Shown: positions 1-64,000 of the stretch, piece by piece
Layout: each line of letters starts with the position of its first letter
Numbering within the stretch: position 1 is the first letter of the stretch
Origin: Alphaproteobacteria bacterium
GTDB taxonomy: Bacteria > Pseudomonadota > Alphaproteobacteria > Bin95
Reading direction: 5' to 3'
NCBI GenBank assembly: GCA_965205265.1
Contig: CBDBGH010000003.1
Coordinates: forward strand, 4,128,001 to 4,192,000
DNA length: 64,000 nucleotides
Program-made: the position numbers and the translations under genes
The notes under the pieces: generated by a model
Told to the model about the DNA's origin: nothing
Database searches by the model: none
What the model saw: only the letters and a program-made list of their open reading frames with translations

Positions 1-2
1 TC

Positions 3-959
3 GGACTCCGGCCCGAATGGCTCGAAAACATCCAGGACTTCTACCGCCGGCGCAACCGCGAGATGCCGCCCAACAACCGCAAGCAGGCCATGCTGCCCGA
101 AGGCGCGGAGCTGATCGACAACCCGGTCGGCACGGCCTGCGGCTTCGCAATGGACATCGGCGGGGCACGCTTCTTCTTCACGCCGGGGGTGCCGTCCGAA
201 CTCGACGTGATGACGGAGAACCAGTTGATCCCCCGCCTGCGCGCGATGAGCGGCATCGAGGCGGTGATGCACCTCAAGCGCTTCCATTCCTTCGGCATCG
301 GCGAGTCCCGCGCGGACCACCTGCTGGACGGCATCGAGGCGATGGACGGCGAGGGCCGGGTCAAGCTCGGCTTCCAGTCGCACTACCCGCAATTGGAAAC
401 GAAGCTCGCCGTCGCCGCGCCGACGACCGAGGCGGCGGCGGCGCTGCTGGAGCCCATCGTGGCGGAGGTCCGCGCGCGGCTCGGCAATTTCATTGTCGCG
501 GAGGACGACGGCACGCTGGAAGGCGCGGTGCTGGAACGCCTGCGGGCGCTCGGCGGCACGCTGAGCACGGTCGAAACCGGCTCCCGGGGCGGCCTCGGCG
601 CGCGACTTGGGGCGGCTGGTGAAGAGAGCGGCGTTTTCCTGCGCGCGTCCTCCGGCAACGGCATAGCGGCCGTCGCGCGGCCGCTGGGCCTGCCGGACGA
701 CGCCTCGCCGATGGAGCTCGCCGAGGGCGTGCGCCGGGCCGACGGGGCGACGCACGGCCTTGCCGCAGCGGTCGATCCGGCGACCGGCAGGGTGCATGTT
801 GCGCTCGCCGGGCCGGAGGGCGGCCTGGAGCGCCGCGCGCTGCTGATCGGCGGTGCGCGGCGGGCGCGTGAGGGCGGGGTGGAACTCGCGCTCGACTGCC
901 TCAGGCGAAGCCTTGCCGGCGCGCCGGTGGACCAGAAGATCGATTTCGAGAAGGCGTGA
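3..959 (+). CDS. cinA: CinA-like competence/damage-inducible protein, 5' truncated by window
   Basis: Frame open from the window edge; MPPNNRKQA..P.GA.LIDNPVGTACG, PGVPSE, FGIGES and TLSTVETGS..G motifs are typical of MoCF/CinA. Confidence 0.8.
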   Translation, partial: GLRPEWLENIQDFYRRRNREMPPNNRKQAMLPEGAELIDNPVGTACGFAMDIGGARFFFTPGVPSELDVMTENQLIPRLRAMSGIEAVMHLKRFHSFGIGESRADHLLDGIEAMDGEGRVKLGFQSHYPQLETKLAVAAPTTEAAAALLEPIVAEVRARLGNFIVAEDDGTLEGAVLERLRALGGTLSTVETGSRGGLGARLGAAGEESGVFLRASSGNGIAAVARPLGLPDDASPMELAEGVRRADGATHGLAAAVDPATGRVHVALAGPEGGLERRALLIGGARRAREGGVELALDCLRRSLAGAPVDQKIDFEKA

Positions 960-992
960 AGGCCGGCGCCGGACCCTGAGGGAGCGAAAGCC

Positions 993-1709
993 ATGAGCCC
1001 GGTGCTGTTTCTTCACGGCGAGCATTTCACCGCCATGGGCGGGCCGTTCCTCGAACGGCTGGGCGCGGGCCGGGACCTGCATGCACCGCTCTATCCGGGC
1101 TATGACGGGACGCCGCCGGATCCGGACTTCCGCAGCGTGGACGACCTCGCCTACCGCTATCTGGACCTGCTGGAAGAGGTGGACGCGCGCGATGCGACCG
1201 TCGTCGGCGCCTCGCTCGGCGGGTGGGTCGCGCTGGAAATGGCGGTGCGCGACCGCTCCCGCATTGCACGCATGGCGCTGCTGGCCCCGGTCGGGGTCAA
1301 GCTTTCGGGGCGCGAGGAGCGGGACTTCGCCGACCTCGTCTTCATGCCGGAGGCCGAGGCGGCGCGCGCGCTCTTCCACGACCCCGCCCGCTGGGCGCCA
1401 GACCATGCCGCGCTCGACGAGGCGGCGGTCGAAACCATCGCGCTCGAGCGCCAGTGGGCTGCCTGGTACGGCTGGAAGCCCTATATGCACAACCCCCTGC
1501 TGGCGAAATGGCTGCACCGGGCCGCCGTCCCGACGCTCCTGCTCTGGGGCGAGAGCGACGGTTTCGCCAGGCCCGAATACGGCCGCAAGCTGGCGGAACG
1601 CCTGCCCGATGCGCGCTTCGAGACCGTCGCCGCCGCCGGCCACTATCCCCATATCGAACGGGCCGATGCGACCGCCGATGCAGTCCTGGCCTTTGTGGAG
1701 AGCAAGTGA
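993..1709 (+). CDS. alpha/beta fold hydrolase
   Basis: LFLHG, GASLGG nucleophile elbow, LWGESD, AGHYPH. Confidence 0.85.
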   Translation: MSPVLFLHGEHFTAMGGPFLERLGAGRDLHAPLYPGYDGTPPDPDFRSVDDLAYRYLDLLEEVDARDATVVGASLGGWVALEMAVRDRSRIARMALLAPVGVKLSGREERDFADLVFMPEAEAARALFHDPARWAPDHAALDEAAVETIALERQWAAWYGWKPYMHNPLLAKWLHRAAVPTLLLWGESDGFARPEYGRKLAERLPDARFETVAAAGHYPHIERADATADAVLAFVESK

Positions 1710-2863
1710 TGCAGGTCTGGCATTTCAGCGAGATGGCTTACCACCCGGGCTGGGAGTTCCTGAACGAAGGCCTGCGCAACGTGATCCCGAGCCGGGTCTA
1801 TGACCCGGAGATCGGCGCCGACCTCTACCACCGCTATCTCGACGAATGGGCGCTCTGCGACCGGCTCGGCCTCAACATCATGGTCAACGAGCACCATGCC
1901 ACGGCGACCTGCACCACCTCGGTCTGCACCATCCCGATGGCGATCCTGGCGCGCGAGACCGAGAAGGCCCGCCTGCTCTGCCTCGGCATGCCGATCGGCA
2001 ACCGCATGGACGCAGTACGCGTCGCCGAGGAATACGCCATGCTCGACGTCATCAGCCGCGGCCGGGTGGAGATGGGCTTCGTCAAGGGCGCGCCTTTCGA
2101 GATCAACCCCGCCAACTCCAATCCGGCTGAACTCGAGGAGCGCTTCTGGGAGGCGCATGACCTCATCGTCAAGGCGATGACGACCCATGACGGACCGTTC
2201 AACTGGGAGGGCCGGCATTACCACTACCGCGAGGTGAATGTCTGGCCGCGCCCCTGGCAGCAGCCGCATCCGCCGGTCTGGATGACGGTGGCGAGCCCCG
2301 GCTCCGCCCGGCGCGTCGCCCGCAAGGGCTATGTCATCGCGGCGCTGAACACGGGCTACATGCACACACCCGTGGTCTATGGCGCCTACCGGGAAAGCGC
2401 GGCGGAGGCGGGCTTCGAGGCCGGGCCCGACCGCTTCGCCTATCTCTGCATCGTCGGCGTCGGCGAAACCGAGGCCGAGGGCAAGCGCCGCGCCCACCAG
2501 ATCCTCGACTACAGCCGGACCACGCCGCGCGTGCAGCCCCAGTTCTTCTATCCGCCGGGCTATTCGCCGGCGGCGCGGATGGCGGGCCTGATCCGCAGCG
2601 GGTCCGAGCTTCGCATCCAGCGCCGCGACGGCTCCGACTTCCCGATGCAGGACGGCACGGTGGAGGACTTCATGGCCGCCGGCATCGCCTTCGCCGGCAC
2701 GCCGGCGCAGGTGGTGGAGCAGGTGGAGGAATTCGCCGCGGCCGTCGGCGGCTTCGAGCACCTGCTGATGATGGGGCAGGGCGGCTTCCTCGGCCACGAG
2801 GACACGGTCGCCAACCTCACGCTCTTCTCCGAGGAGGCGCTCCCGGCGATCGCCCGGCTCTGA
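1709..2863 (+). CDS. LLM-class (luciferase-like) flavin-dependent monooxygenase
   Basis: ATG overlaps the upstream TGA; VNEHH, RVAEEYAMLDVISRGR, WPRPWQQPHPP. Confidence 0.9.
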   Translation: MQVWHFSEMAYHPGWEFLNEGLRNVIPSRVYDPEIGADLYHRYLDEWALCDRLGLNIMVNEHHATATCTTSVCTIPMAILARETEKARLLCLGMPIGNRMDAVRVAEEYAMLDVISRGRVEMGFVKGAPFEINPANSNPAELEERFWEAHDLIVKAMTTHDGPFNWEGRHYHYREVNVWPRPWQQPHPPVWMTVASPGSARRVARKGYVIAALNTGYMHTPVVYGAYRESAAEAGFEAGPDRFAYLCIVGVGETEAEGKRRAHQILDYSRTTPRVQPQFFYPPGYSPAARMAGLIRSGSELRIQRRDGSDFPMQDGTVEDFMAAGIAFAGTPAQVVEQVEEFAAAVGGFEHLLMMGQGGFLGHEDTVANLTLFSEEALPAIARL

Positions 2864-2937
2864 TCCGCCTTGCCGCTTGCCGCACGGGGGCTGGCGGAGG
2901 ACAATCCCGGCTGCCGGGAGAGGGAGGAGACGAGGCC

Positions 2938-3897
2938 ATGTCGGTCATTCTGGGCAGCGGAGAGCACCGCTACCGGGTCGTGGAGGACTGGGCGAAGCTG
3001 CCCGACGGCTGGGAGTTCCGCGATGTCGCCGCGGTCGCGGTGGACGGCAATGACCGGGTCTATGTCTTCAATCGGGGCGAGCACCCGATGGTCGTCTTCG
3101 ACCGGGACGGCAATTTCCTGCGCTCCTGGGGCGAGGGGGAGTATCCGCGCGCCCATGGCATCCATATCGGCCCCGACGAGACGCTCTACCTCACCGATGA
3201 CGGCAGCAACACCGTCCGGCGCTGCACGCCGGAGGGCAAGGTGCTGATGGAGCTCGGCGTGCCCGGAACGCCCGCGCCCTTCATGAGCAACGAGCCCTTC
3301 CACCGCTGCACCCACACCGCGATCTCGCCGGACGGGCACCTGTTCGTTTCCGACGGCTACGGCAATGCCTGCGTCCACAAATACACGCCTGACGGCAGGC
3401 TGGTGAAAAGCTGGGGCGAGAGCGGCACCGATCCCGGGCAGTTCAATATCGTCCACAACATCACCGCCGACGATGACGGCTGGATCTATGTCGCGGACCG
3501 CGAGAACCACCGTGTCCAGGTCTTCGACACGGAGGGGCGCTACGAGGCGCAGTGGAACAATCTCCACCGGCCCTGCGGCCTCTACATGCCGCGCGGCTCC
3601 TGCCCGCACTGCTTCATCGGCGAGCTCGGGCCGGGCATGGCCGTCAACCGCCACCACCCCAATCTTGGCCCCCGGCTTTCCATCGTCACGAACGAGGGCG
3701 AGCTGGTCGCGCGGCTCGGCGGCGAGGACGGGCCGGGGCAGGAGCCCGGCAGGTTCCTGGCCCCGCACGGCCTCGCCGTGGACAGCCGGGGCGACATCTA
3801 TGTGGGCGAGGTCGCCTACACCAACTGGCCGGCCAGCTTCGGCGACGAGCCCCGGCCCCGCTGGCTGCGCACGCTGCAGAAGCTCGAAAAGCTGTGA
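2938..3897 (+). CDS. NHL-repeat beta-propeller protein (peptidyl-alpha-hydroxyglycine lyase-like)
   Basis: SDGYGN, GQFNIVHNI, YVADRENHRVQVF, PHGLAVDSRGDIYV. Confidence 0.85.
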   Translation: MSVILGSGEHRYRVVEDWAKLPDGWEFRDVAAVAVDGNDRVYVFNRGEHPMVVFDRDGNFLRSWGEGEYPRAHGIHIGPDETLYLTDDGSNTVRRCTPEGKVLMELGVPGTPAPFMSNEPFHRCTHTAISPDGHLFVSDGYGNACVHKYTPDGRLVKSWGESGTDPGQFNIVHNITADDDGWIYVADRENHRVQVFDTEGRYEAQWNNLHRPCGLYMPRGSCPHCFIGELGPGMAVNRHHPNLGPRLSIVTNEGELVARLGGEDGPGQEPGRFLAPHGLAVDSRGDIYVGEVAYTNWPASFGDEPRPRWLRTLQKLEKL

Positions 3898-3967
3898 GAG
3901 ACCGTTTGAGAATGGGCTATTCGCGGCCTCCGGGCGAGTTGAGCAGGGACGACAGGCGCACAAAGAT

Positions 3968-4098
3968 CGTCACCCCGGCCCCCGAGCCGGGGTCCATCCA
4001 TGGCTCTCGATGCCGCCGCGGCCGGTGGAGAGCAGGCGGGACCGCCGAGGCTGCCGGGAGGCCCGAGGCTGGACCCCGGCTCGGGGGCCGGGGTGACG
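3968..4098. repeat. Intergenic palindromic element (REP/MITE-like) with 29-bp perfect inverted arms
   Basis: cgtcaccccggcccccgagccggggtcca (3968-3996) is the exact reverse complement of 4070-4098. Confidence 0.85.
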
Positions 4099-4199
4099 CA
4101 TTGGGGGGCGGACCGGGGTTTGTCCCATACATGGAAGTCGACACCGCCGGACCGAACCCTGCTCCGACGCAATTCTCAAACGAACATTGAGGCGCGTGC

Positions 4200-5117
4200 A
4201 TGGTCCCCGAACCGAAGGTCATCGAGACCCGCATCCACGCCGTCCTGCCGGACGAGCTGCGGATTACGGACCGCGAGAGCGATTTCGCCCGCGAGATCTT
4301 CCGCGGCCATGCGGTCGGCTCCTTCCTGGAGGGCCCGGCCTTCGACGGCGCCGGCAACCTCTACATGGTGGATATCGCCTTCGGGCGCATTTTCAGGCTG
4401 GCGCCGGACGGCGAGTGGTCGGTAACGGCCGAGTATGACGGCCATCCCAACGGCATGAAGCTCCACCGGGACGGGCGGCTGTTCGTCGCCGACCGGCAGA
4501 ACGGCGTGATGGTGGTCGATCCGGTAAGCGGCAAGGTCGAGACCTTTCTCGGGCCGGACCGGCTGCCCGGCTACAAGGGGCTGAACGACCTGTTCTTCGC
4601 CTCGAACGGCGACCTCTACTTCACCGACCAGGGCCGCACCGGCCTCCATGACCCGACGGGCCGCGTGTTCCGGCTTTCCGCGTCCGGCAAGCTCGACTGC
4701 CTGGTTTCCAATGCGCCGAGCCCGAACGGCCTCGTCATGAATCCGGCCGAGACGGAGCTCTATGTGGCCGTGACCCGCGACAACGCCGTCTGGCGCGTGC
4801 CCTTCCGCGAGGACGGCTCCGTGCATCGCGTGGGGCTCTTCTGCCGGCTCGTCGGCGGCATGGGGCCGGACGGCATGGCCGTGGACCGGGCCGGCAATCT
4901 CGCCGTCGCCCATGCCGGCGGCGGGCAGGTCTGGCTCTGGTCGGCGAACGGCCTGCCGACCCACCGGGCGGTCGCCTGCGACGGCGGCCTGCTCACCACC
5001 AATGTCGCCTATGGCGGCCCGGACGGGCGCACGCTGTTCATCACCAACTCGCTCAGCGAGAATGTGCTGACGGCCGAAATGCCGGAGCCGGGCGAGCCGA
5101 TGTTCGGCCTTGCCTGA
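4200..5117 (+). CDS. SMP-30/gluconolactonase/LRE family protein
   Basis: LEGP, PNG, NDL..YFTD, GPDGMAVD, TTNVAYGG. Confidence 0.9.
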   Translation: MVPEPKVIETRIHAVLPDELRITDRESDFAREIFRGHAVGSFLEGPAFDGAGNLYMVDIAFGRIFRLAPDGEWSVTAEYDGHPNGMKLHRDGRLFVADRQNGVMVVDPVSGKVETFLGPDRLPGYKGLNDLFFASNGDLYFTDQGRTGLHDPTGRVFRLSASGKLDCLVSNAPSPNGLVMNPAETELYVAVTRDNAVWRVPFREDGSVHRVGLFCRLVGGMGPDGMAVDRAGNLAVAHAGGGQVWLWSANGLPTHRAVACDGGLLTTNVAYGGPDGRTLFITNSLSENVLTAEMPEPGEPMFGLA

Positions 5118-5145
5118 GCCGCCGGCGCAACGGGGAGACGGAATC

Positions 5146-5595
5146 ATGGCGGAAAAGGCGGTGCCGGTCGGCATCAACCATGTCGCGCTGGAAGTGGGCG
5201 ACATCCAGGAGGCGCTGGCGTTTTACGGCGGCTTCCTCGAGCTCGAAATCGCGCGGCAGAGCGACAAGGCCGCCTTCGTCTATTTCGGCGACCAGTTCAT
5301 CAATTTCTCGCTGGGACGCCGGCAGGGGCCGGACGACAGCCGCCATTTCGGCATCGCCGTGGACGACAAGGAGCTCGCCATCCGCCGGCTGGAGGAGATG
5401 GGCGTGGCGTTCCTCGAAGGGCCGTTCACCGACTTCCTCGACCCCTGGGGCAACCGGGTGGAGCTCACCACCTACACGAAAATCCAGTTCACCAAGGCCG
5501 GCCACGTGCTGCGCGGCATGGGCCTCGGCCATCTCGAAAAGGCGCCGGAGGCGCTGGAGGAGCTTGCCGCCAAGGGCATGGCCCCCGGCGAATGA
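5146..5595 (+). CDS. VOC (glyoxalase-like) family protein
   Basis: GINHVALEV, HFGIAV, DPWGNRVEL. Confidence 0.85.
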   Translation: MAEKAVPVGINHVALEVGDIQEALAFYGGFLELEIARQSDKAAFVYFGDQFINFSLGRRQGPDDSRHFGIAVDDKELAIRRLEEMGVAFLEGPFTDFLDPWGNRVELTTYTKIQFTKAGHVLRGMGLGHLEKAPEALEELAAKGMAPGE

Positions 5596-5623
5596 CCGCC
5601 ACCCGGCGACAGGGAGGACAGCA

Positions 5624-6556
5624 ATGAGCGGGCGCTTCGGCTTCGCGCCGGCGGAGGACCGGCCGATCCCCTATCTGGACCGTATCCGCCGCTATTACGA
5701 GACGCTGGGCTACGGCAAGCCCTATGAATGGGCGCATTATGTCGAGACGCCCTTCGTTCCGCTGGAGAAGCCGCTGGCCGAGGCGCGCATCGGGCTGATT
5801 ACGACCGCCGCGCCCTACCGGCCGGACAAGGGCGACCAGGGACCGGGCGCGCCCTACAATGCGGCGGCCAAGTTCTACAGCGTCTATTCGGGCGACAGCG
5901 CGACGGACCCGGACCTTCGCATCTCGCATATCGCCATCGACCGCGACCACACCACGGCCGAGGATATCGGGACCTGGTTCCCGCTCCGGCAACTCCGGGC
6001 GGCGGCGAAAGAGGGCCGGATCGGGGAGGTGGCGCCGCGCTTCCACGGCGCGCCCACGAACCGCAGCCACGCCGCGACCATCGAGGTGGATGCGCCGGAG
6101 CTGCTGGCGCGCTGCCGGGAGGACGGGGCGGATGCGGTCCTTCTCGCCGCCAATTGACCGGTGTGCCACCAGACCGTGAGTCTGGTCGCCCGCACACTGG
6201 AGGCCGCCGGCATCCCGACTGTCGCGATGGGCTGCGCCAAGGACATCGTGGAGCATGCGGGCGCGCCGCGTTTCCTGTTCAGCGATTTCCCGCTCGGCAA
6301 TCCGGCCGGGCGTCCGCACGACCCGGACTCGCAGCGCGAGACGCTGGCGCTGGCGCTCCGCCTGCTGGAAGGCGCGCCGGGCCCGAACACGACCCTGCAG
6401 AGCCCGCTGCGCTGGTCCGCCGATCCGTCCTGGAAGCGCGACTACTCCAATATCGACCTGGTGCCGCCGGAGGAGATCGCGCGCCGCCGCGCGGAGTTCG
6501 ACCGCATCAAGGACGTGGCGAAGTCCCGGCGCGAAGAGGATGCGGCCGCCGGCTGA
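5624..6556 (+). CDS. GrdB/PrdB-family (glycine/betaine/proline reductase B-like) selenoprotein, Sec at UGA 6155-6157
   Basis: ORFs 5180..6157 and 6161..6556 share a frame; junction reads LAAN-U-PVC-HQTVSL (UxxC); KPLAEARIGLITTA and FSDFPLG family motifs; RBS GGAGG before ATG 5624. Confidence 0.88.
6158..6200 (+). promoter_or_regulatory. Putative bacterial SECIS hairpin
   Basis: Directly 3' of UGA: lower stem ccggtgtg/cacactgg, upper stem accagac/gtctggt, G-containing loop cgtga. Confidence 0.75.
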
Positions 6557-6606
6557 CCGGGCTATACCCACGAGCAATGAACGGTCCGCAGGCGAGGAGC
6601 GCCCGA

Positions 6607-7401
6607 ATGGAACATGCCGACGGCAGGATGCTGGCCGGGAAGGAAGCCGGGATCGGCTGGATGACCTTCAACAATCCGGCCCGGCGCAACGCCATGACGA
6701 TGGAGATGTGGCAGGGCGCCGACGCCATCCTCGCGGATTTCGAGGCCGACCCGGAGGTGCGGGTCATCGTGCTGAAGGGCGCGGGCGACAAGGCCTTCGT
6801 TTCCGGAGCGGACATCTCGCAATTCGAGAAGAACCGCGCCGACGCCGCGGCCGCGGCGCGCTACGCGGAAGCGACCGATGCCGGCCGCCGGCGGCTCGCG
6901 GGCGCGGAAAAGCCCGTCATCGCCATGATCCGCGGCTTCTGCATGGGCGGCGGCCTCGGCATCGCCATGACCTGCGACCTGCGCTTCGCCGCCGAGGGCT
7001 CCGAGTTCGGCATTCCCGCCGCCCGGCTCGGCATCGCCTATAATTTCGAGAATGTGCAGAGCCTCGTCGGGCTGGTGGGGCCGGCGCGGGCCAAAGACAT
7101 CCTGTTCTCCGGCCGGAGGCTGCCGGCGGAGGAGGCCTATGCGATCGGCCTGATCGACCGTGTGCTGCCGGCAGCGGAACTGGAAGGCCATGTGCGCGAC
7201 TACGCGGCCCGGCTCGCGGTCAATGCGCCGCTCTCGATCCGCGCTTCCAAGCTTACCGTCCGTGAGGTGATGGCCGACCGGCAGGAGCGCGAGGCCGGAC
7301 TCATCGAGGCGCTGGCGAAAGCCTGCTTCGACAGCGCCGACTACCGCGAGGGCCGCACCGCCTTCATGGAAAAGCGCCGCCCGGTCTTCACCGGCAGTTG
7401 A
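6607..7401 (+). CDS. Enoyl-CoA hydratase/isomerase
   Basis: AFVSGADI, GFCMGGG, DYREG; RBS gaggag. Confidence 0.9.
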   Translation: MEHADGRMLAGKEAGIGWMTFNNPARRNAMTMEMWQGADAILADFEADPEVRVIVLKGAGDKAFVSGADISQFEKNRADAAAAARYAEATDAGRRRLAGAEKPVIAMIRGFCMGGGLGIAMTCDLRFAAEGSEFGIPAARLGIAYNFENVQSLVGLVGPARAKDILFSGRRLPAEEAYAIGLIDRVLPAAELEGHVRDYAARLAVNAPLSIRASKLTVREVMADRQEREAGLIEALAKACFDSADYREGRTAFMEKRRPVFTGS

Positions 7402-7476
7402 GCCGCGCGAGCCTGCTTCCGTCCGGCCGCCGATACGGCCGACGGCCTGGATACCCGCCTGGGAAGGACAGAACCG

Positions 7477-9405
7477 ATGGCGAATACCAGCAACAACACC
7501 CCGGCGACCGAGCGCGGCGCCCACCCGCTGAACGCGCTGACACCGGCCGAGATCGAGGCGGCGGGCGGAATCGTCCGGGCCTGGGAGGGGTGGACCGAAA
7601 CGACGAAATTCGAGGCGATCCGCCTGCATTACCCGGACAAGGCCGCATGCCGGGCCGAAATCGCGGCCGGCAGGGCCGGGGCCGGCCGCAGGGCCTATGT
7701 CAGCATTTACGACACGGCCGCGGTCAGCGTGAGCGAGCTCATCGTCGATCTCGCGGGCGGCAGGGTGGAATCGGCGACGGAGGTGCCGGGCGCCCGCCCG
7801 GCGATCAATGTCGATGAGTTCCTGGTCTGCGCCGAGACGGTGCCGCAGCATCCCGATTTCATCGCGGCGATGGAACGGCGCGGCGTGACCGATCTTTCCA
7901 ATATCCAGGTCGATCCCTTCTCGGCCGGCAATTTCGGCTTCGAGGACGAAAAAGACCGGCGGCTGGTGCACTGCCTGGTCTATCTGCGCTCCGACCCCTC
8001 GGACAACGGTTACGCCCACCCGGTCGAAGGCCTGAACGTGCTGTTCGACCTGAACCGCGTCGAGGTCGTGCGGGTCATCGACCAGAAGGTCCACAAGGTC
8101 CCGGCGGCCTCCTCGAACTACCAGGCCGCGCGGCCCGAGATCGCCGGAATCCTGCGCAGCGACCTCAGGCCCATCGACATTTCCCAGCCCGACGGGCCCA
8201 GTTTCACCGTGGAGGACCGGGTCGTCACCTGGGCCAATTGGCGCTTCCATGTCGAGTTCCACCCGCGCGAGGGGCTTGTGCTCAACGACATCCAGGTGCG
8301 CGGCGGCGAGAAGGCGCCCTGGCGGCCGCTCATCTGGCGCGCCTCGATTGCGGAAATGGTCGTGCCCTATGGCGACCCCTCCTTCAACAACTACCGCAAG
8401 AACGCGTTCGATGTGGGCGAATACGGCCTCGGCCAGGTCGCCAACCCGCTGAAGCTCGGCTGCGACTGCCGCGGCCATATCCACTATTTCGACGGTGTGT
8501 ACACGGTGACCTCGGGCGAGCCGGTAGTGGTCGAGAACGCCATCTGCCTCCATGAGGAAGATGACGGGATGCTCTGGAAGCATACCGACTACATGACCGA
8601 AGAGATGGAGCACCGCCGGGCGCGCCGGCTGCTGGTCTCCATGATCGCGACCGTGGGCAATTACGAATACGGTTTCTACTGGGTCTTCCACATGGACGGG
8701 ACGCTGGAGCTGGACGTGAAGGCGACCGGCATCATGAACACGCAGGGCCTGAATGCGGTTTCGGGAACGGACTACGGCACCGAGGTCATGCCCGGCGTCA
8801 CCGCGCCCAACCACCAGCACCTGTTCTGCGCCCGCCTCGACATGGCGGTGGACGGCGACGCCAACCGGCTGGTCGAGATGAATGTGGTGCAGCCGCCGAT
8901 GGGCGAGGAGAACCCGAACGGCAATGCCTTCCGGGCGGAGCGAACGGTGCTGAAGACGGAAACCGGCCGGACGCGCAATGCCGACACCGAACGGTTCTGG
9001 AAGGTGGAGAGCGCAAGAGCGGCCAACGCGCTCGGCCGGCCGACGGCCTACCGCCTGCATTCCAGCGGCATGCTCCGGCCCTGGTTCCATGCCAGGACGA
9101 TGATGTCGAAGCGCGCGGCCTTCATCTTCAACCATATGTGGTGCACGCCCTACGACGCAGGCGAGCGTTTCCCGGCCGGGCGGTTCGTCAACCAGAGCGA
9201 CGGCTCGGAGACCATCGCCGCCTGGGTCGAGCAGGGCCGGTCCATCGAGGATACGGATATCGTGCTGTGGCACACCTTCGGCCTGCTGCACCTGCCGCGC
9301 CTCGAGGACTGGCCGGTGCAGCCGGTCGCCCGCACCGGCTTCCGGCTCGAGGCCGACGGCTTCTTCGACCGCAATCCGACGCTCGACGTGCCGCCGGGAG
9401 CGTGA
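7477..9405 (+). CDS. tynA: Copper-containing primary amine oxidase
   Basis: HPL start motif, TVGNYEY (TPQ precursor Tyr), HQH, GLLHLPRLEDWPV. Confidence 0.92.
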   Translation: MANTSNNTPATERGAHPLNALTPAEIEAAGGIVRAWEGWTETTKFEAIRLHYPDKAACRAEIAAGRAGAGRRAYVSIYDTAAVSVSELIVDLAGGRVESATEVPGARPAINVDEFLVCAETVPQHPDFIAAMERRGVTDLSNIQVDPFSAGNFGFEDEKDRRLVHCLVYLRSDPSDNGYAHPVEGLNVLFDLNRVEVVRVIDQKVHKVPAASSNYQAARPEIAGILRSDLRPIDISQPDGPSFTVEDRVVTWANWRFHVEFHPREGLVLNDIQVRGGEKAPWRPLIWRASIAEMVVPYGDPSFNNYRKNAFDVGEYGLGQVANPLKLGCDCRGHIHYFDGVYTVTSGEPVVVENAICLHEEDDGMLWKHTDYMTEEMEHRRARRLLVSMIATVGNYEYGFYWVFHMDGTLELDVKATGIMNTQGLNAVSGTDYGTEVMPGVTAPNHQHLFCARLDMAVDGDANRLVEMNVVQPPMGEENPNGNAFRAERTVLKTETGRTRNADTERFWKVESARAANALGRPTAYRLHSSGMLRPWFHARTMMSKRAAFIFNHMWCTPYDAGERFPAGRFVNQSDGSETIAAWVEQGRSIEDTDIVLWHTFGLLHLPRLEDWPVQPVARTGFRLEADGFFDRNPTLDVPPGA

Positions 9406-9475
9406 CGCGGCGGGCGCCGGCCCCTATCCTGCCTGCCCGCGCCCGGACGGCCGGAAAGGACGGGATATCGCCGCT

Positions 9476-10285
9476 TTGTTCGCCGCCTTGCGCATCGCCA
9501 GCCGCCTGCCGCTCGCCTGCCTCTACCCGGTCGGGCGGCTGCTGGTCCCGCTTGCCCGCGCGTTCGTGCCGAGTCGGCGCCGCGTGGCGGCGCGCAATCT
9601 CGCCTCCGCCTTCCCCGATGCCGGACTCCGGGCGCTGATGCGCCGCTTCTACGCCGCCAGCGCCGATCTCGCGATGGAGTCGATCCGGCTCATGGCCATT
9701 CCGAAGGCGGAACTGGGCGCCCGCGTCCGGCTGGAGGGCGCGGAAGCGCTGGAGGAGGGCGGCGCCCTGGTGCTGGCGGCCCATCACGGCAATATGCTCT
9801 GGGCCGTCGGCGCGCTGGCGGACGCCGTGCCTGCGCCGGTCTTCGTGATCTACAAGCCGCCGCACGGAGACGTGCTGCACCGCATGCTGGAGGCCATCGC
9901 GGCGCGCTTCGACGGCACGCTGGTGCCGCTCAGGAAAGTGCGCCGGACCGTGCTTCGCTGCCGGCAGGAAAGCGGCGTGCTCGTTCTGGTCGCCGACCAG
10001 CAGCCGGGCGCCGCCGAGCGCCGCGAGGTGGAGTTCTGCGGCCGGCACACGGCCTTCTTCGCCGGGCCGGACCGCATCGGCCGCGCGCTCGATTGGCCGG
10101 TCTATTACCTGTCCTGCCGGCGGACGGGGCGAGGGCGTTATCTCTGCCGGGTCGAGAAACTCTGCGAACCGCCTTATGAGGAAGGCGACGCCGGCATCGT
10201 CCGGCGCTACGCAGCGCGGCTGGAGGCCGACATCCGGAGCGCGCCGGAGGACTGGCTCTGGTTCCACAAGCGCTGGAAGGATTGA
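9476..10285 (+). CDS. LpxL/HtrB-like lipid acyltransferase
   Basis: AHHGN, VADQ.P, PEDWLWFHKRWK; start uncertain. Confidence 0.8.
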   Translation: MFAALRIASRLPLACLYPVGRLLVPLARAFVPSRRRVAARNLASAFPDAGLRALMRRFYAASADLAMESIRLMAIPKAELGARVRLEGAEALEEGGALVLAAHHGNMLWAVGALADAVPAPVFVIYKPPHGDVLHRMLEAIAARFDGTLVPLRKVRRTVLRCRQESGVLVLVADQQPGAAERREVEFCGRHTAFFAGPDRIGRALDWPVYYLSCRRTGRGRYLCRVEKLCEPPYEEGDAGIVRRYAARLEADIRSAPEDWLWFHKRWKD

Positions 10286-10304
10286 AGAGGGGGAGCGGGG
10301 AACG

Positions 10305-11759
10305 ATGACAGACGGCTGGGTGAGGCTGGACGACAGCGTTATCGACGGCGCGGACATGGGCGAACGGGCGGCGCGCGCGGCGACCGGTTTCGCGGGGCTC
10401 GGCGTCGGCCCCGGCGATGCGGTCGCCTGGCTGCTCCACAACGACGCCGCGGTGTTCACCGTCACCGATGCGGCCGGCATGCTCGGGGCCTATGCCGTGC
10501 CGGTCAACTGGCACCTCGCGCCCGACGAGGTGCGCTACATCCTCGCCGACAGCGGCGCGAAGGCGCTGGTCGGGCATCCGCATCTGCTGGCCCCTCTGGG
10601 CGATCTGGAGGTCCCGGCAATCCCGCTCTCGGACTGGCCGGACTGGCTCGCCGCCCATGAGCCTCATGCGGGGCCGCCGCTCGATCCGCCGGGTTCGATG
10701 ATGTACACCTCCGGCACGACGGGCCGGCCCAAGGGGGTGCGCCGCCAGCCGGCCACGCAGGCGCAGCGCGACACGATCGCGGCCTTCCTTGCCGAGATCT
10801 ACGGCCTGCATCCGGGCATGGTCTCGGCCGTGACGGCGCCGCTCTACCACGCCGCGCCCAACAACCACGCCATGATGACCCGGCTCGCCGGCGGCCATCT
10901 GGTGCTGATGGGGCGCTTCGACGCCGAGCGGTTCCTGGCGCTGGTCGAGGAGCATCGGATCGGCCATGCCTTCATGGCGCCGATCATGTTCGTGCGCCTG
11001 CTCAAGCTGCCGGAAGCGGTGCGGGCGCGCTACGACCTCTCCTCGCTCCGCCGCGTCATCCATGCGGGCGCGCCCTGCGCCCCCGATGTCAAGCGGGCGA
11101 TGATCGAGTGGTGGGGGCCGGTGCTGGTCGAATATTACGGCTCGACCGAGACCGGCATGGTGACATGGTGCGATTCCGAAGAGTGGCTCCGGCGGCCGGG
11201 CACGGTCGGCCCGGTGATGCCGAACGCCGAGATCGTCATCTTCGACGAGGACAAGCGCCGCCTCGGCCCCGGCGAGACCGGCGAGATCTACTGCCTGCAC
11301 CGGGACCTCATGCCCTTCACCTACCACAACGACCCGGAGAAGCGGGCCGGGGTGGAACATGCGGGCCTCGTGACCAATGGCGACATGGGCTATCTGGACG
11401 AGGCGGGCTACCTGTTCCTGAACGACCGCCGGCGCGACATGATTATCTCCGGCGGTGTGAACATCTACCCGGCCGAGATCGAGGCGGCGCTGATCGAGTG
11501 CCCCGGTGTGCGCGACTGCGCGGTGTTCGGCGTGCCGGACGAGGAATACGGAGAGCGGGTCGCGGCCGCCATCGAGCGCGAGCCCGGCAGCGATTGCGAC
11601 GAGACGGCGGTCGGCGCCTTCCTCACCGGGCGCATCGCGGGCTATAAGCACCCCCGCTTGGTCGTCTTCCACGACTCCCTGCCGCGCGAGGACACCGGCA
11701 AGATCTTCAAGCGCAAGCTCCGCGAGCCCTATTGGGAAGCGGCCGGCCGGCGCATCTGA
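10305..11759 (+). CDS. Acyl-CoA synthetase (AMP-binding)
   Basis: YTSGTTGRPKG, YGSTE, GDMG, ISGGVNIYPAEIE. Confidence 0.92.
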   Translation: MTDGWVRLDDSVIDGADMGERAARAATGFAGLGVGPGDAVAWLLHNDAAVFTVTDAAGMLGAYAVPVNWHLAPDEVRYILADSGAKALVGHPHLLAPLGDLEVPAIPLSDWPDWLAAHEPHAGPPLDPPGSMMYTSGTTGRPKGVRRQPATQAQRDTIAAFLAEIYGLHPGMVSAVTAPLYHAAPNNHAMMTRLAGGHLVLMGRFDAERFLALVEEHRIGHAFMAPIMFVRLLKLPEAVRARYDLSSLRRVIHAGAPCAPDVKRAMIEWWGPVLVEYYGSTETGMVTWCDSEEWLRRPGTVGPVMPNAEIVIFDEDKRRLGPGETGEIYCLHRDLMPFTYHNDPEKRAGVEHAGLVTNGDMGYLDEAGYLFLNDRRRDMIISGGVNIYPAEIEAALIECPGVRDCAVFGVPDEEYGERVAAAIEREPGSDCDETAVGAFLTGRIAGYKHPRLVVFHDSLPREDTGKIFKRKLREPYWEAAGRRI

Positions 11760-11777
11760 GAAAAGGACGCGAACCCC

Positions 11778-12437
11778 ATGTTCTATGCCGACCACCGCGA
11801 ACACGGCCTCCGCCACAGCCCCTTCAAGGCGCTGGTCGCGCCGCGCCCCATCGCCTGGGTCTCGTCGCTCAGCACCGAGGGCGTGGTGAACCTCGCGCCC
11901 TACAGCTTCTTCAACGCCATGGCGGATTCGCCGCCGATCATCGTCTTCGCGCCCAACAATCCGCGCCTCGGCGGCGGGCGCAAGGACACGCTGGAGAATA
12001 TCGAGCAGACGGGCGAGTTCGTGGTCAATCTCTGCAATTGGGACCTGCGGGTGGCGATGAACGAAAGCTCCGCCCATGTGCCGCCGGATGTGGACGAGAT
12101 CGAGCTGGCTGGCCTGACGGCGGTTCCCTCGGAGGTCGTGAACGCGCCCCGCGTCGCCGAAGCCCCGGCCGCGCTCGAATGCGAGTTCCTGTTCCGCGTG
12201 CGCCTGCCGGGGTCGAGCCCGAAGATCGAGAACAATGCCTGCTTCGGCAGGGTGGTCGGCGTCCACATCGCGGACGACATCATCGTGGACGGCATGGTGG
12301 ACATGACCCGCTACCGGCCCATCGCGCGCTGCGGCTACATGGACTATGCGCTGGTCGAAAGCGTCTTCTCCATGGACCGCCCCGACGACAATCTCGAAGC
12401 CTACGAAGCCCGCAGACGCCAGGAAGCGGCGGAGTAG
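11778..12437 (+). CDS. Flavin reductase family protein
   Basis: PRPIAWVS, NLAPYSFFN, KDTLEN. Confidence 0.9.
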   Translation: MFYADHREHGLRHSPFKALVAPRPIAWVSSLSTEGVVNLAPYSFFNAMADSPPIIVFAPNNPRLGGGRKDTLENIEQTGEFVVNLCNWDLRVAMNESSAHVPPDVDEIELAGLTAVPSEVVNAPRVAEAPAALECEFLFRVRLPGSSPKIENNACFGRVVGVHIADDIIVDGMVDMTRYRPIARCGYMDYALVESVFSMDRPDDNLEAYEARRRQEAAE

Positions 12438-12447
12438 CCGGGAACCT

Positions 12448-15090
<2,643 letters not shown>

Positions 15091-15192
15091 GCGTCGCAAT
15101 CCTCCGGGGCGGATGCGGGAAAGACGGGTTTGTATCGGCAGGGCCGGCGGCTGTCCACAGGCGGTGGGCCGTCCGGGGCGGGCGCCCCTCCG

Positions 15193-15459
15193 TCAGCGGG
15201 AACGGAGCAATTGCAGGATTTGCTGCTGGGTTGCGATGACCTGCTTCTGGGTCTCGATGATCTGCTTCTGGTTGGCCATGAGCTGCTTCTGGTTCGTCTC
15301 GAGCACCGCCAGCCGCTCCCGGTTCTGCTGCGCCGCCTCGCGGAGGTCGCGGAGCTCGACCGTCTGCCAGGCGAGAATGGCGCTCACGATTGCGAAGAGC
15401 AACAGCGCCACCCAGCGCGGCGTTCCCTCTTTCGCGGCAGCTGACCGCGCAGTAGCCAT
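15193..15459 (-). CDS. Small single-TM protein with Gln-rich heptad coiled coil
   Basis: TM WVALLLFAIVSAILAW; heptads ETNQKQL/MANQKQI/IETQKQV/IATQQQI. Confidence 0.6.
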   Translation of the reverse strand: MATARSAAAKEGTPRWVALLLFAIVSAILAWQTVELRDLREAAQQNRERLAVLETNQKQLMANQKQIIETQKQVIATQQQILQLLRSR

Positions 15460-15555
15460 GGCGAAAACATATTGCGGCCCGTCCTGCGCGGCAATGCCCG
15501 TATCCTTCAGGCCTGGCGGCTGTCCACAGGCGGCGGCGCTGCGGGGCGGGCCTCG

Positions 15556-16782
15556 TCACGAGAGCCTCTGCAGCTCCCGGTGGACGCAGAACGGCAGGGC
15601 AAGCGAGAGGCCGAGGGCGATGAGGGACAGGACCAGCAGGAGGACGAAGGCCGCGTCGTAGGAGCCGTAGGCATCGTAGATCTCGCCGCCCACAAGCGCG
15701 CCGAAGCCGCCGGCGGAGTGGTGGACCATGGTGATGAAGCCCGTCACCGCGCCGAGCCGCGACCATGCGGCGATCTCGCGGCCGAAGACCACGGTGAGCG
15801 GTGCGGTGACCCAGAAGGTGACGCCGAACAGCAGCGCCGCGCCGGCGATGACGACAGGCTCCCGGCTGACCAGCAGGGCGGCGCACAGCAAGGTCCTCAG
15901 CAGGAAGCAGACCGCGGTCGGCAGCACCGGGCCCCGGCGGTCGTTCAGCACGCCGGTCAGCAGCACGCCGGCGACGCCGGCCAGCCCCATGAAGGCCAGG
16001 ATGTTGCCGGCGAGCAGGCGATCGACGCCCTCATCGACCGCAAAGGCGACCACATGGACGGCGATCAGGAAGTCCTGGAAGCCGCAGATCGCATAGATGA
16101 CGAGAAGCAGCTGGAGCCGGCGTGAGGCCAGTGCCTCGCGGAGGGTTGCCGCCCCCCTTTCCGGCGATGCGGCGGTCCGGGACGCATCGGCCGGCGGCGG
16201 AGCCGGCGCGGGACCGGGGGTGCTGCGCGCGAAGAGCAGCAGCGGCAGCACGCATATCAGCATCGCAATGCCGAGCGCGAGGAAGGACCCGCGCCAGCCC
16301 AGCACGGCGAGCTGCGCGGCGAGCAGCGAGATGACCAGCAGCTGGCCGAGGCCCATGCCGGAGATCGCGATGCTGTTGGCCATGCCCATGCGCTGCGGAT
16401 ACCAGCGGCTGAGCAGCACGCCGATGGGCGTGATCGAGGTGCCGGCGCTGCCCAGCGCGAACACGACGCCGTAAAGGAAAAGCACCTCCCACTGGCTCCC
16501 GGCGAAGCTCATACAGACGAGCGCGAGCGCCGAGACCAGCACCGCCGAGACCAGCACTTTCGCGCCGCCCGCGCGGTCCACAAGGCGGCCGACCAGGAAC
16601 ATGGCGCCGGCGGACAGCACCATGAACAGGGTGACATTGAGCGAGACGGCGCTGCGGCTCCACCCCAGGTCTTCGGTCATCGGCTGGAGCAGCAGGCCGA
16701 TGGCGAAGCGCGCGCCGCCGTTGAACAGCAGCACCAGGAAGCATGTCGCCAGCAGGAAGCGCGCAGCGGCGGCGGGGGTCAC
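15556..16782 (-). CDS. MFS transporter
   Basis: About 12 hydrophobic segments; GRLVDRAG motif A. Confidence 0.88.
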   Translation of the reverse strand: MTPAAAARFLLATCFLVLLFNGGARFAIGLLLQPMTEDLGWSRSAVSLNVTLFMVLSAGAMFLVGRLVDRAGGAKVLVSAVLVSALALVCMSFAGSQWEVLFLYGVVFALGSAGTSITPIGVLLSRWYPQRMGMANSIAISGMGLGQLLVISLLAAQLAVLGWRGSFLALGIAMLICVLPLLLFARSTPGPAPAPPPADASRTAASPERGAATLREALASRRLQLLLVIYAICGFQDFLIAVHVVAFAVDEGVDRLLAGNILAFMGLAGVAGVLLTGVLNDRRGPVLPTAVCFLLRTLLCAALLVSREPVVIAGAALLFGVTFWVTAPLTVVFGREIAAWSRLGAVTGFITMVHHSAGGFGALVGGEIYDAYGSYDAAFVLLLVLSLIALGLSLALPFCVHRELQRLS

Positions 16783-16813
16783 GGGCCGGGGCTCGCTTCC
16801 GGCTTTCCCGCCG

Positions 16814-18115
16814 TCACGGCCGCGCGAAGCGGTCGGGCGCGAACGGGGCCGGGTCGGCGGCCGGCTCCCGGCCGGTGGCGAGCTGGGCCGCCAGAAGGCC
16901 GAGTCCCGGACCCAGGCCGAAGCCGTGGCCGGAGAGCCCGGCGGCGAGCGTCAGCCCTTCCAGCCCGGCGACCGGCCCGACCAGCGGCGCCTCGTCGGGC
17001 GTGACGTCGATCATGCCGCCCCAGCTCTCGACCGCCTGCACGCCCTGCAACTGCGGATAGACGCGCCGCGCGCCGCGCAGAATGGCGTCGAGCAGGCGCC
17101 GGTCGGGCGGGGGATCGAGCGCCCGGGCCTGTTCCATCGGGCTGAACTGGTCCGCCCGCCAGCGGTTCCGGCCGAGCGCGCCGAAGAATTCCGGCCCGAA
17201 ACGGAGCTTCAGGAACCGCCAGCGGTCGCGGTAGAGCGGCAGGAACGTCCGGAAATGGGAAAACGCCGCCGGGATGAGGTCGAAGCGCGCCGCATGCACC
17301 CGCCCGACCGTGTAGCCGCCGTCCAGGCGCGGGCGTACCGAGGCAGTCCGCATGCCGACGGGGCCGTGCGCGATCGGCGGCGCGGGGGCCGTGCGCAATG
17401 CCTGTGAGCGCACGGCAAGCTGCGGAAGCGGGCGGCCCATGTTCTCCAGGAATGGCCGGCACCAGGCGCCGCCCGCCAGAATGACGGCCCGGCAGGCGAC
17501 GGTCCCGTGCTCGGTGACGACGCCGGCGATCCGTCCGCCCGCCGCTTCCAGGGTCCGCACGGCCGTGTGCTCGAAAACGGCCGCGCCCGCGTCCGAGGCC
17601 AGGCGCGCCAGCGCCGGGACCGCGAGCGCCGGTTCGGCATGCATGTCGCTGTCCGTGACCAGGGCGCCCGCGAACCGCCGCCCGTCCTGGCCGATCAGCT
17701 CGTCGGTCTCGGCCGGGGAGAGCATCCGCGACCCCAGCTGGAACGGCCGCGCCGAGGCAAGCCACGCTTCGCGCTCGGCAAGCTCCGCCCCGTCCTCGGC
17801 CACATAGGCGATGCCCTGCTGGCGAAGGCCGAAATCGACCGGGCTCTGCGCCCCGAACCGCCGCCAGAGCGCCTGCGCTTCCAGCATCAGCGGAATCTCG
17901 CGCAGGTCGCGCCCCTGGATGCGGATCCAGCCCCAATTGCGGGAGGACTGCTCGCCCGCGATCCGGCCCTTCTCGCAGAGCAGCACCGGCACGCCCCATT
18001 CCGCCAGGATGAGCGCGGCCGTCACGCCCACCACGCCGCCGCCGATGACGACGACCTCGACGGACCCGGGCAGCGGCCGGTCCGGGCCGGGCAGGAATTC
18101 CTGTGTCTCGTTCAT
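16814..18115 (-). CDS. FAD-dependent oxidoreductase, DAO/DadA family
   Basis: VIGGGVVG, EQSSRNWG, WGGMID.TPD, SGHGFG. Confidence 0.9.
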   Translation of the reverse strand: MNETQEFLPGPDRPLPGSVEVVVIGGGVVGVTAALILAEWGVPVLLCEKGRIAGEQSSRNWGWIRIQGRDLREIPLMLEAQALWRRFGAQSPVDFGLRQQGIAYVAEDGAELAEREAWLASARPFQLGSRMLSPAETDELIGQDGRRFAGALVTDSDMHAEPALAVPALARLASDAGAAVFEHTAVRTLEAAGGRIAGVVTEHGTVACRAVILAGGAWCRPFLENMGRPLPQLAVRSQALRTAPAPPIAHGPVGMRTASVRPRLDGGYTVGRVHAARFDLIPAAFSHFRTFLPLYRDRWRFLKLRFGPEFFGALGRNRWRADQFSPMEQARALDPPPDRRLLDAILRGARRVYPQLQGVQAVESWGGMIDVTPDEAPLVGPVAGLEGLTLAAGLSGHGFGLGPGLGLLAAQLATGREPAADPAPFAPDRFARP

Positions 18116-18265
18116 GGCCGCGCAGCATGCGCCCGCCCCGCCCCGCCGCGCAACCGGAGGCAGGCGCGCGAGTCCGGCAGCCATCAACGGACGGGCAGCG
18201 CGGCGGAAGGGTGTTGTCTTCCGTCAAGCGAATCTTCCCGATATAGCCCGGCCGCAGTTGCGTGC

Positions 18266-18293
18266 CCTGTGAGAAAGAAGCATTTGACACAGG
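18266..18293. promoter_or_regulatory. Imperfect inverted repeat over a TTGACA -35 upstream of vapB (candidate TA operator)
   Basis: cctgtgagaaa / tttgacacagg, 9 of 11 complementary. Confidence 0.4.
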
Positions 18294-18320
18294 ACTCTCT
18301 TCAAGGTGAATGTGGGACGC

Positions 18321-18587
18321 ATGAGAACGACGGTTGACCTCCCCGATGCGGTGCTGGACAAGGCTAGAGCCCTTGCCGCCAGCCGCAGTATGAGTCTGAA
18401 GCGCTTCATGGCGGAGGCACTGGAGGAGCATCTTCGCCGGTGCGGGGATACGCCTGCCATGCGGGGGCAGGAGCCGCCCTGGATGGCGGGCTTCGGGGAG
18501 CTTGCCGACCTCGCCGACGAGAACCGGCGCATTCTTGCCTTGATCGAGGAGGAATTCGAGTCTGTCGATCCCGACGACTCCGAATGA
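18321..18587 (+). CDS. vapB: VapB-like RHH antitoxin
   Basis: MRTTVDLPD N-terminus, acidic tail, ATGA overlap with a PIN gene. Confidence 0.75.
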   Translation: MRTTVDLPDAVLDKARALAASRSMSLKRFMAEALEEHLRRCGDTPAMRGQEPPWMAGFGELADLADENRRILALIEEEFESVDPDDSE

Positions 18588-18973
18588 TTCTCGATACCAA
18601 TGCCTTGTCCGCATGGGCGGAAGGACTGCCTGCGGTCGAGGCCCCGATGCAAGCGGCGCGCCGCTTGGTGGTGCCGAGCATCGTTCTGGGAGAGTATCTC
18701 TTCGGCATCCGCCAATCCCGTTACCTGAGCCGTTACGAGAGTTGGCTTCGTCATAACCTGCCGCTGGTCGAGATCGCCGGGGTCACCGAAGAAACGGCGG
18801 CCATCTACGCAGATATTCGCCTGGAACTGAAACGGGCCGGAAATCCTATACCATCCAACGACGTCTGGATCGCCGCCGTCGCCCGGCAACATTCCCTGCC
18901 GGTGTTGAGCAACGACGTACATTTCGATGCTGTGACCGGCCTCGGGCGCATCGACTTCCGCATCGGAGCGTGA
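18584..18973 (+). CDS. vapC: VapC PIN-domain toxin
   Basis: MILDTN, GE, IPSNDVWIAA, SND.HF. Confidence 0.9.
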   Translation: MILDTNALSAWAEGLPAVEAPMQAARRLVVPSIVLGEYLFGIRQSRYLSRYESWLRHNLPLVEIAGVTEETAAIYADIRLELKRAGNPIPSNDVWIAAVARQHSLPVLSNDVHFDAVTGLGRIDFRIGA

Positions 18974-19010
18974 CCCGGCTAACGGAACGGCCGGTCGTCG
19001 GGGCGGCCGG

Positions 19011-19265
19011 TCACCGGAGCGCCAAGAGGGCGGCGGCCTCCTTGTCCGGCATGCGCGCGATACGCCGCAGCGAGACGCACCGCGACGCGAACTCGCCGGC
19101 GATGGAGAGCGCATAGATCGCCTTGGGCCGCGAGAGTCCGGCGACGCGAAGCCCCTCCGGCCCGAGCGCCGGCTCCGCCCCGGGCGTGACGCTGCCGCCG
19201 GTAGCCTCCTCCAGCCGCGCCCGGATCGCCTGCCTCCTGAGCGCCATAGGCGGCGAAGCGTTCAT
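19011..19265 (-). pseudogene. AlkA-like DNA-3-methyladenine glycosylase internal fragment
   Basis: AIRARLEE..GGSVTP..LRVAGLSRPKAIY..IARMPDKEA; stops before the HhH motif. Confidence 0.55.
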
Positions 19266-20083
19266 ATGTCCTTCTCTCCCTTCCAGGGAGCGCCTGGAAG
19301 AAGTGAGATCAGCTTTTCCAAAACCGTCCGGGCCGCTTCGGCCGGCTGCCACTCGAAGCCCGGCCGAAGCAACGCGCTCATGTCTGCATTGAACTGCCCG
19401 TCGCCAATCTTGCCCGCGAGATTCCGCTCGAACATCGCGCGACTCACCGCACCTCCCTCCTGCGCCATATACTGCCGGAACACCGACGCGATCCGCCCGG
19501 CATTGCTCCGGCTGTCTCCGAGCCCCGTGGCGAGGTCGAACAAATCCCGGCCCTTGCGGCGCTGATAGAGCGCCCGCAGCTTCGTCGCCAGGAGTTCGTC
19601 GAGCGGGAAAGTCGTGATTTCGGCCGCTCCCGAGTACCACCGCGAGTCGACTGAGAAAAGTCGTCTCTCGAAGCCCAGCGCCGCAAAGTGCTCACGGGTG
19701 TTGATCTCGACCTTGAGACGCAGACGCATCGCGGGAGCGTCCTCGGAAAGAAACCGGTAGCCGAACGTCACCCGTCCTTGAGACTGCTTCCAATGCGCGT
19801 CGCCAAGCCAGGGATCGAGCGCATTTCGCAATCCGTCCATTAACGGACCTCCCGGGCCGGGCTCGGTCTGTACCAGATCGATATCCTCGGAATAGCGCGC
19901 CGGCGGCGTCAGGTAGAGTTTGTAGAGCGCCGTGCCTCCCCGGAACGCGAGCCCCTTGGCGAGAACCGGATCGGAGAAAATTGCGACCAGGGCGCGGCTG
20001 ATGACCAGATCCTGCTCGACCTGGAAATCCTCGCTCCACGGCGCCCGCTCCCGCCACCGGGTGATGTAGTCGCGCGGGATCAT
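19262..20083 (-). CDS. AbiEii/AbiGii nucleotidyltransferase toxin (type IV TA)
   Basis: QVEQDL, FRGGTAL, RYSEDIDL, TKLRALYQRRKGRDLFD. Confidence 0.92.
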   Translation of the reverse strand: MIPRDYITRWRERAPWSEDFQVEQDLVISRALVAIFSDPVLAKGLAFRGGTALYKLYLTPPARYSEDIDLVQTEPGPGGPLMDGLRNALDPWLGDAHWKQSQGRVTFGYRFLSEDAPAMRLRLKVEINTREHFAALGFERRLFSVDSRWYSGAAEITTFPLDELLATKLRALYQRRKGRDLFDLATGLGDSRSNAGRIASVFRQYMAQEGGAVSRAMFERNLAGKIGDGQFNADMSALLRPGFEWQPAEAARTVLEKLISLLPGAPWKGEKDI

Positions 20084-20883
20084 GCATCCGTCTCGACGTT
20101 TGCGTTCACGAACAGCCGCCAGTCTCCCGACCGCCGCGTACAGTCGGCGCTCGCGCCGGGAAGAAGCTTCGTGAAGTTTCGCGCATGCTGTCGCACATGC
20201 GCTTTGAGCGGCACGGCCTTGTCCCCGGCCCCGACATGTTCGAGGAGATAACCCAGACGCTGCGCCCAGAGAATCGACGCGGACTTCGAAGCCTCGACAA
20301 GACGCTCCGGGTCCATGTCCCCGCCGAGTTCGGAAAGCACGCCCGCCACGCGGTCCAGTCCGCCGGCGCGGTGCATGTATCCGACGAGATCGACCGCCGT
20401 TGCTTCCACGGTCGAGACCACGACTGTGCCGCGTGGATTGTTGAAACTCTCGACCGGCACGGCAGCGAGGTTGCGGCGCGCAGTGAAGGCGACCCTGACA
20501 GTGCCGCACAGGATTGCCGGCCGGCTCTTCTCAATGACGACCTGGAACTCTTGCGGACGATGATGGGCCGCGCCGTGATACTGCGCGGCCGAGAGGAGAC
20601 CGGCATAGTAGCGGATATTCCGGTGCTCCATCAGCGCCGGAACGAACTGGTCCGCCGGCAGGCAGCCGAGCCGCCTGTATTCAGGCGGCACGATTACGTA
20701 GAAGCCGCGCGCAGGACTTGCGATCTCTCCCCTCGCCGCGAGGCGGCTCAGCGCCTGGCGAGCCGCCGCCTCCGAGACCCCGAGGGCCGAGCGAAGCTCG
20801 GACGAGGTAAAGTGGTGGCGGCCGCCGGCGGCCAGATTGGCGACGACATTGCGAGCGCGCGGTCGGGCGGATACATACATCAC
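20080..20883 (-). CDS. AbiEi-family antitoxin (type IV TA)
   Basis: wHTH N-terminus, RGFYVIVPPEY, YYAGLLSAA.YHGAAH, QRLGYLLE; coupled to the toxin gene. Confidence 0.9.
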   Translation of the reverse strand: MMYVSARPRARNVVANLAAGGRHHFTSSELRSALGVSEAAARQALSRLAARGEIASPARGFYVIVPPEYRRLGCLPADQFVPALMEHRNIRYYAGLLSAAQYHGAAHHRPQEFQVVIEKSRPAILCGTVRVAFTARRNLAAVPVESFNNPRGTVVVSTVEATAVDLVGYMHRAGGLDRVAGVLSELGGDMDPERLVEASKSASILWAQRLGYLLEHVGAGDKAVPLKAHVRQHARNFTKLLPGASADCTRRSGDWRLFVNANVETDA

Positions 20884-21087
20884 GCCGATAAAGTAGCATT
20901 ATTTGTCACAATATGAAAGTGTAATCGTAGTCCATGCGACCGGCGTCCTGGTCGATGCCCTTGCTGTGCCACCTGAGGCCGCGCCAACGACCGTCGCTTC
21001 CGGCGCGTTCTCCGTGGGCGGGAACCGGCGTATCCTTGCCTTGATCGAGGAAGAGTTCGGGCCGCGCGCCGGATCGGAGGATTGCAG

Positions 21088-21930
21088 ATGAGCGGGGAGC
21101 TTAAGGGCAGGGTTGCCGTCGTTACGGGAGCGGCCGGGGGGATCGGGCGGGAATTCGTGTCCGGCCTGCTGGGGGCGGGGGCGAAGGTGGCCGCGCTCGA
21201 TATCGACGGGGAACGGCTCGGCGCGCTTGAGGCGGACGCCTCCGGCGGCCGGCTGATGACCGCGCGCGTGGACATATCGAGCTACGCCGAATGCGAGGCG
21301 GCGGTCGGGCAGGTGCGGGAGCGGCTCGGCCCGCCGGACATCCTCGTGAACAACGGCGCGGTCGGCATGGGCGTCATCCGGGCGGACCACATGACGAACC
21401 TGGTCGAAATCCACGAAATAGACCCGGAGGTCTGGGACCGGTTCGTCGCGGTCAACCTCTCCGGGGCGTGGTACATGACGCGCGCTTCGGTCGGGGGCAT
21501 GCTCGACCGGGGCTGGGGCCGCATCGTCAATGTCACCACCAGTTTCTTCACCATGCTGCGCGGGCGATTCCACCCCTACGGCCCCGTCAAGTCCGGGCTG
21601 GAAGCCATGTCCGCCGGCCATGCCGCGGAATTCGCGGACCGGGGCGTGACGGTGAATGTCGTCGTGCCGGGCGGCCCGACGGACACGCCGATGGTGCCAG
21701 AGGAATCCGGCCTCGACCGCGCGGCGCTGATCCCGCCCCGGGCGATGGTCCCGCCGGTGCTGTGGCTCTGCTCGCGCGAGGGCGGCGCCTGGACCGGGCA
21801 CCGCTATGTCGCGGGCGAGTGGGACGCCGTGCTCGATCCGGCCGCCGCGGCGGCAGGCTGCCGCGCGCCCATCGCCTGGCCGGACCTCGCGCAGAGCCCG
21901 GTATGGCCCGGAGGCAGGCCGCCGGTTTGA
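21088..21930 (+). CDS. SDR family oxidoreductase
   Basis: TGAAGGIG, NNG, YGPVK. Confidence 0.9.
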   Translation: MSGELKGRVAVVTGAAGGIGREFVSGLLGAGAKVAALDIDGERLGALEADASGGRLMTARVDISSYAECEAAVGQVRERLGPPDILVNNGAVGMGVIRADHMTNLVEIHEIDPEVWDRFVAVNLSGAWYMTRASVGGMLDRGWGRIVNVTTSFFTMLRGRFHPYGPVKSGLEAMSAGHAAEFADRGVTVNVVVPGGPTDTPMVPEESGLDRAALIPPRAMVPPVLWLCSREGGAWTGHRYVAGEWDAVLDPAAAAAGCRAPIAWPDLAQSPVWPGGRPPV

Positions 21931-21954
21931 CAACGGCCCCGGCGGCGCTATAAC
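21927..21954 (+). promoter_or_regulatory. sigma70-type promoter of rpsD
   Basis: TTGACA-N16-TATAAC about 100 bp upstream of the rpsD ATG. Confidence 0.65.
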
Positions 21955-22055
21955 CCGGCCATTCCCGAGAACGCGGGCGGCTCCGCCCCGTCCCGGCGCT
22001 TGCGCCCGGACCTATCGGGACAACAACAAACGCGCAAAGCGGACAACGAGAGACC

Positions 22056-22670
22056 ATGGCGAAACGCGAAAACGCGAAACACAAGATCGACCGGCGCCTC
22101 GGCGTCAATCTCTGGGGACGGCCCAAGAGTCCCTACAACCGCCGGGAATACGGGCCGGGCCAGCACGGCCAGCGCCGGCGCAAGCCCACCGATTTCGGCC
22201 TCCAGCTGCGCGCCAAGCAGCAGCTCAAGGGGCATTACGGCGACATTTCCGAAAAGCAGTTCCGCCGCCTCTACCACGAGGCCGTGCGCCGGCGGGGCGA
22301 CACGGGCGAAAACCTGATCGAGCTGCTGGAGCGCCGGCTGGACGCCGTGGTCTATCGCATGAAGTTCGTGCCGACGATCTTCGCCGCGCGCCAGTTCGTG
22401 AACCACGGCCATGTCCGGGTGAACGGGCGGCGGGTCAACATCCCCTCCTACCGGGTGCGCGACGGCGACACGATCGAGGTGAAGCAGAAGTCCCGCACCA
22501 TGGCGCTGGTGCTGGAGGCCATCGAGTCGCCGGAACGCGACGTGCCGGACTATCTCTCCGTCGATTTCAACGAGCTGAAGGGCTCCTTCCAGCGCGGCCC
22601 CGGCCTGGCCGATGTGCCCTTTGCGGTGCAGATGGAGCCGCATCTGGTCGTGGAGTTCTACTCCCGCTAG
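22056..22670 (+). CDS. rpsD: 30S ribosomal protein S4
   Basis: [38 protein letters not shown]. Confidence 0.98.
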
Positions 22671-22672
22671 CG

Positions 22673-23614
22673 ATGCAACCCCGGGAGCCTTCGCGGCCGC
22701 CGGGCCGGCTCCCGGATCGACGCACGATTCTCGCCCGCATGGACGGCGGCGAACGGCTGGGGCTCCTGCAACGGTCCGACCGCAAGGGACTCGCCCGTCT
22801 GGCGGGCCATCTGGCGGCTCTCGGGCTCACCGGAGCGCCGATTGCGCTGGAAGCGCCCGGCTGGCCGGTCCTGCTGCTGCCGCACGGCATCCTGCTGGCC
22901 TTCCTGTTCTGCCTGCTGCACGAGGCCGTGCACAGGACGCCGTTCCACAGCGGCTGGCTCAACACCGCCGCCGCCTGCGGAGTCGGGTTCGTCCTGTTCC
23001 TGCCGCCGGCCTGGTTCCGCCATTTCCACCTGGCGCATCACCGCCACACCCACGACCCGGAGCGCGACCCGGAACTGGCGCGGCCCCTGTCCCGGTCGAA
23101 GCGGGGCCTCGCCTGGCATGTCGCGGGCGGCGCTTACTGGACCCGGCAGGCGCGGATGCTGCTCGTCAATGCGGCGGGCCGGAACCGCGACGCTTTCGTG
23201 CCGGCTTCGGCGCGCAGTGCGGTGGCGCGCGAAGCCCGGTGGTTCCTCCTCCTCTATGCGGGCGCAGCGGCGGCCTCCGTCTATTTCGGCGCGACGGCCC
23301 TGCTGTGGCTATGGCTGCTGCCCGTCATGCTGGGACAGCCCTTCCTGCGCCTCTACCTGCTCGCCGAGCATACCGGCTGCCCGCATGTGCCCGACATGCT
23401 GCGCAACACGCGCACGACCTTCACCAATCCGCTGGTGCGCTTCTTCGCGTGGAACATGCCCTACCATGTGGAGCACCATGTCCTGCCCACGGTGCCGTTC
23501 CACAAGCTGCCGGCGTTCCACAGGATCCTGCGCGGCGACCTGACGGTCACCGCGAACGGCTACCCGGCCGCGGCGCGCGCCGCGGTCTCCGCCGTTCTGG
23601 AGGGGAGGGCTTAG
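22673..23614 (+). CDS. Membrane fatty-acid-desaturase family protein
   Basis: His boxes HEAVH, HLAHH, HVEHH; start uncertain. Confidence 0.85.
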   Translation: MQPREPSRPPGRLPDRRTILARMDGGERLGLLQRSDRKGLARLAGHLAALGLTGAPIALEAPGWPVLLLPHGILLAFLFCLLHEAVHRTPFHSGWLNTAAACGVGFVLFLPPAWFRHFHLAHHRHTHDPERDPELARPLSRSKRGLAWHVAGGAYWTRQARMLLVNAAGRNRDAFVPASARSAVAREARWFLLLYAGAAAASVYFGATALLWLWLLPVMLGQPFLRLYLLAEHTGCPHVPDMLRNTRTTFTNPLVRFFAWNMPYHVEHHVLPTVPFHKLPAFHRILRGDLTVTANGYPAAARAAVSAVLEGRA

Positions 23615-23622
23615 CCCCGGCG

Positions 23623-23961
23623 TCAGGCCGTCATGCCGGGCGTTTCGACGCCGTGTTCGTTCAGGAACCCCTGCAGTTCGCCCGCATCCCACATTTCGCG
23701 CACGATATCGCAGCCGCCGACGAACTCGCCCTTCACATAGAGCTGCGGGATGGTCGGCCAGCCGGTGAACTCCTTGATGCCCTGGCGGACTTCCATGTCC
23801 TCCAGCACGTTCACCGAATGGTATTTCACGCCCATATGGTTCAGCACGCCGGCCACCGCCGAGGAGAAGCCGCATTGCGGGAAGACGGGCGTGCCCTTCA
23901 TGAACAGCACGACATCGTTCCCGCTCACGGTTTCCTGGATGCTGGTCATCGCGTCGCTCAT
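23623..23961 (-). CDS. grxD: Monothiol glutaredoxin Grx4
   Basis: [25 protein letters not shown]. Confidence 0.95.
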
Positions 23962-23978
23962 GCGCCTTCTCCCGGTTT

Positions 23979-24218
23979 TCAAGCGGTTTCGGGGGCGGCG
24001 GTGCGCAGCGCGAGCGCGTGAAGTTCGCCCCCCATACGGCCCTGCAGGGCCCTGTAAACGATCTGGTGCTGCTGCACGCGCGACTTGCCGCGGAAGGCCT
24101 CCGAGACGACGCGGGCGGCATAGTGGTCGCCGTCGCCAGCGAGGTCCTCGATCGCGACCTCCGCATCGGGCAGCGCCTCGCGGATCAGGCGCTCGATTTC
24201 TTCCGCCTGCATGGGCAT
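23979..24218 (-). CDS. bolA: BolA family protein
   Basis: [23 protein letters not shown]. Confidence 0.92.
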
Positions 24219-24231
24219 TCGTCGCGTTCCC

Positions 24232-26400
24232 TCAGCCGCCGGCGATCCAGCCGGGCATCCACCCTTCATGCAGATCGCGCAGTTCGTCGAGCGATATGGA
24301 GGAGTGCCCCTCGACTGTCAATGCGCTGCCCCCCGTCCCGCCGATCGCGAGCGCCGGAACGCCCGCTGCGGCCGCGCGTTCCAGCACCTCTTCCGGGTCC
24401 CGGACGGCCAGCAGGTAGCGCGCCTGGTCCTCCCCGAACAGGCCTGCAAGCGCGTCGTCGAGCGGCGGGCGCAGCGCGGCCCCGACGCCGCCGGCCAGCG
24501 CCATTTCGGCCGCGGCGACCAGCAGCCCGCCGTCGGAGAGGTCGTGGCAGGCGGCGACCCGTCTGGCGCGGATTTCAGCGCGCACGAAGTCCCCGTTGCG
24601 CCGCTCGGCGGCGAGATCGACCGGCGGCGGCGGGCCCTCCTCGCGCCCCTCGACCGCCTCCAGCCAGAGCGAGCGGCCGAGATGGCCCTTCGTCTCGCCG
24701 ACCAGCACAAGCGCGAGGCCCGGCCCCGGCAGCGCCATGCCGGTCCGGCGGGAGAGGTCTTCCAGCAGCCCGACGGCGCCCACCACCGGCGTCGGCAGCA
24801 CGGCGCGGCCGTTGGTCTCGTTGTAGAGCGAGACATTGCCGGAGACGACCGGGATACCGAGCGCGCGGCAGGCCTCGCCCATGCCCTGCACGCAGCCCAC
24901 GAACTGCCCCATGACATCGGCGCGCTCCGGGTCCCCGAAATTCAGGTTGTCGGTAATCGCGAGCGGTTCGGCGCCGACCGCGGTCAGGTTGCGCCACGCC
25001 TCGGCGACCGCCTGCCGCCCGCCTTCCACCGGGTCGGCCAGGCAATAGCGCGGCGTGCAGTCGCTGGTGAGCGCGAGTCCGCGCCCCGTGCCGTGGATGC
25101 GGACCACCGCCGCATCGCCGCCGGGTCCGCCGACCGTGTCGGCCATCACCGTGTGGTCGTACTGCTCCCAGATCCAGCGCCGGGAGGCGCCCGCCGGACC
25201 GCCGAGGACGGTCCTGAGCGCCGCCATCGGATCGGCATTGCGGTGGGGCACCGGAACCGCCGGCGCGGGCGGCGTCGGCGTCCACGGCCGGTCGTATTCC
25301 GGCGCGCCGTCCGCCAGCGGCCGGATCGGCAGGTCGGCGGCGGGCCGCCCGTGCTGCGAGAGCACCATGCGGCCCGTGCCGGTCAGCCGGCCGATGACGG
25401 CGAATTCCAGCCCCCATTTCCGGAACACCGCTTCCGCCGTCTCCTCGCCGCCCGGACGGAGCACCATCAGCATCCGCTCCTGGCTCTCCGAGAGCATGAT
25501 CTCATAGGCCGACATGCCCTCCTCGCGCTGCGGCACCCGGTCGAGGTCGAGCGCCACCCCGAGGCCGCCCTTGGACGCCATCTCGAAGGCCGAGGAGGTG
25601 AGCCCGGCCGCGCCCATGTCCTGGATCGCGACAATGGCGTCCGTCGCCATGAGCTCGAGGCAGGCCTCGATCAGCAGCTTGCCGGTGAACGGGTCGCCCA
25701 CCTGCACGGTCGGGCGCTGCTGCTCGGCCTCGTCGTCGAAGGCGGCCGACGCCATGGTGGCCCCGTGGATGCCGTCGCGCCCGGTCCGCGAGCCGACATA
25801 GACGACGGCATTGCCGACGCCCGCGGCCGCCGAGCGGAACAGCCGGTCCGCAGGCGCAATGCCGACCGCCATGGCGTTGACCAGGATGTTGCCGTTATAG
25901 GCGGGGTGGAACGAGCATTCGCCGCCGACGGTCGGCACGCCGACGCAGTTGCCGTAGCCGCCGATCCCCGCGACCACCCCGGCCGCGAGCCGCCGCGTGG
26001 CCTCGTGGTCCGCCGCGCCGAAGCGCAGCGCATTCAGGATCGCGACCGGCCGCGCGCCCATGGTGAACACGTCGCGCAATATGCCGCCGACGCCCGTCGC
26101 CGCGCCCTGGTAGGGCTCGATGAAGGAGGGGTGGTTGTGGCTCTCCATCTTGAACACCGCTGCCAGCCCGCCGCCGATATCGACGGCGCCGGCGTTTTCC
26201 CCCGGTCCCTGGAGCACAAGAGGCCCTTCGGTCGGCAGCGTCCTCAGCCACTTCTTCGAGGACTTGTAGGAGCAGTGCTCGCTCCACATCGCGGCGAAAA
26301 TGCCAAGCTCCACCTCGTTGGGCCGGCGGCCGAGAATTTCCAGCACGCGCGCATATTCGTCCGGCGCGAGGCCGCCGTAATCTTCCCCGGGCGCGCTCAT
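24232..26400 (-). CDS. purL: FGAM synthase subunit PurL
   Basis: [29 protein letters not shown]. Confidence 0.97.
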
Positions 26401-27050
26401 GCGGCGAGCGATTCGAACAGGACGCGGCCGTCCGCGCCGCCGAGCAGCGCCTCGGCGGCACGCTCCGGATGCGGCATTATGCCGAGCACATTGCGGTCTT
26501 CGTTCAGGATGCCGGCAATGTCCCGGGCGGAGCCGTTGGGGTTGTCGAGATAGCGGAAGGCGATGCGGTCCTCGCCGGCGAGGCGCTCCAGCGTCCCGGC
26601 GTCGGCGAAATAATTGCCGTCATGATGCGCGACCGGCATTCTGAGCGCGTCGCCCGGCCTGTAGCCGCGGGTGAACGCGCTGTCCGCTGTCTCCACCCGG
26701 AGCCTCACGGGCCGGCAGACGAAGCGGAGCCCCGCATTGCGCAGGAGCGCACCCGGCAAGAGGCCGCATTCGGTCAGCACCTGGAAGCCGTTGCAGATGC
26801 CGAGCACCCGCACCCCCCGTTTCGCGGCCCGGATGACGGCCTGCAGGACGGGCGCGCGCGCGGCCATGGCGCCCGGCCGAAGGTAGTCGCCGTAGGAAAA
26901 GCCCCCCGGCAGCACCACGAGGTCCGCCGGCGGCAGTTCCGGGTCGCCGTGCCAGACCATGGCGACCGGGCGGCCGGTCGCCGCCTCGAGCGCCACCTTC
27001 GCGTCGCGGTCGCAGTTCGACCCCGGAAAGACGACGACAACCGCCTTCAT
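26397..27050 (-). CDS. purQ: FGAM synthase glutaminase subunit PurQ
   Basis: [30 protein letters not shown]. Confidence 0.97.
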
Positions 27051-27286
27051 GCGATCTCGATCGTGTAGTCCTCGATGACCGGGTTGGCGAGCAGGCGCTC
27101 GCACATGGCCGCAAGCGCGGCCTCCGCGGCGGCCGGGTCGGATTCCGCGAGCTCCAGCTCGATCACCTTGCCCTGGCGGGCCGCCGCCACGCCCTCGAAG
27201 CCGAGCCCCGCCAGCGCCTGCGCGACCGCCTTGCCCTGCGGGTCGAGCACGCCGGCGCGGGGCACGACCAGCACCCGCGCCTTCAT
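27047..27286 (-). CDS. purS: FGAM synthase subunit PurS
   Basis: [16 protein letters not shown]. Confidence 0.95.
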
Positions 27287-28041
27287 GCGCTCGCCTTCGG
27301 CAGGGGCTCGACGTTGCTTTCCTGGAGGATGCCGAGACGCCGGGCCACCTCCCGGTAGGCCTCCGCGACATCGCCCATGTCGCGCCGGAACCGGTCCTTG
27401 TCCAGCACCTCGTTGGTCTGCAGGTCCCAGAGGCGGCAGCTGTCGGGGCTGATTTCGTCGGCCAGCACGATCCGCACGTCCTCATGGGTGTAGAGGCGCC
27501 CGAATTCCACCTTGAAGTCGATCAGGCGAAGGCCCGCGCCGAGGAACAGCCCGCTCAGATAGTCGTTCACCCTGAGCGCCAGGTTGAAGATGTCGTCGAG
27601 GTCCTGCGGCGAGGCCCAGCCGAAGGCGGTGATGTGCTCTTCGGTCACCATCGGGTCGTCGAGCTCGTCGTTCTTGTAATAGTACTCGACGATGGACCGG
27701 GGCAGCGGCGTGCCTTCCTCGATCTTGAAGCGCGACGCCAGCGACCCGGCGGCGATGTTCCGCACCACCACCTCGACCGGAATGATCTCGACCTCGCGGA
27801 TCAGCTGCTCGCGCATGTTCAGCCGGCGCACGAAATGGGTCGGAATGCCCATCTCCTGCAGCCGGACCATCAGATATTCGGAAATCCGGTTGTTCAGCAC
27901 CCCCTTGCCGGAGATCGTGGCTTTCTTGCGGTTGTTGAAGGCGGTTGCGTCGTCCTTGAAATACTGGACGAGCGTTCCGGGCTCGGGGCCTTCGTAGAGA
28001 ACCTTGGCCTTGCCCTCGTAGATGCGTTTGCGTCTTGCCAT
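27283..28041 (-). CDS. purC: SAICAR synthetase
   Basis: [33 protein letters not shown]. Confidence 0.97.
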
Positions 28042-28107
28042 GGGTGTCCACCGAATGCCGCCCGACGGAGGACCGGCAAAGCGCCGGACCCGCGGGCCGC
28101 CGAATCC

Positions 28108-28136
28108 GATATAGCAATCCCGGCGCTTCTTCTCAA
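28108..28136 (-). promoter_or_regulatory. Putative promoter of the pur cluster
   Basis: TTGAGA-N17-TATATC on the minus strand. Confidence 0.5.
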
Positions 28137-28882
28137 TGAAGCTCTGTGTAACCGCCGGTTTCGGGCCATGAGCGGGCGAAACGCCAGACGGGCCGGGCGC
28201 CGGCGCCGGCCGGCAGGGCGAGCAGGGCGCGCGACACGGTGGCGAAGCCCCAGCCGGTGCGCACATGCATGGCGCCGTTGGGGTCGGACACGCCGGGGGC
28301 GGTCTCCTCCGACAGGAGCAGGCGTTCCCACTCGGCCCAGCCGTCCGGCGCATCCGGGTCCGGAGGCCGGGCGGCCTCGAACCGGGGCAGGTAACGGTCG
28401 ATGCGCTCCGACGCCGCGCGGTCGTTCAGGTCCGAGGCGGTCAGCATGGAAAGGCCGGGCGCAAGCGCATGCGCCGATACGCCGCGCCCGCCCGCATGGC
28501 GGATCCAGAAAGCGTCCTCGCGGTCCGCCACCAGCATGTTGAAGCTGCGATAGGCGCGCCCGTCCACCTCCGTCATGGCGGCCGCTGCGTCTTCCGCCGT
28601 GTCGCGGTCGAGCGCCTCCAGCACCAGCGCGCCGCGCGTGCGCTTGCCTGCTTCGGGCCCGAGCGAGCCGCGCCGGTTGAGGATGGCCGCCGCGACGCCC
28701 GCTTCGTTCAGCCCCATCCAGCTTCCGCCCGCCTCCTCGTCGAGGCCGGCGAGCACGCCCGGCCGGTCCGGCCAGTGGCGGGCCGGCGGCCGCCAGGGGC
28801 GGTCCACGGCTTCGTCGCGATTGGCGGCGATGATCGCGGGCCAGGCATGGCCGGGCCTGCGGAGCAGGACGACAGTGCACAT
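28133..28882 (-). CDS. NRDE/TANGO2 family protein
   Basis: MCT..AANRDE, GGSWMG, FATVS. Confidence 0.88.
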
Positions 28883-28965
28883 GGAGGCTATGCAAATCCG
28901 GAGCGGGACCGGATATATATCGCCCGCAACCCGCCCGACCAAGCTAGCTCAAGGGGATGACCCGC

Positions 28966-29286
28966 ATGGCGACCTTCGCAGACCGCGAAAAGCAGTTCGA
29001 GACCAAATACAGCCACGACGAGGAGCTGCGCTTCAAGGTGCAGGCGCGGCGCAACCGGCTGTTCGGCGAGTGGGCGGGCGCGCAATGGGGGCTCGACGGC
29101 GAGGACCTGCAGGCCTACGCCCGCAGTGTGGTCCAGTCGGATTTCGACCGTCCGGGCGACGAGGATGTGCTGGACAAGGTGCTGGCCGACCTCAAGGCCC
29201 AGGGCATAGAGACCGACGCCCGCCGGCTGCGCAACCGCATGGAGGAGCTGCTCCAGGAGGCCAAGACGCAGATCATGGCGGAGTAG
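28966..29286 (+). CDS. DUF1476, F1Fo-ATPase zeta inhibitor subunit
   Basis: TFADREKQFETKYSHDEELRFK..ARRNRL. Confidence 0.9.
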   Translation: MATFADREKQFETKYSHDEELRFKVQARRNRLFGEWAGAQWGLDGEDLQAYARSVVQSDFDRPGDEDVLDKVLADLKAQGIETDARRLRNRMEELLQEAKTQIMAE

Positions 29287-29330
29287 CGCCGCCGGCTCCT
29301 TCCTCTTCTCCCTCGCCTGCTCCTTATCTT

Positions 29331-30754
<1,424 letters not shown>

Positions 30755-30817
30755 CCGACAACACAGTCGCTCCCCCGCAAGCGGGAGAGGGGAAGAAAGG
30801 AGCAGGGCAGACACGAT

Positions 30818-30935
30818 CCTATGCCCGAAACAGCCACAGCATATGCGCCCACGACATGCAGAACATGACATCCCATGACACATCGCACGGGGGTCCCGCC
30901 GGCCCGCATGACGAAACATGACATCCCATGACATG
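30818..30935. repeat. Dispersed repeat copy 1, with tandem catgac motifs
   Basis: 30818-30880 matches 58388-58450 at 53/63 nt. Confidence 0.7.
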
Positions 30936-30972
30936 CCGCGCCCGTCCCCCGCCGCCGCATGCCGGGCGGGCG

Positions 30973-32523
30973 TCACTTGCGGGTGGCGCGGGCCAGCGCC
31001 CAGGCGGGCAGCAGGGCGAGCACGAACAGGAGCGCCATCGCCAGGAAGCCGTCCTGGAAGGAGAAGGCGGTGGCCTGCGCGAACACGGCCTGGCCCAGCC
31101 AGTCGAGCGCCGCCTGCCGGGTCTCCGCTTCCGGCAGGCCGGCGGGGCCGAGCAGCCTGCCGAGCGCCGCCAGCAGGTCGCGCGAGGCGGCGTTGTCGGG
31201 GGTCTGCGTCGCGGCCAGGGCTTGCGCATGGACCAGCATGCGCGATTCCAGCACCAGCACGATCACCCCGGTGCCGGTGCCGCCGCCGAGCTGGCGGAAG
31301 AAGTTGATCGCGTCGCCCGCCTGGTTGAGCCGGTCCTGCGGGAGCGCCGAGAGCGCCGCCGTCATCAGCGCCGGATTGATCCAGGCCATGCCGAAGCGGC
31401 TGATGCCGGCGAAGAAGACGAGCGACCAGTAAGGCGTGTTCGCGTCCGCGACCGAGAGCAGCGCCGTGCCGGCGGCGAAGAGGAGCAGCCCGCCCATGAC
31501 CGGGATCCAGACCGGCATAACGTCCGAGGCGCGGCCCGTCAGCGGCAGCATCGCCATGACCAGCAGGCTCGCCGGCAGCAGCAGCAGGCCCGCCTCGGTC
31601 GCGGACTGGTTCTGCACGAGCTGGCCGAACACGGGGATGGCGTAGCTGGTGGCGAAATTGCCGGCGCCGAACACCACCGCGATGGCGACCGCCGAGGCGA
31701 ACGCCCGGTTGCGGAGCAGCGAGAGGTCCAGCAGCGAGGCGCCCGGGCGCATCTGCGAGGCGAGGAAGAGCGCGCCGGCGGCGAGGCCGAGCGCCGACTG
31801 GAACAGGATCGCATCCGAGGTCCACCCGAGGCGCAGCCCGGTCGAGAGCACGGACATGAGGCAGAAGAGGGCCGTGCAGAGCAGCGCATAGCCCCACCAG
31901 TCGAAGCGCGGGAACGGCGGGCGCGGCCGGGCCTGCGGCATGAACACCAGGCCGAGGAAGAAGGAGAGGGCCACGAAGGGCAGCGTCACGATGAAGATAT
32001 GGCGCCAGGACAGCAGGTCTATGGTGACGCCGCCGACGACCGGCCCGATGCCGAGCGCCAGCGCCAAGGCCATCGTATAGACGCCCATCGCCATACCGCG
32101 CCGGTTGGCCGGGAACACCTGGAAGACGGTCACCATCACCAGCGGCTGCACCACGCCCGAGGCGAAGCCCTGGATCACCCGCCCGGCGATGATGAAGTCG
32201 AGCGTCGGGCCGAAGGCCGCCATCAGCCCGCCCAGGAAGAAGAGCGCGATGACCATGAGGAAACTGTGCCGCTGGCCGAAGCGCGCGACGAACCAGGCGT
32301 TCAGGAGCTGGCTCGCCGTCATGGAGACGATGAAGCCGGTGGTCAGCAATTGCGCCCGGTCCTGCCCGACGCCGTAGGCGCCCATCACATCGGGCACGGC
32401 CACCGCCACCACCGTGCCGGTCAGCACCATGGTGAAGGACGCCGTCATGCCGGTGAAGGTCGCGAGCCACCGATAGGCCGGGCCGAACCGGGCGTAGAGG
32501 GTCTCGACGGTCTCTTCGGTCAA
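30973..32523 (-). CDS. DHA2 (EmrB/QacA) MFS efflux permease
   Basis: About 14 TMs; GRVIQG, IGPVVGG, WRHIF, FRQLGG. Confidence 0.9.
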   Translation of the reverse strand: MTEETVETLYARFGPAYRWLATFTGMTASFTMVLTGTVVAVAVPDVMGAYGVGQDRAQLLTTGFIVSMTASQLLNAWFVARFGQRHSFLMVIALFFLGGLMAAFGPTLDFIIAGRVIQGFASGVVQPLVMVTVFQVFPANRRGMAMGVYTMALALALGIGPVVGGVTIDLLSWRHIFIVTLPFVALSFFLGLVFMPQARPRPPFPRFDWWGYALLCTALFCLMSVLSTGLRLGWTSDAILFQSALGLAAGALFLASQMRPGASLLDLSLLRNRAFASAVAIAVVFGAGNFATSYAIPVFGQLVQNQSATEAGLLLLPASLLVMAMLPLTGRASDVMPVWIPVMGGLLLFAAGTALLSVADANTPYWSLVFFAGISRFGMAWINPALMTAALSALPQDRLNQAGDAINFFRQLGGGTGTGVIVLVLESRMLVHAQALAATQTPDNAASRDLLAALGRLLGPAGLPEAETRQAALDWLGQAVFAQATAFSFQDGFLAMALLFVLALLPAWALARATRK

Positions 32524-32563
32524 CCGCGCATGTCCGGGCCGCGCGGACGGCGGGCGGCGCCCG

Positions 32564-33592
32564 TCACCCGCGCGCCCCGGCGAAGCCCCCGAGGAATGCG
32601 GAGAGGTTGGCGCCGAGCGCCTCCAGGTTGTAGCCGCCCTCCTGCACCAGCACGGTCGGCAGGGCGAGCGCGCCGATCCGCCGGCCGATCTCGCCGAAGC
32701 CCGGCGTGGTCACGCGCAGCACGCCGATGGGGTCGGCCTCGAAGGCGTCGAAGCCGGTGGAGACCAGCAGCGCCTCCGGCGCGAAATGGCGGACCGCCTC
32801 CAGCGCCTCGTCCAGCGCCGCGAGGAACGCCGCATCGTCCGCGCCGGGCGGTTGCGGCAGGTTGAGGTTGTAGCCGCGCCCGTCGCCCTCGCCGATCTCG
32901 CCCGCGTAGCCGGCGAAGAAGGGGAAATAGTCGGCCGGGTCGCCGTGCAGCGAGACGAACAGCACGTCCCGCCGGCGGTAAAATATGCCCTGCGTGCCGT
33001 TGCCGTGGTGGACGTCGAAATCGAGGATCGCGACCCGGCTACGCTCGCGGCGCATGTATTCGGCGGCGATCGCGATGTTGTTCAGGTAGCAGAAGCCGCC
33101 GGCAAGGTCGGAGAAGGCATGGTGGCCCGGCGGGCGGCAGAGCGCATAGGCGGCGTCCTCGCCGTCGAGCACGAGGCGCGCGGCATGGGTTGCGGCATGG
33201 GCCGCGGCCGTCGCCGCCTCCCAGCTGCCCTCGACGATGGGCGCGCTGCCGGTCGCCATGTAGTAGCCGGCCTGGCCCTCTATGCCGCTCGGGCGCCCGT
33301 GCATGTGGCGGCCCGGATGGGCGTAGGGCTGCACCGCCGGCGTCGGGTCGGGGAGCTTCCGCCAGCGTATCCAGGCGTTCTCCAGAAAGGCGAGATAGCC
33401 CGGATCGTGGACGGCGGCCCTCGGCGCGCGGCCGTAGTCCGGCGGCTCGACGACCTCATGGCCGTCCGCCCTGACCGCCGCGAGCAGCCGCTCCGCCCGC
33501 GCCGCCACCTCCCAGTGCGGCACTTCCACGCCGCGCGTCAGGATGGTCGGCGGCCTGTGGCGCTCATGCGCCGGGGTATAGACGGTTTTCAC
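32564..33592 (-). CDS. Histone-deacetylase family (acetylpolyamine amidohydrolase-like)
   Basis: RPPGHHA, GGFCYLNN, DFDVHHGNGTQ, QEGGY. Confidence 0.92.
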   Translation of the reverse strand: MKTVYTPAHERHRPPTILTRGVEVPHWEVAARAERLLAAVRADGHEVVEPPDYGRAPRAAVHDPGYLAFLENAWIRWRKLPDPTPAVQPYAHPGRHMHGRPSGIEGQAGYYMATGSAPIVEGSWEAATAAAHAATHAARLVLDGEDAAYALCRPPGHHAFSDLAGGFCYLNNIAIAAEYMRRERSRVAILDFDVHHGNGTQGIFYRRRDVLFVSLHGDPADYFPFFAGYAGEIGEGDGRGYNLNLPQPPGADDAAFLAALDEALEAVRHFAPEALLVSTGFDAFEADPIGVLRVTTPGFGEIGRRIGALALPTVLVQEGGYNLEALGANLSAFLGGFAGARG

Positions 33593-33676
33593 GGCAGGCC
33601 CTCCCCGCCCGGCAGCCTAGCAGTCCGGTCGGGGTGCGAGGAAGAGCCGCCTCGGCCGGTGCGCCGGACCGCCCTG

Positions 33677-34687
33677 CTACTCCGCCACCCTGACGCACAT
33701 CTTGCCGAAATTGTCGCCGTGGAAGAGGCCGATGAAAGCGCCGGGGGCGGCCTCCAGGCCCTCGACCACGGTCTCGCGCCAGCGGAGCTGGCCCTTGCGG
33801 ATCCAGCCGCCGACATCCCTGAGGAAGTCGTCGGTGCGCTCGCGGTGGTCGGAGACGATGAAGCCCTGCATGCGCAGCCGCCGCCCGACCACGAGGAACA
33901 GGTTGTTGGGGCCCGGCCTCGGCGCGCTGTCGTTGTAGCCCGCGATCATGCCGCAGGCGACGATGCGGCCGAAGAAGTTCATCAGCGAGAGCGCGGCCTG
34001 CAGGTGCTCGCCGCCCACATTCTCGAAATAGACGTCGATGCCGTCCGGGCAGGCGGCGGCGAGCGCGGCCTCCAGGTCCCCGCAGGTCCTGTAGTTGATC
34101 GCGGCGTCCACCCCGGCCTCGTCGCGCAGCCAGGCGCATTTTTCGTCCGAGCCGGCGGAGCCCACCACCCGGCAGCCATTGAGCTTTGCGATCTGGCAGA
34201 CGACCGCGCCGACAGCGCCCGAGGCCGCCGAGACGAACACCGTCTCGCCCTCCTTCGGCCGGCCGATGTCGAGCAGGCCGACATAGGCCGTCTGGCCGGG
34301 CATGCCGAGCACGCCGATATTGGCCTGGAGCGGCGCGATGTCGGGATCGACGGCCCGGAGCGCCTTGCCGTCGGCGGCATGGTAGTCGCGCCAGCCGCCG
34401 CCCGTGCCGAAGACATGGGCGCCCGCGGGGAAGCGCCCGCCCTTCGACTCCTCGACGCGCCCGACGAAATAGCCGTCCAGCGGTTCCCCGATCTGGAAGG
34501 GCGGCGCATAGCTCTTCCGGTCGCTGATGCGCCCGCGGATATAGGGATCGACGGACATCCAGAGCGTGCGGACCAGCATCTCGCCGTCGCCCGCGACCGG
34601 CATGGGTGCGGTCTCCAGGGCGAAATTCTCGGGCGCCGGCAGGCCGACGGGCCGGCTTTTCAGGACGATCTGGCGGTTCTCGGTCAT
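33677..34687 (-). CDS. NADP-dependent oxidoreductase (CurA/prostaglandin reductase-like MDR)
   Basis: SVDPY.RGR, GMPGQTAY, SAASGAVG, YFENVGG. Confidence 0.92.
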   Translation of the reverse strand: MTENRQIVLKSRPVGLPAPENFALETAPMPVAGDGEMLVRTLWMSVDPYIRGRISDRKSYAPPFQIGEPLDGYFVGRVEESKGGRFPAGAHVFGTGGGWRDYHAADGKALRAVDPDIAPLQANIGVLGMPGQTAYVGLLDIGRPKEGETVFVSAASGAVGAVVCQIAKLNGCRVVGSAGSDEKCAWLRDEAGVDAAINYRTCGDLEAALAAACPDGIDVYFENVGGEHLQAALSLMNFFGRIVACGMIAGYNDSAPRPGPNNLFLVVGRRLRMQGFIVSDHRERTDDFLRDVGGWIRKGQLRWRETVVEGLEAAPGAFIGLFHGDNFGKMCVRVAE

Positions 34688-34839
34688 CGGACATCCCTCC
34701 TCTCGGGCGGCGGGAAACATGCCTTCACAGAGCAACGAAGGCAAGAATGAAGCCTTGGCTTTATTTTTCTGCCTTGCATGCAGTTTTATGTCCGGGCGGG
34801 AGATTGCCGTCGGGGCATATCCATGCCATTTTCTCCGTC

Positions 34840-35733
34840 ATGCGCAGGCTTATGGCATTGCTCCTCGCCCTGCCGGCCCTTGCCGCGCCGCCCGTCTCCG
34901 CGGCGATAGACCGGGGACCGGTCGCCACCATCGCCATGATCGCCGAGCCGCTCGGCATCGAAAGCCTGATGGGACCCGGCGTGGACCCGCATCTTTACAA
35001 GCTGACGCGCACCGACATCGCCCGGCTGATCGAGGCTCCGCATCTCCTCTATTGCGGCCTCGGCCTGGAAGGAAAGATGCTGGACGCCTTCGAGCGCCTC
35101 GCCGCGTCCGGCAAGCCCGCCACAGCCGTCTGCGAAGCGGTGCCCGAAGCGAAACGCCTGCAGGCCGCTGCTGGCTATGCGGGCGCTGCGGACCCGCATC
35201 TGTGGATGGACCCCACGCTCTGGGCGGGGGCGCTGCAGGTCGCCGCCGACCGGCTCGGCATGCCGGCCCCGGACGGGTTCGAACGGCTCGACGCCTATGC
35301 GCGCGCCAGCATGGAAAGCATCCCGGCGCAAGCGCGCGTGCTGGTCACCGCGCATGACGCGTTTGCCTATTTCGGCCGCCGCTACGGGCTGAAGGTCGTG
35401 GGCATACAGGGCGTCAACACCGAGTCCGAGGCGGGACTCCGCGCCATCGAGGCGGCGGTCGAGACCGTCGTCGCGCGCAGGCTGCCTGCGGTCTTCGTCG
35501 AATCCACCGTCTCCGACCGCAATGTCCGCGCCATCGTGGAGGGCGCGGCGGCGCGCGGGCACCGGGTCGCGATCGGCGGGCGGCTGTTCTCGGACGCAAT
35601 GGGGCCGGAAGGGACCTATGAAGGGACCTATATCGGCATGATCGACCACAATGTCACCACCATCGCGCGGGCGCTCGGCGGCATTGCGCCGGCACGCGGG
35701 ATGCAGGGAAGGCTCCGGGCCCGTGACCGCTGA
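34840..35733 (+). CDS. Mn/Zn/Fe ABC substrate-binding protein (TroA-like)
   Basis: GVDPHLY, DPHLW, TAHDAF.YF, FVES, FSDAMG. Confidence 0.9.
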   Translation: MRRLMALLLALPALAAPPVSAAIDRGPVATIAMIAEPLGIESLMGPGVDPHLYKLTRTDIARLIEAPHLLYCGLGLEGKMLDAFERLAASGKPATAVCEAVPEAKRLQAAAGYAGAADPHLWMDPTLWAGALQVAADRLGMPAPDGFERLDAYARASMESIPAQARVLVTAHDAFAYFGRRYGLKVVGIQGVNTESEAGLRAIEAAVETVVARRLPAVFVESTVSDRNVRAIVEGAAARGHRVAIGGRLFSDAMGPEGTYEGTYIGMIDHNVTTIARALGGIAPARGMQGRLRARDR

Positions 35734-36478
35734 CACGCAGTCCGCCTCTCCCTTCGAGGCGAACGGGCTCACGGTCGCGCTCGGCGGCCGGCCCGTGCTC
35801 TGGAATGTCGACCTCCGGCTGCCGGCGCGCGGCATGTCGGCCGTCGTCGGACCGAACGGCGCGGGCAAGTCCACCCTCTTCAAGGCGGCGCTCGGCCTGG
35901 CCCCTGTGCTCACCGGTCAGGTGCGCCTGCTGGGCGAGCCCGTCGCGCGGGTTCGCCGCCGCATCGCTTACATGCCGCAGCGCAACAGCGTCGACTGGGA
36001 CTTTCCGGTTTCCGCCCGCGACGTGGCGGCGATGGGGCTTTACGGCCGGGTCGGCTGGTTCCGCCGCCTCTCGAAACGCCATCTGGCAGCGGCGGACGCA
36101 GCGCTGGAGCGGGTGGGCCTCGCCGACTTTCGCAACCGCCAGATCGGGCGGCTCTCGGGCGGCCAGCAACAGCGCGTCTTCCTTGCCCGCGCGCTGGCCC
36201 AAGAAGCCGATCTTCTGCTGCTGGACGAGCCCTTCTCCGGCATCGATACCGCATCCGAAGCCGCCATACTGGACGTGCTGGCCGGCCTTGAAGGCGAGGG
36301 GCGGCATATCGTGTGTATCCACCACGACCTGCGCATGGTCGCCGCCTATTTCGACCATGTGACGGTGCTGAACGCCGTCGCCATCGCCAGCGGCCCCCCG
36401 GCCGAAGCCCTTGGCGAGGAGACGCTCCGGCGCGCCTACGATGCATCCGGCCTGAGGCCGCGCGCGCTGGCGGCCTGA
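35723..36478 (+). CDS. Metal ABC ATPase (TroB-like)
   Basis: GPNGAGKST, LSGGQQQR, LLDEP. Confidence 0.92.
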   Translation: MTADTQSASPFEANGLTVALGGRPVLWNVDLRLPARGMSAVVGPNGAGKSTLFKAALGLAPVLTGQVRLLGEPVARVRRRIAYMPQRNSVDWDFPVSARDVAAMGLYGRVGWFRRLSKRHLAAADAALERVGLADFRNRQIGRLSGGQQQRVFLARALAQEADLLLLDEPFSGIDTASEAAILDVLAGLEGEGRHIVCIHHDLRMVAAYFDHVTVLNAVAIASGPPAEALGEETLRRAYDASGLRPRALAA

Positions 36479-37626
36479 TGACCGGAGCCGGCGACGGTCT
36501 GCTGGAGGCGCTGACCTTCCAGGCCGGCTACAACACCGGCGTGGTTATGGCAGGTTCGGCGGCGCTGGGAGCCGCCGCCGGCGGCGTCGGGGCCTTCCTC
36601 CTGCTGCGCGCGCGGGCGATGGCGGCCGATGCGGTCGGCCATGCGACGCTGCCGGGCATCGTGCTGGCCTTCATCGCCGCAGGCGCGCTGGGGGCCGAAG
36701 GCCGCGCCTTGCCGGTGCTGCTCGCCGGGGCGGCGCTGACCGGCATTCTCGGCATGGCGGCCGCCGAGGCCCTGACGCGCCGCACCCGCCTCGCCCCGGA
36801 CGCCGCCATCGCGATTGCGCTCAGCGTCTTCTATGCCGTCGGCATCGTGCTGCTCTCCTGGCTGCAGACGCTGCCCGCGGGCAGCCAGGGCGGCCTCAAG
36901 AGCTTCATCCTGGGACAGGCGGCGGCGCTTTCCGCTGCCGAAGCGCTCGGACTGGCCGTCGCGGCGTTGCTCGCGCTCGGCATGCTGCTCGCGTTGTTTC
37001 GCCCGCTTGGCGTCCTCTGTTTCGACGAACACCATGCCCGGGCGCGCGGCTGGCCGGTCGCAGGGCTGGATGCGGCGCTGCTGGGCCTCGGCGTGGTTGT
37101 CACGGTGCTCGGCCTCCAGTCGGTCGGTCTGGTGCTGGTGGTCGCGCTGCTCATCCTGCCGGCGGTGGCGGCGCGGTTCTGGTCCGAGCGGCTTGCGGGC
37201 ATCTTCTGGCTCTCGGTCGCCTTCGGCGCGGGCGGCGCGTTTCTGGGCGCGGCCGCCTCATCCATCTGGCCGCGCGCGCCCACCGGCGCCTCCATCGTGC
37301 TGGCGCTCGGGCTCGTCTTCGGCGCGAGTCTGCTGGCCGCGCCGCGGCGCGGTATCGTCGCGGAGGCCGGCCGCCGGGCCCGCGCCGGCTGGCAATTGCG
37401 CGCCGCCCGGGCGCTTCAGGCCGGACGCGGCTATCCGGGCGCCGGCCTGATCGGCTGGCGGCGCGGCGGAAGGCCCACGGCACGCGGCGCAGCGGCGGTC
37501 GCCCGGCTCGAGCTCTGGGACCGTTGCCTTGCGGAAGCCCCGGAGGCTTTGCCGGCCGAGCTCGCCTGGGGCATAGACCCGTTGCCGGTCGAAGCGCTGG
37601 CGCTGCTCGGAAAGCGCGCCCCGTGA
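36478..37626 (+). CDS. Metal ABC permease (TroC-like)
   Basis: DAVGHATLPG, ABC-3 TM pattern. Confidence 0.88.
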   Translation: MTGAGDGLLEALTFQAGYNTGVVMAGSAALGAAAGGVGAFLLLRARAMAADAVGHATLPGIVLAFIAAGALGAEGRALPVLLAGAALTGILGMAAAEALTRRTRLAPDAAIAIALSVFYAVGIVLLSWLQTLPAGSQGGLKSFILGQAAALSAAEALGLAVAALLALGMLLALFRPLGVLCFDEHHARARGWPVAGLDAALLGLGVVVTVLGLQSVGLVLVVALLILPAVAARFWSERLAGIFWLSVAFGAGGAFLGAAASSIWPRAPTGASIVLALGLVFGASLLAAPRRGIVAEAGRRARAGWQLRAARALQAGRGYPGAGLIGWRRGGRPTARGAAAVARLELWDRCLAEAPEALPAELAWGIDPLPVEALALLGKRAP

Positions 37627-38531
37627 GCCTTTTCTGGCAGGTTGACTTCCCGGCGCTCGTGGCAGCAGGCCTCGCTTCGGGCCTCTGCGCGCTGCTTGGC
37701 AATTTCCTCGTGCTGAGGCGCGAAAGCCTGCTCGGCGACGCCATCGCCCATGCCGTGCTGCCGGGCATTGTCGGCGGCTTCATGCTGGCGGGCGCGCTCG
37801 CCGCCTCCGCCATGCTTGCCGGCGCACTCGCCGCTGCGCTCGTCGCGGCAGGTGCGATCGAGGTCGTGCGCCAGCTCGGCCGCATCGAGCCGGGCGCGGC
37901 CATGGGCGCGGTCTTCACGGTCATGTTCGCGGCCGGCGTGTTCATGCTGGAGCAGGCGGCGGCGCGGAACCTGCACATCGATGCCGACTGCGTGCTCTAC
38001 GGCCAGCTGGAAGACATTCTCTGGCTGGATGCCCCGGACATTTGGGCCTTGCCGCGCGAGGTCTGGACGCTCGCCGGCGTCTTCGCCGTGGCGGCGGCGG
38101 CAGTCCTGCTACTGGCGAAAGAGATCAGGCTTGCCGTGTTCGATCCCGCCTTCGCCGCAGCGCTCGGCTTCCGGCCCGGCCTCGTCCATCTGGGCCTTGT
38201 GCTGTTCGTGGCGGCGGCGGCGATTGCCTCCTTCGAGGCCGTGGGCTCGATCCTGGTGATCGCCATGCTGATCTGCCCGCCCGCCGCCGCGCGCCTCATG
38301 ACCGACGACTACCGCACGCAGATCCTGCTGAGCACCGCATTGGGGATCGGTTCCGCCTTCGCAGGCTACGGCCTCGCGGGCTTCGCCCCGGCGCTTCTCG
38401 GCGCCTCCTGGTCGCTTAACGCCGCCGGCTGCATCGCCGTCGTCTCGGGCCTCGCCGTGGCAGCAGCGGCCTTGTTCGGCCCGCGCCGACTCTCCTTCGC
38501 GGGCGCCGCGGCAAGCCTTGACAGAGGGTAG
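37623..38531 (+). CDS. Metal ABC permease (TroD-like)
   Basis: GDAIAHAVLPG, FEAVGSILV. Confidence 0.88.
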   Translation: MSLFWQVDFPALVAAGLASGLCALLGNFLVLRRESLLGDAIAHAVLPGIVGGFMLAGALAASAMLAGALAAALVAAGAIEVVRQLGRIEPGAAMGAVFTVMFAAGVFMLEQAAARNLHIDADCVLYGQLEDILWLDAPDIWALPREVWTLAGVFAVAAAAVLLLAKEIRLAVFDPAFAAALGFRPGLVHLGLVLFVAAAAIASFEAVGSILVIAMLICPPAAARLMTDDYRTQILLSTALGIGSAFAGYGLAGFAPALLGASWSLNAAGCIAVVSGLAVAAAALFGPRRLSFAGAAASLDRG

Positions 38532-39135
38532 CGCATTGGAACGACGACACAGCCTGCGGTTCGCTACGCTCGGACCCGCCGGGACCAACCACGACCTCGT
38601 CACCCGAAGATATCTGGCGTTCCACGGGCTCGACGGCGCGGAGGTGGTCCTCATCGACGATTTCTTCGAGGGCCTGGCGATGATGGGCGACGGGCGCGCC
38701 GACTTCATGGTCCAGGTCGCGGTCCATCCCGACTGCGCCGATGTCGTGTCGAAAGCGCATTTCGACTATGGCATCCGCATCATCGACACCTTCATCTCTC
38801 CCAGCCGGGAGCTGGCCATTCTGACGCGGGCGGAAGTGGCCGAACCCAGGACCCTGGCGCTGCAGCCGGCCACGCGCGGCTATGCGGACATCTCCGCCTG
38901 GCCGGAACATGTGCCCGTAAGCTCGATCATGCGAATCGCGGAGGGCCTTCTGGAGAGAAGATATGACAGCGGGCTGACAACCCTGGAATTTGCCGAGCGC
39001 CACCCCGGAAGGTTCCGTGTCGACGTTGCGATCGGTACGGTGGACGATCCTTGGCTGGTCTTCGGAGCGGAGCGGGTCTCCACCGGCGGCCTCGTCGCGT
39101 GGCCCGAAAGCCCCGGGAGCCGGCAATTCCGCTAA
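38518..39135 (+). CDS. Hypothetical protein with prephenate dehydratase/BacA-like N-terminus
   Basis: ATLGPAGTNH, LALQPAT; no ACT domain. Confidence 0.5.
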   Translation: MTEGSALERRHSLRFATLGPAGTNHDLVTRRYLAFHGLDGAEVVLIDDFFEGLAMMGDGRADFMVQVAVHPDCADVVSKAHFDYGIRIIDTFISPSRELAILTRAEVAEPRTLALQPATRGYADISAWPEHVPVSSIMRIAEGLLERRYDSGLTTLEFAERHPGRFRVDVAIGTVDDPWLVFGAERVSTGGLVAWPESPGSRQFR

Positions 39136-39173
39136 CGGCCCGGAACCGCTTGCAGGCGCGCGGACCGGGACCC

Positions 39174-40115
39174 TCAAACATCCGCAAAACGGTGGTCGGG
39201 ATGCACCGGATGGTGCCGGACGCGAAACAGGAAGCGGCGCAGCAGCGTCGGGTAGCCGGCATAGACGTGGCCGCCCGCCTCGGCCATGTAGTGCCCGCGC
39301 CGTGCGGCGAACGCCGCCGGGATGGCATGCCATGGCAGGTCCGGGCGGCTGTGATGCACGACATGGAGGTTGTTGTTGAGATAGAGGAGCCGGCTGAGCG
39401 GTCCGCCCAGCACGATAGCGGTCCGCCCGTTCTTCCCGGCAGCGGGCTGGTGTTCGGCGTAGGATCGCAGCAGGGTCAGTGACAGGCCCGGATAAGCGAA
39501 CAGGGCGACATAGGCGCCGATGGACATATCGCAGACGAGCACGACCCAGGCGAGAACCATGCCGGTCCCGACGATATGGCGCCCCCAGACGCCGCCATTG
39601 GAGAGGTCGCCCGAACGGGCCCGCCGGAGTTCCGACCCCCAGAACGCAACGACGGCGAGCGCCGGCCCGAGGGTCAGCCGGCCGAACAGCGTCTGGTGCA
39701 GCTGCAGGAGCAGCCGGCGCGGTCCGGTCATGCGCTCCCAGTCGCGCTCCCGGACGAAATACGACTCGGTGTCCTCCAACGGGTCGGTCAGGGCCGGGCA
39801 GGCATGGTGGCGCAAGTGGGTGTCGCGGTAGATCTCGTAAGGTATCCACAGACCAAGCGGCAGCCAGGCGAGCGCGAGGTTGACGCGCGGCGACCGCGTC
39901 GGATGCCCGTGCACGGTCTCGTGCTGCAGCGAACCGTGCCAGCAGACGATGAAAGCCCCCGCCGGCAGCAGCAGCCACCAGGGCAGCGCCGCTGCATGGA
40001 AGGTGAGCAGCAGCCAGCCGCCATAGACCGCGCCGGCGACGACCCAGGTCGGCCATTCCCGGCCGCACCGCGACGGCGCAGCCCGGCTCGGATACCCGCG
40101 CCCCTTGCAAGCCAT
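39174..40115 (-). CDS. Membrane fatty-acid-desaturase family protein
   Basis: EWPTW, HETVHGHP, HLRHH, NNNLHVVHH; start uncertain. Confidence 0.85.
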   Translation of the reverse strand: MACKGRGYPSRAAPSRCGREWPTWVVAGAVYGGWLLLTFHAAALPWWLLLPAGAFIVCWHGSLQHETVHGHPTRSPRVNLALAWLPLGLWIPYEIYRDTHLRHHACPALTDPLEDTESYFVRERDWERMTGPRRLLLQLHQTLFGRLTLGPALAVVAFWGSELRRARSGDLSNGGVWGRHIVGTGMVLAWVVLVCDMSIGAYVALFAYPGLSLTLLRSYAEHQPAAGKNGRTAIVLGGPLSRLLYLNNNLHVVHHSRPDLPWHAIPAAFAARRGHYMAEAGGHVYAGYPTLLRRFLFRVRHHPVHPDHRFADV

Positions 40116-40289
40116 CGAAACCGGATTCCCCTGCCGTCAGTTCCTGAGGCGTCCATCACAGGCAGCCGCAGTCCGGACCGGCAATGAGGGAATTGCAACG
40201 CAATGCCATATAGCGCAGCAAATTCAAAAATCTGTTGATAATTATCGACAAACTCATCATAAAATCTACAGATTCCATAGCAGCGGCTC

Positions 40290-40438
40290 ATGGATAGAAG
40301 AGATGTCTCGCGCCTGTTCCGACTGCGCCTCACGGAAACGTTGGCGCAGTCGGGACTGTCCCGTTCGGCGCTCGCCCGCCGGGCCGGCATAGACCGCTCG
40401 ACCTTGTCCCAGCTTCTCTCCGACGACATGGACAGGCT
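40290..40438 (+). pseudogene. 5' piece of XRE regulator, truncated by IS1634
   Basis: ATG 40290 MDRRDVSRLFRLRL...; 40301-40438 is identical to 42355-42492. Confidence 0.8.
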
Positions 40439-42354
40439 CCTGACTTCGACGGTTGATTCGCATAAGTAGTTGATATTGCCTGGTTCTCATTTCGGCTAGG
40501 CACTACATCCGGCATTTCTTCGAGCCGTGCTTCGTCGACGGTCAGGCGAGTTGATACGGGGTGATCGTCAGGGGCAGCCCCATGGTTGCGTAAATCTGCT
40601 CCGCCGCCGGTGTCGGCTTCGAGGGGATGACGTAGCGGTTGCCCGATTGCCGACAGCGCAGCAGGGAGCACTGGCGGTGGACGAGGGCGGAGCGGATGAC
40701 CTCCGGGGACATCCGCCGCTTCTGGATGGCGACGCGGTACGCAAGGTGTCGAACGCAGGCGAAGGCCAGGAAGGCGATGGCGATGTGAGCGCGGATCCGG
40801 TCCGGGTTCCAGTGCCAGATGGGACGTATCTTCAGGTCGTGTTTGGTGATCCGGAAGCTCTCCTCGACCTGCCAGAGCCCCTGGTAGTGAGCCATCACTT
40901 CGGTGACGCGCGCGTCGCGCAGATTGGTGATGACGCCGGTGAGCCCGTCCCATCGTGCGGCCTCGGCGATCTTCTCCGGGTTCACCGTGAGCCGTGCGTC
41001 GCCCTCGACGGCGATGAAGCGCTTCGCCCCGTGATTGGAGAGCAGTTCCCTGGGATTGTCGCTGCGGGCCAGCCTGTCGAGCAGGCGTTCCACCTGATGG
41101 CGGCGCTCGTGCGCGTCCTTGCGTGCGCGCTGGGGGCAGAAGACGACGATCAGGCGACGGCCCTTGTACTCCCACTCGCCGACCCGGCGGTCCTGTGAGC
41201 CCTCCAGCGGGGCATAGGTCCCGGGGTCGAGAACCTGCCCCAGCAGCGCGAGCGGCAGCTTGCGCAGCCGCGCGCCGACGACATACTCGCCGCCGATGGC
41301 GTCCATGGCGTCGAGGTTGTCGGCGCTCAGCATGCCCCGGTCGGCCACGCATACCGTGCGCTCCACCTGGTGGCGGCGCTGCATGTCCTGCAGGACCGGG
41401 ACCATGCTGTGTCCCTCGTAGGTGGCGCCGGGGAAGACCTCGTAGCTGATCGGCAGCCCTTCGCGCGTCACCATCAGCGCCAGCAGAACCTGCGAGTCCT
41501 TGTGTTTGCCGTCCTTGCTGAAGCCGTGCTGGCGAAGCTCGTCCTCGGCGGCCGTCTCGAAGTAGAGCGTGGTGCAATCGAAGAAGAGGATCGCGACCGG
41601 CTCCGGCAGCAGCGACCGGCTCGCCTCGCCGACGCGCGTGCGCAGTCGCTCGATCACCGTCGCGTCGAGCTGATCCATCATCCGGTAGACCTTCTCGAGC
41701 GGAAGACTCACGCCGAAGTCCTCCTCGAGCCGGCGCACGCTGCCCCGCTTGCTGTCGGGGTTGGCTACCCGCGCCATCACCACATGGAACAGCGCGTCAT
41801 GGGAGGCCCGGTAGCGCGAGCGCGGCAGCAGCGCGTCGAGGCCCAGCAGCCGGTAGATCTCGCCATAGACCTCGTGGATGCCTGTGATCAGGCGCTGCTC
41901 CTCTTCAAGCTGCTTGAGGTCGACCGGGAGTTCCTCCTTGCCGTCCCCCCGGCGGCCGACACGGATCGCCTGCTCAGCGATCTTCTCGGGCGCAAACAAT
42001 GCCGGCTGACGCTCGTCCTCCAGCTTCGCCTTGACGTACTCGCCGAGCTGCCTCAGGCGCTCGAGCTCGTCCTCGTCCATGGCCACGCCGACATGGCGGA
42101 CGATGCGCTGTCGGACCTTGCCGCCGTCGCGCACGGCCTCGACGATCTGGACCGAGCGTCGCGGGCTGTTGGGGGAGGTCTTGATGCGCACGAACATGGG
42201 GGGAGTGTAGCGCGTGGCGGAGGCATTGACAGTCTCAAAGATTTACTAGGCACTACAACGCAGCTTGACCGCACCGCAACTGCCAACTCATTGGCTTTAC
42301 TGAAAACTCCAGACGCGAGATCGGTCAGAAGTCAGCCCAACCGTCGAAGTCAGG
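40439..42354 (-). mobile_element. IS1634-family element, 17-bp perfect TIRs, 138-bp flanking direct repeat
   Basis: cctgacttcgacggttg (40439-40455) / caaccgtcgaagtcagg (42338-42354). Confidence 0.92.
40542..42197 (-). CDS. IS1634-family DDE transposase
   Basis: FFDCTTLYFE, GFSKD, VADRGM, WQVEESFR.K..L.IRPI.H. Confidence 0.93.
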   Translation of the reverse strand: MFVRIKTSPNSPRRSVQIVEAVRDGGKVRQRIVRHVGVAMDEDELERLRQLGEYVKAKLEDERQPALFAPEKIAEQAIRVGRRGDGKEELPVDLKQLEEEQRLITGIHEVYGEIYRLLGLDALLPRSRYRASHDALFHVVMARVANPDSKRGSVRRLEEDFGVSLPLEKVYRMMDQLDATVIERLRTRVGEASRSLLPEPVAILFFDCTTLYFETAAEDELRQHGFSKDGKHKDSQVLLALMVTREGLPISYEVFPGATYEGHSMVPVLQDMQRRHQVERTVCVADRGMLSADNLDAMDAIGGEYVVGARLRKLPLALLGQVLDPGTYAPLEGSQDRRVGEWEYKGRRLIVVFCPQRARKDAHERRHQVERLLDRLARSDNPRELLSNHGAKRFIAVEGDARLTVNPEKIAEAARWDGLTGVITNLRDARVTEVMAHYQGLWQVEESFRITKHDLKIRPIWHWNPDRIRAHIAIAFLAFACVRHLAYRVAIQKRRMSPEVIRSALVHRQCSLLRCRQSGNRYVIPSKPTPAAEQIYATMGLPLTITPYQLA

Positions 42355-42355
42355 A

Positions 42356-43201
42356 GATGTCTCGCGCCTGTTCCGACTGCGCCTCACGGAAACGTTGGCG
42401 CAGTCGGGACTGTCCCGTTCGGCGCTCGCCCGCCGGGCCGGCATAGACCGCTCGACCTTGTCCCAGCTTCTCTCCGACGACATGGACAGGCTGCCCCGCG
42501 CCGATACGGTCGCGGCTATCGCAACGGAATTGCGCGTCAGCCTCGACTGGCTGCTCGGTCTCAGCAATGTGGAGCGGCTCGGCGCTGATATTCTCCATGA
42601 GTCGCTGCAGATCGCCGAAAGCGCGCAGACGCCGGTGGACGAGATGCTGGTGCGCTGGTTCGAGGAGGCCGCCGGCTACAAGATGCGCTACGTGCCGACC
42701 ACGATCCCGGACATCGCCAAGACCGAGGAGGTGCTCCGCCACGAATACCGCCACTTCCGCTCCCGGGCTCCCGACCGCGCCATCAGCGCGTCGCGCGACA
42801 AGCTGGAGCATGTCCGGCTGCCGGAGGCGGACATGGAGATCTGCATATCCAGGCAGGCGCTGGAGACACTGGCCGCCGGCGGGGGCATATGGCGCACCCT
42901 GGACTCCTCCGCGCGGCTGAGGCAGCTCGACCGGCTGACCGAGGTCGTGGACGAACTCTATCCCGGCCTGCGCATGTATCTGTTCGACGGCCTGACGCAT
43001 TATTCGGCACCCTACACCATCTTCGGGCGCCAGCGGGCCGCGCTCTATGTCGGCCAGTTCTACCTGGTGTTCAACACGACGGAGCATATCGCCGTGCTGA
43101 ACCGGCATTTCGACGACCTTATCCGCGCCGCCGTCGTCCAGCCGACTGAGCTTGCATCCTTCCTCGCGCAGTTGCGAGACGGGATGGGCGGCGGCGGATG
43201 A
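42356..43201 (+). CDS. XRE-family HTH regulator, downstream near-complete copy (lacks first ~4 codons; possible TTG start 42395)
   Basis: LSRSALARRAGIDRSTLSQLL HTH, VSLDWLLGL. Confidence 0.75.
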   Translation, partial: DVSRLFRLRLTETLAQSGLSRSALARRAGIDRSTLSQLLSDDMDRLPRADTVAAIATELRVSLDWLLGLSNVERLGADILHESLQIAESAQTPVDEMLVRWFEEAAGYKMRYVPTTIPDIAKTEEVLRHEYRHFRSRAPDRAISASRDKLEHVRLPEADMEICISRQALETLAAGGGIWRTLDSSARLRQLDRLTEVVDELYPGLRMYLFDGLTHYSAPYTIFGRQRAALYVGQFYLVFNTTEHIAVLNRHFDDLIRAAVVQPTELASFLAQLRDGMGGGG

Positions 43202-43980
43202 GGGGTCCTTTGCGTCACGCGGGCCTGCCGATGTACGGCGAGGTCGAGTTCCGTCCGGCCGTACAGCGCTGGTGGACGGGCCTCGCCGGGCATCTGAGGA
43301 CGTGCGGTGTCGAGGGCGTTCCCGACCTGCTGGCCTGGCCGGAGGACCGCTACCGCCAATGGCGCGACCCCGGCCTCCTGCTCGGCCAGACATGCGGCTT
43401 TCCGCTGGTGAACTATCTCGCCACCGATGTGAAACTCGTCGCGACGCCCCACTACAGCGCGCCCGGATGCGACGGCCCCCGCTATGCCGCGCATGTCGTC
43501 GTTCGCGAAGACGGCCGGGCGCGCAGCCTCGGCGATCTGCGCGGCGCGCGGCTTAGCGTAAACGGCGAGGACTCATACTCGGGCTACCATGTCTGGCGGC
43601 ACCTGCTGCCCGCGGGCGAGGAGGTGCGGACCTTCTTCCGGGAAGTCGCTGCAACCGGCTCCCACCGCGCCAGCGTCCGCAGCGTGCTCGCCGGAGAGGC
43701 GGATGCCTGCGCGGTCGATTGCGTAACCCACGCCCTGCTCTCCGACTGGCTCGGCGGCGCGCTCCGCGGCTCCCGGATCCTCGCGACTTCCCCGACAGCG
43801 CCGGGCCTGCCCTACGTGACCGGCGCCGCGACGCCCGACGACGAAGTCCGGAGGCTCCGCGAGGGGCTGTTCGCCGCCCTGGCCGACCCGGCGCTCGGGC
43901 CTGCACGCGAAGCGCTGCGGCTTGCCGGCGCAAGCATCCTCGACCCCGGCGACTATCGACGGGCTTTCCTCGATCCGTGA
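43198..43980 (+). CDS. PhnD/SsuA/transferrin-family substrate-binding-like protein (no signal peptide seen)
   Basis: LPMY, QTCGFP, SYSG, TGSHRAS, AVDCVT. Confidence 0.8.
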   Translation: MRGPLRHAGLPMYGEVEFRPAVQRWWTGLAGHLRTCGVEGVPDLLAWPEDRYRQWRDPGLLLGQTCGFPLVNYLATDVKLVATPHYSAPGCDGPRYAAHVVVREDGRARSLGDLRGARLSVNGEDSYSGYHVWRHLLPAGEEVRTFFREVAATGSHRASVRSVLAGEADACAVDCVTHALLSDWLGGALRGSRILATSPTAPGLPYVTGAATPDDEVRRLREGLFAALADPALGPAREALRLAGASILDPGDYRRAFLDP

Positions 43981-44085
43981 TCCCGGGCCCGTTCGACCGT
44001 GGCCATGCGCTGAAGCGGGCGATTGACAAGCCGGTCCGGCGGGGCGAGTGCTGCGCCGGACCGCCCAATGGAGAAGAGTTCCCCC

Positions 44086-44946
44086 ATGCCCGAACCCAGC
44101 GTTTGCCCCCGCCGGTCGTTCATCTTCACGCCGGGCCTGCGCCCCGATATGTATCCGAAAGCGCTTGCGACCGGGGCGGACATTGTCTGCGTCGAGCTTG
44201 AGGACGGGATCGCGCCCAAGGACAAGCCGGCCGCGCGCGCCAATACGATGAAGCTCTTCGAGAGCCCGCAGGCCGACGACGGGGTCGAGCGGGTCGTCCG
44301 CATCAACTCGCTGCGCGAGAGTTTCGGCATGGCGGACGTGCAGGCCGTGCTGGAGGCCGACACACCCCCGCCCGCGCTGATGCTGCCCAAGGTGCGCACG
44401 CCGGACGAGGTGGCGCTGCTCGACGACCTGCTGAGCGAACGCGGCCACGACACCCGCCTGCATGTCATCATCGAGACCAATGCCGGGCTCGAGGCCGCCT
44501 GGGACATCGCCCATTCGAGCCCGCGCATCGACGCCCTGTTCTTCGGCGGCGTGGACATGGCCGCGGAGCTTCGCTGCGAGAACGCATGGGAGCCGCTGCT
44601 CTACGCCCGCTCGCGCGTGGTCCATGCCGCCGCCGGCGCCGGACTGGACGCCATCGACGTGCCCTATCTGGACCTCGAGGACCCGGACGGCATGGAGCGC
44701 GCCGCAATTCAGGCGCGGGAGCTCGGCTTTTCCGGCAAGGGCGCGGTGCATCCCCGTCAGATCGCGGCGCTCAACGCCGTGTTCACGCCCTCGGCCGAAC
44801 GCATCGCGCGGGCGCGGCGCATCATCGCCGAGTTCGAGGCCGCCGACACGGGGCTGGTGGTGATCGACGGCAAGCTCATCGAGAAGCCGGTCCTGCGCGA
44901 GATGCACCGCATCGTCGCCATCGCCGACCGGACCGGCGCCGGATAG
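44086..44946 (+). CDS. CitE/HpcH-family CoA ester lyase
   Basis: RRSFIFTPG, ELEDG, VRIN, IIET, GKGAVHP. Confidence 0.9.
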   Translation: MPEPSVCPRRSFIFTPGLRPDMYPKALATGADIVCVELEDGIAPKDKPAARANTMKLFESPQADDGVERVVRINSLRESFGMADVQAVLEADTPPPALMLPKVRTPDEVALLDDLLSERGHDTRLHVIIETNAGLEAAWDIAHSSPRIDALFFGGVDMAAELRCENAWEPLLYARSRVVHAAAGAGLDAIDVPYLDLEDPDGMERAAIQARELGFSGKGAVHPRQIAALNAVFTPSAERIARARRIIAEFEAADTGLVVIDGKLIEKPVLREMHRIVAIADRTGAG

Positions 44947-45122
44947 GCGCCTGCGCCGTCGAAGCCGGGCCGGGCGCCGAAGACAGGCGGCTGGGAGCCT
45001 CCCGTCCCGGGATATAGCAAGTGTCATAAGTCCTGGTTCTTATAGCAAAACGCTATAGCACAGCCCTTCGGACACTGAAACTTTCGTCTGCGAAACCGGA
45101 AGGATTCGCAAAGGCGAGCGTC

Positions 45123-45776
45123 GTGGATTCGAAGAATTTCCCCAAAGAGACATCCCCTCTTCTCCGGCGACTGGCAGTCGTCCTGAGTGGTTTCCTGATG
45201 ACGCTGGTCCTCCTGATGAGCAACGGAATCCAGTTCCTGGGTGGTAAGGCGCCGCTTCACGTTGTTCAGGAAGCCCGCGCCAACAGTGGAGACGGGGACG
45301 GCGATGGAGATGGAGATGGAGACGGAGACGGAGACGGAGACGGTGATGGGGACGGCGATGGAGATGGAGATGGAGACGGAGACGGCGACGGAGATGGAGA
45401 CGGAGATGGAGACGGAGACGGAGACGGAGACGGTGATGGGGACGGCGATGGAGACGGAGACGGAGACGGTGATGGGGACGGCGATGGAGATGGAGATGGA
45501 GACGGAGACGGCGACGGTGATGGGGACGGCGATGGAGACGGAGACGGCGATGGGGACGGCGATGGAGATGGGGATGGAGACGGAGACGGCGATGGGGACG
45601 GCGATGGCGATGGAGACGGCGATGGAGACGGAGACGGCGACGGCGACGGCGACGGCGATGGGGACGGAGACGGCGATGGGGATGGCGATAGCGGGAGGGG
45701 TGGCGGTGGCGAGGAAGCGGGCGGCCGTTCTGGCGGCAGCGACCTTGCTGACAGCCTGCGCGGCGGGAGCTTCTGA
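45123..45776 (+). CDS. Exported/membrane-anchored protein with (Gly-Asp)67 tract
   Basis: Hydrophobic N-terminal segment, AxA site (ARA) just before the tract; repeat codons vary only as GGN-GAY. Confidence 0.75.
45288..45689 (+). repeat. 402-bp degenerate hexamer tandem repeat (GGNGAY)x67
   Basis: Read directly from the sequence. Confidence 0.95.
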
Positions 45777-45954
45777 GACCGGGGCAGTTCGGACCTGTCC
45801 GTCCCTGGTCGCATATTCTGCGGAGTTTCGGGAACGGGCCGCTGACGAGATCGAACGATTGCCCAGGGACTCCGCGGTCGTTGCAATGCTGGCGGACTAT
45901 GCTTCGATGAGACAACAGACACGCGCCTGTATCGGAAGCGAGGCGGACTCCTGA
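45706..45954 (+). CDS. Small lipoprotein (Rz1/o-spanin-like) overlapping the end of the GD gene
   Basis: RBS GGAGG 45694-45698, GTG start, lipobox LTAC, CP..V.YS...LP....LADY..R...RAC. Confidence 0.65.
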
Positions 45955-45980
45955 AAAACCGAGCCGGGGGAGGAAGGACA

Positions 45981-46610
45981 ATGGCCCGATACGGTTTCGC
46001 GCACCGAAGCGCCCGCTTCGCCAGGATCGCCGAGTGCGTGGATATCGCTCCGCTGCTGGAAGAGCTGGATGCGGGATCGGATATGTGGTCCGTGGACACA
46101 AGCCGCCAGCGGAAGGTCCGGTGCCAGCGCCACACCCGGAACATCTTCCTGCGAGCGCCGAAAAAACCCCTTCCGCCGGGCGCAAAGAACGCCAACGATG
46201 TCCATGAAAGCCGCCTCACGTCAGCGGCTGGCAGGTTTCCCCTTGCTTTGGCGTTCTGCGAGCGGGTCGCCGCCGAACTCGACGCGGAGCTCGGGCGGGC
46301 GACCCTGGTAACGCTGCTTCCGAAGAGCCGGGTCTACCCGCATGTCGATGCCGGAGCCTACTACCGGGTCCGGGACCGCCTGCATCTTGTGCTCAAGAGC
46401 CCGCAGGGAAGTCCGCTTACCGCCGGCGACGAGACCGTCGTCATGCGCGAGGGAGAGCTCTGGGCATTCGACAACAAGGCCCGGCATTTCGCCGACAATC
46501 CCTCCAGCAGGCCCCGCGTGCATCTGATTTTCGATGTCCTGCCGGCTCCGGGCCGCGGCTTCTACGCCTTGCCCCTTCCCGCCGGGAGCCCGCCATCGTT
46601 ACGCATTTGA
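45981..46610 (+). CDS. Aspartyl/asparaginyl beta-hydroxylase-family Fe(II)/2OG dioxygenase
   Basis: PHVD (HxD), [14 protein letters not shown]...H...[11 protein letters not shown]. Confidence 0.82.
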
Positions 46611-48161
46611 AGAGCGTCCGCCGAATTCCATCGGGCGGAGAACCTTGATCGCTGCCGCCAGGGCATGCGCCGCCGAGTCCACCCGCACCGCGTTGTCGTA
46701 AACTTCCGTTCGCAGCGCTCCCAGAACACGCTCCGGCCGGGCGACGTAGAACATGTCGCGCCAGTTCCGAAACTGGAGTTGCCCGAGCGACCTCAATCCG
46801 CGCCGGATGGCGCGCTCGTAAGCCGCCGCCCGTCGTTTTTCTCCGAGCGCGCGGGCAAGCGCCGCGGCGTCCGCCAGCCCTTCCAGATACGCCCCGGTGG
46901 AGGCGGCGTGCGGGGGACCGAACTCGGGACGGCGCGGATCGTAGAACCTGCCGCGCATGTCGGCCTCGAGTCCGTCCCACTGCTGCATCGGCAGGAGCCA
47001 GTCGTTCATCTCCAGAACGAAATCCGCAAATTCGCGGCGACCGGTCTGCGCGTACAATGACGCGCAAGCCTGCGTATGCCAGGGTACGAAGGCCGGGTTC
47101 CGTTTCCTGCGGTGCCTCTCGCGGCACCGCTCGAATGCCGCCTTGCAACGCTCGACGGTCGGCGCCAGCGGAAACCTTCGTCGAAGCGCCTCGGCCCAGA
47201 ACAGCAGCGCTTCGCCGGAATAGAAGTTCCAGTTCTCGCCGTCGCGCTCTGCCGGGAAGAAGAACGTGCGGAACCCAAGCTCGCTATGCACCAGCGAGTC
47301 GATGCCCGCCGTCAGCATGGCCAGCTCCTCCGCAAATTCTTCCCTTGCGGGGTTCTCCAGAATGGCCAGCCCCGCGAGCGCAGCAGCGCCGAGCTTCGCT
47401 CCGCTGCGTTCCACAATCGCGCCTCGGCCATCGCCGAGCGGCCGAAAATACCGGGCCAGATTGAAGCGGAGGTTCAGCCGCGCCGCTTCCCGGATTTCGG
47501 CGGAATCGCGCAGCTTCGCCAGACGGGCGAGCGCCAGAGACGCCAGGAAGCGGCGAAGGGCATTGTCTGCGGGCGATTCCTCGCCCCGGCTCGGCCAGTA
47601 TTTGTAGGGGAGCGCCCCGTCGGCATCGAGATTGCGAAGCATCCACTCGCCGATTCCGTCTGCGAGGTCCGCCGCGCGCTCGCCGTCGCCGGTCGCCGCG
47701 GCTTCGACCGGCGTCCCGCCGCGAAAGAGTTCCACGGGCGGACGCCCGCTCCCCGGAGGCAACAGATACTGCCTTGCGGCAAAGGACCGGAGGCCGCCTT
47801 CGGCCGCGAAGTCTTCGCGGCTGGCTCCTCGTTCTTCGAGAAACCTCTCGAGAGCGCGGTCGAAGCCGAGATTCGCCGCCAGCATGCGCGTCGGCGCGAG
47901 GCGGAGAAACGCGCCCCGGAATTCGATCTCCATCCCCACCAGGCCGCGGACGCGCGGATAAAAGACCCGCGCGAAACGCTTCTGCGCAACGCGCCGGAAG
48001 TTGCCGGCGACGCATACCTCAACCGCTTCGTCGGCGCGCGCGCCGACAAGCTTGCGCAGGTCCGCCAGCGCATCGCAATCGACCCAGCCGGCGCGGCGCG
48101 CCGCCCCGTTTCGACGAATGCAGAACCAGGTATCGCCGTCCGGGCTCCGCCGGGGGTTCAA
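46599..48161 (-). CDS. Hypothetical enzyme: possible AMMECR1-like N-domain plus alpha/alpha-toroid domain
   Basis: TTG start coupled to the LuxR stop with RBS GGAGG; motifs YKYWP..DNALR, KLGAAAL, FYSGEA, YLEG, RVD..H. Confidence 0.55.
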   Translation of the reverse strand: MNPRRSPDGDTWFCIRRNGAARRAGWVDCDALADLRKLVGARADEAVEVCVAGNFRRVAQKRFARVFYPRVRGLVGMEIEFRGAFLRLAPTRMLAANLGFDRALERFLEERGASREDFAAEGGLRSFAARQYLLPPGSGRPPVELFRGGTPVEAAATGDGERAADLADGIGEWMLRNLDADGALPYKYWPSRGEESPADNALRRFLASLALARLAKLRDSAEIREAARLNLRFNLARYFRPLGDGRGAIVERSGAKLGAAALAGLAILENPAREEFAEELAMLTAGIDSLVHSELGFRTFFFPAERDGENWNFYSGEALLFWAEALRRRFPLAPTVERCKAAFERCRERHRRKRNPAFVPWHTQACASLYAQTGRREFADFVLEMNDWLLPMQQWDGLEADMRGRFYDPRRPEFGPPHAASTGAYLEGLADAAALARALGEKRRAAAYERAIRRGLRSLGQLQFRNWRDMFYVARPERVLGALRTEVYDNAVRVDSAAHALAAAIKVLRPMEFGGRSSNA

Positions 48162-48651
48162 CCCGCCTCCCGCCCGCTGTCCGGCCCTTCCTCGCGAGGC
48201 GAAGAGTCGCTGGGAATGGACATGAGCAGCGGCTGAAGGATCTCGGCCACGAATTCCGCCCTCCCGCTGACGCCGGCCTTTGCATAGAGCGATGTGGCCT
48301 GCAATCGCGCGGTGCTTTCCTTGACTCCCCGGATCCTGGCAATCTCGGAGAAGCGGAACCCCTTGATGATGAACCAGGCAACGTCTCTTTCGCTGCGCGT
48401 CATCCGCCACTCGGCCATCCGCTCGTCGATGCTTTCTGCGAGCGCCGTGGAAAACAACCTGTTCCGGCGTTCTTCGCGATTCAGCCGCACACGCAAACGG
48501 CGCAGGTCCCTGAGGCCGAGGACAAGCGCTATCGATACGCCGATGAACACGACGAGTTCGGTGATGAAGTGGAACGACCCGTACTCGTCTTCGTACAACC
48601 AGTCCGCAACGAGGTCGTAGGCAAAGAACAGTATCGCGCATGCAAGCACGG
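48158..48651 (-). pseudogene. Membrane-anchored LuxR-family regulator, 3' part (interrupted by IS21)
   Basis: Two TM segments plus TRSERDVA..IKG...EIA..R.....LYAKAGVSGR HTH. Confidence 0.8.
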
Positions 48652-49033
48652 TGTCGGTGATTATCATAAAGGGCGCATATTTGCTGGCGTAGCGCGCTTT
48701 TGTGGTGCGCACGACAAACAGCGTGAGACAGGCGCGGCCGGGTTTATGACGGGGGCCGAGGACGGAAGGAGGGCGTAGCCCGACCGGAGTCCTCGGCCCC
48801 CGTCGCGTTGAGATTTTCGCCTCCCGGAGGGCGGCGACGTCCTGGCGACCGGGTTGGCCGTTCCCGGGCTGCGGCAGGGGGTAGACTGGGGCTTCTGAGA
48901 ACGATGCGGCGCCGGCCCCGTTGGCTTGGTGGCAACGACCGGCGCCGCACCCCCCGAGCCATGCAAGGCGCGGCCCGGAAGCGCAGTATCGTGCGCGTCC
49001 GGGCGTGGGTCCACCCCGTTCTCATCGGTCGCG

Positions 49034-49468
49034 ATGAGGAACGCCGCCCGCCTGTTCACCTGCGCCCTGTGCCGCCGCCAGGTGGTTCTCTGCCGGCGCT
49101 GCGACTCTGGCCATATCTACTGTTCGCCGCGTTGCAGCGGGCGGGCGCGGCGTCGGTCGGTGCGCCTTGCGGGGCAGCGCTACCAGAACAGCCGCCGGGG
49201 CCGTCACAAGCATGCCGAGCGCCAGCGGCGCTACCGCGAACGGCGCCGTGTGCGGCAGCCGGCAGTTCGGGCCATCGCGCAGAAAGTGACGCATCACCCT
49301 TTGACCGTCGCGCGCCGGCGTCCTGATGTGGCGCGCATACCGGCGGGGCGGTCCGGAACCCGGCCCTTCGGGCCCGACCGTCCCGCCCGGGTGTTCCGCT
49401 GCGAGCGCTGCGGTCGGTTCTGCGGCCTGGCGGTCTATCCGGGCCTGCGCCAGGCGCGAAGGGAGTGA
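49034..49468 (+). CDS. Cys-rich (Zn-finger-like) basic accessory protein upstream of istA
   Basis: CALC, CRRC, YCSPRC, CERCGRFC. Confidence 0.7.
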   Translation: MRNAARLFTCALCRRQVVLCRRCDSGHIYCSPRCSGRARRRSVRLAGQRYQNSRRGRHKHAERQRRYRERRRVRQPAVRAIAQKVTHHPLTVARRRPDVARIPAGRSGTRPFGPDRPARVFRCERCGRFCGLAVYPGLRQARRE

Positions 49469-49469
49469 G

Positions 49470-50975
49470 ATGGCGATCGACAAGCAGACCCGTGCCGAGA
49501 TCCAGCGGCTGTATTTTGCCGAGAAGTGGAGGATCGGCACGATCGCGCGCCAGCTCGGCGTCCACCACGGCACGGTCGAGCGCGCGGTAGCGGCCGCCGG
49601 GGCGCCCGCGCGTGAGAGGCGGCGCAGGGCTTCGATGATCGATCCGTTCCGGCCCTTCATCCGCCAGACCCTGGCGGTCTGGCCCAGGCTGCCAGCCAGC
49701 CGGCTCTACCAGATGGCGGTCGAGCGCGGCTACCGGGGCAGCCAGAGCCACTTCCGGCGCATGATCGCGCCGGAGCGCCCGCGGCCTGTGGCCGAGGCCT
49801 ATCTGCGCCTCAAGACCCTGCCCGGCGAGCTGGCCCAGGTGGACTGGGCCCACTTCGGCAAGGTGAGGATCGGGCGCGCGGAGCGCCCGCTGATGGGCTT
49901 CGTGATGGTGCTGAGCTACTCGCGCCGCATCTTCCTGCACTTCTACCTCAATGCCGCGATGGACAACTTCCTGCGCGGCCATGTCGAGGCCTTCGAGGCC
50001 TGGCAGGGCGTGCCCCGCGAGCTATGGTACGACAACCTGAAGAGCGTCGTGCTGGAGCGCCAGGGCGACGCCATCCGGTTCAACCCCCGGCTCCTCGACT
50101 TCGCCGCCCGCTACCGCTTCCTGCCCAAGCCGGTCGCGGTCGCGCGCGGCAACGAGAAGGGGCGCGTGGAGCGCGCCATACGCTATGTGCGCGACAACTT
50201 CTTCGCCGCCCGCGCCTGGCGCGACCTCGACGACCTGAACGCCCGGGCCCGCGCCTGGTGCGACGGCGTCGCCGCCGACCGTCGCTGGCCGGACGACCGC
50301 TCCCTCACCGTGCGCGAGGCCTTCGAGCGCGAGCGCGGCTCCCTGATGGCGCTGCCCGACGACCGGCCCCCCGTCGACGAGAGGGTCGAGGTCAGGATCG
50401 GCAAGACCCCCTACGCCAGGTTCGACCTCAATGACTATAGCGTCCCGCATACCCATACGCGGCGCACCCTCACCGTGGTCGCGACACTGGAGGAGGTACG
50501 CATCCTCGACGGCGCCGACACCGTCGCCCGTCATCCGCGCAGCTTCGACAAGGCGGCCCGCATCGAGACCCCCGAGCACATCGAGGAGCTGGTCAGGCTC
50601 AAACGTCACGCCCACCGCCTGCGCGGGCAGAGCCGCCTTCTCCAGGCCGCCCCCGACAGCGAGCGCCTGCTTGCCGAGACCGCCAGGCGCGGCGGCAATA
50701 TCGGCACAACCGTCGCCTCCCTGCTGCGCCTGCTCGACGACTACGGAGCCGTCGAACTCGAAGCCGCCATCGATGAAGCCCTTGAGCGCGGCGTCCCCCA
50801 TCCCAATGCGGTGCGCTTCAGCCTGAACCGGCGGCGCGAACAGCGCAACGAGCCACCACCCATCCCCATCGACCTGCCCGGCGATCCAAGACTGCGCGAT
50901 ATCGCGGTCCGCGATCACGACCTCGGCGGATACGACGGGCTCGCAAGCCACCACGAGGAGGACAGCGAAGAATGA
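49470..50975 (+). CDS. istA: IS21 transposase IstA
   Basis: N-terminal HTH, AQVDW, YDNLKS, KGRVER. Confidence 0.93.
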   Translation: MAIDKQTRAEIQRLYFAEKWRIGTIARQLGVHHGTVERAVAAAGAPARERRRRASMIDPFRPFIRQTLAVWPRLPASRLYQMAVERGYRGSQSHFRRMIAPERPRPVAEAYLRLKTLPGELAQVDWAHFGKVRIGRAERPLMGFVMVLSYSRRIFLHFYLNAAMDNFLRGHVEAFEAWQGVPRELWYDNLKSVVLERQGDAIRFNPRLLDFAARYRFLPKPVAVARGNEKGRVERAIRYVRDNFFAARAWRDLDDLNARARAWCDGVAADRRWPDDRSLTVREAFERERGSLMALPDDRPPVDERVEVRIGKTPYARFDLNDYSVPHTHTRRTLTVVATLEEVRILDGADTVARHPRSFDKAARIETPEHIEELVRLKRHAHRLRGQSRLLQAAPDSERLLAETARRGGNIGTTVASLLRLLDDYGAVELEAAIDEALERGVPHPNAVRFSLNRRREQRNEPPPIPIDLPGDPRLRDIAVRDHDLGGYDGLASHHEEDSEE

Positions 50976-51757
50976 CCCTCAAGGACCGCGCCACGGCGCT
51001 CGGACTGCACGGCCTCCTCGCCCACTGGAGCGAGGTTGCGGAGCGCGACTGGCTCCCGCCCCTGATCGCATGGGAAGAGGAAGAGAGGCGAAGCCGAAGC
51101 CTCAGGCGACGCCTCACCGCCGCCCGCCTCGGACAGTTCAAGCCGCTCGCCGACTTCGACTGGGACTGGCCAAGGCGATGCGACCGCATGGCCGTCGAGG
51201 ACCTCATGACCCTCAACTTCCTCCGCGAGGGCGCCAATGTCGTCCTCATCGGCCCCAACGGCGTCGGCAAGTCCACAATCGCCGCCAATATCGCACACCG
51301 CGCCGTCCTCGAAGGCCACACCGTGCGCTTCGCAACCGCCGCCAGCCTGCTCGGCGAGCTCGCCGCCATCGACTCCGACACAATGCTCCAGCGCAGGCTG
51401 CGCTTCTACGCCCGCCAGCACCTCCTGGTCATCGACGAAGTCGGATATCTCTCCTACTCCAACCGTCATGCCGACCTGCTGTTCAATATCGTCTCAAGCC
51501 GCAGCCAGCAGCGCTCCACCATCATCACCACAAACCGCCCCTTCGCCGAGTGGAGCGAGGCCTTCCCCAACGCCGCCTGCCTCGTGGCCCTTGTCGACCG
51601 GCTCGTCCACAATGCCGAGATCCTCGCCATCGACGGCGACTCATACCGCCGCAAGGAGGCCGAGGAACGCCAGAAGCAGCGCAGCGCCGATCGCCGCCGG
51701 CGGCGATCGGCAAAAGGAGCGGGCAAGAGCACGGCGCAAGACACGGGGGATGCCTGA
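50972..51757 (+). CDS. istB: IS21 AAA+ helper ATPase IstB
   Basis: [27 protein letters not shown]. Confidence 0.95.
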
Positions 51758-52643
51758 GCCAGCCGTGCAGCATCTGCATCCATGGGATCGCCGCCTGCGG
51801 GCCGAGGGGCTGCGAAGCTGCCCCCTCGAAGACGTGGTCCACGCCCTCGGCTATCGCCGCGATCCCGCCGATGCCGCGCGCTGGAGACGAGCCGGTTCGG
51901 TCCTCTCCATCAACCGCTTCATGTTCTACGACCATCTGCGCGGAGAGGGAGGCGCCGGGGCCATCCAGCTGGCGGTTCATGCGCTCGGATGCCCAACGAC
52001 CGAAGCCCTCGACTTCCTCGCCCAACTGCCGCGCCACTCACGGCTCCCGAACAGTCGCTGTGAGGCGGAGCCCTCGTGCCAGGACCCTCGCTGGCCGGCG
52101 CTGCGGCAATACCTCATCGAGCAGCGCGGCCTCGCCGACGCGCTCGTCGAGCTATGCCGAGGCCTCGGCCTGATCCGTGCCGACCGGCGCGGCAATCCCG
52201 TGTTCCTCCGCCGAAACGCCGCCAGCAAGGTGGTCGGCATAGAGACCCTCCCCGCAGCGCAGGAGCCGGCCGCAGACGGCGGCTTCTGGATGTCATGGGA
52301 GCCCGACTGGCCCGGCACCGTCATCCTCACCGGCAGCGCCCTCGACGCCCTGTCGATCCTCTCCCTCCACCTCGTCCCGGAAAAACGCAGCAAATGCGCC
52401 GTCGTCTCCACCGGCGCCATCACGGCCAGAATCCCCAAATGGGTCGAGGCCTGGAACCCGCGCCGTATCTTCTGTGCCTGGGACGCTACACGATACGGCG
52501 ATCACGCCGCCCGCCGCATGCAAGACAACGACACAAGAATCGTCCGAATGCGACCGGCCCTCGAAAACCAGGACTGGAACGACATGCTCATCCGTGACCG
52601 CGACGGCGAGCCGCTCGAAACCGATGACCGCCCAATCAGATGA
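51750..52643 (+). CDS. DUF3991/Toprim primase-like cargo protein
   Basis: [37 protein letters not shown]. Confidence 0.65.
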
Positions 52644-52737
52644 ACGCAACACCTAACCCATGCGACGCTGCTCGCAAGCCGCACAAACCGGCCGTTCCGC
52701 GCCAGCAAATAAACGCCCTTCCTAACCGTCGCTAACA

Positions 52738-52793
52738 AGCACGGAAAGCGCCAGGATGCGCTGCTGCAGGATTCCCCGGGACCTGCGCTTCAT
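52738..52793 (-). pseudogene. 5' part of the LuxR regulator separated by IS21
   Basis: Removing the IS and one TSD gives in-frame MKRRSRGILQQRILALS-VLACAILFF. Confidence 0.8.
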
Positions 52794-52986
52794 GCGAGCG
52801 TTCACCCGCATGTCGCAATCGGGATACAGACCTCCAACATCGCCGCAGTATAGACCGCCACGCAACCCTGTCAGCACCGGGGTTTGCCCGATGGCCGGCG
52901 GGGATAGCCGCTTCGCCTGCGCAAAGCGCCGCGGGCGGGCGCAGGGAAGGCCCGGGGCACGGCCCTGTCTTCCCGACGCCGCTGCT

Positions 52987-53586
52987 TCAGCAGCCTTCGA
53001 GCATGGCGCGGTAGTGGTCGGCGCTGCGGTCGGTCGAGAGCGTGCGGTCCAGCTCGGCGATGCTGCGCAGCGCGCGTTCGGAACGCCCGATTCCGGGAAG
53101 CGCCGTCAGCACGCGGAAGCAGCAAACATTGAGGATGTGGTCGAGCCTGAGCGCCGCATCCACCGTCACATCCCGGAACCCGCCGCCCTCCTTGAGCGCC
53201 GAGCAGGTCACCTGCGCGCTCAGGCTCTCATGGAACGGCAGGTCCCCGCCATCGTCCGGCAGGGCCTCGCCGAACAGTTCCGCAAGCTCCCTCAGCATCC
53301 GGCGGGGCGGACGCTCATGCAGCCGGCCGCGATAGCTGTAGCCGGTGCTGGCGTAGCTGTCGCTGTCGGTCAGCACCGGCTGCCGGCTGCCGGAGACCAC
53401 CGTGTCGAACAGGCGGTCGAGCAGTTCCGTGTGCCGCTCGACCAGGGCGCGCATCGCCTCCCTGACTTCCTCCGCGCCCTCGCCTTCGCCGGGAATGAGG
53501 ACATATTGCAGGCGCAGCGACTCCAGCCCGCCCTCGCTGCCCCGGAGCGAGAAGTCGTAGGAAAACCGCGACAGTTCGGTTCTCAC
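52987..53586 (-). CDS. Hypothetical protein
   Basis: Follows nadE by 4 bp on the same strand; normal composition. Confidence 0.6.
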   Translation of the reverse strand: MRTELSRFSYDFSLRGSEGGLESLRLQYVLIPGEGEGAEEVREAMRALVERHTELLDRLFDTVVSGSRQPVLTDSDSYASTGYSYRGRLHERPPRRMLRELAELFGEALPDDGGDLPFHESLSAQVTCSALKEGGGFRDVTVDAALRLDHILNVCCFRVLTALPGIGRSERALRSIAELDRTLSTDRSADHYRAMLEGC

Positions 53587-53590
53587 GGCG

Positions 53591-55246
53591 CTATGCCCTG
53601 CCGCGATAGCCGTTGACGATGGGATAGCGGCGGTCGCGGCCGAAGGCGCGGCGGGTGAGCTTGACGCCGGGCGGGGCCTGGCGGCGCTTGTATTCGGCGA
53701 TGTCGAGCATCCGCCAGACGCGCTCCACGGTCTCGACGCCGTGGCCGCGCGCCGCGATCTCGGCTACCGAAAGTTCGTCCTCGATCAGGCATTCCAGAAT
53801 GTCGTCGAGCGCATCGTAGGGCGGCAGGCTGTCCTGGTCGGTCTGGTCGGGGCGCAATTCGGCCGAGGGCGGCTTGTCGATGATGTTCTGCGGCACGACG
53901 GGCCCGGCGGGCCCGAGCGCGCCTTCCGGGCGGTTGCGGTTGCGCCAGTCGGCGAGCGCGAAGACGGTCGTCTTGTACACGTCCTTCAGCACGTTGTAGC
54001 CGCCGCACATATCCCCGTAGAGGGTGGCGTAGCCGACCGACATTTCCGACTTGTTGCCGGTGGACAGCACCATGTGGCCGAACTTGTTGGAGAGAGCCAT
54101 CAGGGTGAGCCCGCGCGCGCGGGCCTGGATGTTCTCTTCCGTCGTGTCTTCGCCGCGGTTCCCGAAGGCGCTTGCCAGCATCCGCCCGAAGGCCCCCATC
54201 GCCGGTTCGATGGAGATCGTCTCGTAGGAGGCGCCGAGCGCAGTCGCCGCCTCCAGCGCATCGTCCAGCGAAGCCTGCGAGGTGTAGGGCGAGGGCATCA
54301 TCACACAGCGCACCCGCTCGGCGCCCAGCGCATCCACCGCCACCGCCGCCGAGAGCGCGGAATCGATGCCGCCGGAAAGGCCCAGCACCACGCCCGGAAA
54401 GCGGTTCTTGTTCACATAGTCGCGCAAGCCCAGCATCATCGCCGAGTAGATGTCGGACAGATCGTCCCCGCCCTCCGCCATCGGCCCGGCTACGCAGTCC
54501 ATGCCGTCCGCGCCGCGCTCCCAGCGCGTGATCGCCACGCTCTCCGTCCAGGCGGGAAGCTGGGCCCTCAGCGCCCGGTCGCGGCCGAGCACGAAGGAAG
54601 CGCCGTCGAACACCAGTTCGTCCTGCCCGCCCACCTGATTGACATAGGCAAGCGGCAGGCCGCTCTCCACCACGCGCTCGACCGCGATGTTGAGGCGGAT
54701 GTCGTCCTTGGTCGTCTCGAAGGGCGAGCCGTTCGGCACGAGCAGCATCTCGGCGCCGTTCTCCTCCAGGCATTCGACCACGGAGGGCTGCCAGATGTCC
54801 TCGCAGATCGGCACGCCGATGCGCACATCGCGAAAGGATATCGGCCCCGGCATCTCGCCCGCGTCGAACACGCGCTTCTCGTCGAACACGCCGTAATTGG
54901 GCAGCAGCACCTTGTGGCGGACGGCCGCCACCTCGCCCTCATCCAGCAGTGCGACGGCGTTGTAGAGCCGACCGTCCTCCTGCCAAGGCAGGCCGACCAG
55001 CAGCGCGGGGCCGCCGTCGGCGGTTTCCGCCGCCAGCGCCTCGCAGGCCTCCCGGCAAGCCTTCTGAAAGTCGGGCTTCAGCACGAGGTCCTCCGGCGGG
55101 TAGCCGGAGAGCGCCAGCTCCGGGAAGACGACGAGATCGGCGCCTTCCGCGTCGGCGCGCGCGTGGCGGATGCGGTCCGCATTGCCGGCCACATCGCCCA
55201 CGGTCGGATCGATCTGGGCGATGGCGATGGAGAGCCGGTCTGTCAC
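53591..55246 (-). CDS. nadE: Glutamine-dependent NAD+ synthetase
   Basis: FPEL..GYPPED, ICED, SGGIDS, NKSE, PSAEL. Confidence 0.96.
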   Translation of the reverse strand: MTDRLSIAIAQIDPTVGDVAGNADRIRHARADAEGADLVVFPELALSGYPPEDLVLKPDFQKACREACEALAAETADGGPALLVGLPWQEDGRLYNAVALLDEGEVAAVRHKVLLPNYGVFDEKRVFDAGEMPGPISFRDVRIGVPICEDIWQPSVVECLEENGAEMLLVPNGSPFETTKDDIRLNIAVERVVESGLPLAYVNQVGGQDELVFDGASFVLGRDRALRAQLPAWTESVAITRWERGADGMDCVAGPMAEGGDDLSDIYSAMMLGLRDYVNKNRFPGVVLGLSGGIDSALSAAVAVDALGAERVRCVMMPSPYTSQASLDDALEAATALGASYETISIEPAMGAFGRMLASAFGNRGEDTTEENIQARARGLTLMALSNKFGHMVLSTGNKSEMSVGYATLYGDMCGGYNVLKDVYKTTVFALADWRNRNRPEGALGPAGPVVPQNIIDKPPSAELRPDQTDQDSLPPYDALDDILECLIEDELSVAEIAARGHGVETVERVWRMLDIAEYKRRQAPPGVKLTRRAFGRDRRYPIVNGYRGRA

Positions 55247-56379
55247 CTCCGCCTCAGCAGGAACTCGCGCCCGACCTTGACGCTCGGCTTGCCGTCATAT
55301 TCCACGATGTCGGCGGTCGCGTAGGTCTCCGACCACTGGTCCGGGAGGTATGAGCCCGTGCCGATGGTATCCACCGGGGCCTGGGCCAGCGCCATGACAC
55401 GGCACTTGCCGGCCGTGAAGCCCGACGAGGCGGTGATCTTCGCTTTTGGGAAGCCGGCGGCGTCGAGCGTCTCGCGCAGGTGCCATATGGCGGCGGCCGT
55501 CACACCCGTGCCCACCAGATGGCGCAATTCGCCCTCCGTGCGGTAGTCGCGGATCGCGCGCGGCGCGTTGCGGTCCAGCACCTCGTAGGACTTCTGCAGG
55601 TCTAGCCCCTCGGTATAGCGCCCGCCATGGGTGTCGAGGCGGATGGCGACGCGGCCCTCAGCCGCGCGCTCCGGGAAGCGCCGGCAAACCGCCACCGCAT
55701 CGGTCAGCTCGGCCCCGTAATAGTCGGTGACGACGGTGAGCGGCTCGTCCGGGAACGTCTCAACGAACATTTCCGCCGCGCGGAGCGTGGAGCCGGCATA
55801 GCCGATGAGGCCGTGCGGCATGGTGCCGAGGCCCCGCTCCGCGCCGAAGAAATGCGCCGTTGCGTCCGTCGCGTTGCCGATGAAGCCGACCGCGCCCGCC
55901 TCGCGCTTCGCCGCCGCCGAGCCCACGCTCGCGGCATAGGCCATGATCTCGGCCATGTCGGTGCCGGCGCAGTGGCGGGCGTCCATGGCAAGAAAACCCG
56001 TGTCGGGCAGCGCCATGCACATCGCGCGGGCATTGTAGGCGGCGACGCAGGCGGAGCCGAGCTTCTGGAGGTAGAGCGTCTCCAGGTCGATCAGGTGGCG
56101 AAGCGGCCCGGAAATGTAGAGCAGCGGATCGCCCGCGCCGACCGAAACGCCTTCCTCGTAGCGCTCCTCGATGTCGAAGGCGGTGCCGCGGGCGGCCGCC
56201 ACGGCCCTCAGCCACTCGACGGTAAGCCGGGCTGCGGAGACCACCGGACGGCGCATGAACACCGCATAGGTGACCCGCACGTCGCCGAAGCGCTCCACGA
56301 CCGCCTTGCTCTTGGAGAAATAGGCGTCCGTGTAGTGCGGGACGTCGGCGGCGTCCGGGTGCGGGAGCGCGCCGTCCAT
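55243..56379 (-). CDS. Nicotinate phosphoribosyltransferase-like
   Basis: TDAYF, DARH, GTMPH, IRLDT, SSGF; coupled to nadE. Confidence 0.82.
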   Translation of the reverse strand: MDGALPHPDAADVPHYTDAYFSKSKAVVERFGDVRVTYAVFMRRPVVSAARLTVEWLRAVAAARGTAFDIEERYEEGVSVGAGDPLLYISGPLRHLIDLETLYLQKLGSACVAAYNARAMCMALPDTGFLAMDARHCAGTDMAEIMAYAASVGSAAAKREAGAVGFIGNATDATAHFFGAERGLGTMPHGLIGYAGSTLRAAEMFVETFPDEPLTVVTDYYGAELTDAVAVCRRFPERAAEGRVAIRLDTHGGRYTEGLDLQKSYEVLDRNAPRAIRDYRTEGELRHLVGTGVTAAAIWHLRETLDAAGFPKAKITASSGFTAGKCRVMALAQAPVDTIGTGSYLPDQWSETYATADIVEYDGKPSVKVGREFLLRRR

Positions 56380-56382
56380 CGC

Positions 56383-57762
56383 CTACTCCGCGGCGATCGC
56401 GGGAGCGGCGCGGCCGTTGCGCTCTTCCTTCAGCTGCGCGCCGATCAGGAAGGCGAGCTCGAGCGCCTGGCTCGCGTTCAGCCTCGGGTCGCAATGGGTA
56501 TGGTAGCGGTCCTGGAGGCCGGCCTCGGTCACAGCGCTCGCGCCGCCGGTGCATTCGGTCACGTCCTGCCCGGTCATCTCGAAATGCACCCCGCCCGCCC
56601 AGGTGCCGTATTCGCGGTGGACGGCGAAGAACTCCTGCACTTCGGAAAGGATGGCGCCGAAGGGGCGCGTCTTCAGGCCGCCCGCGGCCTTGACCGTGTT
56701 GCCGTGCATCGGGTCGCAGGACCAGACGACCTCGGCCCCCTCGGCCTGTACCGTCTCGATCAGTTGCGGCAGGTGCTCCGCGACATGGCCCGCGCCGACG
56801 CGGCAGATCAGCGTCAGCCGGCCCGGCTCGTTCTCCGGGTTGAGTTGCCAGAGGAGGCGCTTGAGATGGTCGGTCGTCAGCGACGGGCCGCATTTCAGCC
56901 CGAGCGGGTTGCCGACGCCGCGCAGGAACTCGACATGCGCCTCGTCCGGGTCGCGCGTGCGGTCGCCGATCCAGAGCATGTGCGCCGAGCAGTCGTACCA
57001 CTCGCCCGTCAGGCTGTCCACGCGGGTCAGCGCCTCCTCCCAGGGCAGCAGCAGCGCCTCGTGGGAGGTGTAGAAGGAGGTTTCGCGAAGCTGCGGCGTC
57101 GTCTCCGAGGTGAGGCCGCAGGCAGCGATGAATTCAAGGGCTTCGGAGAGCCGGTCCGCCATGTCGCGGTATCGCTCGCCCAGTTCCTCGCGCACGAAGT
57201 CGAGGTTCCAGCGGTGGACCTGGTGGAGGTCCGCGAAGCCGCCCATGGCGAAGGCGCGCAGGAGGTTCAGGGTCGCCGAGGACTGGGTGTAGGCCTGGAG
57301 CATCCGCTGCGGGTCGGGCTCGCGCGAAGCCGCGTCGAAGCCCATGGCGTTGATGATGTCGCCCCGGTAGCTCGGCAGCTCCACCCCGTCCACGGTCTCG
57401 GTCGGCGCCGAGCGCGGCTTGGCGAACTGGCCGGCCATGCGCCCGACCTTCACCACCGGACAGGACGCGCCGTAGGTTAGCACCACGGCCATCTGCAGCA
57501 GCACCTTGAAGGTGTCGCGGATATTGTTGGCGTGGAACTCGGCGAAGCTCTCGGCGCAGTCGCCGCCCTGGAGCAGGAAGGCTTCGCCACGGGCGACGCG
57601 GGCGAGATCGGCCTTGAGATTGCGCGCCTCGCCGGCGAAGACGAGCGGCGGCCAGGTCGCAAGGTTCTTCTCGGCGGCGGCGAGCGCGGCCTCGTCGGCA
57701 TAGACCGGCATCTGCTGCGCCGGCTTGCCGCGCCAGGTCCGGGGCGTCCAAGTCTCGCCCAT
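56383..57762 (-). CDS. Class II DAHP synthase
   Basis: [31 protein letters not shown]. Confidence 0.96.
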
Positions 57763-58020
57763 GAGCCTACTCCTTGCTTCATACGCCTCGCGGGAAAGGC
57801 GGGGCTATACGCCGAAACCGCCCGGATTTCAAACGGAGCCGGCGCGCCGGACTCCCGCCACACCCTGTCAGGCGGGGATTGCCGGCTTCGCACTGCATGT
57901 CCCAACCGTCGCCCGGCTCCCGAGCCGGGGCGGCGAACAGGGATGGATACGGATTTCGGTATTATTTCCTGAAAAATCAACTCCCTGACAGAAAAAGACC
58001 GAAAATCTTGGTCGAAGGAC

Positions 58021-58060
58021 TTGCAATTTGGCTAGGCTGTTATAGAATATATCAAGAACA
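58021..58060 (+). promoter_or_regulatory. Promoter with overlapping alphaproteobacterial LexA-like box
   Basis: TTGCAA-N16-TAGAAT; GAAT-N7-GAAC at 58045-58059. Confidence 0.5.
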
Positions 58061-58387
58061 AAAAACCAGGAGCGGCATCCGGAGGCCGTTTCCCGTCGCG
58101 CCGGCGCCGACGCGAAAAAACACCGAAGGAGCGGACAGGAGACGTGCGCCTTGCGTCCGGTTCGCGCGCGGGGGCGCAGGCGCAATCAGGCGCGCAAACC
58201 GCGCCGCCGCGAAACGCGCGCCCACGGGCGCGGGCGCGCCGGCAGGCGTTATGCGCGAATCAGGGTTCCGCCGCCGGGAGAAGACAGCGGCGGAAGGTGC
58301 GGAACGAAGGCGGATCGAGAGGAGAGCCCGATGCCGAGAACGCAAAGCCGGGGAAACCCGATGGAATACCCGGCCCGAAATAGCAGC

Positions 58388-58450
58388 CCTATGCCCGAAA
58401 CGACTACAGGATATGAGCCATCCGCATGCAGAACATGACATCTCATGACA
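58388..58450. repeat. Dispersed repeat copy 2
   Basis: 53/63 identity with 30818-30880. Confidence 0.7.
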
Positions 58451-58527
58451 TATCCGAGGGGTCTCTCCGCCGCCCGGTCCGGCGGGCGCCCCGGACACAG
58501 GCCGGACCGGGATGCAGATACGGCAGG

Positions 58528-59745
58528 CTACCGGGAAGAGAAACGCAACCGGGTGCGGGCGACGGCCCTTTCGGTTACGGCGAAGACCATGAGCAGGCCG
58601 CTTCCAAGCACCGCGCCGGCCAGCAGGAAGGACAGCGCGCCATAGCCGAAATGGGCGGCCAGCGCGCCGCCGACGGCCGCGCCCGTCGCGGTGCCACCCC
58701 AATTGCTGCTGGATATTACGCCGGCAAGCGCGCCTCGGGACTCGCCCCCGGCCTCGGCAATCAGAATCATCAGAACCGTGGTGACGGGAACCACCAGCAA
58801 CATGAGAAGGCCGGCCGCCGACACCGAGAACCACGCGCCCCAATCGAGCAGGAACACCCCCAGCCCCGGAATGGCGGCGGCCAGCAGCAGCGCGGCCGTT
58901 ACAGGGAGTCGCCTGCGAACGCGCCCGATCCGGCCGCCCAGCAGGGGCGCCGCGGCCATCCACAGGGCGACGACGGCCATGGGAAGAGCGGTTTCCACTT
59001 TTCGCAGGCCGTAAGTCACGATCAGGAAAGGCGGCAGGAAGGTGATGACCGCGCCCCAGGCGGTGCGGGCCAGTATGTTGGTTCCGGCCATGTACCAGGT
59101 CACCGGAAACGCAGCGACCCGCCGCATCCGGCCGGCCAGCGTCACACGCGCGCCCGACCGGCTCCGATGCGGCACAAGCGCAAGGAGCAGCAGGGCGGCC
59201 AGCAAGAGCGCCAGTCCGACCGCCAGAAACGGAAAGCGCCATCCCGCATACTCGCCGAGCACGGCGGCCAGCGGCACACCCAGCAGCACGCTCATCCCCG
59301 GCTGCATGGTCAGAAGGGCGATGGACATGGGCTGGCGCCGGCTCCCCATCAGGTCTCCGACCAGCGAAATGCATGTGGGCGGCACCATGCCGCCACCTAT
59401 TCCCACCAGCAGGCTGAAACCGACCGCCGCGGCGAATGTGGGAGCCAGGCCCATGCCGAGCGAGCCCGCCGCCAGGAAGCAGAGACCGAGCACGATCACC
59501 GGCTTGCGCCCATAAGCGTCGGAGAAGGGCCCCGCCACGAGTGCCGTGGCCGCCCAGACCGCAGCGGCTGCGGTCACGAGCTGACCCGCCTCGGGAACCG
59601 AGACGCCGAGCGCCCCGGCCATGTCCACGAGCAACGGCCCCAGCATCGCCACCGCCGTGACCGCCAGGAACACGGCAAATGCCAGACTGCCCAGGAGGAA
59701 CGGGCAGGCCTTCTCCGTGACGGCGCCCGGCGACACAGGCATCAA
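58528..59745 (-). CDS. MFS transporter
   Basis: GPFSDAYGRK motif A, about 12 TMs. Confidence 0.88.
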   Translation of the reverse strand: MMPVSPGAVTEKACPFLLGSLAFAVFLAVTAVAMLGPLLVDMAGALGVSVPEAGQLVTAAAAVWAATALVAGPFSDAYGRKPVIVLGLCFLAAGSLGMGLAPTFAAAVGFSLLVGIGGGMVPPTCISLVGDLMGSRRQPMSIALLTMQPGMSVLLGVPLAAVLGEYAGWRFPFLAVGLALLLAALLLLALVPHRSRSGARVTLAGRMRRVAAFPVTWYMAGTNILARTAWGAVITFLPPFLIVTYGLRKVETALPMAVVALWMAAAPLLGGRIGRVRRRLPVTAALLLAAAIPGLGVFLLDWGAWFSVSAAGLLMLLVVPVTTVLMILIAEAGGESRGALAGVISSSNWGGTATGAAVGGALAAHFGYGALSFLLAGAVLGSGLLMVFAVTERAVARTRLRFSSR

Positions 59746-59797
59746 AGCCCCTCGAGCGGCCGCTTTCGGCCCGATGGCGAGGTCTCGGCGCTGCGCT

Positions 59798-60796
59798 TCA
59801 AGCGCCTCCGCCCAGTCCCGCCAGCAGGGTTTCGCGGGGCAGGCCGCGGGTAATGAAGACGAGGCGCGAGCGGCGGTCCTCGTCCGGCCAGCCGGCCATG
59901 CGCTTCGGCGACTGGAAGATATGCTGCACGCCGTGAACCACCACCGGCCCGTCCTCGCCTTCCAGGTTCAGGATGCCCTTGACCCGCAGGAGCTGCGGGC
60001 CGTGGCGGTTGCGCAGGTCGGCGAGCCAACGCGAGAACGCCAGCCAGTCTATCGGCTCTTCGAAGATCAGCGACACCGTATCGATGCCGTCGAGGTCGTG
60101 CCCGTGCTTGTGGTCGTGCCCGTCTTCCCCGTCGTCCACAAGCCCGAGCCAGCAGGCGTCGGCCGTGTCGAGGCCGAAGAGGAAATCCGGCGGCACCGCC
60201 CCCATCGCCGCCTCGCGCCGCTCCGCGCCCGGCGCCAGCTTGTCCAGCAGCCCGACCAGCGCTTCCGGCACCGCATCCTCGCGGTCGCATTTGGTCACCA
60301 CGATGCGGTCGGCGAGCGCGACCTGCTTCACGGCCTCCGGCTGGTCGCGGAGATGGCCGGGGCCCAGCACGCCGTCCACGGTCACGGCGACGCCGTCGAG
60401 CCGGTAGAAATTCGACACCAGCGGGTTGTTCAGCAGCGTCTGCGCGATGGGCGCGGGGTCGGCAAGGCCCGTCGTCTCCACCGCCACCCGCTCGAAGGGC
60501 GGCACCTCGCCGTCCCGCTTGCGCGCCAGCAGGTCGCGCAGCGTCTCCTCCAGGTCGGAGCGAAGCTGGCAGCACACGCAGCCGCCGTTCACCACCATGG
60601 TCTCGCCATCCACCGCCTCCACCAGCAGGTGGTCGAGGGCGATGTCTCCGAACTCGTTCACGATCACCGCCGTGCCGGCCATGGCGGGGTCGCGCAGGAG
60701 CGCGTTCAGCAGGGTGGTCTTGCCGCTGCCGAGAAAGCCGGTGAGCACGGTGACCGGGATGCGCGCCTCCGGCGCATGGGCTTCGAAAATACTCAT
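59798..60796 (-). CDS. CobW/COG0523 metal-chaperone GTPase
   Basis: [22 protein letters not shown], His patch, LRVKG. Confidence 0.93.
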
Positions 60797-60897
60797 CGGC
60801 TGCGCTTTTCTTGTCTGCCTCTCTTGACCTGCCGGCGAACCGGGGCACAGGATACAGTCCTACAATTACCGGAACCGCCGCAAGGGGAGAGAGGCAC

Positions 60898-61971
60898 ATG
60901 ATCTTCAGCAAGTTCGAGTCGCTGCCTAAGACGGCCGATATCGAGTCGCCGGACCGTCGGAGCTTCATGCGCACGGCCGCCGTTGGCGCGGGCGCGGTGG
61001 CGGCCGCCGGCGCGGCGATGACCGGCGGCAGCGTCCAGGAAGCCAAGGCCGACGCGCACATGACGCCGATCGGCGAAAAGTGGTGGCCATCGCGCTGGGG
61101 CGAGGGCGACCAGGCCGGCGCCTCCAACTGGATGACGCCGGAGAAGACGCTCGACGCCGTGAAGTGGATCAAGAACGGCAAGGTCACCCGCATCGGGCGC
61201 GACTATGAGCCGAGCATTCCCTTCTTCGGCCCGCGCGGCTTCGCGCTCCGTATTCCCGGCGCCCCGACCGGCGGGCCGTTCGGCGAGAACATGCTCGTCT
61301 ATAACGACGAGTATCTCGCAACGGAAATCGGCCAGGTGGGCACCCAGTTCGACGGCCTCGGCCATATCGGCGCCATCGTCGGCTCCGCGACCGACAAGGC
61401 CGACCACCGCTACTACAACGGCTTCACCGGGGCCGAGGTCGAGGGCGCCTACGGGCTCCAGAAGATCGGCATGGAGCATGTCAAGCCGTTCTTCACCCGC
61501 GGCCACCTGATCGACGTGAAGCCGCAAAAGGCGTGGGACGTCGGCGACGAGATCACGCCGGCCCATGTCGATACCGCGCTCGCCGCGCAGGGCATGTCAC
61601 TGGACGACATCAAGGAAGGCGACGCGGTGTTCTTCAACACCGGCTGGGGCGACCTCTGGATCAAGAACAACGACCGCTTCAACTCCGGCGTCCCCGGCAT
61701 CGGCATGGACGTCGCGAAGATCCTGGTGGACAAGGGCATCTGCGTCGCCGGCGCGGACACCTGGCCGGTCGAGGTGGTGCCGAACCCAGACCCGAAGAAG
61801 GCGTTCGTGGTGCATAACGAGCTCATCACCCGCAACGGCATCTACATCCACGAGAACCTGATCTTCGACGAGCTGATCGCCGACGGGGCGTATCAGTTCG
61901 TCTATGTGTTCGCGCCGCTGCCGATCAAGGGCGGCACCGGCTCGATCGGCAACCCGATCGCGATCACCTGA
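60898..61971 (+). CDS. Tat-exported cyclase-family (kynurenine formamidase-like) metallohydrolase
   Basis: DRRSFM twin-arginine signal, GTQFDGLGH, IHENL, GGTGS. Confidence 0.85.
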   Translation: MIFSKFESLPKTADIESPDRRSFMRTAAVGAGAVAAAGAAMTGGSVQEAKADAHMTPIGEKWWPSRWGEGDQAGASNWMTPEKTLDAVKWIKNGKVTRIGRDYEPSIPFFGPRGFALRIPGAPTGGPFGENMLVYNDEYLATEIGQVGTQFDGLGHIGAIVGSATDKADHRYYNGFTGAEVEGAYGLQKIGMEHVKPFFTRGHLIDVKPQKAWDVGDEITPAHVDTALAAQGMSLDDIKEGDAVFFNTGWGDLWIKNNDRFNSGVPGIGMDVAKILVDKGICVAGADTWPVEVVPNPDPKKAFVVHNELITRNGIYIHENLIFDELIADGAYQFVYVFAPLPIKGGTGSIGNPIAIT

Positions 61972-62020
61972 CCCGACGCGGCCCGGCAAGGCCGAAGCCC
62001 GAACCCCGGAATCGAACTCC

Positions 62021-62235
62021 CCCTCTCCCCCCGGGAGAGGGCCGGGGTGAGGGCCGCCCGCAGGGCGGTAAGCGCCGCCGTTGCGGACCGCAAGGCATGA
62101 GTCGGAAGTCCTCCAGCATCGATATTTTCAGTGCGTAACCGGACTGCGGTGTCTTCGACTCGCAGGATCGGCTCTTGTTCTCATGTTCCGCCCTTCGGGC
62201 GGCCCTCACCCTTGCCCTCTCCCGGAGGGAGAGGG
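62021..62235. repeat. Inverted pair of ccctctccc..gggagaggg REP-like palindromes
   Basis: About 62021-62059 and 62197-62235; same family as the 29.3-29.6 kb copies. Confidence 0.75.
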
Positions 62236-62618
62236 ATCCCGGTCTGCAGCGCCTCCTTCCGCTGCATCGCTGTCCGGTGGACGGTTTCCAGAACCGCTTC
62301 CGTTTCCTGCAATGTTTCATTGGCCCAGAAGCGGAGCACCAAGATGCCGCGGCGCGCGAGCACCCGGTCCCGACTTCTGTCGCGCAACCTTCCGTCCGGC
62401 TCGCCGTGCTGACCGCCGTCCACCTCTACGGCGAGGCGCGCTTCATGGCAGTAGAAGTCCAGCACGAAAGGCGGCTCAGGGTGCTGTCGGCGGAATTTCA
62501 GCCCCTGCAAGCGGCGATTGGCCAGATGCGCCCAGAGCCGGCGCTCGGCTTCGCTGCCCTCGCGCCGCAGGCTCCGTGCTCGGGCCGTGCGAGCGCGGCG
62601 GGGCGGCGGATGCGCCAT
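62181..62618 (-). CDS. DUF559 (Vsr-like) endonuclease
   Basis: ARSLR, E..LW..L, KFRRQHP, DFYC, EVDGGQH, LRFW. Confidence 0.9.
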   Translation of the reverse strand: MAHPPPRRARTARARSLRREGSEAERRLWAHLANRRLQGLKFRRQHPEPPFVLDFYCHEARLAVEVDGGQHGEPDGRLRDRSRDRVLARRGILVLRFWANETLQETEAVLETVHRTAMQRKEALQTGIPLPPGEGKGEGRPKGGT

Positions 62619-62628
62619 GCTGTTCCGC

Positions 62629-64000
62629 TCAGATGCCGGCGAAGAAGTCGTTGCCCTTGTCGTCTATGACGATGAAGGCGGGGAAGTCCTCGACCTCGAT
62701 GCGCCAGATCGCCTCCATGCCGAGCTCGGGGTATTCCAACAGATCGACCTTGCGGATGTGGTCCTGCGCGAGCCGCGCGGCCGAGCCGCCGACCGAGCCC
62801 AGATAGAAGCCGCCATGCGCCTTGCAGGCCGCGGTCACCTGGGCCGAGCGGTTGCCCTTGGCCAGCATGACATGGCTGCCGCCCGCGGCCTGGAAGGCGC
62901 CCACGAAGGCATCCATGCGCCCGGCCGTGGTCGGGCCGAATGAGCCCGACGCCATGCCCTCCGGAGTCTTGGCGGGGCCGGCATAGTAGATCGGGTGGTC
63001 GCGGAAACAGGCCGGCATGGCTTCGCCTGCGGCGAGCCTCGCCTCGATCTTCTGGTGCGCGAGATCGCGCGCCACGGTGATCGGGCCCGTCAGCGCAAGG
63101 CGGGTGCGGATCGGATAGCGCGAGAGCTCGGCCCGGATCTCGTCCATCGGCCGGTTGAGGTCGAGCGCCACCACCTCGCCGCCGAGCGTGTCGGCGTCCG
63201 TCTCCGGCAGGAAGCGCGCCGGGTCGCGCTCCAGCGCCTCCAGGAAAACGCCGTCGCGGCCGATCCTGGCCAGCGCCTGCCGGTCGGCCGAGCAGGAGAC
63301 GCCGAGGCCGATCGGCAGCGAGGCGCCGTGGCGCGGCAGGCGCACGACGCGCACATCGTGGCAGAAATACTTGCCGCCGAACTGCGCCCCGATGCCCATG
63401 GCGCGTGTCGCCTCCAGGATCTTCTCTTCCATCTCCCGGTCGCGATAGGCGCTGCCATGCGGTCCGCCCTCCGCCGGCAGGCCGTCGAGATAGCCGGTGC
63501 TTGCGAGCTTCACGGTCTTCAGGTTGAGCTCCGCCGACGTGCCGCCGATCGCGACCGCCAGGTGGTAGGGCGGACAGGCGGCGGTGCCGAGCGTGCGGAT
63601 CTTCTCGTCGATGAAGGGCAGCAGCCGGTCCGGGTGGAGCGTTGCCGGCGTGGCCTGGTAGAGGAAGGACTTGTTGGCCGAGCCGCCGCCCTTGGCGATG
63701 AACAGCAGCTCGTATTCCTCGCCGGGCGCGGCATAGAGGTCGAACTGCGCCGGCAGGTTGGAGCCGGTATTGCGCTCCTCGAACATGGAAACCGGCGAGA
63801 GCTGCGAATAGCGCAGATTGTCCTCCGCATAGGCGCGGAAGATGCCGCGCGAGAGCGCCTCCTCGTCACCGCCGCCGGTCAGGACGCGCTCGCCCTTCTT
63901 GCCCATGACGATGGCGGTGCCGGTGTCCTGGCACATAGGCAGCACGCCGCCGGCCGCGATATTCGCGTTCTTGAGCAGGTCGAGCGCGACGAAGCGGTCG
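62629..64000 (-). CDS. fumA: Class I fumarate hydratase, 5' truncated by window
   Basis: [32 protein letters not shown]. Confidence 0.95.

Follow-up and report, generated by a model that had tools for sequence, protein, structure and literature searches.

The locus described here lies in a window of 64,000 nucleotides from an Alphaproteobacteria bacterium (GCA_965205265.1, CBDBGH010000003.1:4128001-4192000), and its features are collected in Table 1. A gene for a (Gly-Asp)n repeat protein (GD protein) is followed on the same strand by an overlapping lipoprotein gene and by the gene of an AspH-family Fe(II)/2-oxoglutarate (2OG) oxygenase, and the genes of a toroid protein and of a LuxR-like protein converge on these genes from the other side, an arrangement which a first-pass annotation of the sequence had already described.

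Table 1. Features of the locus; positions are counted from the first nucleotide of the window.
Feature	Position	Strand	Description	Basis
TATAGCA[AC] motif	45013..45061	+	three direct copies at 45013, 45041 and 45054; candidate operator/promoter element	AT-rich spacer upstream of GD gene
GD-protein ORF	45123..45776	+	217 aa	GTG start
GD-protein leader	45123..45287	+	basic N-terminus, hydrophobic helix, conserved ...GGKAP..QEARA segment; probable N-in signal anchor	
GD repeat	45288..45689	+	(GGN-GAY)67 = (Gly-Asp)67, predicted periplasmic	Tandem Repeats Finder, codon counts, translation
GD-protein tail	45690..45776	+	28 aa and stop codon; shows homology to the C-terminal end of phage proteins in i-spanin position	tail alignment
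Lipoprotein	45706..45954	+	82 aa, o-spanin-like, lipobox LLTA/C, Ala at +2	phrog_26778 4.4e-17
Oxygenase	45981..46610	+	AspH-family Fe(II)/2OG oxygenase, 209 aa, pI 9.9, no signal peptide	PF05118
Toroid protein	46599..48161	-	520 aa, AMMECR1-like N-domain and (alpha/alpha)6 toroid, pI 9.75, cytoplasmic	AF2/Foldseek
LuxR-like ORF as annotated	48158..48712	-		ORF call
Native part of regulator	48158..48650	-	membrane LuxR/GerE-like, hydrophobic helices and C-terminal HTH	NF047608, GerE, relatives
IS21-family element	48651..51757 (right end provisional)	+	orf180, istA, istB; in regulator 5' end	profiles, copy count

The Repeat Protein and Its Codons

The translation splits exactly into a 55-aa leader, 67 GD units and a 28-aa tail, in agreement with the first-pass annotation, and the computed net charge of the protein is about -65. 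Its GTG start aligns with the ATG of relatives. Four species of the genus keep the leader at 56-81% identity, and the same leader type occurs in G403 (locus L076), L039, L041-L044 and L063. A hydrophobic helix had been noted in it and is indeed present, as the sole one (residues 13-31, the best 19-residue hydrophobic stretch), but the ARA motif that had been read as a cleavage-like site does not fit this role, as it lies about 19 residues past the helix. Since a signal peptidase site is expected nearer to the hydrophobic helix than that, a signal anchor suits the leader better than a signal that is cleaved, and the anchor is the more likely assignment.

Tandem Repeats Finder called periods of 12 and 42 in the repeat, which is built of seven hexamer types and has a longest exact internal repeat of 68 nt. 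Over the 67 units, hexamer positions 1, 2, 4 and 5 are invariant, position 3 is A/C/G/T in 34/19/10/4 units, position 6 is only C or T (38/29), and all differences between units are synonymous. Across 1513 units from 24 dereplicated loci, the Asp codons are GAC (984) and GAT (527), with GAR present only twice, and the third base of Gly is A, G, C or T in 396, 303, 672 and 142 units, respectively. Judged by these codon counts, the GD frame is translated and under selection for Asp, and the earlier argument for such selection, rather than slippage, holds over this wider set. Repeat length is 24-84 units in relatives and 24-152 units overall, a spread that speaks against a periplasmic ruler of fixed length. 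In four public runs, all short-read contigs break at 45286-45714, a stretch that spans the repeat.

Tail and Overlapping Lipoprotein

The most likely start of the lipoprotein is GTG 45706, preceded by a GGGAGG site; with this start, its gene shares the final 71 nt of the GD ORF, read out of frame. In viral loci with a homologous transmembrane (TM) protein/lipoprotein pair, the overlapped TM ORF ends in ...RDELADRLRDGRF (50 of 64 loci) and an M15 endolysin (peptidase) precedes the pair (54 of 64). The homology of the tail to the phage TM protein covers its last ~13 residues. In a spanin, the o-spanin is bound by a structured domain that the i-spanin has in the periplasm; here the predicted periplasmic part consists of (GD)67 and the 28-aa tail, and the tail alone is homologous to the phage protein. 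As described in the available part of PMC6139136, spanins combine an i-spanin carrying an N-terminal TM domain with a lipobox o-spanin, in embedded, overlapped or separated order, and the same architecture is found here, with the N-terminal TM helix, the LLTAC lipobox and the out-of-frame overlap. On this homology, both the tail and the lipoprotein that overlaps it come from a phage spanin pair; the first-pass annotation had correctly placed a lipoprotein downstream on the same strand, and had missed the spanin origin of both parts. The tail may contact the lipoprotein. A profile search found an HpcH aldolase and the oxygenase as the neighbours of the pair, with no lysis cassette at the locus, and no endolysin or other phage gene adjoins the pair in five species. 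A lytic role of the pair is unlikely.

Oxygenase and Toroid Protein

The AspH-family assignment made in the first pass was upheld by the profile search (PF05118, Asp_Arg_Hydrox, 64.3 bits against a curated cut-off of 22.6, E 1.5e-17). Residues H121-x-D123, H169 and R179 align with the metal/2OG ligands of proline hydroxylases and AspH (4p7w, 1e5r, 5apa), and among 24 oxygenase sequences the two histidines and the aspartate are invariant and the arginine nearly so. The AF2 model (pLDDT 87.5) has the DSBH fold, and its best PDB match is L-proline cis-4-hydroxylase (4p7w), ahead of AspH; LpxO is matched with E 0.0042. The fold and the nearest solved relatives fit a protein or a free-amino-acid substrate alike. 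The TPR domain and the two-His, carboxylate-free iron site that are features of AspH orthologs are absent from this HxD protein. In the entries checked, members of the family go by nothing more specific than [quoted passage not shown]. The products of three neighbouring genes have pI values of 5.1-6.7, against 9.9 and 9.75 for the oxygenase and the toroid protein.

The TTG start of the toroid gene overlaps the luxR stop codon (TTGA), and its 3' end overlaps the convergent oxygenase gene by 12 nt. The protein has no sequence match in Pfam, NCBIfam or PDB, and its AF2 model (pLDDT 82.4) is matched by Foldseek to GH76, SHC-like and AGE-epimerase barrels. The N-domain is matched to the AMMECR1 structures 1zq7 (6e-4) and 1vaj (1.3e-3) over ~170-180 columns, without a Pfam match, and PF01871 is found in only 12-13% of the members of toroid-related Atlas clusters; we know of no activity assigned to AMMECR1. 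Distant toroid relatives (~40% identity) are found in glycan loci, with an NfrB-like GT2 or ManC next to them, a setting which hints at carbohydrate rather than peptide chemistry.

Regulator and Upstream Motif

The first 21 codons of the annotated LuxR-like ORF belong to the IS21-family element, relatives show the native N-terminus of the regulator, and their contigs diverge beyond 48651. The gene had been described as a membrane LuxR sensor, and it is LuxR-like with hydrophobic helices, but it is not intact, as the element truncates it at the 5' end. Its matches to NF047608 (LIC13292 family; 2.2e-13, 50.7 bits) and GerE (E 0.016, 15.3 bits) are below the respective cut-offs of 200 and 23.5. 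Within the element, IstB_IS21 is matched with 6.5e-57, the IstA ORF matches Mu-transpos_C_2 and rve, and orf180 is found at 16 places in the genome (this one counted) with 100% identity over 179-180 of 180 aa, in addition to a 56-aa piece. In this genome the insertion has cost the regulator its native 5' end together with the region upstream, and the module may be misregulated.

The motif TATAGCA[AC] occurs 28 times in the 5.7-Mb genome, both strands counted, and at least two copies within 45 nt are found only here. The form TATA[AG]CA[AC] lies upstream of the GD gene in L010-L013, L041, L042, L044 and L047. The copies may be the target to which the LuxR-like protein binds.

Recurrence of the Module

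Among 17 genomes of the genus, five have both a close oxygenase homolog and a GD repeat of at least 8 units, and 12 have neither. The order of GD gene, lipoprotein, oxygenase, toroid and LuxR is the same in four other species; the neighbourhood seen in the window is common to L010 and L013, and the listed neighbours of L011 and L012 differ. In G155 and G403, two genomes that belong to other families, the oxygenase lies beside a toroid homolog (69% and 66% identity, respectively), and a GD repeat is found close upstream of the oxygenase. Additionally, 37 metagenome loci were found by the oxygenase alone, a set that comes from few projects and holds many near-duplicates, with related genomes not being independent. 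A same-strand GD repeat of up to 152 units precedes the oxygenase in 31 of these loci; two begin inside a poly-Asp tail, one begins inside the GD-protein tail, one has the repeat on the opposite strand, and two, which are the same sequence, have no GD repeat. A convergent toroid is present in 35 of the 37. The first-pass annotation had held that its idea would fail if hydroxylase homologs never co-occurred with acidic repeat proteins, and they clearly co-occur in the genomes and in the metagenome loci; the neighbourhood search that it had proposed for the two enzymes likewise found adjacent exported GD-repeat ORFs, including those of G155 and G403.

The trio of GD protein, oxygenase and toroid is found again in many bacteria, and wherever the sequence sufficed to look, oxygenase and toroid homologs lie beside long GD repeats. 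No GD repeat was found near distant oxygenase homologs on a Sulfitobacter plasmid (45% identity) and in G007 (~29%), and the toroid is absent from three of the six class-sample genomes with GD runs of at least 10 units, those three having 13-16 units. The proteins that carry the repeat are of at least eight types, among them a TM anchor, an NHBA/Slam-type barrel lipoprotein (PDB 6cuj, 6e-4; NF041636, 5e-6, below cut-off), a B_lectin-like domain (5.8e-7, below cut-off) and RTX repeats (4e-26). Since carriers differ between lineages, the association is with the repeat itself. The enzymes are also fused in other organisms: as read from their sequences, P0003, P0005, P0010 and P0015 contain two tandem oxygenase-like domains (two matched stretches each) and then a toroid part, and P0016, P0020 and P0051 contain a toroid and then an oxygenase in one polypeptide (P0020 aligns with the toroid at 3e-107 and with the oxygenase at 7e-51, P0003 with the toroid at 1e-71). 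In three contigs (L067, L068, L074), a GD lipoprotein and the oxygenase share one open frame. Besides the two enzymes, the LuxR-like gene is the only one that turns up in more than a few lineages. Our search found no literature on GD repeats paired with an AspH-family enzyme.

Proposed Function and Alternatives

The GD protein, the oxygenase and the toroid probably make a chemically modified, strongly acidic envelope polymer. The locus is a conserved module, which comprises the gene of an exported (Gly-Asp)n protein, the oxygenase directly downstream and the convergent toroid, joined in many versions by a small membrane LuxR-like regulator, predicted here to be translationally coupled to the toroid gene, and by the upstream TATAGCA direct repeats. 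The basic oxygenase would bind the polyanionic repeat while it is still unfolded, ahead of or in the course of Sec export, and would beta-hydroxylate the Asp residues that precede Gly, and the toroid would act with it on the same substrate. We lean, modestly, towards this reading of hydroxylation before export followed by a second step due to the toroid. Against this reading, neither enzyme carries an export signal although the repeat should be periplasmic by prediction, so that any modification would need to occur ahead of Sec translocation. The pI values of the two enzymes, set against the proposed substrate's net charge, were counted in favour, as was the published precedent of SmaO, an Asp hydroxylase that acts on GDGDG.

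The outcome would be a heavily modified, cation-binding envelope spacer, and the GD polymer may bind metals such as Ca. The carrier in this genome has a probable inner-membrane anchor, a tail taken from a phage i-spanin and an overlap with an o-spanin-derived outer-membrane lipoprotein, and because of these parts the polymer may be tied to both membranes. The free RiPP-like polymer suggested at first is not borne out, as the GD repeat occurs as a domain within anchored envelope proteins and neither a leader protease nor an exporter belongs to the module; the carriers, of 121-650 aa, have anchors and folded domains. More broadly, and with a confidence that stays below even, we propose an undescribed Gram-negative system of envelope protein modification, in which the oxygenase-toroid pair, separate or fused, would turn (Gly-Asp)n into poly(Gly-beta-hydroxy-Asp) or a further derivative, giving a high-capacity Fe(III)/Ca-binding polymer on inner-membrane-anchored, surface-lipoprotein and secreted proteins, with spanin parts co-opted in this genus to tie the polymer between the membranes.

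It is rather unlikely, if far from fanciful, that both enzymes modify the repeat to a product beyond simple beta-hydroxy-Asp (hydroxylation followed by O-glycosylation, aminomalonate or another oxidation), with the toroid making the decisive step. The module contains neither an SmaX-like HD-domain enzyme nor a glycosyltransferase, and the toroid is without a match to characterised families and resembles in its N-domain a protein of no activity known to us. Such a product would nevertheless be consistent with the pairing of the two enzymes in the metagenome loci and their fusion elsewhere, with the resemblance of the toroid fold to sugar epimerases and glycoside hydrolases, and with the GT2 or ManC beside its distant relatives. 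It would also have a precedent in SmaX, which processes the product of SmaO according to the available part of PMC12186529.

We consider it unlikely that the GD repeat stays unmodified and serves as an acidic spacer or a cation buffer, with enzymes that act on a lipid, a glycan or a small molecule and are merely co-regulated or allied with it. PF05118 includes the lipid A hydroxylase LpxO and free-proline hydroxylases, both of them seen among the oxygenase matches, acidic GD, SD or GE low-complexity proteins occur without the module, and the enzymes are cytoplasmic and the repeat exported. However, the association tracks the repeat through all carrier types, the match within the genus is perfect (both or neither in every genome), and the repeat and the oxygenase share a frame on three contigs; moreover, a mere spacer should tolerate Glu, and the selection for Asp and not Glu mirrors a known Asp hydroxylase.

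Very improbable is a decaying prophage remnant, in which a functionless hexanucleotide repeat, expanded by slippage, has invaded an i-spanin gene. The tail and lipoprotein are homologous to genes of phage lysis cassettes, the region is IS-rich and repeat length differs among relatives, but no phage gene adjoins the pair, the leader is conserved also in lineages without the lipoprotein, the spanin parts are absent from most GD carriers, and the selection pattern, with near-exclusively synonymous variation over 1513 units, contradicts decay. Finally, a true gene on the reverse strand (45266..46219), reading the repeat as (Ser-Pro)n, is barely credible: variation in its TCN CCR frame is likewise synonymous, but CCY, which also encodes Pro, occurs at 0-2 of 1513 positions, a near-absence explained only by GAY for Asp, this ORF lies antisense across the genes for lipoprotein and oxygenase, and the GD frame is elsewhere continuous with signal peptides and folded domains.

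Significance

If the oxygenase modifies the repeat as we propose, this would be ribosomal protein hydroxylation at polymer scale, with tens to more than 100 Asp per chain in bacterial envelope proteins, and it would provide the first functional context for the widespread, uncharacterised AMMECR1-toroid family as well as one case in which phage spanin parts serve a purpose other than lysis. In many siderophores it is beta-hydroxy-Asp that binds Fe(III), and the same residue marks Ca-binding EGF domains. A polymer of this residue that is encoded by a gene could have a role in metal uptake, mineral interaction or cationic-peptide resistance, and might make a useful biomaterial.

Comparison with Known Systems

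Human AspH shares the Pfam family and the DSBH fold with the oxygenase, and it hydroxylates Asp in proteins leaving the cytoplasm, as is proposed for the GD carriers. According to the available parts of PMC13168262 and PMC6817910, AspH holds iron by two His and EGF domains by its TPR domain, whereas the oxygenase has the full HxD...H triad, no TPR domain and only 209 aa; at ~20% identity, it is no closer to AspH than to free-proline hydroxylases.

In overlapped Rz/Rz1-type two-component spanins, as far as the available part of PMC6139136 describes them, an inner-membrane protein with an N-terminal TM domain is likewise followed by an out-of-frame overlapping lipoprotein gene. Unlike them, the pair here stands outside any lysis cassette, (GD)n takes the place of the i-spanin's periplasmic helical part, and the leader is that of the GD family and not of the phage protein.

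SmaO is an Fe(II)/2OG Asp beta-hydroxylase of a RiPP cluster, of which the available part of PMC12186529 reports that it adds a hydroxyl group to each Asp of GDGDG, does not accept Asn, Glu or Ala, requires a following Gly, and passes its product to a second enzyme, SmaX. The likeness drawn here is one of description: in both cases, the gene of an Fe/2OG oxygenase has beside it one that encodes a ribosomal Gly-Asp alternation, the specificity of SmaO matches a repeat whose Asp is always followed by Gly (1511 Asp against 2 Glu codons), and a second enzyme accompanies the hydroxylase. As described in that source, the SmaA substrate offers two Asp in a short secreted peptide, whereas 24-152 units stand here in large anchored envelope proteins; the GG leader, PCAT exporter and ATP-grasp enzyme of that cluster have no counterpart here, and the partner is an AMMECR1-toroid protein instead of the HD-domain enzyme SmaX.

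SdgA and SdgB, according to the available parts of PMC3794999 and PMC8561734, are GT-B enzymes that put GlcNAc on Ser of the staphylococcal Ser-Asp repeat adhesins. They differ from the module in their GlcNAc-on-Ser chemistry, in enzyme class and in acting on Gram-positive cell-wall-anchored proteins, but as enzymes dedicated to the long dipeptide-repeat stalks of surface proteins, for which the repeat is the substrate whatever its carrier, they are, as those sources describe them, the nearest analogue in logic to the system proposed here.

The Gly-Asp repeat and its reading frame

The GD protein of the window splits exactly, as the first-pass annotation had it, into a 55-aa leader, 67 perfect Gly-Asp (GD) units and a 28-aa tail. 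The same annotation had argued for selection on Asp and against slippage, and this is confirmed by 1513 units from 24 dereplicated loci, in which 1511 Asp codons are GAY (GAC 984, GAT 527) and 2 positions are GAA/GAG, with the Gly third position free (A 396, G 303, C 672, T 142). The hexamer of the window's repeat is fixed at positions 1, 2, 4 and 5; position 3 can be any of the four bases and position 6 is only C or T. Tandem Repeats Finder gives periods of 12 and 42. The tract uses seven hexamer types and has no exact internal repeat longer than 68 nt, so it cannot be called a monotonous product of slippage. In the reverse-strand Ser-Pro frame (TCN CCR), CCY would leave Pro unchanged as well but is absent from all units, so Asp coding is left as the sole explanation of the GAY-only restriction. 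The METE... frame (the lipoprotein ORF stretched back to 45241) is dismissed, since the repeat variation would be non-synonymous there and the signal peptide begins only after the repeat. At other loci the GD frame runs continuously from a lipoprotein or signal-anchor sequence into recognisable domains. Selection acts on the GD frame of the repeat. Matches of the GD ORF to Pfam TrAA12 and NCBIfam MSCRAMM all fall on the repeat and are low-complexity artefacts.

The leader has a basic N-terminus, a single hydrophobic helix at residues 13-31 and then a conserved ...GGKAP..QEARA segment. The hydrophobic helix proposed earlier is present; the Ala-Arg-Ala taken for a cleavage-like site lies about 19 residues beyond the helix, for which reason we read the leader as a probable N-in signal anchor, which would place the repeat in the periplasm.

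Features of the GD module in the window; the names LuxR and AMMECR1 stand for sub-threshold or fold-level matches
Feature	Position	Strand	Remarks
GD protein ORF	45123..45776	+	GTG start, 217 aa
GD repeat	45288-45689	+	67 units
TATAGCA[AC], three copies	45013, 45041, 45054		spacer 5' of GD gene
Lipoprotein gene	start most likely GTG 45706	+	GGGAGG site ahead; lipobox LLTA/C
Oxygenase gene	45981..46610	+	3' of lipoprotein gene
Toroid gene	46599..48161	-	tail-to-tail 12-nt overlap with oxygenase gene
LuxR-like gene	48158..48650	-	truncated membrane regulator
IS21-family element (orf180, istA, istB)	48651-51757		at least 15 other genome places
DDE_Tnp_1 transposase (2.4e-14)	40542-42197	-	upstream of HTH/PhnD-like/HpcH genes

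The TATAGCA[AC] motif occurs just 28 times in the genome and is clustered nowhere else; related TATAGCA-type copies precede GD genes in eight further loci, one of them with a different carrier. A sigma-70 scan returned 0 promoter-like sites, terminator-like sites were at chance level (5 against 3.2 expected), and Rfam gave no match across 44000-49500. The TTG start of the toroid gene shares TTGA with the LuxR-like stop codon and has a GGAGG site ahead, and therefore these two genes look translationally coupled.

The LuxR-like regulator is truncated by an insertion sequence in this genome. Its first 21 codons are IS-derived and identical to the ends of other IS21-family copies; they replace about 16-18 native codons together with the upstream region. 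The protein of relatives has a different, native N-terminus, and contigs of related strains diverge from the window past 48651. The orf180 product is 100% identical over 179-180 of 180 aa at 16 genome places, the window copy counted. With the DDE_Tnp_1 transposase on the other side, the module is flanked by two mobile elements in the window's genome.

The oxygenase and the toroid

The oxygenase is a PF05118 member in which H121, D123 and H169 never vary and R179 hardly does, and these residues align with the iron and 2-oxoglutarate ligands of solved relatives. Its model shows a confident DSBH fold (pLDDT 87.5), the closest solved structures being L-proline cis-4-hydroxylase, AspH and a nucleoside-antibiotic hydroxylase, so the fold gives no substrate class. 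By sequence, the toroid has no match in Pfam, NCBIfam, PHROGs or PDB sequences. At the level of fold only, its model (pLDDT 82.4) is an (alpha/alpha)6 barrel like those of GH76 mannanases, small squalene-hopene-cyclase-like proteins, cellobiose/GlcNAc 2-epimerases and GH88 enzymes, preceded by a domain resembling AMMECR1 structures.

Searching 1.84 billion representative proteins by profile gave 167 matches at 1e-30 or better, and many of the best ones are long fusions. Four of them (P0003, P0005, P0010 and P0015; 918-965 aa) can be read as two tandem oxygenase-like domains followed by an AMMECR1-like and toroid part, an order taken from the sequence, with two matched stretches each in the search. 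Three others (P0016, P0020 and P0051; 768-969 aa) read as toroid, then oxygenase. In alignment, P0020 is 45% identical to the window toroid (3e-107) and 47% to the window oxygenase (7e-51), and P0003 is 40% identical to the toroid (1e-71). Cyanobacterial MAGs are the source of one fusion cluster, and a gammaproteobacterial MAG is that of a stand-alone relative; in a 400-genome phylum-wide sample, the window's genome was the sole match to P0020. Judged from these fusions, the oxygenase and the toroid belong together. In P0029 and P0032 the oxygenase domain is, by eye, apparently joined to phosphoribosyltransferase-like and beta-propeller-like parts.

The presumed substrate can also be joined to the enzyme. 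On three contigs representing two sequence variants (L067:288-1826, L068:3933-5588 and L074:3933-5348), a GD lipoprotein that contains (GD)24-50 plus a poly-Asp run continues into the oxygenase domain with no stop codon between, and therefore presumed substrate and enzyme share a single open frame.

Distribution and carriers of the repeat

Within the searched set, the oxygenase matched in 6/61 genomes, one of the six being a 29%-identity paralog. The close homolog is present in the window's genome and in G003, G006, G010 and G016, and all five arrange the genes alike, from the GD gene through lipoprotein, oxygenase and toroid to LuxR; their GD units number 67, 73, 24, 71 and 84. The window's neighbours are common to two loci; those given for L011 and L012 differ. 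Repeats of at least 8 GD units were found in 5/17 genomes of the genus, exactly the five with the close homolog, which is a clean presence-absence match within the genus, to be counted as one or few events because related genomes are not independent.

In a sample of the class, 9/401 genomes matched the toroid, two of them in other families (G155, 69% identity; G403, 66%), and in both the oxygenase adjoins the toroid and has a GD repeat immediately upstream of it. At least 10 GD units occurred in 6 genomes of the same sample: the window's own (two loci), G155, G403 and three others, where 13-16 units lie within mixed SD/GE acidic proteins without the toroid. A metagenome scan with the oxygenase profile gave 37 loci at 60-84% identity, from few projects and with many near-duplicates (about 20 lineages by our own count). 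When the co-occurrence proposed in the first-pass annotation was checked, oxygenase homologs were found beside GD-repeat proteins in the five genus genomes, in G155 and G403, and in 31/37 of these loci, where the repeat (up to 152 units) is upstream on the same strand. Contigs L054 and L070 begin within a poly-Asp tail and L040 within a GD-protein tail, and in L075 the repeat is on the opposite strand. L049 and L050 (the same sequence) are the sole oxygenase loci of the scan with no GD repeat, in up to 5 kb upstream; the toroid reference sequence of L050 has a stop codon, and the module may be in decay at this locus. A convergent downstream toroid is present in 35/37 loci, LuxR in 15/37 and the spanin-like lipoprotein in just 4/37. 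More distantly, a Sulfitobacter plasmid homolog of the oxygenase (45% identity) has neither GD repeat nor toroid nearby, a homolog in G007 (29%) has no GD repeat nearby, and phage homologs are about 31% identical.

Carriers of the GD repeat
Carrier	Found in	Domain evidence
TM anchor	this genus, G403, L039, L041-L044, L063/L065	conserved leader
Lipoprotein with NHBA/Slam-type barrel	L033, L045-L048, L051	PDB 6cuj 6e-4; NF041636 5e-6, below cut-off
Lipoprotein with B_lectin-like domain	L052, L053, L055, L056	5.8e-7, below cut-off
Large secreted protein ending GD24-D18	L057	none
Lipoprotein, almost only repeat	L058-L060	none
Lipoprotein with several GD blocks	L069, L071, L072	none
Protein with RTX repeats	L073	4e-26

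On the oxygenase tree, the carriers fall into 11 groups and require 11 changes. Since unit number ranges from 24 to 152, a role of the repeat as a fixed periplasmic ruler is unlikely. Unit counts taken from short-read contigs are uncertain, and the contigs of short-read runs X1, X4, X5 and X6 all end within 45286-45714, so they speak neither for nor against 67 units. Near-identical contigs differ in unit number (L045-L047, 95 vs 102; L052/L053, 25 vs 75; L058-L060, 127-132; L067/L068, 24 vs 50; L071/L072, 46 vs 89), through either rapid length change or repeat collapse in short-read assembly.

At L063/L065:3941-4606, the segment ...HL.GKTV.QIQEA(R/S)A before the repeat is duplicated along with a second GD block, which suggests that a recognition segment and the repeat may act as one unit. 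A second GD repeat of the window's genome lies outside the window (G000:C3:3631832-3631969; locus L106:2365-4473, minus strand), where 23 units serve as a linker within a secreted protein of 702 aa whose C-terminal end is a CFI-box-CTERM domain (NF041770, 2.1e-11); the same enzymes may act on this protein too. Several sequencing runs that cover part of the window (X6, X7 and others) are labelled sponge metagenome, the X6 pieces being mostly 95-99% alike to the window, so a close relative may live in a sponge habitat. Among the runs listed as containing the window's sequence, none is an RNA run.

Origin of the tail and the lipoprotein

The lipoprotein matches phrog_26778 (4.4e-17). In Rhizobium phage RHph_I20 and Roseobacter phage CRP-235 it matches short genes situated after those for a lysozyme and a small TM protein. 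A search of genome contigs with narrow lipoprotein patterns gave 8 loci. In the MAG loci L017 and L018, the order is M15 peptidase, then a TM protein ending ...RDELADRLRDGRF, then the overlapped lipoprotein; among 64 viral contigs carrying the lipoprotein, 54 have the M15 peptidase directly upstream and 50 an overlapped TM ORF with a ...RDELADRLRDGRF-type tail. GD proteins of the genus end in ...RDGLVDGLRDGSF, with the window protein's own 12-residue ending taken from the tail alignment, and in the window the lipoprotein gene and the GD tail overlap by 71 nt in different frames. This matches the overlapped architecture defined for two-component spanins in PMC6139136. By sequence and arrangement, the GD tail and the lipoprotein derive from a phage spanin pair, the spanin function of this particular family being presumed solely on the grounds of its position and architecture.

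The GD leader bears no evident likeness by eye to the phage TM proteins. As leader and repeat occur elsewhere without the lipoprotein (G403, L043/L044, L063/L065), the window gene is best read as a chimera in which a GD-family anchor and the repeat are joined to the 3' end of a spanin gene acquired by capture. A complex prediction for the tail (alignment entry A5, residues 11-48) with the mature lipoprotein (sequence A6, residues 19-82) scored 0.29 against a mark of 0.32, which is no verdict either way. A spanin-derived tail with an outer-membrane lipoprotein suggests a possible tie between two membranes in this genus.

Proposed mechanism and comparison with known systems

The oxygenase and the toroid are predicted to be cytoplasmic, whereas the repeat is predicted to be exported. 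Both enzymes lack a hydrophobic N-terminus and are basic (pI 9.9 and 9.75, respectively), and the net charge of the GD protein is close to -65. The closest guide to the reaction is SmaO, a published Fe/2OG hydroxylase that, according to PMC12186529, turns both Asp of a GDGDG core into L-erythro-beta-hydroxy-Asp, refuses Asn, Glu and Ala and needs a following Gly; a second enzyme then yields aminomalonate. Likened by this published activity, the GD repeat offers the same Asp-Gly context at every unit and the same residue constraint, and for that reason we rank first, as somewhat better than an even prospect, a mechanism in which the oxygenase would beta-hydroxylate the Asp residues in the cytoplasm, ahead of Sec export.

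Ranked next, and rather improbable by comparison, is hydroxylation plus further toroid-dependent chemistry on the repeat. Distant toroid relatives (about 40% identity) are membrane-anchored; one (L037:7428-12892) adjoins an NfrB-like GT2 with a MshEN domain and an NfrA_C protein, and the other (L035:3662-9641) adjoins ManC and a PEP-CTERM protein. These neighbours hint at glycan chemistry, and the toroid family may act on glycans. Under the preferred reading, cytoplasmic Asp hydroxylation before export, the modified repeat may bind cations, as the known roles of beta-hydroxy-Asp suggest.

Asp hydroxylation in proteins and peptides and repeat-specific modification enzymes are both already established. 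Source records give the proteins of the module generic names only, and among the open-access papers examined we found none on Gly-Asp (GD/DG) repeats together with a hydroxylase. What would be new here is a polymer-scale substrate in envelope proteins, a toroid as obligate partner and spanin parts put to another use. In its logic the system comes closest to SdgA/SdgB, which glycosylate the Ser-Asp repeats of staphylococcal proteins (PMC3794999 and PMC8561734).

Follow-up and report, generated by a model that had tools for sequence, protein, structure and literature searches.

A (Gly-Asp)n membrane protein with a spanin-type C-terminus and an overlapping lipoprotein gene in an alphaproteobacterial oxygenase module: a candidate envelope tether

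Introduction

How does a bacterial membrane protein made up largely of Gly-Asp dipeptides come to end like a phage inner spanin, overlapped by the gene of an outer-spanin-type lipoprotein, and what might such a pair do in a genome region where no lysis genes are found? The arrangement lies in a 64,000-nucleotide stretch of DNA from an Alphaproteobacteria bacterium (GTDB lineage Bin95; contig CBDBGH010000003.1 of GenBank assembly GCA_965205265.1, positions 4,128,001 to 4,192,000, forward strand), referred to here as the window. To our knowledge, spanins are known only as destroyers of the outer membrane, which they disrupt as phage infection ends or during lysis-type secretion. We found no paper in the open-access literature on bacterial (GD)n proteins or on the phrog_26778-type spanin family described below. 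A sequence-only reading of the window had offered two explanations for the pair, either a domesticated spanin whose coiled coil was replaced by a flexible acidic linker or a chance fusion to a prophage remnant.

Results

The GD protein gene and the overlapping lipoprotein gene

The open reading frame at 45123..45776 on the plus strand (GTG start, stop codon at 45774-45776) translates into a 217-aa protein, the GD protein, which consists from N- to C-terminus of a signal-anchor, (GD)67, a Gly-rich linker and a spanin-type C-terminal tail. Inspection of the translation places a predicted transmembrane anchor at about residues 17-39 (45171..45239, plus strand), followed by a conserved motif, GGK.P....QEA. 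The residues K, K and RR precede the hydrophobic stretch, as judged by eye, suggesting a type II topology with the N-terminus inside and the C-terminus outside. The (Gly-Asp)67 tract (45288..45689, plus strand) is uninterrupted and consists of 134 codons of the pattern GGN GAY, in which Tandem Repeats Finder reported periods of 12 and 42. It uses 6 codon types and contains 0 residues other than Gly and Asp, all of its DNA variation being synonymous in the GD frame; the +1 frame would encode 6 residue types and the +2 frame contains 4 stops. The remaining 28 residues of linker plus tail (45690..45773, plus strand) close with the 11-residue i-spanin-type C-terminal motif (45741-45773), as delimited in an alignment of 100 tails (A3).

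Two database matches to the tract were rejected: a TrAA12 Pfam match was dismissed as compositional, and matches to the MSCRAMM Ser-Asp repeat adhesins (SdrC/D, ClfA/B) reached 51-58 bits against NCBIfam cutoffs of 999-2500 and reflect low complexity only. A scan of 44800-46100 against Rfam gave no match and a promoter scan around the locus gave 0 sites. On the minus strand, two sites resemble terminators, no more than expected by chance.

As the sequence-only reading had described, the end of the GD gene overlaps an out-of-frame gene for an 82-aa lipoprotein with its own ribosome-binding site, a lipobox and two further Cys residues. This o-spanin-type gene (45706..45954, plus strand, +2 frame relative to the GD gene) begins at a GTG that lies 7 nt behind the Shine-Dalgarno sequence GGAGG (45694-45698); an alternative ATG start at 45682 would give 90 aa. 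By inspection, the lipobox reads LLTA|C and is followed by Ala at +2; its Cys codon lies at 45757, so the mature lipoprotein corresponds to 45757-45951. The lipobox and a +2 residue other than Asp suggest an outer-membrane o-spanin, by a sorting rule that is enterobacterial and is applied here to an alphaproteobacterial lipoprotein. An AlphaFold2 model of the lipoprotein (pLDDT 82.6) has flexible residues 1-21 and helices at 22-33 and 40-64. A Foldseek search of this model against BFVD gave nothing usable (best E 2.4), and a PDB sequence search with the lipoprotein matched designed helical proteins only. A predicted complex between the mature lipoprotein (A2) and the 40-residue tail (A3), run without controls, scored 0.23 against a mark of 0.32 and is given no weight for or against docking.

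Relatives of the pair in phages and prophages

The lipoprotein matches phrog_26778 (E 5.3e-17), and its relatives comprise 101 genomic and 49 viral sequences; tblastn with the lipoprotein found matches in 4 phage records. A protein-level homologue search with the lipoprotein returned nothing, probably because so small an overlapped gene is seldom called. The ending ..DLADRLRDGRF characterizes the upstream membrane protein of 111 homologous pairs. Their overlap geometry is that of the window: in every case the stop codon of the upstream gene begins 17 nt past base 1 of the Cys codon in the lipobox. This bears out the likeness to alphaproteobacterial prophage pairs on which the sequence-only reading had remarked. 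The same reading expected lipoprotein homologues to lie in lysis cassettes and the tail to resemble their partner genes, and both expectations held. An endolysin gene (M15 peptidase or lysozyme) lies at most 1.5 kb upstream in 98 of the 114 lipoprotein-homologue loci that have enough upstream DNA, and the GD tail agrees with the partner-gene consensus ..DLADRLRDGRF at 8 of 11 positions (D30, L31, A32, D33, L35, R36, G38, F40). The canonical pairs follow portal, capsid and tail genes and then DUF6127 and Peptidase_M15_3 in prophages, while phages RHph_I20 and CRP-235 have the order lysozyme, small TM proteins, pair. PHROGs labels phrog_26778 as "unknown function"; the spanin label used here is drawn from this gene context. 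The spanins of Cobavirus were considered as relatives and set aside, being unimolecular and unrelated as far as the part of PMC6775973 used here describes them.

Across 100 lipoprotein homologues (alignment A2), C1, C14, P15, Y20, A28 and R52 are invariant and C58 is present in at least 90%; window-type lipoproteins keep all six invariant residues. Spanin pairs carry at least one periplasmic Cys and most commonly follow the T4-type pattern of 0 Cys for the i-spanin and 2, both periplasmic, for the o-spanin, according to the portion of PMC6139136 drawn on here. The window pair has the same pattern, with 0 in the GD protein and 2 periplasmic Cys in the mature lipoprotein. A tree of the lipoproteins groups the six GD-type ones together on a single long branch (SH-aLRT 92), and lipoprotein dN/dS is 0.15-0.59. 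The GD tail and the lipoprotein very probably derive from a spanin pair. The tail homology itself is short at about 11 residues, and its conservation is not assignable to one frame since the same DNA encodes the lipoprotein signal peptide.

The rest of the GD protein departs from the canonical plan. Its periplasmic part would be (GD)67 and the Gly-rich linker instead of a helical or coiled-coil domain; canonical relatives carry a helical segment (..AERLETSEKTNDVQRQMLDAAARR..) in place of the tract. The N-terminal 55 aa match GD-type loci only (3 of 129 lipoprotein-centred loci), and the window anchor is not homologous to the canonical anchor.

Neighboring oxygenase, barrel and regulator-type genes

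Immediately downstream lies a gene for a 209-aa Fe(II)/2-oxoglutarate oxygenase of the Asp/Asn beta-hydroxylase family PF05118 (45981..46610, plus strand; Pfam 64.3 bits, cutoff 22.6). The protein is basic and without signal peptide. H121, D123, H169 and H181 are invariant among 23 sequences (alignment A4), pointing to an H-x-D ... H metal-binding set in which the distal iron-binding His is a provisional choice. Its profile matched free-proline hydroxylases (E 7e-6) and human AspH (E 6e-4) in the PDB. Homology does not fix the substrate, because the profile is as close to proline hydroxylases as to AspH. Weak NCBIfam matches were also obtained, one to LpxO (E 0.004) and another to a non-proteinogenic amino-acid hydroxylase; lipid hydroxylases of the LpxO/OlsC type belong to the same Pfam family.

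Convergent with the oxygenase gene is a gene for a 520-aa protein (46599..48161, minus strand), its start inferred from a 4-nt overlap observed at metagenome locus L011. Its AlphaFold2 model (pLDDT 82.9) combines an N-terminal alpha/beta domain with an (alpha/alpha)6 barrel. No Pfam family was found even at E<=5. Foldseek matched class II terpene cyclases, GH76 and AGE-type barrels (best E 2.7e-6), matches that are generic to (alpha/alpha)6 folds and give no functional assignment. Look-alikes in the ESM Atlas (six-hairpin, C5-epimerase_C; score 0.94) offer no more than a lead. The median pI is 9.63 for the oxygenase and 9.3 for the barrel enzyme, and the barrel protein occurs alone in G002. 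The operon of the barrel gene also includes, upstream of it, a gene for a 184-aa protein (48158..48712, minus strand), in which two segments are hydrophobic and a LuxR/GerE-type HTH is only weakly indicated (Pfam GerE E 0.029). This regulator-type gene is kept in 5/5 loci of the genus and in 17/38 metagenome loci.

A (GD)n/oxygenase/barrel module

Metagenome loci (n=38) were collected with the downstream PF05118 oxygenase as query at 60% identity or above. An exported (GD)n protein is encoded upstream of the oxygenase in 33 of the 38, the 5 misses having no upstream sequence, and the convergent (alpha/alpha)6-barrel gene adjoins it in 36. The (GD)n proteins fall into about 14 end architectures, all with an anchor or lipobox; spanin ends occur in the window type only. 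In L184, L186 and L212 the GD protein and oxygenase are fused in frame, with a lipobox and a C-terminal hydrophobic segment. These proteins would be anchored at both ends, so two-point anchoring appears to be a recurrent theme. The N-terminal 55 aa of the window protein also match GD proteins without spanin ends (L162/163, 70%; L191, 49%), and the nearest GD relatives (L162/163, L180/182 and L191) end without tail or lipoprotein. Copy number among relatives ranges from 24 to 152 GD units. The linkage of GD and oxygenase genes recurs in two other families (G143 and G391). No GD gene lies beside oxygenase homologues of 55% identity or less (0/20); those at 33-55% adjoin ABC-transporter genes and were set aside as another subfamily.

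The window has the exported (GD)67 protein, the same-strand downstream oxygenase and the convergent, abutting barrel gene, and with high probability belongs to this module, which is undescribed and recurs across Alphaproteobacteria. The counts given here are not independent, because the genomes of the genus are interrelated and near-duplicates are frequent among the metagenome loci.

Conservation in the genus

The GD, lipoprotein, oxygenase, convergent barrel and regulator genes are kept as a unit in 5 of 17 genus genomes, in three different chromosomal flank contexts; oxygenase orthologues in the genus occur only in these five. The orthologues in the four other species (G003, G006, G010 and G016) keep the start region with its anchor, the frame and the tail, with 24, 71, 84 and 72 GD units. 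Window-type GD proteins with tail and lipoprotein were also found at metagenome loci L158, L160 and L161. The window's genome holds a single copy of the lipoprotein gene. No phage or lysin gene was found in the window, in agreement with the sequence-only reading, or in the flanks of G016, G003 and G010; an endolysin/holin lysis cassette is absent from the window and the orthologous loci, and a search of the window's genome did not turn up the canonical M15 partner. In the window, the region lies between IS elements (40542-42197 and 49326-51757).

Discussion

The locus is best described as a chimera, since a spanin-type end has been joined to a (GD)n module of separate origin. Of the two explanations proposed from the sequence alone, the domesticated spanin survives in its spanin homology. 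The acidic linker does not appear to have arisen inside a spanin, as the anchor, (GD)n tract, oxygenase and barrel belong to a wider family that is mostly without spanin parts. It is likelier that the GD protein captured a spanin end than that a spanin gained a GD linker.

Because the module is conserved, phage-free and linked to a hydroxylase-type enzyme, we read the pair as probably a new kind of envelope tether and not as a lysis device. In the mechanism we propose, a GD gene of this lineage took its 3' end from a prophage i-spanin gene and, with it, gained the o-spanin lipoprotein gene that overlaps there. The N-terminal signal-anchor would keep the GD protein in the inner membrane, and a polyanionic chain of roughly 180 residues would occupy the periplasm. 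The tail (..L.D.LR.G.F) would bind the lipoprotein of the outer membrane, much as spanin subunits dock through their C-termini, forming a flexible tether. Without coiled coil, holin or endolysin, the pair would no longer be lytic. Asp in the tract would most likely be the target of the oxygenase and then of the barrel enzyme, with beta-hydroxy-Asp or a derivative as the result, and this would have to precede export, as the enzymes are without signal peptides and the tract is exported; the modified product may be a metal- or cation-binding polymer. We lean modestly towards this non-lytic, probably modified, polyanionic link between inner and outer membranes. The anatomy, homologies, gene linkage and conservation are observed; topology, tail-lipoprotein binding, modification and physiological role are proposed. 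A more specific version is tentative and, in our judgment, rather doubtful: a periplasm-spanning cable of modified poly(Gly-Asp), for example poly(Gly-beta-hydroxy-Asp) or a product processed beyond it, made by the oxygenase and barrel enzyme and clamped between the two membranes through the spanin-derived docking interface.

The enzyme step can be weighed separately. We consider it somewhat probable that the oxygenase acts on the GD tract, and fairly unlikely that it instead hydroxylates an envelope lipid or small molecule with the GD proteins as co-regulated partners, a reading compatible with the tether. The weak LpxO and amino-acid hydroxylase matches, the free-proline hydroxylases as best PDB relatives, and a cytoplasmic enzyme facing an exported tract would all fit a lipid or small-molecule substrate. 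Against it, the linkage to (GD)n holds across about 14 unrelated architectures and three families and includes in-frame fusion; Asp C-beta is essentially the sole side-chain target in the tract; and both enzymes are basic, as expected for polyanion binding. Cascades of an oxygenase and a second enzyme on peptide Asp are also known: as far as described in the part of PMC12186529 used here, SmaO, comparable to our enzyme as an Fe/2OG oxygenase, forms beta-hydroxy-Asp on the RiPP precursor SmaA, which SmaX processes further. This is a precedent for such a pair acting on ribosomal Asp; SmaA is, by that account, short and leader-dependent and SmaX is an HD-domain enzyme, whereas the window has a 134-residue polymer on a membrane protein and an (alpha/alpha)6 barrel.

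Some observations fit a simpler arrangement, an inner-membrane-anchored periplasmic polyanion with no trans-envelope tether, in which the tail is a leftover and the lipoprotein has an independent role or none. Docking may be dispensable, since neither tail nor lipoprotein is present in the closest GD relatives, including L162/163 with an N-terminus 70% identical. The resemblance of the tail also covers few residues, and the signal-peptide frame that overlaps it is a confounder. We nevertheless regard this arrangement as unlikely, because five species and three metagenome contigs preserve the tail motif along with the overlap geometry and the lipoprotein, the lipoprotein has a dN/dS below 1 with its six invariant residues retained, and other GD architectures (L184/186/212) are anchored at both ends.

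The chance fusion raised by the sequence-only reading, with tail and lipoprotein as non-functional parts of a decaying prophage remnant, is very unlikely. IS elements on both flanks in the window and the lack of other phage genes would suit it, but the same arrangement of intact open reading frames, free of stops and frameshifts, is kept in five species with different flanks and on three metagenome contigs, and the Shine-Dalgarno sequence, lipobox, invariant residues and a lipoprotein dN/dS of 0.15-0.59 speak against decay. Similarly improbable is a working spanin, with the GD tract as an unusual periplasmic spacer, that disrupts the outer membrane on behalf of a prophage, a gene transfer agent or a lysis-type secretion system whose genes lie elsewhere: the docking tail and the two membrane signals have stayed intact, and spanins do serve outside phage lysis in type 10 secretion (PMC10847048, in the part used here), but the helical periplasmic domain of all canonical relatives is gone, no holin or endolysin lies nearby, the M15 partner was not found in the genome, and the pair is locked into an oxygenase/barrel module otherwise unrelated to lysis.

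The proposed tether can be set beside several known systems. Two-component spanins (lambda Rz/Rz1, T4 PseT.3/PseT.2 and the phrog_26778 prophage pair) share a type II membrane protein and a lipoprotein encoded by overlapping genes, and the alphaproteobacterial prophage pair has a homologous tail and lipoprotein; the window differs in having (GD)67 for the helical coiled-coil domain, no holin, endolysin or prophage, and linkage to an oxygenase and a barrel enzyme. Braun's lipoprotein Lpp, a rigid trimeric coiled coil from outer membrane to peptidoglycan, is likewise a lipid-anchored protein spanning the periplasm whose length could set or sense the intermembrane distance. In contrast, the GD protein would be a disordered polyanion of 24 to 152 units running from the inner membrane to an outer-membrane lipoprotein. 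The staphylococcal SDR proteins, Gram-positive wall-anchored adhesins, have Ser-Asp repeats glycosylated on Ser by the adjacent glycosyltransferases SdgA/SdgB. They share with the window a long, pure Asp-containing dipeptide repeat as the stalk of an envelope protein and, putatively here, adjoining enzymes dedicated to modifying it, while the window repeat is Gly-Asp. Type 10 secretion systems and the lysis module of the defective prophage DLP12 also retain spanin genes for a non-phage purpose of the host. These keep holin, endolysin and a canonical spanin for controlled lysis or vesiculation (PMC10847048 and PMC7918800, in the parts drawn on here), whereas the window retains only the docking end and the o-spanin.

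With these results, more than 100 prophages can have phrog_26778 and the adjoining ..DLADRLRDGRF membrane proteins annotated as a spanin pair. If true, the cable would represent a new class of modified envelope polymer, structural or metal-binding, and the first case of spanin parts reused for something other than lysis, with GD copy number (24-152) tuning its reach or ion capacity. The tether, if true, would be a clear exaptation of a lysis interface into envelope structure, kept by the host without lysin. The locus also provides a handle on an undescribed module and probably on a new protein modification.

GD gene and overlapping lipoprotein gene

The GD gene (45123-45776, + strand) has a GTG start, with ATG at the equivalent position in orthologues, and encodes 217 residues comprising a short basic N-terminus, a hydrophobic stretch of ~23 residues, a GGK.P....QEA segment, (GD)67, a Gly-rich linker and the terminal [11 protein letters not shown]. 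The (Gly-Asp)67 tract (45288-45689, +) runs for 134 codons without interruption and uses only six codon types (GGA, GGC, GGG, GGT, GAC and GAT), so that all DNA variation within it is synonymous in the GD frame; the +1 frame would introduce six different residues and the +2 frame four stops. Anchor, frame and tail are common to orthologues in four other species of the genus, which carry 24, 71, 84 and 72 GD units, and metagenome relatives reach 152. The tract is translated and selected for pure (GD)n and is not a non-coding microsatellite.

The lipoprotein gene lies on the same strand in the +2 frame relative to the GD gene, from GTG 45706 to the stop at 45952-45954 (82 aa), with a GGAGG Shine-Dalgarno sequence at 45694-45698, 7 nt ahead of the GTG. 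An alternative start at ATG 45682 would give 90 aa; a long 'ETAM' ORF (45241-45954) was rejected as a repeat artefact 5' of the true start. The lipobox, LLTA/C, has its Cys codon at 45757 and Ala at +2, and two more Cys follow; it was called by eye, as was the TM segment of the GD protein. The sequence-only reading was right about this arrangement (overlap, ribosome-binding site, lipobox and two further Cys) in every checkable detail. An AF2 model of the lipoprotein shows residues 1-21 as flexible and helices at 22-33 and 40-64 (pLDDT 82.6). The lipoprotein has no Pfam family and is single-copy in the window's genome. In a quick tree of 102 rows and few columns, the six GD-type lipoproteins cluster together at the end of a long branch (SH-aLRT 92).

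Homology to prophage spanin pairs

The lipoprotein matches phrog_26778 (E 5.3e-17). Its homologue comes after a lysozyme gene and genes for small membrane proteins in Rhizobium phage RHph_I20 and Roseobacter phage CRP-235; the product of the gene directly ahead of this homologue is a TM protein whose C-terminus reads ..ALRDGLF or ..RLRRDGL. Scans with an alignment of six lipoproteins recovered 101 relatives from species-representative genomes, of which 80 were kept, and a further 49 from viral contigs. At 111 of these loci (99 distinct pairs) an upstream ORF stops exactly 17 nt past the first base of the lipobox Cys codon, a geometry identical to that of the window (Cys codon 45757, stop 45774). 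The partner ORF at these loci almost always encodes ~85 residues, in which a TM segment and a single helical stretch precede the C-terminal ..DLADRLRDGRF; the window tail matches this ending at 8 of its final 11 residues. Three loci are prophages by Pfam, with portal, ClpP, capsid and connector or tail J genes, then DUF6127, Peptidase_M15_3 and the pair at the prophage end. An M15 peptidase or CRP-235-type lysozyme lies on the same strand within 1.5 kb upstream in 98 of 114 loci, these being the non-GD loci (126 in all) with at least 1200 nt upstream; raw counts at lipoprotein-centred loci are 103/129 for M15 and 85/129 for DUF6127. The pair has no Cys in the membrane protein and two in the lipoprotein, the pattern reported as commonest among 528 curated spanin pairs (PMC6139136).

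By context and architecture, the pair that contains phrog_26778 is a spanin family, although its PHROGs label remains 'unknown function'. Spanin ancestry of the window tail and lipoprotein is well supported, and the resemblance to an alphaproteobacterial prophage lysis pair, first recognized from the sequence alone, is one of homology, given the phrog_26778 match, the 17-nt geometry, the tail consensus and the endolysin context.

The lipoprotein and its ~85-aa ..DLADRLRDGRF partner occur as an overlapped pair at the end of prophages of a kind found across many alphaproteobacterial families (loci L017-L145, from genome and viral contigs; for example L032:5974-6228 and L014:9782-10078), with some lipoproteins identical in hosts as distant as a Paracoccus sp. 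and Altererythrobacter palmitatis. In 85 of 129 loci, a DUF6127 gene is immediately 5' of the Peptidase_M15_3 endolysin gene (L032:4709-5062, L014:10945-11235), a position that makes its product a candidate holin or lysis regulator.

A conserved oxygenase-centred module

In the window, genes for an HTH regulator, a phosphonate-binding-type protein and an HpcH aldolase lie upstream of the GD gene, and the oxygenase gene (PF05118, 64.3 bits; 45981-46610, +), the barrel gene (46599-48161, -), the membrane HTH gene (48158-48712, -) and an IS21-type pair lie downstream. The five-gene block has the GD, lipoprotein and oxygenase genes on one strand, with the membrane HTH gene and then the 520-aa barrel gene convergent to them; the latter two overlap by 4 nt in L011, a G010 contig stretch. 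The membrane HTH protein has a weak LuxR/GerE HTH match (E 0.029). Its gene shows translational coupling with the barrel gene, and the protein may act as a membrane-bound one-component regulator for the module.

The block is flanked by CobS/CobT on one side and enoyl-CoA hydratase and sarcosine oxidase genes on the other in G016, by DegP with a two-component system and by amidohydrolase/HisD genes in G003, and has HpcH and NadE close by in G006, G010 and the window. No phage genes were found in the flanks of these five blocks. The window copy is not part of a lysis cassette: the window as a whole holds no lysin or other phage gene, in line with the earlier remark that none lies nearby. A search with the L032 query found no canonical M15 partner in the window's genome (98.98% complete). 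Chance fusion to a prophage remnant, one of two origins offered earlier, is unlikely.

In the window's genome, a DDE_Tnp_1 transposase gene (40542-42197, -) and the IS21-type pair (Mu-transposase C-terminal/rve plus IstB; 49326-51757, +) bracket a 7-kb segment that contains the module. Just 5' of the GD gene in G010, the final 38 codons of the NAD synthetase gene occur a second time (L011:10747-10860), with the full gene on the module's other side; this looks like a rearrangement or insertion scar.

Among 41 relatives, oxygenase orthologues (E <1e-100) occur only in the five genus genomes with the GD pair. In the protein database 481 homologues reach E 1e-10 or better, and 2 of the 120 matches listed carry the source name 'aspartyl/asparaginyl beta-hydroxylase domain-containing protein' (Defluviicoccus sp.; Rhodospirillales bacterium). 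Metagenome contigs were scanned by the oxygenase, not the lipoprotein, yielding 58 loci, many of them near-duplicates, so that the counts overstate independence. At oxygenase identities of at least 60%, 33 of 38 loci have a same-strand upstream ORF that carries 8 or more GD units (up to 152); the other five have just 0, 288, 307, 321 and 854 nt of upstream DNA. The 520-aa gene is convergent with and abuts the oxygenase gene in 36/38, both exceptions ending within the oxygenase gene, and the membrane HTH gene is found in 17/38. None of the 20 loci with homologues of 33-55% identity has a GD gene (10 have at least 1200 nt upstream), and several have an ABC-transporter gene in its place. When 401 genomes from across the class were searched, two further families proved to have oxygenase orthologues: in G143 (70% identity) a lipobox-(GD)46-domain protein is encoded upstream, and in G391 (63%) a GD tract lies at the contig edge.

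Diverse GD proteins and probable origin of the chimera

GD proteins at oxygenase loci fall into ~14 architectures. The window type occurs at L158, L160 and L161, and the window anchor with GGK.P...QEA but no tail or lipoprotein at L162/163, L180/182 and L191. Others combine a lipobox and (GD)n with a C-terminal domain of ~200-230 residues (L164-168; L164:1303-2955) or a B_lectin domain (L169-173; L170:2959-3921), consist of a lipobox and (GD)127-133 alone (L175-177), place (GD)n ahead of RTX calcium-binding repeats (L192:1-654) or end a large secreted protein with it (L174). The L164-type domain ends ..GAAG.FERDRLRG.FG.. and has no family match; it may resemble TbpB/fHbp-type surface-lipoprotein barrels. 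At L184, L186 and L212 a lipobox protein with (GD)n-poly-Asp continues in frame, via a 19-residue hydrophobic stretch, into the oxygenase (L184:324-1826, L186:2969-4588, L212:2969-4348; 24-50 GD units plus poly-Asp), a natural fusion of presumed substrate and enzyme.

The N-terminal 55 residues of the window protein match just three GD-type loci among the 129 lipoprotein-centred loci, and also match L162/163 (70%) and L191 (49%), both lacking spanin parts. These matches and the oxygenase linkage point to a separate origin of the GD part, instead of the replacement of a spanin coiled coil by an acidic linker, the other origin offered in the sequence-only reading. The simplest history is a single event in which a GD gene captured the 3' end of a prophage i-spanin gene with its overlapped o-spanin gene; the opposite direction, a spanin that grew a repeat, is less likely.

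The GD tract as a proposed enzyme substrate

The oxygenase has invariant H121, D123, H169 and H181, no signal peptide and a median pI of 9.63. Against solved structures, its profile matches free L-proline hydroxylases (E 7e-6 and 2.5e-4) and human AspH (6e-4 to 2e-3) about equally closely, so homology does not fix its substrate. The 520-aa protein, likewise basic (median pI 9.31), matches no Pfam family even at E 5; its good AF2 model (pLDDT 82.9, pTM 0.83) combines an alpha/beta domain at the N-terminus with an (alpha/alpha)6 barrel, for which Foldseek returned only generic matches to that fold. ESM Atlas look-alikes (six-hairpin, C5-epimerase_C; score 0.94) offer a tentative lead. A 72%-identical homologue (L156, G002:C380) has no oxygenase, GD or membrane HTH gene in the 4.5 kb around it.

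We infer from sequence that the GD tract is the likely substrate of the oxygenase and barrel protein, because the linkage spans unrelated architectures, the fusion is in frame, both enzymes are positively charged and Asp C-beta is the near-sole side-chain target. A precedent is SmaO/SmaX, in which an Fe/2OG oxygenase hydroxylates Asp of a ribosomal peptide and a second enzyme then acts on it (PMC12186529). A less likely alternative, which concerns the enzyme step alone, is that the oxygenase works on a lipid or small molecule, as its similarity to free L-proline hydroxylases would allow; the linkage to GD genes across architectures favors the tract.

Proposed function of the locus

The two homologies and the conserved gene linkages are observed, as is the anatomy; the function proposed around them is putative. 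Asp would be modified ahead of export, and the anchor would insert N-in, C-out, leaving a periplasmic chain of ~178 residues with a contour of ~65 nm at 0.36-0.38 nm per residue. The periplasm is ~25 nm wide; such a chain would span it even as a swollen coil, and the 24-unit orthologue (contour ~34 nm) would cross only when stretched. The tail may dock on the outer-membrane lipoprotein in spanin-like fashion, fusogenic function having presumably gone together with the coiled coil. In the L184, L186 and L212 proteins a lipobox and a hydrophobic segment stand at opposite ends, suggesting that anchoring of the polyanion at two points is recurrent.

The GD protein might instead be an inner-membrane polyanion with an idle tail and lipoprotein, as the tailless relatives with the same anchor would permit; with the tail common to the genus orthologues, we consider this doubtful. 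A decaying remnant is very unlikely, with lipoprotein dN/dS of 0.15-0.59 among GD-type orthologues. About as improbable is a still-lytic spanin acting in trans, in a genome where the M15 partner was not found.

The polymer may buffer cations or metals, act as a spacer or sense the distance between the membranes, or serve as a scaffold. Searches of the open-access literature turned up no publication about bacterial (GD)n proteins or this spanin family. At this locus a spanin docking module is combined with a (GD)n/oxygenase/barrel system that is itself undescribed, and phrog_26778 and its partner could receive o-spanin and i-spanin annotation, respectively.
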